DNA of 6,007 nucleotides from a virus. Its lineage: Duplodnaviria > Heunggongvirae > Uroviricota > Caudoviricetes. How positions within the stretch are numbered: position 1 is the first letter of the stretch; each line of letters opens with the position of its first letter. The notes under the pieces were generated by a model. That model worked only from the letters and a program-made list of their open reading frames with translations, did not search any database and was not told where the DNA came from. The stretch spans positions 1 to 6,007 of IMG/VR virus record IMGVR_UViG_2778261536_000003. The stretch is one strand, 5' to 3'. Positions 1 to 6,007 of this stretch are shown here, one piece after another. The position numbers and the translations under genes are program-made.

Positions 1-47
1 ACCCTTAATCCGCCGCCCCATGTGTTTGTTGTGATCCGTTGCTGGCC

Positions 48-707
48 TTAACCAAACGTCTCTTCAGGCCACTGGCTAGCGATAACTTTCCCTACAACGG
101 AACAGCTATCATTGCATGGGATCATTGGATATTGCGGGTTTAGTGGCTGTAGGAACACCTGACCGCTATCCCTGATCAGTTTCTTGAAGGTAAACTCGTC
201 ACCACCAAGTCTGGCTATGCAGAAATCACCTGGCTCAACAGCCTGCTCAGGGTCAACGAGAATTAACACCCCGTCAGGAAAGCTTGGCTTGGAGCCTGTT
301 GGTGCGGTCATGGAATTACCTTCAACTTCAAGCCAGAACGCACAATCACTGGCTTTTTTGGTTGTGCTGACCCATCTCTCCGCATCACCTTTGGTAAAGG
401 TTCTAAGCTCAGGCGAGAACATCCCGGCCTGAACATGAGAAAAAACAGGGTACTCATATTGTTTTTTTACGGGGGCAGATGAGTATTCGCCAACAGGTGA
501 AAATGTACCGTCGTGGTTGAATGAGACGTTATCAATACCAAGGTATTTAAACACCACACCAATCTCGTCAAGAGATGGATGACGAGATCCGCGCAACCAG
601 TGACCAATTCCACCCTGCGTCATACCAAGCTCTTCAGCTAACTTCTCTTGAGTTATGCCGAGCTCTTTCATTCTGGATCTAGCCAGTTCATACCATTTCA
701 TTTTCAT
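48..707 (-). CDS. cI: CI-type prophage repressor: XRE-family HTH N-terminal domain (non-lambda specificity) fused to a lambda-cI-like C-terminal oligomerisation/autocleavage domain
   Basis: Six-frame ORF 48..749 (-). The C-terminal ~140 aa (from [29 protein letters not shown] to WPEETFG) matches lambda cI as I recall it almost residue for residue, including the Ala-Gly cleavage site in VQAGMF and the Ser (EGNSMTAP) and Lys (TFKKLIRD) of the LexA/S24-type catalytic dyad. The N-terminal ~95 aa ([23 protein letters not shown]) does not match lambda. Start is uncertain: ATG at 707 (MKMKWYEL...) sits 7 nt downstream of a minus-strand TAATAA (720..715), consistent with a leaderless PRM-like transcript; the next ATG at 701 has AAGGG 7 nt upstream; ATG 743 and TTG 749 lack an RBS. 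Confidence 0.88.
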
Positions 708-818
708 ACCCTTATTATTACGCTCTGTACTAAAACCATCCATGCACAAGATGTATTTTTTGTTTGCATTCTAAAAGTACATATCGTATTATTGTTTCAT
801 GGTTACTATGGAGGGCAT
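708..818. promoter_or_regulatory. Divergent cI/cro operator-promoter region (OR-like); candidate PR and PRM
   Basis: AT-rich ~110 bp gap between divergent cI and cro. Rightward candidate promoter: TTGCAT (764..769), 17 bp spacer, TATTAT (787..792), about 27 bp upstream of the cro ATG. Leftward candidate -10 TAATAA (720..715, minus strand) abutting the cI ATG at 707, with a weak -35. Short symmetric or mirror elements (gtactaaaa 727..735 / taaaagtac 772..780; atgca 742..746 / tgcat 765..769; ACAAG..TTGT 746..763) could be operator half-sites, but I cannot define three operators confidently. Confidence 0.5.
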
Positions 819-1034
819 ATGAGCAACCTACGAAAATATCGAGAGTCACTGAATATCTCTCAAACAACACTTGCTAAGGCAGTTGGATGCACACAGGGAG
901 CTATCGGACATTGGGAATCTGGTCGTCGCTTCCCAGACCTTAAAACATGCCGTGCTCTTGTTGAGTGCCTAAACAAGTTAGGCGCAAAAGTCAGTCTTGA
1001 TGACGTGTTCCCGCCGGAACACAAAGCCGCTTAA
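819..1034 (+). CDS. cro: Cro-like repressor (71 aa, XRE-family HTH)
   Basis: In-frame ATG at 819 inside track ORF 648..1034, preceded by GGAGGG (810..815). Position divergent from cI. HTH ISQTTLAKAVGCTQGAIGHW shares the recognition motif TQG-IGHW with the adjacent cI (TQGGIGHW), as expected for two proteins reading the same operators. Not lambda Cro-like in sequence. Confidence 0.85.
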   Translation: MSNLRKYRESLNISQTTLAKAVGCTQGAIGHWESGRRFPDLKTCRALVECLNKLGAKVSLDDVFPPEHKAA

Positions 1035-1042
1035 GACATTCT

Positions 1043-1074
1043 AGCTCTTACACATCACAGCCCTGAAAAAGGGC
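1043..1074 (+). promoter_or_regulatory. nutR-like N-utilisation site: boxA-like AGCTCTTA plus boxB hairpin GCCCTGAAAAAGGGC
   Basis: boxB at 1060..1074 (gccctgaaaaagggc) is a perfect 5-bp stem GCCCT/AGGGC with a GAAAA loop, the same as lambda nutR boxB as I recall it. boxA-like agctctta at 1043..1050 lies 9 nt upstream, the same spacing as lambda. Located just downstream of the cro stop, as in lambda. Confidence 0.8.
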
Positions 1075-1150
1075 ATTACCAGAAACAAATCTCTATGGTT
1101 TTGCGTTTCTTTGCGAAGCCAACTCTATCTAATCATTAAGGAAATTATCT

Positions 1151-1432
1151 ATGGGTACTATTGCAACTAAAAGCAAGAAAGCGGCTCGCATCGAGTCAGC
1201 CTTGCTGAACAAACTGGCACTGATGGGGCAGAAGACATTCGCTCGAGCAATGGGGGTTCCTGAATATCAGGTAAGCCGATGGAAGAATGGTTTCTTCTCG
1301 CAGGTAAGCATGATGCTGGCTGTTCTGGAATACGGAATCGAAGACGATGAAATGGCTGAGCTGACTAAGCGGCTTGCCAATTACCTGACAAAAGAAAAAG
1401 CCCCGAAGAACGGCGAATTCTTCGAGGCCTGA
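1151..1432 (+). CDS. cII: CII-like transcriptional activator (lysogeny establishment)
   Basis: 93 aa ORF with RBS AAGGA (1138..1142). Clear similarity to lambda CII in the core (RIESALLNK / SRWK / SMMLAVLEYGIEDDEMA versus lambda EALRIESALLNK / SRWKRDWIPKFSMLLAVLEWGVVDDDMA). Position between cro and O. Confidence 0.85.
   Translation: MGTIATKSKKAARIESALLNKLALMGQKTFARAMGVPEYQVSRWKNGFFSQVSMMLAVLEYGIEDDEMAELTKRLANYLTKEKAPKNGEFFEA
1163..1176 (-). promoter_or_regulatory. Candidate CII binding site (TTGC-N6-TTGC) of a leftward PRE-like promoter
   Basis: Plus strand gcaactaaaagcaa equals minus strand TTGCTTTTAGTTGC, the CII recognition repeat TTGC-N6-TTGC. It lies in the first codons of cII on the opposite strand, the same place as lambda PRE, and is oriented to transcribe toward cro/cI. 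Confidence 0.6.
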
Positions 1433-1466
1433 TGTAGAAAGACTGGATCAATCCACAGGAGTCATT

Positions 1467-2312
1467 ATGACAAATACAGCAAAAATACTCAACTTCGGCA
1501 GAGGTAACTTTGCCGAACAGGAGCGAAGAGTGGCTGATATCGATGATGGTTACACCAGATTCGCTAACGAGCTGCTGGAAGCTATCGCAAGTGCCGATTT
1601 AACCGCTCGCCAGTTGAAAGTTATGCTGGCCTACGTCCGGAAAACATATGGATTCAATAAGAAAACAGATCGAATAGCCGATGAGCAAATTTCTCAGTTA
1701 ACAGGACTGTCAAGGCAGAATGTTAACAAGGCTAAAAAAGAACTGATTTCAATGAATTGCCTGTTTATGGATGGAAATCAAATCGGTGTAAACAGGGAGG
1801 TATCTGCGTGGCAATTCAGCAAGTGTCTCCAAGTTAGCAACTTTGTCTCGAAGTTAGAGACAAAAAATGTCTCCAAATTAGAGACACTCAATGTCTCGAA
1901 GTTAGAGACACACAAAAGACATTCTTTAAAGACAAAAGAAAATATTAATAAACCCCCTATATCCCCCAAAAAAGTTTCTCAGAAGTTCGACCCGCTAGAA
2001 ACAGAGTTGCCTGATTGGTTATCAGCAGAAACATGGTTGTCGTGGGTTACCTATCGCAAGGAGATAGGTAAGTCGATCAAGTCTAAGCAAAGTGTCACTC
2101 AGGCTATCAACGTTCTAAGCAGAAGTCTGGAGAAGGGATATACACCTGAAGAAATTATAAACCAGAGCATCGCCAGTGGTTGGCAGGGGATTTTTGAACC
2201 CAAGACTCCAAAGGGGAAATCTCAACCGAGGCCGCAGCAGCGAGCTATGCAGGAAAACTTTACCGCCAAAGATTACGGGCAAACTGAAATGCCTTCATGG
2301 GCGCAGGAGTGA
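1467..2312 (+). CDS. O: Replication initiator O (lambda O-like N-terminal origin-binding domain; divergent C-terminal domain)
   Basis: 281 aa ORF with RBS AGGAG. N-terminus MTNTAKILNFGRGNFAEQERRVADIDDGY is very close to lambda O (MTNTAKILNFGRGNFAGQERNVADLDDGY as recalled). The gene contains the iteron array and AT-rich tract typical of ori-lambda. The C-terminal ~110 aa does not resemble the lambda O P-binding domain as I recall it. Confidence 0.9.
   Translation: MTNTAKILNFGRGNFAEQERRVADIDDGYTRFANELLEAIASADLTARQLKVMLAYVRKTYGFNKKTDRIADEQISQLTGLSRQNVNKAKKELISMNCLFMDGNQIGVNREVSAWQFSKCLQVSNFVSKLETKNVSKLETLNVSKLETHKRHSLKTKENINKPPISPKKVSQKFDPLETELPDWLSAETWLSWVTYRKEIGKSIKSKQSVTQAINVLSRSLEKGYTPEEIINQSIASGWQGIFEPKTPKGKSQPRPQQRAMQENFTAKDYGQTEMPSWAQE
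1824..1910. repeat. Origin iterons: four ~19-bp dyad-symmetric repeats (TGTCTC-N7-GAGACA) at 20-24 bp spacing inside O
   Basis: Seen directly: 1824..1842 tgtctccaagttagcaact (degenerate), 1844..1862 tgtctcgaagttagagaca, 1868..1886 tgtctccaaattagagaca, 1892..1910 tgtctcgaagttagagaca. They encode the repeated peptide VSKLET in the O linker. Same architecture as ori-lambda, but the iteron sequence differs from the lambda iteron. Confidence 0.85.
1911..1975. other. AT-rich DNA-unwinding region of the replication origin
   Basis: Immediately 3' of the iterons: cacaaaagacattctttaaagacaaaagaaaatattaataaaccccctatatcccccaaaaaag. A-tracts and low GC match the AT-rich unwinding element of lambdoid origins. 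Confidence 0.65.
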
Positions 2313-2314
2313 AT

Positions 2315-3208
2315 ATGAATACGACAAATGGTTACAATCTGGCACTGCAAAGGCAACTTGTAGACTCAAAAATCAATGACATTTCTGATCTGAAACAGAA
2401 ACTTGAGTTTAGCAAAATTGGATCAGCATCAGATGGAATGTCAGTTACCAGCACAGTGGAAGAGTGCGAGAAACACGGTAAATATACTTCCTATGAGAAA
2501 TATCTGACCATCTCAGGAAAAAGAATTACTTCAAGTAAATCTGAGTGCCCACAGTGCCTTGAGGAGAAAATTCGTAAGAAAGAGATTGAACGTGAGCAGG
2601 CAGAACAAAGAGCAAGACAATCAAAAATTGAATATTTGTTGAATTCTCTCAATATTCCAGAGAGGTTCAAAAATTGCACTCTTCAGAATTATGAGCCTGT
2701 TAACGATGATGCAAAGCGAGTTCTTAAGGTATGCCAGGCATATGCCAGTAAGTGGCCTGAACGCCTTCAAAAAGGTGGCGGACTGGTCATGTGTGGTAAG
2801 CCTGGAACTGGAAAGAACCACCTTGCACTGGCTATCGCTAGGCACGCCATTATCGAGCATCAAAGCTCTGTGATATTTACCACTGCGTTGAAAATTGCCA
2901 GAGAGTACAAATCAACATGGTCTAAGGCCGCAACCAGAACTGAAGAAGAAGTCATTAGGCAATTTACGCATCCTGACTTGTTAATAATCGATGAGGTTGG
3001 CGTGCAGTTCGGCAGTGATGCTGAAAAGCTAATCATGTTCGAAATTATCAACACCAGATATGAATACATGAAGCCAACAATCCTGATTAGTAATCAGAGC
3101 AAAGATGAACTGTCTGCATTCATTGGTGAGCGTGTTATTGACAGGATGAATGATGGCGGCGGGTGCACTCTTGCGTTTACATGGGATAGTTACAGGAGCA
3201 GATCGTGA
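2315..3208 (+). CDS. DnaC-type AAA+ helicase loader (phage replication protein replacing lambda P)
   Basis: ATG at 2315 with AGGAG (2305..2309), 2 nt after the O stop. The C-terminal domain closely resembles E. coli DnaC as I recall it: Walker A GKPGTGKNHLALAIA, Walker B DLLIIDEVG, and C-terminal WDSYRSRS. The N-terminal ~120 aa is distinct, with C-x2-H ... C-x2-C (CEKHG...CPQC) and a charged coiled-coil-like stretch (EEKIRKKEIEREQAEQRARQSK). Confidence 0.9.
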   Translation: MNTTNGYNLALQRQLVDSKINDISDLKQKLEFSKIGSASDGMSVTSTVEECEKHGKYTSYEKYLTISGKRITSSKSECPQCLEEKIRKKEIEREQAEQRARQSKIEYLLNSLNIPERFKNCTLQNYEPVNDDAKRVLKVCQAYASKWPERLQKGGGLVMCGKPGTGKNHLALAIARHAIIEHQSSVIFTTALKIAREYKSTWSKAATRTEEEVIRQFTHPDLLIIDEVGVQFGSDAEKLIMFEIINTRYEYMKPTILISNQSKDELSAFIGERVIDRMNDGGGCTLAFTWDSYRSRS

Positions 3209-3495
3209 CTGGAAAAGAAATCATCCTGGAATATCTGAAAACTCATGAACAATTCTCCCCACATGAATTAGCACTGATCACAGGAATACCAAATAACAGA
3301 ATCGCTCAAGCAGCAAGGCATATGGTGAAACAAGGGCATTTGAGTGTTGTTGAGCGTAAGTGGAAGACGGTTATTTATGCAAAACGCAAAGTGAAGAAGG
3401 AGCCAATTAAAAGAAATCCAGATGGTACTGGGTGGGGATGTGCAAATCCAATGACGGCGTTTATTAATAGGGCGCTTATGGAGGTAAGGCAATGA
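3205..3495 (+). CDS. Small basic protein with predicted winged-HTH DNA-binding fold, function unknown
   Basis: 96 aa ORF with GTG start overlapping the loader stop (GTGA) and AGGAG at 3194..3198. Motif SPHELALITGIPNNRIAQAARHMVKQGHL looks like a wHTH followed by a Lys/Arg-rich tail. Sits between the replication genes and tR2, where lambda has ren. I do not recognise it as a named family. Confidence 0.55.
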   Translation: MTGKEIILEYLKTHEQFSPHELALITGIPNNRIAQAARHMVKQGHLSVVERKWKTVIYAKRKVKKEPIKRNPDGTGWGCANPMTAFINRALMEVRQ

Positions 3496-3520
3496 CCATC
3501 TACATCACTGAGCTAATAAC

Positions 3521-3552
3521 AGGCCTGCTGGTAATCGCAGGCCTTTTTATTT
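3521..3552 (+). terminator. Intrinsic terminator (tR2-like)
   Basis: Perfect 8-bp stem aggcctgc (3521..3528) / gcaggcct (3537..3544), 8-nt loop tggtaatc, followed by ttttattt. Sequence and position (just before ninB) match lambda tR2 as I recall it. Confidence 0.85.
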
Positions 3553-3568
3553 GGGGGAGAGGGAAGTC

Positions 3569-4009
3569 ATGAAAAAACTAACCTTTGAAATTCGATCTCC
3601 GGCACATCAGCAAAACGCTATTCACGCGGTACAGCAAATTCTTCCAGACCCAACCAAACCAATCGTAGTAACCATTCAGGAACGCAACCGCAGCTTAGAC
3701 CAGAATCGAAAGCTTTGGGCTTGCCTTGGTGACGTCTCTCGTCAGGTTGAATGGCATGGTCGCTGGCTGGATGCAGAAAGCTGGAAGTGTGTGTTTACCG
3801 CAGCATTAAAGCAGCAGGATGTTGTTCCTAACCTTGCCGGGAATGGCTTTGTGGTAATAGGCCAGTCAACCAGCAGGATGCGTGTAGGCGAATTTGCGGA
3901 GCTATTAGAGCTTATACAGGCATTCGGTACAGAGCGTGGCGTTAAGTGGTCAGACGAAGCGAGACTGGCTCTGGAGTGGAAAGCGAGATGGGGAGACAGG
4001 GCGGCATGA
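3569..4009 (+). CDS. ninB: NinB (Orf) recombination mediator
   Basis: 146 aa from the ATG at 3569 (track ORF 3551.. starts at an upstream TTG). Sequence [31 protein letters not shown]... appears essentially identical to lambda NinB as recalled. G-rich RBS gggggagaggg upstream. Confidence 0.92.
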
Positions 4010-4188
4010 GACGACAGCGACGAAGTATCACCGACATCATCTGCGAAAACTGCAAATACCTTCCAACGAAACGCTCCAGAAATAAACGCAAGCCAATCCC
4101 AAAAGAATCTGACGTAAAAACCTTCAATTACACGGCTCACCTGTGGGATATCCGGTGGCTTAGAGAACGTGCGAGGCATACAAGGTGA
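4006..4188 (+). CDS. ninE: NinE (60 aa)
   Basis: ATG at 4006 overlaps the ninB stop (ATGA). The 60-aa product [30 protein letters not shown]... matches lambda NinE (orf60) as recalled. Track ORF 3946..4188 is an upstream extension of the same frame. Confidence 0.85.
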
Positions 4189-4355
4189 TTGACCCAAATC
4201 GAAGTTATGAACAAGAAAGCGTCGAGCGAGCTTTAACGTGCGCTAACTGCGGTCAGAAGCTGCATGTGCTGGAAGTTCACGTGTGCTCCGATTGCTGCGC
4301 AGAGCTGATGAGCGATCCGAATAGCTCAATGTACGAGGAAGAAGACGATGAATGA
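4185..4355 (+). CDS. ninF: NinF (56 aa, Cys-rich putative zinc-binding protein); not present in the supplied ORF track
   Basis: GTG at 4185 overlaps the ninE stop (GTGA), with GAGG 8 nt upstream. My translation is [56 protein letters not shown], stop at 4353..4355. It resembles lambda NinF (orf56) as recalled and has CxxC ... CxxCC. It fills an otherwise unexplained gap in a translationally coupled operon. Confidence 0.7.
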
Positions 4356-5070
4356 GTTAATAAATGGCAATGCCATCAAAATGACAAGCATTGAAATCGC
4401 TGAGTTGGTGGGTAAGCGTCATGACAATGTGAAACGTACCATCGAAACGCTGGCTAAAAATGGTGTTATCCGGCTTCCTCAAATTGAGGTTTCCGAAAGA
4501 ATCAATAACTTAGGGTTCAATGTTCAGTACGAGCATTACGTCTTCGAGGGCGAACAAGGTAAGCGAGATAGTATTGTTGTTGTTGCCCAGTTGTCGCCAG
4601 AGTTCACCGCTCGCCTTGTTGACCGCTGGCGAGAGCTTGAAGAAGCTGCGGTTAATATCCCCAAAACGCTACCGGAAGCGTTGCGCCTTGCTGCTGACCT
4701 TGCTGAGCAGAAAATGCAACTGGAAAACCAGCTCGCAATTGCCGCACCTAAAGTTGAGTTTGCCGATCGAGTTGGCGAGGCCAGTGGAATTTTGATTGGA
4801 AACTTTGCAAAGGTTGTTGGTATTGGTCCAAACAAACTGTTTGCGTGGATGCGCGATCACAAAATCCTTATTGCTTCAGGTGCCCGGCGCAATGTGCCAA
4901 TGCAGGAATATATGGAGCGCGGCTATTTCACAGTGAAAGAAACAGCAGTCAATACAAATCACGGAATACAGATATCGTTCACCACAAAAATCACCGGGCG
5001 TGGTCAACAGTGGCTGACCAGAAAGCTGCTCGATAACGGAATGCTGAAAGTAACAGGGGAGGCTGCTTAA
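4348..5070 (+). CDS. Phage regulatory protein with Rha-like N-terminal domain and KilA-C/ANT (antirepressor-type) C-terminal domain
   Basis: 240 aa ORF with RBS GAGGA, start overlapping the ninF stop. N-terminus (NAIKMTSIEIAELVGKRHDNVKRTIETL) looks like the phage Rha DNA-binding domain; C-terminus (APKVEFADRVGEASGILIGNFAKVVGIGPNKLFAWMRDHKILIASG) looks like the ANT/KilAC domain. Family assignment is from memory of the domain signatures, not from a search. Confidence 0.78.
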   Translation: MNELINGNAIKMTSIEIAELVGKRHDNVKRTIETLAKNGVIRLPQIEVSERINNLGFNVQYEHYVFEGEQGKRDSIVVVAQLSPEFTARLVDRWRELEEAAVNIPKTLPEALRLAADLAEQKMQLENQLAIAAPKVEFADRVGEASGILIGNFAKVVGIGPNKLFAWMRDHKILIASGARRNVPMQEYMERGYFTVKETAVNTNHGIQISFTTKITGRGQQWLTRKLLDNGMLKVTGEAA

Positions 5071-5360
5071 TGGCTAACCTACGCAAAGAAGCGCGCGGCA
5101 GAGAATGCCAGGTACGTATTTACGGCGTATGCAATGGCAACCCTGAAACTACAGTTCTGGCACATTACCGGATGGCTGGAATTTGCGGAACGGGAATGAA
5201 GCCTGACGACCTGATCGGTGCATGGGCTTGTAGTGACTGCCACGCGGAGATCGACCGACGCACAAGGATTCTCGACAACAAAGACGCCAGACTTTACCAC
5301 CTCGAAGGCGTGATCAGGACGCAGGCGGTATTGCTGAAGGAGGGGAAGATTAAGCCATGA
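5070..5360 (+). CDS. ybcO: YbcO-like DUF1364 protein (putative Zn-dependent nuclease)
   Basis: 96 aa; start overlaps the upstream stop (TAATG). MANLRKEARGRECQVRIYGVCNGNPETTVLAH...CSDCHAEIDRRT resembles E. coli DLP12 YbcO as recalled, with conserved Cys/His. Lies immediately upstream of rusA, as in DLP12. Confidence 0.8.
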   Translation: MANLRKEARGRECQVRIYGVCNGNPETTVLAHYRMAGICGTGMKPDDLIGAWACSDCHAEIDRRTRILDNKDARLYHLEGVIRTQAVLLKEGKIKP

Positions 5361-5719
5361 ACGAATATCAGTTTGTGCTTCCATACCCGCCGTCGGTGAA
5401 TACCTACTGGCGAAGACGGGGAAGCCAATACTACATCAGCGATAAAGGCCAGAAATACCGAAAAGACGTTCAGCAAATCATCCGCCAACTTAAGTTAGAC
5501 ATTTTCACCAAATCACGACTCCGCATCAAAGTCATCGCAGACGTTCCAGACTCCCGCCGCCGCGACCTCGATAACATCCTGAAAGGTTTACTCGACTCCC
5601 TTATCCACGCCGGATTTGCGGAAGACGACGAGCAATTCGATGACATTCGCGTAATTCGTGGTGTGAAAGTACCAGGCGGACGGCTTGGAATAAAAATCAC
5701 CGAACTGGAGAACGTATGA
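5357..5719 (+). CDS. rusA: RusA Holliday-junction resolvase
   Basis: 120 aa; start overlaps the ybcO stop (ATGA). Similar to E. coli RusA as recalled ([15 protein letters not shown] versus [34 protein letters not shown] versus [31 protein letters not shown] versus GGRLELTITEM). Confidence 0.9.
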   Translation: [120 protein letters not shown]

Positions 5720-5904
5720 ACGCCACAATTCAAACGATACCAGAGCTTCTTATCCAGACACGAGGCAATCAGACCGAAGTGGCGAGGATGCTTTCCTGCG
5801 CAAGAGGAACAGTGCTCAAGTACAACCGAGACAGCAAAGGCGAGCGTCACGTAATAGTTAACGGCGTCCTGATGGTCAAACAGGGCAAGAGGGGAAGACC
5901 ATGA
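5716..5904 (+). CDS. ninH: NinH-like small DNA-binding protein
   Basis: 62 aa; start overlaps the rusA stop (ATGA). TIPELLIQTRGNQTEVARMLSCARGTVLKYNRDSKGERHVIVNGVLMV resembles lambda NinH (TIPDMLVEAYGNQTEVARRLKCSRGTVRKYVDDKDGKMHAIVNDVLMV as recalled). Confidence 0.85.
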   Translation: MNATIQTIPELLIQTRGNQTEVARMLSCARGTVLKYNRDSKGERHVIVNGVLMVKQGKRGRP

Positions 5905-6007
5905 GACTCGAAAGCGTAGCTAAATTTCACTCGCCAAAAAGCCCGATGATGAGCGACTCACCACGGGCCACGGCTTCTGACTCTCTTTCCGGTACTGATG
6001 TGATGGC
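5901..6007 (+). CDS. Q: Late-gene antiterminator Q, lambda type (5' partial; continues beyond the window)
   Basis: ATG at 5901 overlaps the ninH stop (ATGA). The translated N-terminus MRLESVAKFHSPKSPMMSDSPRATASDSLSGTDVM appears identical to lambda Q as recalled. Runs off the right edge. Confidence 0.9.
   Translation, partial: MRLESVAKFHSPKSPMMSDSPRATASDSLSGTDVM

Follow-up and report, generated by a model that had tools for sequence, protein, structure and literature searches.

The lambdoid immunity cassette is exchangeable through flanking homology, as known for 434 and P22 and for the laboratory hybrids lambda imm434 and lambda imm21. In each of 434 and P22, Cro and the N-domain of the repressor are HTH_3 paralogues acting on the same operators, and the repressor C-terminal domains (CTDs) are only distantly similar to that of lambda. 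For the Shiga-toxin (Stx) phage VT2-Sa, Fattah et al. [quoted passage not shown] Stx-phage repressors of this type have been called 'Clade I' and are 61% identical overall to lambda CI (PMC8951638).

We analyzed a window of 6,007 nt from a virus of the Caudoviricetes (IMG/VR record IMGVR_UViG_2778261536_000003, positions 1 to 6,007). With a probability of roughly 90%, the region containing its cI and cro genes is the cI-OR-cro immunity switch of a mosaic lambdoid E. coli prophage or phage of the VT2-Sakai/Stx1-converting-phage type. The hybrid repressor module is already known, since this switch type, which is common in E. coli, was described in Stx phages around 2000. The same hybrid cI is carried by VT2-Sakai (NC_000902), the Stx1-converting phage (AP005153), Stx2 II (AP005154), Nil2 (AJ413274), 2851 and the PA series, and the module was found at 93-99% nucleotide identity in VT2-Sakai, the Stx1-converting phage, Stx2 II and Nil2 as well as in over 60 phage records. 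The best overall matches are the non-Stx phages vB_EcoP-683R2, 720R6, Dewey and Louie (98.5-98.8%). From 5426 complete E. coli genomes, 786 contain the module (~14%), Nissle among them. The 'phage repressor pr' of Nissle 1917 (PMC5987069) was considered as a cI of this type and discarded, its primers mapping to the neighboring cII-family gene.

The Clade I group of Stx phages shares with the window the linker junction with a lambda-type CTD, the CI N-domain with its recognition helix, OR1 to OR3 and the same cro (97% nucleotide identity). The OR half-sites are also conserved, with spacings of 26 and 32-33 bp. On the other hand, the OR region of VT2-Sakai-type phages is only 84% identical to that of the window, differing in the operator central bases, the PR -35 and the spacers. 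The CTD of the Stx-phage group belongs to another sub-lineage, that of the window being nearer to lambda. This group has a DnaB-like P protein, whereas the window encodes a DnaC/IstB-like loader, and no Stx-phage neighbors are seen in the window, where nutR is lambda-like. Compared with the lambda immunity group (imm-lambda), only the CTD is lambda-type, with 38-41% nucleotide identity in the N-terminal domain (NTD), OR and cro. Another difference from lambda is that neither rexA nor rexB follows cI.

The cI gene occupies 48..707 on the minus strand (219 aa from ATG 707, as in the ORF list), and a longer minus-strand ORF, 48..749, is also present, the alternative starts being ATG 701, ATG 743 and TTG 749. 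The start is probably ATG 707 or 701. We rejected TTG 749 and ATG 743, the usage of AP005153 and RefSeq, because the operators OR3 and OR2 (716-732 and 742-758) sit within the longer ORF. The short start is also favored because homologues of 217-219 aa from other genera start at the same point, and because the segment 708-743 differs from the Stx1 phage by nonsynonymous changes alone (two radical amino acid changes and no synonymous ones, read by eye). In the corresponding protein, Pfam recognizes HTH_3 (PF01381) at aa 11-58, with E 8.3e-11 and a score of 42 bits (cutoff 23), and Peptidase_S24 (PF00717) at aa 87-209, covering the profile in full (1-116; E 3.9e-28). The closest solved structure found by phmmer is the lambda repressor 3bdn (E 2e-96). 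With its HTH, S24 domain, Ala-Gly pair and Ser/Lys residues, the protein can be assigned to the LexA/lambda-cI family of self-cleaving S24 repressors.

The lambda-type C-terminal module (aa 84-219; 48..458, minus strand) comprises the cleavage-site region and the S24 domain of dimerization and cooperativity. A reading made from the sequence only had regarded this part as nearly residue-identical to lambda cI, and the alignment bears this out: from YEYPVF to the C-terminus 134 of 137 residues are identical, and the sole differences are S139C, M164V and E217D (lambda mature numbering). Over its last 136 residues the protein is 98% identical to positions 101-236 of lambda CI (NP_040628; PDB 3bdn, 1f39, 1kca), the stretch with A111-G112, S149/K192 and the surfaces for dimer formation and cooperativity, common to both proteins. 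By alignment, the codons of Ala94-Gly95 (423..428, minus strand) correspond to the A111-G112 self-cleavage bond of lambda, that of Ser132 (312..314, minus strand) to the S149 nucleophile and that of Lys175 (183..185, minus strand) to the K192 general base. The autocleavage motifs, expected from the sequence-only reading, are all intact after careful alignment, and their positions are invariant across 12 aligned sequences.

The rest of the protein is a non-lambda HTH_3 DNA-binding domain plus linker of the VT2-Sakai type (aa 1-83; 459..707, minus strand). At the nucleotide level it is 38% identical to lambda, and with VT2-Sakai and the Stx1 phage the identity is 94-95%. The translated recognition-helix stretch is identical to that of VT2-Sakai and is not affected by the three substitutions seen from the window to VT2-Sa (D46S, E47D and V61I, numbered from ATG 707). 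The N-terminal ~95 aa had been described as unrelated to lambda. The divergence is confirmed by the 38% identity, but 'unrelated' goes too far, as the fold is the same HTH_3. The phmmer alignment with 3bdn begins at residue 11, and ~12 of the 26 positions of the helix-turn-helix stretch are identical (manual count from the alignment). Judging from these alignments, the domain is a distant homologue of the lambda NTD, from which it differs by lacking the N-terminal arm and by having Gly at the equivalent of Ser45.

These two parts meet at the Gln83/Tyr84 codon boundary (458..459), in the linker, the cleavage site following 10 residues later. Over 52-459 the nucleotide sequence is 94.9% identical to lambda (95.1% over 52-458), and identity then drops to 38% in the NTD, 40% in the operator region and 41.5% in cro. 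The BLAST HSPs against lambda and against the lambda-immunity prophage of strain PE15 both stop at nt 458, and the maximum chi-square breakpoint falls after the same nucleotide (chi2 217.8; 0 of 1000 permutations as high). Plotted along the gene, identity to lambda cI shows this sharp step and no uniform divergence, in agreement with the hybrid proposed beforehand, a repressor with a lambda-type half and a different HTH domain joined in the inter-domain linker. The junction had been placed at nt 460-480, which is correct regarding the domain boundary and a few bases away regarding the position.

Vertical descent of the whole gene together with lambda cI could also be considered, with the CTD under stronger purifying selection and the NTD diverging for a new specificity. 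This would fit the clade CTDs, which keep 76-88% protein identity between genera and are joined to several NTD types, and also some relatives (P0002-P0007) where NTD and CTD diverge together, with ~80-87% identity each. However, nucleotide identity in the window falls from 95% to ~38% within a few bases, and 17 of the 20 CTD nucleotide differences from lambda are synonymous, which indicates a recombinant cI rather than slow evolution, the silent sites being unsaturated while the adjoining DNA is barely alignable. Moreover, the window CTD is nearer to lambda (20 differences) than to the CTDs of other phages that have this NTD (31-32 differences), and the PE15 prophage has the lambda NTD, OR and cro beside the left flank and CTD of the window. 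The abrupt step at 458/459 and the mostly synonymous CTD differences therefore exclude a uniform divergence with a conserved CTD. We consider vertical descent extremely improbable; it is effectively refuted by the synonymous-site pattern. An assembly chimera is also an unlikely explanation for the 95% identity, since the junction is seen again in hundreds of independent genomes.

The PE15 prophage is the natural swap partner or counterpart of the recombinant module. It matches the window in the left flank, in the CTD and again from nt 1442 on, where O and the genes downstream of it lie, and between these matching flanks it contains lambda's own NTD, OR and cro, with 98% nucleotide identity to lambda in cI-cro. 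The CTD segment and the conserved sequence on the right would serve as homology arms, between which a specificity cassette composed of NTD, OR and cro would be swapped. This right-hand sequence corresponds to nutR when compared with lambda and to the oop/O 5' region when compared with both lambda and PE15. The lambda-type nutR (boxA GCTCTTA, boxB GCCCTGAAAAAGGGC; 1044..1076, plus strand) matches lambda 38250-38282, a segment that includes the annotated NutR, in 31 of 33 positions; lambda homology restarts there, on the right side of the immunity cassette. In an Rfam scan covering the full window, no family reached the gathering threshold, oop and nut not being represented. In 434 and P22 and in the imm434 and imm21 hybrids the swap unit is the whole cI-cro, whereas in the window it is NTD-OR-cro, because the left homology arm runs into cI itself.

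The CTD-coding segment has ~92-98% nucleotide identity among the lambdoid phages compared, in which two different N-domains occur. Among related bacteria, CTDs with 76-88% protein identity are joined to at least 2 further N-domain types, and within 120 homologues the lambda-like CTD is paired with at least 4. Further junctions inside the CTD are seen in the CTD polymorphism patterns and in one homologue (P0075), and the patterns suggest that exchange is not confined to the domain boundary. We looked for the direction of exchange in the domain identities and CTD polymorphisms, and none could be assigned because the CTD lineages do not follow the NTD type.

The cro gene (819..1034, plus strand) encodes a 71-aa HTH_3 protein (Pfam E 1.4e-12) and is 97% identical at the nucleotide level to VT2-Sakai cro. 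A cro matching the repressor had been anticipated within 648..1034; the gene is there, although it starts at 819. Cro and the cI NTD share 35% identity over 62 aa (BLASTP, E 5e-13) as well as the recognition motif TQGxIGHW noticed before (CTQGAIGHW in Cro). This similarity indicates that Cro is a paralogue of the cI N-domain, as in 434 and P22, where Cro is an HTH_3 protein paralogous to the N-domain of its own repressor. In contrast with lambda Cro, a member of the lambda Cro family, it is of the all-helical HTH_3 type.

Three operator-like sites are located in the cI-cro gap: OR3-like TATTACGCTCTGTACTA (716..732, PWM score 15.2), OR2-like ATGCACAAGATGTATTT (742..758, score 11.6) and OR1-like AAGTACATATCGTATTA (775..791, score 18.9). 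No other site in the 6 kb window scores >=11.5, with the PWM built from the annotated sites of a homologous phage, which makes these sites an annotation transfer and not an independent discovery. All are homologous to the annotated operators of AP005153 and to OR1-3 of VT2-Sa (PMC10742460 Table S1), the OR3-like site to the annotated OR3 of the Stx1 phage and VT2-Sa, and the OR2-like site to VT2-Sa OR2. The OR1-like site holds one of the 3 TAC-N5-GTA matches of the window, where 0.49 would be expected. The window operators are of the AAGTAC type, while those of lambda are of the TATCACCGC type. Spacing between centers is 33 bp for OR1-OR2 (24 bp in lambda) and 26 bp for OR2-OR3, and a matching OL operator triplet with spacings of 25 and 33 bp was found in relatives. 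The PWM scan revealed no extra operator (>=3 bits) between OR1 and OR2 to account for the 33-bp gap. Lambda-style pairwise cooperativity between OR1 and OR2 is not certain, since the operator spacing is unlike that of lambda.

The consensus scan returned a PR-like promoter as a pattern match (TTTGCA/TTGCAT, spacer of 17-18 nt, TATTAT; 763..792, plus strand), whose spacer and -10 are overlapped by the OR1-like site. The same scan did not report PRM, which was placed from the sequence and from OR2/OR3 geometry alone, with a putative -10 AATAAT (714-719) and a weak -35 TGGATG (737-742; 714..742 as a whole, minus strand). The OR3-like site overlaps this putative -10, and the center of the OR2-like site is at about -43 from the probable PRM start. 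Transcription is predicted to begin near the A of ATG 707, probably generating a leaderless cI mRNA as in lambda. The general layout is also that of lambda, with divergent cI and cro, three operators and OR2 near -42/-43 of PRM.

From these features we infer a switch working as follows. A CI dimer would bind through its HTH_3 N-domain to the three 17-bp sites between cI and cro (approximate consensus AAGTACAnnnnGTACTT) and to three further sites at OL, which lies outside the window together with N, as only 47 nt are present to the left of cI. CI at OR1 would occlude PR, and at OR2, ~-43 from the weak PRM, it would occupy the position where lambda CI activates PRM. The overlap of OR3 with the PRM -10 would lead to negative autoregulation, and Cro, by binding the same sites, would favor lytic growth. 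The lambda-type CTD would supply dimerization and cooperativity between dimers, and its Ser/Lys dyad would cleave the Ala-Gly bond of the repressor itself upon stimulation by RecA; because this CTD is 98% identical to that of lambda, the prophage should be SOS-inducible.

Inducibility would not be expected if the module belonged to a decayed cryptic prophage, either as a non-functional remnant or as a repressor 'fossil' giving superinfection immunity. Many lambdoid prophages of E. coli are defective. The homologous Nissle prophage was reported to be non-inducible (PMC5987069), and in the VT2-Sakai reference record the HTH of cI is interrupted by a stop codon. Nevertheless, cI, cro, cII, O, the DnaC-like gene, ninB, rusA and others are open and full length in the window, where no frameshift or IS element is seen, and imm regions identical or 99.5-99.7% identical are present in the plaque-forming isolates vB_EcoP-683R2 and Louie, and also Dewey. 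We regard a cryptic remnant as quite improbable.

Regarding immunity, homoimmunity with VT2-Sakai-type phages seems likely, with the reservation that the OR region is only 84% identical. As for lambda, the module may not be truly heteroimmune if weak operator cross-binding or mixed dimers or tetramers produce partial cross-immunity. In the account given by PMC10742460, Fattah et al. (2000) reported cross-immunity between lambda and VT2-Sa, which has the immunity type of the window. EMSA showed that lambda CI binds the VT2-Sa operators with an apparent Kd of 3.7-6.4 uM; this is, however, 10-30x weaker than the binding of lambda CI to its own OR1/OL1 when assayed alike, and near its weakest site (PMC10742460). 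The CTD is 98% identical to that of lambda, some half-sites are alike (TATTAC in the window and TATCAC in lambda), and the recognition helices are related, with the Gln44 equivalent and GxG kept, but Gly stands at the Ser45 position and the protein lacks the N-terminal arm seen in lambda CI. In addition, both the window-type module and lambda immunity are present in ~183 of the 5426 complete E. coli genomes, many of which are O157:H7, and for this independent maintenance is the easier fit. Partial cross-immunity appears unlikely to us, and heteroimmunity with lambda, as proposed beforehand, is a putative phenotype.

A related possibility is that the CI proteins of co-resident prophages join in mixed dimers or mixed cooperative tetramers, coupling the stability and induction thresholds of these prophages. 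It is conceivable because the CTD, with its dimer and tetramer interfaces, is 98% identical and both types are co-resident, although we hold it as a tentative and somewhat doubtful proposal.

As a discovery the locus adds little, since the literature and GenBank annotation already include the hybrid repressor with its operators and lambda-like C-terminal half. Its value is to illustrate cleanly, with a natural case, the modular theory of lambdoid evolution: the crossover lies exactly in the inter-domain linker, and therefore a whole SOS-sensing and oligomerization module is reused with different DNA-reading heads. This frames the question of whether repressors with the same CTD and different NTDs interfere with each other in O157:H7 and other polylysogens. 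If mixed CI oligomers are formed, negative dominance, partial cross-immunity or co-induction would result, and the induction of Shiga-toxin phages could be influenced. The shared CTD segment would also be a preferred crossover point for new immunity hybrids in polylysogens.

In the window, cI (48-707, minus strand) encodes a repressor with two parts of different character. Aligned to lambda cI (from NC_001416), the translated minus-strand ORF matches lambda in 134 of 137 residues of its C-terminal part, through to the C-terminus, the differences being S139C, M164V and E217D (lambda numbering). The self-cleavage bond Ala94-Gly95 (nt 423-428; lambda A111-G112), the nucleophile Ser132 (nt 312-314; lambda S149) and the general base Lys175 (nt 183-185; lambda K192) are all kept. 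Both the near-identity and the conservation of these motifs, of which we found no loss, had been proposed by the sequence-only reading. In Pfam, HTH_3 covers aa 11-58 and Peptidase_S24, over its full length, aa 87-209, and the top solved structure is the lambda repressor (3bdn, E 2e-96). From its 98% identity to the lambda C-terminal domain (CTD), CI would be expected to dimerise, to bind cooperatively and to undergo RecA-dependent cleavage. The N-terminal domain (NTD), previously called unrelated to lambda, is instead a distant homologue with the same fold: phmmer aligns it to 3bdn from residue 11, and about 12 of 26 positions of the helix-turn-helix stretch are shared with lambda CI, including the Gln44 equivalent (hand count). 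As judged from sequence, the DNA-reading parts are clearly not those of lambda. Differing from lambda CI, the protein has Gly at the Ser45 equivalent and is devoid of the N-terminal arm.

Nucleotide identity to lambda is 94.9% at 52-459 vs 37.9% in the NTD, 40.2% in the cI-cro gap and 41.5% in cro, and resumes at nutR, right of cro. BLAST alignments to lambda and to the lambda-immunity prophage of E. coli PE15 both end at nt 458. The maximum chi-square scan also places the breakpoint after nt 458 (chi2 217.8, reached in 0 of 1000 permutations), so the junction falls within the linker, at the Gln83/Tyr84 codons and ten residues before the cleavage site. It comes very near the 460-480 first estimated, and identity plotted along the gene falls in a sharp step at nt 458, with no uniform divergence.

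The first reading is confirmed in its observation and supported, with caveats, in its interpretation. The hybrid cI arose by recombination, as had been suggested, on four sequence grounds. Lambda and the window differ at 20 nucleotides of the CTD segment, and 17 of these differences are synonymous; differential selection cannot give such a pattern, with silent sites little diverged beside essentially unalignable DNA. The lambda-like island is also bounded on the left, where homology begins at nt 52, adjoining the stop codon, and comparison with lambda revealed no rexA after cI in the 47-nt left flank. The PE15 prophage (L005, 4001-10253, against window 1-6007) shares this flank, a CTD about 94% identical, and 99.6% identity from nt 1442 on; the blocks in common, which also take in O, the DnaC-like gene and a portion of the nin region, are given as 95-99.6% identical. 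Between them (window 459-1441), the NTD, operators and cro of PE15 are those of lambda itself and its cII region is a different one, and the two constitute a natural immunity-swap pair. In PE15, rexAB is replaced, 3' of cI, by a gene for a YoaK-like small membrane protein and by the toxin-antitoxin pair hicAB.

The CTD polymorphisms do not track the N-domain type, which is one of the four grounds: the CTD of the window differs from that of lambda at 20 positions and from those of VT2-Sakai, the Stx1 phage and Nissle, which have the same N-domain, at 31-32, while a polymorphism patch at 258-294 is common to the PE15 and Stx1 phage CTDs. In a set of 120 database homologues, at least four N-domain types (that of the window, one 52% identical to it, that of lambda itself and one of 212-215 aa) are joined to CTDs sharing 76-88% identity with the window's, and one homologue (P0028) has the window's N-domain type with a 57%-identical CTD. 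An E. coli protein (P0075) is lambda-identical solely from AFWLEVEG onward, so crossovers occur within the CTD too. The CTD segment, shared by varied N-domains, thus acts as a homology arm in exchanges of the NTD-OR-cro specificity cassette.

The module is not new and is an ordinary representative of an immunity type that has been described before. Of 113 phage records matched by the 48-1034 segment, 62 align over at least 80% of the query; identity is about 93% in the Stx1-converting phage, Stx2 II, Nil2, phage 2851, the PA series and YYZ-2008, and 98.5-98.8% in the non-Stx phages vB_EcoP-683R2, 720R6, Dewey and Louie. VT2-Sakai and the Stx1 phage are 99-100% identical across cI-cro. In VT2-Sakai (NC_000902; L004, 4901-5696), an in-frame TAG interrupts the helix-turn-helix of cI (MT*GG for MTQGG), because of which the annotation there splits cI into a 510-nt gene and a 'c1 repressor fragment'; the codon is intact in the Stx1-converting phage, whose record (AP005153) lists a 'CI protein; similar to phage lambda CI' with six operators and promoters. 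Fattah et al. (2000), as cited in PMC10742460, found the VT2-Sa and lambda CI proteins to be highly homologous in the C-terminal part and little so in the N-terminal part, and Stx-phage repressors of this type form 'Clade I', 61% identical overall to lambda CI (PMC8951638). Of 5426 complete E. coli genomes, 786 carry the NTD-OR-cro cassette, among them Nissle 1917, ATCC 25922 and O157:H7 strains, and 1206 carry the lambda-type CTD segment, with up to 3 copies each.

Cro (819-1034; 71 aa, HTH_3) carries the recognition motif of the CI N-domain, as the sequence-only reading had noticed (CTQGAIGHW vs MTQGGIGHW), and the two share 35% identity over 62 residues (E 5e-13). Scanned with a position weight matrix built from the six operators annotated in AP005153, the window has just three sites of at least 11.5 bits, and all are between cI and cro: predicted OR3 (716-732, TATTACGCTCTGTACTA), OR2 (742-758, ATGCACAAGATGTATTT) and OR1 (775-791, AAGTACATATCGTATTA). 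They are homologues of VT2-Sa OR3, OR2 and OR1, whose sequences have been used experimentally (PMC10742460 Table S1), and their approximate consensus, AAGTACAnnnnGTACTT, is unlike the TATCACCGC-type sites of lambda. OR1 overlaps a PR-like promoter (763-792; TTGCAT, 17 nt, TATTAT). The promoter scan did not list PRM; if the cI mRNA started at the A of ATG 707, like lambda's leaderless PRM transcript, AATAAT would fall at -12 to -7, OR3 over the -10 and the OR2 centre at about -43, vs -42 in lambda, from where lambda CI activates PRM, which suggests a PRM geometry at cI. In the close relative vB_EcoP-683R2, three OL sites that match these are 5' of N and overlap a TTGACT-17-TACTAT promoter (read by eye). 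Operator centres are 33 bp apart for OR1-OR2 (24 in lambda), 26 bp for OR2-OR3, 25 bp for OL1-OL2 and 33 bp for OL2-OL3. This asymmetric spacing, unlike that of lambda, is conserved in both sequence variants of the VT2-Sakai immunity type (window 716-791; L003 5348-5422; L002 3440-3514 and 5669-5743).

The sequence-only reading predicted that a lysogen would not be immune to lambda. According to PMC10742460, Fattah et al. (2000) reported cross-immunity of VT2-Sa and lambda. Lambda CI binds VT2-Sa operators at 3.7-6.4 uM, compared with 0.2-0.35 uM for its own OR1 and OL1 (PMC10742460). We consider partial cross-immunity between this module type and lambda unlikely: the distant homology of the N-domain and the retained Gln44 equivalent are in its favor, but the Gly in place of Ser45 and the missing arm argue against it. 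A concatenated query with both cassettes retrieved 1223 genomes in union, against 786 for the window's type and 620 for lambda immunity alone; therefore, about 183 of 5426 E. coli genomes have both, as in O157:H7 PNUSAE147325, where they are in two places. Such cells have two repressors with near-identical oligomerisation domains and different DNA-binding heads, and from these sequences it is plausible that mixed dimers or tetramers form and that recombination occurs at the shared segment, a related idea having been raised in discussion (PMC10742460).

The 6-kb window represents the early-right part of a lambdoid genome, phage or prophage. None of the E. coli genomes matches all of it; the best ones match 70-92% of its length, split into several segments of 95-99% identity, as is typical of lambdoid mosaics. 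After cro come a lambda-type nutR (1044-1076), a cII gene (Phage_CII, 1151-1432) homologous to the CII-family gene of Nissle 1917, and a conserved oop-promoter sequence (1442-1460). The Nissle 'phage repressor (pr)' gene, which is reported to protect K-12 partially against lambda and Stx phages (PMC5987069), was rejected as a cI, the cloning and qPCR primers of that study mapping to the CII-family gene and oop region (window 1151-1460; L006 3170-3535), adjoining the immunity module. An O-like replication gene (Phage_rep_O, 1467-2312) contains four iterons (1821-1915, TGTCTCnAAnTTAGAGACA, 20-24 bp spacing), which encode the repeated VSKLET peptide motif and are followed by an A/T-rich stretch, together the presumed ori. 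Next, a DnaC/IstB-like AAA+ ATPase gene (2315-3208; IstB_IS21, E 1e-18) replaces lambda P and also differs from the DnaB-like helicase of VT2-Sakai, being another module swap, in the replication region. Window 3471-3925 matches the lambda ren/ninB junction at 95.8% identity and includes, just 5' of ninB, a GC-rich hairpin with a T run after it (about 3527-3556); this resembles an intrinsic terminator, presumably at the position of lambda tR2. The nin region, 3' of the DnaC/IstB-like gene, comprises ninB, a KilAC antirepressor-like gene, a DUF1364 gene, rusA and ninH, named after annotated homologous genomes. Its 240-aa KilAC domain ORF (4348-5070) is annotated as a phage antirepressor in homologous genomes and, if it is a real one, could provide a RecA-independent means of inactivating a repressor.

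Follow-up and report, generated by a model that had tools for sequence, protein, structure and literature searches.

The window, that is, the whole stretch of DNA analysed (6,007 nucleotides), belongs to a lambda-like prophage of E. coli and carries between a helicase-loader gene and ninB a small gene that we call ren-like, with the following features in and around it.

2297..3208, plus strand: gene for a DnaC/IstB-type helicase loader (matches to NCBIfam DnaC at 2.6e-48, Pfam IstB_IS21 at 1.3e-18, and PHROG 50 at 9e-86).
3194..3198, plus strand: Shine–Dalgarno sequence AGGAG, located within the loader coding sequence, 6 nt 5' of the GTG.
3205..3208, plus strand: GTGA overlap between the start of the ren-like gene and the stop of the loader, whose TGA lies at 3206-3208.
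3205..3495, plus strand: the ren-like gene (96 aa, GTG start, TGA stop), recognised from the list of open reading frames, the homology to lambda Ren, the matches to PHROG 1687 and PHROG 142, and purifying selection.
3205..3384, plus strand: predicted Ren-type winged helix-turn-helix (wHTH) domain, aa 1-60 (AlphaFold2; hhalign over aa 1-64).
3385..3447, plus strand: K/R-rich linker RKVKKEPIKRNPDGTGWGCAN, aa 61-81, predicted to be disordered and without alignment to canonical Ren.
3433..3489, plus strand: 'B tail' motif WGCANPMTAFINRALMEVR, aa 77-95, matching the tail of PHROG 1687.
3521..3552, plus strand: intrinsic terminator equivalent to lambda tR2, a hairpin at 3521-3544 followed by a T-run (terminator scan and RNA fold).
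3569..4009, plus strand: ninB, the downstream neighbour (Pfam NinB, 2e-54).

The product of the ren-like gene begins with MTGKE and is, as the earlier note had described it, a basic protein of 96 aa: its pI is 10.1, with 17 Lys plus Arg against 8 Asp plus Glu residues. Public records name it either 'hypothetical protein' or 'MarR family'. The same allele is present in 99 of 5,426 complete E. coli genomes (~2%) as well as in the phages N7 (MH717096) and mEpX1 (PV340543), whose proteins are 99% identical to that of the window. The GTG start, the 4-nt overlap, the AGGAG and the full-length ORF are kept in all 31 of the 31 loci with the allele; and among 34 copies, representing 15 distinct alleles, we counted 27 changes (16 synonymous, 11 non-synonymous), of which 17 are at third codon positions, with a pN/pS of ~0.19. 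The ORF is thus a real, conserved gene under purifying selection. That it might instead be non-functional—a gene in decay or an ORF arisen by chance—could be argued from the GTG start codon, from the copies that are IS-disrupted or truncated in some genomes (P0005, P0008, P0009, H85) and from the O111 strains, where the gene persists only on the border of a remnant prophage; but the constancy of length, start and overlap, the pN/pS together with the third-position bias in the plus frame, the occurrence of homologues throughout the Enterobacterales, and the presence of the gene in the viable phages N7 and mEpX1 leave that explanation a vanishingly small probability. The same plus-frame polymorphism bias, along with the plus-strand homology, ruled out as a real gene the minus-strand ORF of 74 aa at 3268..3492. 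As to E. coli O111, the loader is not adjacent to the ren-like gene at those prophage-remnant edges; and we rejected these loci as an alternative gene context, for they are truncated prophage remnants beside an IS3 element or a rearrangement.

The ren-like gene lies in the early rightward operon, where it is transcribed with cro-cII-O-loader and ends just before tR2. The O-type initiator of this module is located at 1467..2312, and the ori iterons are at 1844-1915. The hairpin at 3521-3544 with its T-run is the sole terminator-like site within 2900-3800, and no promoter-like site was found in that same interval. Since the sequence from the stop codon through the hairpin to ninB reproduces the lambda ren–ninB spacer but for one base, the placement of the gene directly upstream of tR2, in the slot of lambda ren, which the earlier note had proposed, proved correct. 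Its further proposal, that of a translational coupling to the loader, is supported by the GTGA overlap at 3205-3208 and by the AGGAG located 6 nt upstream: because the GTG start overlaps the loader stop, ribosomes finishing the loader could re-initiate on the ren-like gene, through which re-initiation the synthesis of the ren-like protein would follow that of the replication proteins in time and amount. Moreover, a survey of the occupants of this slot, which the note had recommended, revealed a 4-nt overlap with the upstream replication gene in 80 of the 81 Ren-family loci, in the form of GTGA here and of ATGA in the lambda-type loci.

With respect to the relationship to lambda Ren, BLASTP aligned aa 1-58 of the ren-like protein at 43% identity; tblastn against 2.3 Gb of phage DNA found, at an E of 3e-7, the Ren genes of lambda, 21, 933W, SfI and Stx phages; PHROG 142, annotated as 'Ren-like exclusion protein', was matched at 3.5e-13 over aa 1-66; and hhalign against 26 diverse Ren proteins gave a probability of 99.4%, with an E of 2e-21, over aa 1-64. 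Reciprocally, lambda Ren matches PHROG 1687 at 1.5e-10, and P0215, a protein with two wHTH repeats, matches PHROG 142 at 6e-12. The ren-like protein also conforms to the pattern of the Ren N-domain, MTGKEAI..YL.TH..F....VA..TG....I.QAA..M...G.L......W.TV.Y. In order to reach the family, an alignment of the ren-like protein with lambda and Klebsiella Ren was needed, the single-protein word-indexed search having retrieved near-identical copies only. Judged by these alignments, the N-domain is almost certainly homologous to Ren, which makes the ren-like protein a relative of lambda Ren by descent, beyond the shared position; the earlier note, having drawn the link from position alone, had understated it. 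In declaring the family unrecognised, that note was right as regards the curated domain models, none of which names the protein: searches of Pfam, NCBIfam and PADLOC yielded no significant family either for it or for lambda Ren; but the statement fails in that a lambda Ren homologue is detectable. Likewise, the term 'uncharacterised' is fair for the mechanism and for a protein lacking the canonical tail, whereas the profile match is to a family with a known phenotype, which amounts in part to the refutation that the note had specified for itself.

The two proteins and their loci can be compared point by point. Lambda Ren (J02459, 40280-40570; PHROG 142) has the same length of 96 aa, the same MTGKE start and a similar pI, of 9.9; and the gene position, the 4-nt overlap with the last replication gene, tR2 and ninB are those of the window. 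The upstream gene, in contrast, is P in lambda and the DnaC-type loader in the window, while the start codon is ATG in the former and GTG in the latter. A further difference resides in the C-terminal third, which in lambda Ren consists of IFxECRxSxAMKRVLxVYG and in the ren-like protein is replaced by a longer basic linker and the B tail.

The winged helix that the earlier note had predicted reappears in the AlphaFold2 model over aa 1-60, with helices at 3-13, 19-26 and 30-42, a hairpin at 46-52/55-60, and block-mean pLDDT values of 84-91, the boundaries of these elements being the same in the model of lambda-type Ren. The linker falls below a pLDDT of 50 at aa 64-71 and 74-83, and a C-terminal helix is predicted with low confidence at aa 82-95. 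A search of the PDB with the sequence returned nothing, even at an E of 10, and by fold the nearest entries are generic small wHTH proteins. Among these, the MarR/ArsR factors and such small binders as AspA of pNOB8, SSV1 F-112 and Stf76 have the fold in common with the ren-like protein at an identity of only 11-24%, AspA being similar also in that its wHTH is followed by a C-terminal helix; since that fold is very common, the likeness to the MarR/ArsR type indicates nothing specific on function.

This comparison bears on the possibility that the ren-like protein represses or activates phage or host promoters as a sequence-specific factor of the MarR/ArsR type. The winged-helix fold, with ArsR, MarR, AspA and TFE-type DNA binders as the nearest solved structures, would suit such a role, as would the basic wing and linker and the tandem relatives with two or three wHTH repeats, which suggest multivalent DNA binding. 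The 'MarR family' label on PHROG 1687 and on some RefSeq records points the same way, but those labels are automatic annotations, and the Pfam MarR_2 match remains below threshold, at 17.8 bits (E 0.0037) against a cut-off of 27. Furthermore, the MarR family that we compared (Pfam PF12802/PF01047) comprises proteins of ~140-150 aa with dimer-interface helices, whereas in the AlphaFold2 model the wHTH begins at residue 3 and is followed by one low-confidence C-terminal helix, so that the N- and C-terminal dimerisation helices of MarR are missing; the positions of the recognition helix that are conserved across the family (I33, A37) bear small or hydrophobic side chains rather than base-contacting ones; and the interval 2900-3800 is the one devoid of promoter-like sites. 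We accordingly regard a regulator as distinctly improbable. Direct binding of nucleic acid by the ren-like protein is a separate matter, on which our judgement is evenly poised.

Turning to the C-terminus, the canonical Ren tail, IFxECRxSxAMKRVLxVYG, holds four of the five columns that are invariant across the 26 diverse members (C79, S82, R87, L89). This tail is not detectable in the ren-like protein, whose hhalign alignment ends at aa 64, and an HMM of the canonical tail gave no match to aa 61-96, where it performed no better than on 500 shuffles. The partner of the canonical motif may not be bound by the ren-like protein. When the two C-termini were aligned by eye, nothing could be matched beyond Cys79 and a loose A-hydrophobic-x-R-x-L pattern. 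We also considered that the B tail might be a frameshifted canonical (A) tail, and rejected this origin because its sole support was an 8-nt match, GCAAA[G/T]CC, in different frames, which is too short and without statistical support.

The best HMM match of the ren-like protein is PHROG 1687 ('MarR family transcription regulator'; E 6.2e-40, 137.8 bits), in two stretches. This family, restricted to the Enterobacterales, consists of tandem-wHTH proteins of ~150 aa that end in the B tail, such as P0215, and its three-repeat forms, such as P0185, match PHROG 19053 as well; we found no experimental study of its members in the literature. Whereas its proteins normally contain two or three wHTH repeats, the ren-like protein contains one: P0215 matches positions 1-150 of the 162 in PHROG 1687, and the ren-like protein positions 1-66 plus the tail, with ~67-114 absent. 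The tail alone (aa 59-96) matches positions 115-150 at an E of 7.1e-11, and the C-terminal motif common to both is [FW]G[CAGL]AN[PQH][LM]TAFINx[AR]L[RKM]EVR. The wHTH, by contrast, resembles canonical Ren (43-47% identity, 52-53 bits) more than it does repeat 1 of the PHROG 1687 clade (~40% over 48 aa, 42 bits), and the linker is ~11 residues longer than in that clade. The B-tail motif ends ~40 distinct proteins with two or three wHTH repeats in viral contigs, in which the degenerate DNA pattern of the tail did better than the protein search with the tail alone, the latter yielding three proteins only; in genome contigs the same pattern gave mostly chance matches, 5 of 29 being true.

The PHROG 1687 genes occupy the slot of the ren-like gene, following replication genes of the P, DnaC or DnaB type, to which the B-tail genes are joined by overlaps of -4 or -1. 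A and B tails both follow all three types, which led us to reject the idea that tail type tracks loader type.

The lambda gene ren has carried its name since 1980. To our knowledge, its product has neither a solved structure nor an established mechanism, the phenotype—protection against Rex exclusion—being what is established for lambda Ren. Thomason et al. (2021, bioRxiv 10.1101/2021.04.19.439022) report that Rex+ lysogens exclude lambda ren mutants, that suppressors occur in O and P, and that both RexA and RexB score with Ren in two-hybrid assays. A RexB–Ren match by yeast two-hybrid has also been reported (PMC3224144), which as evidence on mechanism is thin: the match came from one vector pair, in which Ren scored with Ea8.5, H, Orf35 and Orf63 as well.

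We lean towards considering the ren-like protein a single-repeat form of a Ren superfamily, composed of a Ren-type wHTH and a PHROG 1687 B tail, and serving as an anti-exclusion adaptor in the replication phase. As to the parts of this reading, a function tied to the replication module is quite probable, and anti-exclusion as that function, to which the analogy with lambda Ren points, is tentative. The protein would be a small adaptor which, in the manner of lambda Ren, might guard the replication phase of the phage against abortive infection elicited by resident prophages or against other defences; the winged helix and the basic linker would anchor the protein to DNA or to the replication complex, and the C-terminal helix would meet a partner to be decided by the type of tail (A, B or C). 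The defence concerned would not be the phage's own Rex: in a close prophage relative from E. coli PE15, HicAB and a YoaK-like gene, rather than RexAB, occupy the rex slot next to cI, which led us to reject, for this lineage, an antidote role against a RexAB of the prophage itself.

Against such an adaptor must be weighed a replication accessory devoid of any part in anti-defence. The protein would then modulate the initiator–loader–DnaB complex or the origin—for instance, in helicase release or in the switch from theta to rolling-circle replication—and the protection of lambda against Rex would arise as a by-product of changes in the replication intermediates. The gene always occupies the 3' end of replication modules and is coupled to their final gene, irrespective of the kind of loader or helicase; ren moves as one mosaic block with the terminal ~130 nt of the loader gene; and, besides the suppressors in O and P, a replication role has been proposed by Thomason et al. 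The occurrence of canonical and B tails alike after P-, DnaC- and DnaB-type genes nevertheless argues against a loader-specific contact, and neither lambda replication nor P-lethality nor replicative killing requires Ren (PMC3640518), any more than plaque formation in the laboratory does (PMC10695390; PMC3640518). In view of these data, we hold the purely accessory role to be rather unlikely.

For a specialist, the ren-like gene is of the expected kind in the expected place, and hence a modest surprise; but the annotation of those genes that follow DnaC-type loaders in ~2% of the complete E. coli genomes as 'hypothetical' or 'MarR family' is corrected to that of a Ren relative. The Ren family acquires in this manner a conserved winged-helix head with swappable tails, and its role is argued to be linked to the whole replication module instead of to lambda P.

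An extension of the adaptor reading, speculative and in our estimation unlikely to hold in full, is that Ren, rather than being peculiar to lambda, might be one branch of a modular superfamily, coupled translationally in the lambdoid phages of the Enterobacterales to the end of every type of replication module (O+P, O+DnaC, O-like+DnaB, or a non-O initiator+DnaB). Its members would bear one to three winged helices and at least three interchangeable tails—A, ECRxSxAMKRVLxVYG; B, GCANPLTAFINxALREVR; and C, ECRxNWxGYxIHKIFG—the tail conferring specificity for the exclusion or defence system, or for the host factor, to be neutralised; and the ren-like protein would join, as a naturally occurring chimera, an A-type wHTH to a B tail. 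If this were true, the chimera would constitute a ready-made tool for dissecting the Ren proteins. Moreover, mEpX1 and N7, which can be cultured, supply naturally occurring variants of the tail as material for telling apart anti-exclusion, a replication accessory and a DNA-binding regulator.

The window belongs to a lambdoid prophage of E. coli, with close relatives in many chromosomes of that species; it is the prophage's immunity, replication and nin region, laid out as follows:

48 to about 707, minus strand: cI, LexA-like
819 to 1034: cro
1151 to 1432: cII (Pfam Phage_CII, 8e-30)
1467 to 2312: O-type initiator (Phage_rep_O, 6e-36)
1844 to 1915: iterons, inside the O-type gene
2297 to 3208: helicase loader of the DnaC/IstB type
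3205 to 3495, plus strand: the ren-like gene, followed by a terminator
3569 to 4009: ninB (NinB, 2e-54)
after ninB, in order: ninE, ninF, a KilAC/Roi-type gene, a DUF1364 gene, rusA and ninH

The iterons at 1844–1915, which presumably constitute the replication origin, are three in number at a 24-nt spacing, read TGTCTC(G/C)AA(G/A)TTAGAGACA and are each internally palindromic; a fourth, weaker copy lies upstream at 1821–1837.

The earlier note had described the ren-like gene as encoding a basic protein of 96 residues with a predicted winged helix-turn-helix, coupled to the loader by a GTGA overlap and located directly before the terminator tR2, all of which is present in the sequence. The GTG at 3205–3207 overlaps the loader TGA at 3206–3208 and is preceded, 6 nt upstream, by an AGGAG (3194–3198); the protein has a pI of 10.1, with 17 lysines plus arginines versus eight acidic residues; and AlphaFold2 predicts the winged helix in residues 1–60 with block-mean pLDDT values of 84–91. 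A hairpin at 3521–3544 followed by a T-run is the sole terminator-like site nearby, and from the stop codon through that hairpin into ninB the DNA is the lambda ren–ninB spacer except for one base, and that spacer carries tR2. The ren-like gene shares its transcript with the replication genes, and the start/stop overlap with the loader permits translational coupling. A 26-residue hydrophobic ORF (3492..3572, plus strand) spans the tR2 hairpin, its ATG and TGA forming ATGA overlaps with, respectively, the stop codon of the ren-like gene and the ninB start (at 3569), with the lambda version being the same except for one base; this ORF may encode a translated coupling peptide, or it may be no more than a by-product of the GC hairpin and T-run.

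The ren-like ORF is not a chance reading frame. In all 31 loci with the window allele the start codon remained GTG and the overlap 4 nt long; and 34 copies, representing 15 distinct alleles, contained 16 synonymous and 11 non-synonymous changes (17 of the 27 in third codon positions), for a pN/pS of about 0.19. The allele occurred at 95–99.7% identity in 99 of 5,426 complete E. coli genomes, and phages N7 and mEpX1 encode a 99% identical protein, annotated there as hypothetical.

The earlier note had considered the gene ren-like by position but recognised no characterised family; the slot stands, but the protein is in fact homologous to lambda Ren. Among 50,697 phage records, tblastn returned, besides near-identical copies, the genes annotated as ren in lambda, phage 21, 933W, SfI and numerous Stx phages (37–47% identity over residues 1–58 or 1–71, E about 1e-7), and a direct BLASTP comparison with lambda Ren (J02459 40280–40570) gave 43% identity over residues 1–58. 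The profile HMM search that the note had suggested named a family—PHROG 142, "Ren-like exclusion protein", at 3.5e-13, and PHROG 1687 at 6e-40—but reached no Pfam threshold, while profile–profile comparison with 26 diverse Ren proteins yielded a probability of 99.4% and an E of 2e-21. Neither Pfam nor NCBIfam holds a Ren model, lambda Ren itself returning nothing significant in either, which explains the RefSeq labels "hypothetical" and "MarR family"; MarR membership we rejected, the score being under the Pfam threshold and the dimerisation helices absent.

AlphaFold2 places helices at residues 3–13, 19–26 and 30–42, a beta hairpin at 46–52/55–60, and, after a low-confidence linker, a C-terminal helix at 82–95, so that the predicted architecture is a Ren-type winged helix plus a basic disordered linker plus a short C-terminal helix. 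In the model of a lambda-type Ren (P0062) the winged-helix elements fall at exactly the same residues. The structure-based search, likewise proposed earlier, was carried out and returned generic winged helices only, with no solved Ren structure found; that a protein of this fold might act as a sequence-specific regulator seems to us improbable.

Lambda Ren, the closest known protein, shares with the window protein the head, the 96-residue size, the MTGKE start, a pI of about 10, the position, the coupling and the terminator, whereas the tail, the type of upstream loader and the start codon differ. By profile–profile comparison the Ren homology ends at about residue 64. In the 26 diverse canonical members, four of the five never-varying columns (C79, S82, R87, L89) lie in the tail motif IFxECRxSxAMKRVLxVYG, an HMM of which found no match in residues 61–96 of the window protein; in its place stands WGCANPMTAFINRALMEVRQ, here termed the B tail, which is the C-terminus of PHROG 1687, the top family match (tail alone: profile positions 115–150, E 7e-11). 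A degenerate DNA search for the B tail retrieved about 40 more distinct proteins, mostly of about 150 residues with two winged-helix repeats and some of 220–240 with three; one of 151 residues (P0215) matched PHROG 1687 end to end (3e-55) and PHROG 142 as well (6e-12). The window protein is accordingly a single-repeat member of this clade, having the tail and the slot in common with PHROG 1687 but one repeat in place of two or three. The winged helix more closely resembles that of canonical Ren (43–47% identity, 52–53 bits) than it does the first repeat in the B clade (about 40% over 48 residues, 42 bits), which gives the protein the look of a chimera. Other family members have a third tail type, ECRxNWxGYxIHKIFG. 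The superfamily is small, with 143 cluster representatives at E <= 1e-3 among 1.84 billion, and in named sources and species-representative genomes its range is Enterobacterales: Escherichia, Klebsiella, Citrobacter, Enterobacter, Salmonella, Pluralibacter and Ca. Erwinia. A gene of this kind is to be expected at this place; the value lies in the corrected annotation and in the view of the superfamily as a head plus a swappable tail, which picture makes the long-unknown mechanism of Ren more testable.

In the canonical Ren of lambda-type loci (L039..L088), block variation occurs past the conserved KRVL (...AVYGVKR, ...RVYKRTSMGTQ, ...MVWGKNLL, ...MFWGRVGV), and in lambdoid phages the 3' end of ren may be a place where recombination joints recur. 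At codon 77 (3433..3435), where the B tail starts, two positions before Cys79, otherwise near-identical copies carry W (the window), Y, C or V.

A survey of the slot, as the earlier note had advised, revealed Ren-family genes after P-, DnaC- and DnaB-type genes; the slot is linked to where the replication module ends, irrespective of the loader family. The genes found ahead of canonical Ren are lambda P, a DnaC-type loader 70% identical to that of the window (Klebsiella phage 6) and DnaB-type helicases (Enterobacter phage BHUENT3, Klebsiella phage RCIP0114). B-tail proteins lie downstream of all three types, mostly with overlaps of -4 or -1. The initiator upstream of the slot may be of the O type or bear no relation to O. 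DnaC-type loaders, of two lineages only about 69% identical in protein, were the only genes found ahead of the single-repeat B form, and in both lineages the final ~130 nt of the loader gene, ren and tR2 are identical (window ~3075..3552; 3371..3848 in the prophage locus compared, L009). A second mosaic joint falls exactly at the ren stop codon, the downstream DNA being lambda-identical up to ninB except for one base. Relatives carry various small inserts in the tR2–ninB gap, the window none: a 54-residue, membrane-protein-like ORF in mEpX1 (L002 4406..4570), a 68-residue hypothetical protein in E. coli PE15 (L194 8131..8337) and two ORFs in the O111 remnants (L007 3864..4450).

By analogy with lambda, the protein may be a small adaptor that, produced alongside the initiator and the loader, would shield the replication phase against exclusion, the winged-helix head anchoring it on DNA or on the replication complex and the tail touching a partner; such an anti-exclusion function we propose tentatively, as somewhat short of an even chance. 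According to the supplement of Thomason et al. (2021), Rex+ lysogens exclude lambda phages mutant in ren, with suppressors in O and P, and in the bacterial two-hybrid assays reported there Ren gave signals with RexA and RexB and none with P. A yeast two-hybrid match of RexB with Ren was obtained with a single vector pair, and with that pair four further lambda proteins scored with Ren too (PMC3224144). A pure replication-accessory role, which would suit the place of the gene behind the loader, strikes us as rather unlikely; Ren is unnecessary for P-lethality, replicative killing (PMC3640518) or plaque formation (PMC10695390). As to the anti-exclusion proposal, two points count against a simple "anti-Rex" reading: the missing canonical tail, and the gene content beside cI in a close relative of this prophage, where HicAB and a gene resembling YoaK stand instead of RexAB. 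In that relative, E. coli PE15 (L194 3054..4443, beyond window position 1), the lambda rexA–rexB position downstream of cI is occupied by a gene for a YoaK-family small membrane protein, a HicA/HicB toxin–antitoxin pair and a hypothetical gene.

In the prophage state the ren-like gene appears dispensable. Some E. coli genomes (proteins P0005, P0008 and P0009, and genome hit H85) have its N-terminus swapped for unrelated sequence (MLPSEIMIWQPEFTDK...) or truncated, and in O111 strains (L007 2199..3500) the gene lies where a prophage remnant breaks off, adjoining an IS3 element. On a 9.7-kb contig (JAUVQU010000080.1, locus L201) from a MAG labelled Cellvibrionaceae there is a gene for a protein that, over its C-terminal 70 residues—the displayed part, to which the comparison applies—is identical to the window allele; most likely the contig is E. 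coli prophage DNA mis-binned into that MAG.

Follow-up and report, generated by a model that had tools for sequence, protein, structure and literature searches.

Organization of the roi locus

The window (the whole stretch of viral DNA analyzed, 6,007 nt in length) carries at positions 4348–5070 of its plus strand an open reading frame (ORF) that starts with ATG and encodes 240 amino acids, exactly where the first-pass annotation had placed a gene of that size. The genes and features of this locus, with the gene named as identified below, are as follows:

4185–4355, plus strand: ninF, the upstream neighbor (Pfam NinF, E-value 7.6e-14)
4335–4355, plus strand: ninF/roi junction, with GAGGA at 4335–4339, the roi ATG at 4348–4350, and the ninF stop TGA at 4353–4355
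4348–5070, plus strand: roi coding sequence (ORF list; 240 aa plus stop)
4381–4644, plus strand: N-terminal Rha-type winged helix-turn-helix domain (aa 12–99; Pfam PF09669)
4411–4539, plus strand: hypervariable segment (aa 22–64, second helix and wing; from the DNA alignment with HK022 and HK620)
4477–4489, no strand assigned: 13-bp exact palindrome CCTCAA-A-TTGAGG, candidate Roi operator
4500–4512, plus strand: exact match AATCAATAACTTA to the IHF consensus WATCAANNNNTTR, inside roi
4723–5031, plus strand: C-terminal ANT/KilAC domain (aa 126–228; Pfam PF03374)
5070–5360, plus strand: ybcO (Pfam YbcO, E-value 1.4e-43)
5357–5719, plus strand: rusA (Pfam RusA, E-value 1.1e-16)
5716–5904: ninH (Pfam search of the window)

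The Pfam search placed NinB, NinE, and NinF upstream of the gene and YbcO, RusA, and NinH downstream, and the neighbors are therefore those named earlier, when the gene was described as lying between ninF and the ybcO-rusA pair. The ORFs of roi and ninF overlap by 8 nt, with the roi ATG inside the end of ninF (ATGAATGA), and the roi stop overlaps the ybcO start in the sequence TAATG at 5068–5072; HK022 and HK620 have the same ninF/roi junction. From these overlaps, we reasonably infer that the translation of roi is coupled to that of ninF. A scan of positions 3900–6007 for promoters and terminators detected nothing promoter-like and no more terminators than expected, and an Rfam search of the window gave no match.

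The replication region of the window has features of its own. Three tandem 24-bp repeats (TGTCTCGAAGTTAGAGACACACAA-like) occur at 1844–1915 within an O-type replication gene (1467–2312); they encode repeated VSKLET peptides and are probably origin iterons. The partner gene at 2297–3208 encodes a DnaC/IstB-like ATPase loader (PF01695, phrog_50), in place of which HK022 and HK620 have a DnaB-like helicase “P”, so that the replication module differs from that of these two phages despite near-identity in the nin region. A 96-aa ORF (3205–3495) occupies the position of lambda ren; its GTG start overlaps the loader stop, and it showed a weak MarR-like helix-turn-helix match as well as matches to phrog_1687 and phrog_142, “Ren-like exclusion protein”. 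Q lies beyond the end of the window.

Identity and distribution of roi

The encoded protein shared 99% amino acid identity with HK620 Roi (AAK28878) and 88% with HK022 Roi (AUM59832), in both cases over all 240 residues. When positions 4100–5400 were compared with a phage collection by megablast, the whole query matched HK620, HK633, and HZ41 with 97% nucleotide identity, followed by HK97 (94%) and HK022 (92.7%), and these phage records annotate the gene as roi or “DNA-binding protein Roi”. As judged from these alignments, the ORF at 4348–5070 is roi, a full-length orthologue of the HK022 and HK620 gene.

The gene order around roi is conserved. HK022, HK97, HK620, and mEp506 all have the one order ninB-ninE-ninF-roi-(gp66/HkbD = ybcO)-rusA-ninH-Q, and when gene order was determined by tblastn, roi directly followed ninF in 84 of 89 loci. 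The gene had been described as “inserted” into the nin operon, a description that does not hold, since this is the ordinary position of roi in those four phages and in 84 of the 89 loci. The usual module downstream of roi is ybcO-rusA, with ninG instead in at least 11 of the 89 loci, including the Stx phages PA30 and Min27 and contigs encoding a Roi 99–100% identical to that of the window. Lambda has ninF-ninG-ninH at the same position, and both ybcO-rusA and ninG are annotated as junction resolvases. Because roi can precede ybcO-rusA as well as ninG, the module that takes the place of ninG is ybcO-rusA, and roi forms a separate module ahead of whichever is present. We accordingly rejected roi as a ninG replacement, as the two genes are adjacent in many phages (at least 11 loci, PA30 and Min27 among them). 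The earlier remark that the gene lies where lambda has ninG was thus correct as to position, but the implied substitution was not, because roi directly precedes ninG in at least 11 loci. The comparison of gene content across relatives that the first-pass annotation had proposed hence yielded a conserved order, ninF-roi-(ybcO-rusA or ninG)-ninH-Q.

roi was present in 1110 of 5426 complete Escherichia coli genomes (~20%), with up to four copies per genome, and 557 viral contigs encoded a relative. The viral-contig scan gave near-identical alleles only, and the allele diversity described below was therefore taken from protein clusters and individual records. In the allele of the Stx1a phage Stx1_131719 (L084:1501–2223), codon 45 is an in-frame stop (CAA to TAA), and insertions of IS629 in roi have been reported for O157 Stx2a phages (PMC4587872); in view of this stop and these insertions, roi is dispensable. 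In a prophage of phage Gally (OV696608) with a 98.8% identical Roi, macrophage-specific antisense transcripts have been described that begin at Q and reach as far as roi (PMC9928086). The identity with the HK620 and HK022 proteins, the conserved gene order, and the occurrence in 1110 of 5426 genomes mark roi as a gene already known and named, and a very common one, in HK022/HK97/HK620-type phages. The discovery value of the locus itself is therefore small: the naming and characterization of roi date from 1996, many phage records annotate it, and about one-fifth of complete E. coli genomes carry it.

Domain architecture and predicted structure of Roi

The earlier description of an Rha-type N-domain joined to an ANT/KilAC C-domain was confirmed by Pfam, in which both models exceeded their gathering cut-offs. 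Phage_pRha (PF09669) matched aa 12–99 over the whole model (E-value 6.4e-9; 36.7 bits against a cut-off of 29.9), and ANT/KilAC (PF03374) matched aa 126–228 (E-value 1.8e-32; 112.3 bits against a threshold of 25.3). The stricter NCBIfam Rha model TIGR02681 reached 17.9 bits, below its cut-off of 45.95, and matched only aa 12–36. The protein also matched PHROG 63 (phrog_63), “anti-repressor Ant”, with an E-value of 5e-99. No ORF6N, P22AR_N, or P22AR_C domain was found in Roi by the Pfam search, no family of the PADLOC anti-phage defense models matched at an E-value ≤0.01, and a sequence search of the PDB gave no relative at an E-value ≤1.

The C-terminal half of Roi has close relatives in phage P1. 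Roi aa 104–233 shared 68% identity with the C-domain of P1 KilA, and aa 73–234 shared 59% identity with the protein that a P1 record encodes at the ant1/ant2 position. The ORF for this protein is 347 aa long, contains a shorter internal form of 264 aa, and comes after a 73-aa icd-like ORF. The BLASTP alignment begins at Roi aa 73 and aa 95 of the Ant2 form, leaving the N-domains unaligned, and the N-terminal part of P1 Ant1 had no match in Pfam, to Rha or otherwise. In the P1-like record MH445381.1 (L094:12593–13636), the coding sequence at the ant1/ant2 position is annotated “KilA protein” (12842–13636); it is preceded by the 73-aa icd-like ORF and followed by the true kilA (the one with KilA-N) and repL, has a 347-aa upstream in-frame form, and is probably a mis-annotated Ant1/Ant2.

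Some Roi variants differ at the N terminus. In P0006 and P0007 (294 aa), an N-terminal part of NinB (PF05772) is fused at Roi aa 23, which looks like the product of a deletion joining ninB and roi, and P0001 and P0002 (304 aa) have a 64-aa N-terminal extension.

An AlphaFold2 (AF2) model built from a deeper alignment (137 sequences, down to ~21% identity to Roi) had a mean pLDDT of 74. In the N-domain (aa 11–100), block means were 78–91 and the modeled elements were a strand (aa 11–13), two helices (14–21 and 25–37), a hairpin (45–52/58–67), and a helix (68–82). A linker helix (aa 101–130; block means 54–59) and a low-confidence stretch (aa 131–150) lead to the C-domain (aa 151–230; block means mostly 82–89, with a dip to 68 at aa 201–210), which was modeled as helices at 150–157, 161–170, and 186–190, a hairpin (194–203/206–215), and a helix (217–229). 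Both domains were thus modeled as a strand, a helix-turn-helix, a β-hairpin, and a helix, and the tip of the N-domain hairpin is encoded by the codons of the IHF motif. This modeled fold fits a DNA-binding protein but is not decisive. With only 24 closely related alleles in the alignment, the AF2 model reached a pLDDT of just 47, and a Foldseek search with that model gave no significant match.

The N- and C-terminal halves of Roi may be distantly related duplicates, as related DNA at 4477–4489 (CCTCAAATTGAGG) and 4747–4759 (CCTAAAGTTGAGT) encodes PQIE in the N-domain and PKVE in the KilAC domain, and both modeled domains have the same topology.

A hypervariable segment with a covarying palindrome

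The segment at 4411–4539 is flanked by near-identical DNA, and the rest of the gene is 97–100% conserved, with sharp boundaries between the two. Among 120 protein clusters, the aa 22–64 segment occurred as at least eight allele types; across six types, pairwise nucleotide identity within it was 47–77%. The sharp boundaries suggest that the part encoding the second helix and the wing of the N-domain has undergone mosaic exchange.

The exact palindrome at 4477–4489 lies within this segment, ten bases upstream of the IHF consensus match, and its center is the first base of codon 46. The corresponding sequences of the alleles, with their arm matches, were as follows:

Window / HK620: CCTCAA-A-TTGAGG, 6/6
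Cronobacter homologue: CCTCAA-A-TTGAGG, 6/6
P0009 type: CCTGCA-T-TGCAGG, 6/6
HK022: CCTGCA-T-TGCAGC, 5/6
PA30: CCCCCA-A-TGGTGG, 5/6
P0076 type: CCGCCA-A-TGGCTG, 5/6
Stx1_131719: CCTTAA-A-TTGAGG, 5/6
Min27: CCTTCA-A-TGCAAA, 3/6

At least 5/6 arm matches at the same center were thus found in five other E. coli allele types and in the Cronobacter homologue, three with a different sequence, and the single mismatched base of Stx1_131719 is the one that makes its in-frame stop. Within roi, only ~1% of centers reach at least 5/6 arm matches. In a pair count that took in only seven E. coli-phage alleles and left out the Cronobacter homologue, 85.7% of the cells were complementary, compared with 68% in shuffles, none of 500 of which reached the observed value; three of the six palindrome pairs showed compensatory double changes, and sliding the partner by one to three columns as a control reduced complementarity to 21–43%. 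The symmetry therefore appears to have been kept between alleles by compensatory changes in a fixed register, although the amino acid constraint on coding DNA may account for part of this covariation, as may linkage, the whole element lying in a single recombining segment. The recognition helix is encoded in that segment too, and its variation along with the palindrome may be no more than a result of this linkage. Within alleles (58 distinct sequences, 102 variable sites), one variable site fell in the palindrome and one at an N position of the IHF motif, about the expected number.

Since a stem of 6 bp closed by a single-nucleotide loop is unable to fold, the natural reading of the palindrome is a binding site for a dimeric protein, which makes the sequence at 4477–4489 a candidate for the published intragenic Roi site. 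It occurs once in the complete HK620 genome, with no further copy within one mismatch. In HK022, a relative of the roi palindrome with two mismatches (CATGCAATGCAGC) occurs at the start of HK022_60 (L001:2255–2267); it could be a second site or a chance match. Matches to the HK022 palindrome with at most three mismatches numbered 10 against a mean of 3.2, above all 200 shuffles, with palindromic sites counted on both strands.

An IHF consensus inside roi

The match at 4500–4512 is the only exact IHF consensus match in the 6,007-nt window. As 64 of 200 shuffles of the window contained at least one such match, the consensus alone is weak evidence. In a 7.3-kb stretch of HK022, the sole IHF match occurs at the homologous nucleotide of roi, and the match shared by HK022 and the window is an island of identity within the diverged part (approximately 4411–4539). 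In the HK022 record AF069308, the palindrome lies at approximately 34784–34796 and the IHF consensus at approximately 34807–34819. All six allele types that carry the motif have the same motif codons, ATC, AAT, and TTA, and the codon ahead of the IHF core always ends in A, whichever amino acid (R, I, or K) it encodes. The segment has 13 degenerate codons whose amino acid is invariant; four are also invariant as codons, and three of these are the motif codons; across the six alleles, codon invariance therefore holds for 3/3 motif codons versus 1/10 of the others (hypergeometric estimate, p ~0.014).

The Min27/933W-type and Cronobacter-type alleles had no exact IHF motif. The two sites are not universal in the family, because the Min27/933W-type allele lacks both the IHF match and the palindrome and the Cronobacter allele lacks the IHF match. 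The conserved intragenic IHF consensus and the allele-specific palindrome beside it are new detail, a small addition rather than a new kind of system.

Proposed role of Roi

The 1996 study of HK022 by Clerget and Boccard reportedly found Roi to be a sequence-specific DNA-binding protein with a site in roi itself, close to an IHF site, and with binding that IHF stabilizes. Roi is also said to block lytic growth in a host lacking IHF, roi point mutants reportedly growing on IHF-deficient hosts, and its C-terminal half was reportedly noted to resemble P1 Ant1 and KilA. This resemblance was borne out by our alignments (59% and 68% identity, respectively). Two later papers cite the 1996 study for a DNA-binding protein of HK022 that affects lytic growth in IHF mutants (PMC3430580, PMC4587872), and for the Rha proteins of phi80 and P22, too, a deleterious effect on phage growth has been described in hosts deficient in IHF (PMC4936722, PMC8951638).

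Taken as a whole, the best explanation, which we consider likely, is that roi is a dispensable accessory gene within the delayed-early PR operon and that its product binds its own gene beside an IHF site. A Roi dimer would recognize the 13-bp palindrome at 4477–4489 through its N-terminal Rha-type winged helix, and IHF would bend the DNA at 4500–4512. The resulting Roi-IHF nucleoprotein complex would lie in the PR transcription unit, ~1.4 kb ahead of Q, from where it could influence either the expression of roi or read-through to Q. The palindrome would change along with the variable helix/wing segment that contains it, giving rise to Roi specificity types, and the KilAC C-domain would be a second helix-turn-helix-like module, common to P1 KilA and Ant1. 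The IHF consensus and the palindrome fit the biochemistry reported in 1996 and suggest such specificity types. An allele-specific palindrome by a conserved IHF site could show how Roi recognizes its own gene and whether alleles differ in specificity.

A further step would be to regard the segment as a specificity-type cassette, in which the recognition surface and its own operator by the IHF site are inherited or exchanged together. Roi would then act in trans only on prophages with the same allele, for example on PR read-through to Q, or its KilAC domain would act on repressors or RecA. We hold this to be rather unlikely. If it were true, Roi specificity cassettes or the action of KilAC would constitute an unrecognized layer of prophage cross-talk in polylysogens.

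It is improbable that Roi acts in trans as an antirepressor that is expressed from PR upon induction or infection and inactivates the repressors of co-resident prophages or a host regulator. The family is labeled “anti-repressor” in PHROG 63 and RefSeq, the C-terminal half of Roi (aa 73–234) is 59% identical to the protein at the P1 ant1/ant2 position, and P1 Ant1 and Ant2 are genuine antirepressors, as summarized in PMC9043618. Furthermore, with up to four roi copies per genome, polylysogens with several alleles exist. However, the KilAC domain of Roi is closer to that of P1 KilA (68%) than to that of Ant1/Ant2 (59%), so that KilAC is a module common to both and no marker of antirepression; to our knowledge, P1 KilA is not known as an antirepressor. 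In Stx phages such as Min27, the gene immediately upstream of roi is a P22-type ant (ORF6N + P22AR_C) in its own right, and the repressor encoded in the window itself is a LexA-like S24 protein of the self-cleaving kind. Because roi sits in the PR operon, it would be expressed only after derepression, that is, once the phage's own repressor has failed. In the AF2 model, both Roi domains look like DNA-binding winged helix-turn-helix modules. The searchable literature, in which Roi gets only brief mentions, contains no experimental report of antirepressor activity of Roi. An antirepressor role would thus be a guess taken only from the KilAC/ANT domain name; the annotations “anti-repressor Ant” and “antirepressor KilAC domain-containing protein” carry that name over and do not amount to a demonstrated function of Roi.

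We also think it improbable that Roi is a dual regulator like AriS, with an N-domain that regulates the phage and a KilAC domain that dampens the host SOS response, probably via RecA, and so tunes the induction of co-resident elements. In the Listeria phage protein AriS, the ANT/KilAC domain alone is enough for SOS inhibition (Azulay et al. 2022, PMC9043618), and AriS-like proteins pair KilAC with interchangeable N-domains that include pRha, which is the architecture of Roi (PMC9043618). The inhibition was, however, observed in Listeria only and upon overexpression, and SOS transcription was unchanged at the native level (PMC9043618). Finally, a host-killing or cell-division-inhibiting action through KilAC, like that of phi11 Gp07 KilA-C or P1 KilA, is very improbable: the 68% identity to the P1 KilA C-domain and the filamentation and growth arrest of E. 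coli overexpressing phi11 Gp07 KilA-C (PMC5944126) count for it, but the latter phenotypes come from overexpression of a distant homologue, roi is present in ~20% of E. coli genomes, and the phage-growth effect is cited only for IHF mutants (PMC3430580, PMC4587872).

Comparison with known systems

The P22-type Ant proteins (ORF6N/P22AR), such as the Ant of Stx phages, have no domain in common with Roi and share with it only the “antirepressor” label and the adjoining position in Stx phages, where the P22-type ant is a separate gene that co-occurs with roi. [quoted passage not shown]

P1 KilA and Ant1/Ant2 resemble Roi in their C-terminal ~130–160 residues (68% for KilA and 59% for Ant1/Ant2). 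Their N-terminal parts are different, being KilA-N in KilA and without a Pfam match in Ant1, whereas that of Roi is Rha-type, and regulation differs between the P1 context (immI and the lytic replicon) and the lambdoid PR operon in which Roi is encoded.

Rha of phi80 and P22 and Roi have a parallel IHF-mutant phenotype, each being described as harming phage growth in hosts that lack IHF (PMC4936722, PMC3430580). The Roi N-domain passes the Pfam Phage_pRha model but misses the stricter NCBIfam Rha model, and Roi, set against these Rha proteins, has a KilAC C-domain. Furthermore, P22 rha lies in the late operon (PMC4936722), whereas roi lies in the nin region.

The closest counterparts are the Roi proteins of HK022, HK97, and HK620 (Clerget and Boccard 1996, J Bacteriol 178:4077), which are of equal length, share 88–99% full-length identity with that of the window, and are encoded at the equivalent place between ninF and the resolvase module, with ninH and Q farther downstream. 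HK022 and HK97 Roi differ from the window's Roi in having another allele at aa 22–64 (second helix and wing) and, within it, another palindrome (CCTGCATTGCAGC, compared with CCTCAAATTGAGG in the window), whereas between HK620 Roi and the Roi of the window there is practically no difference.
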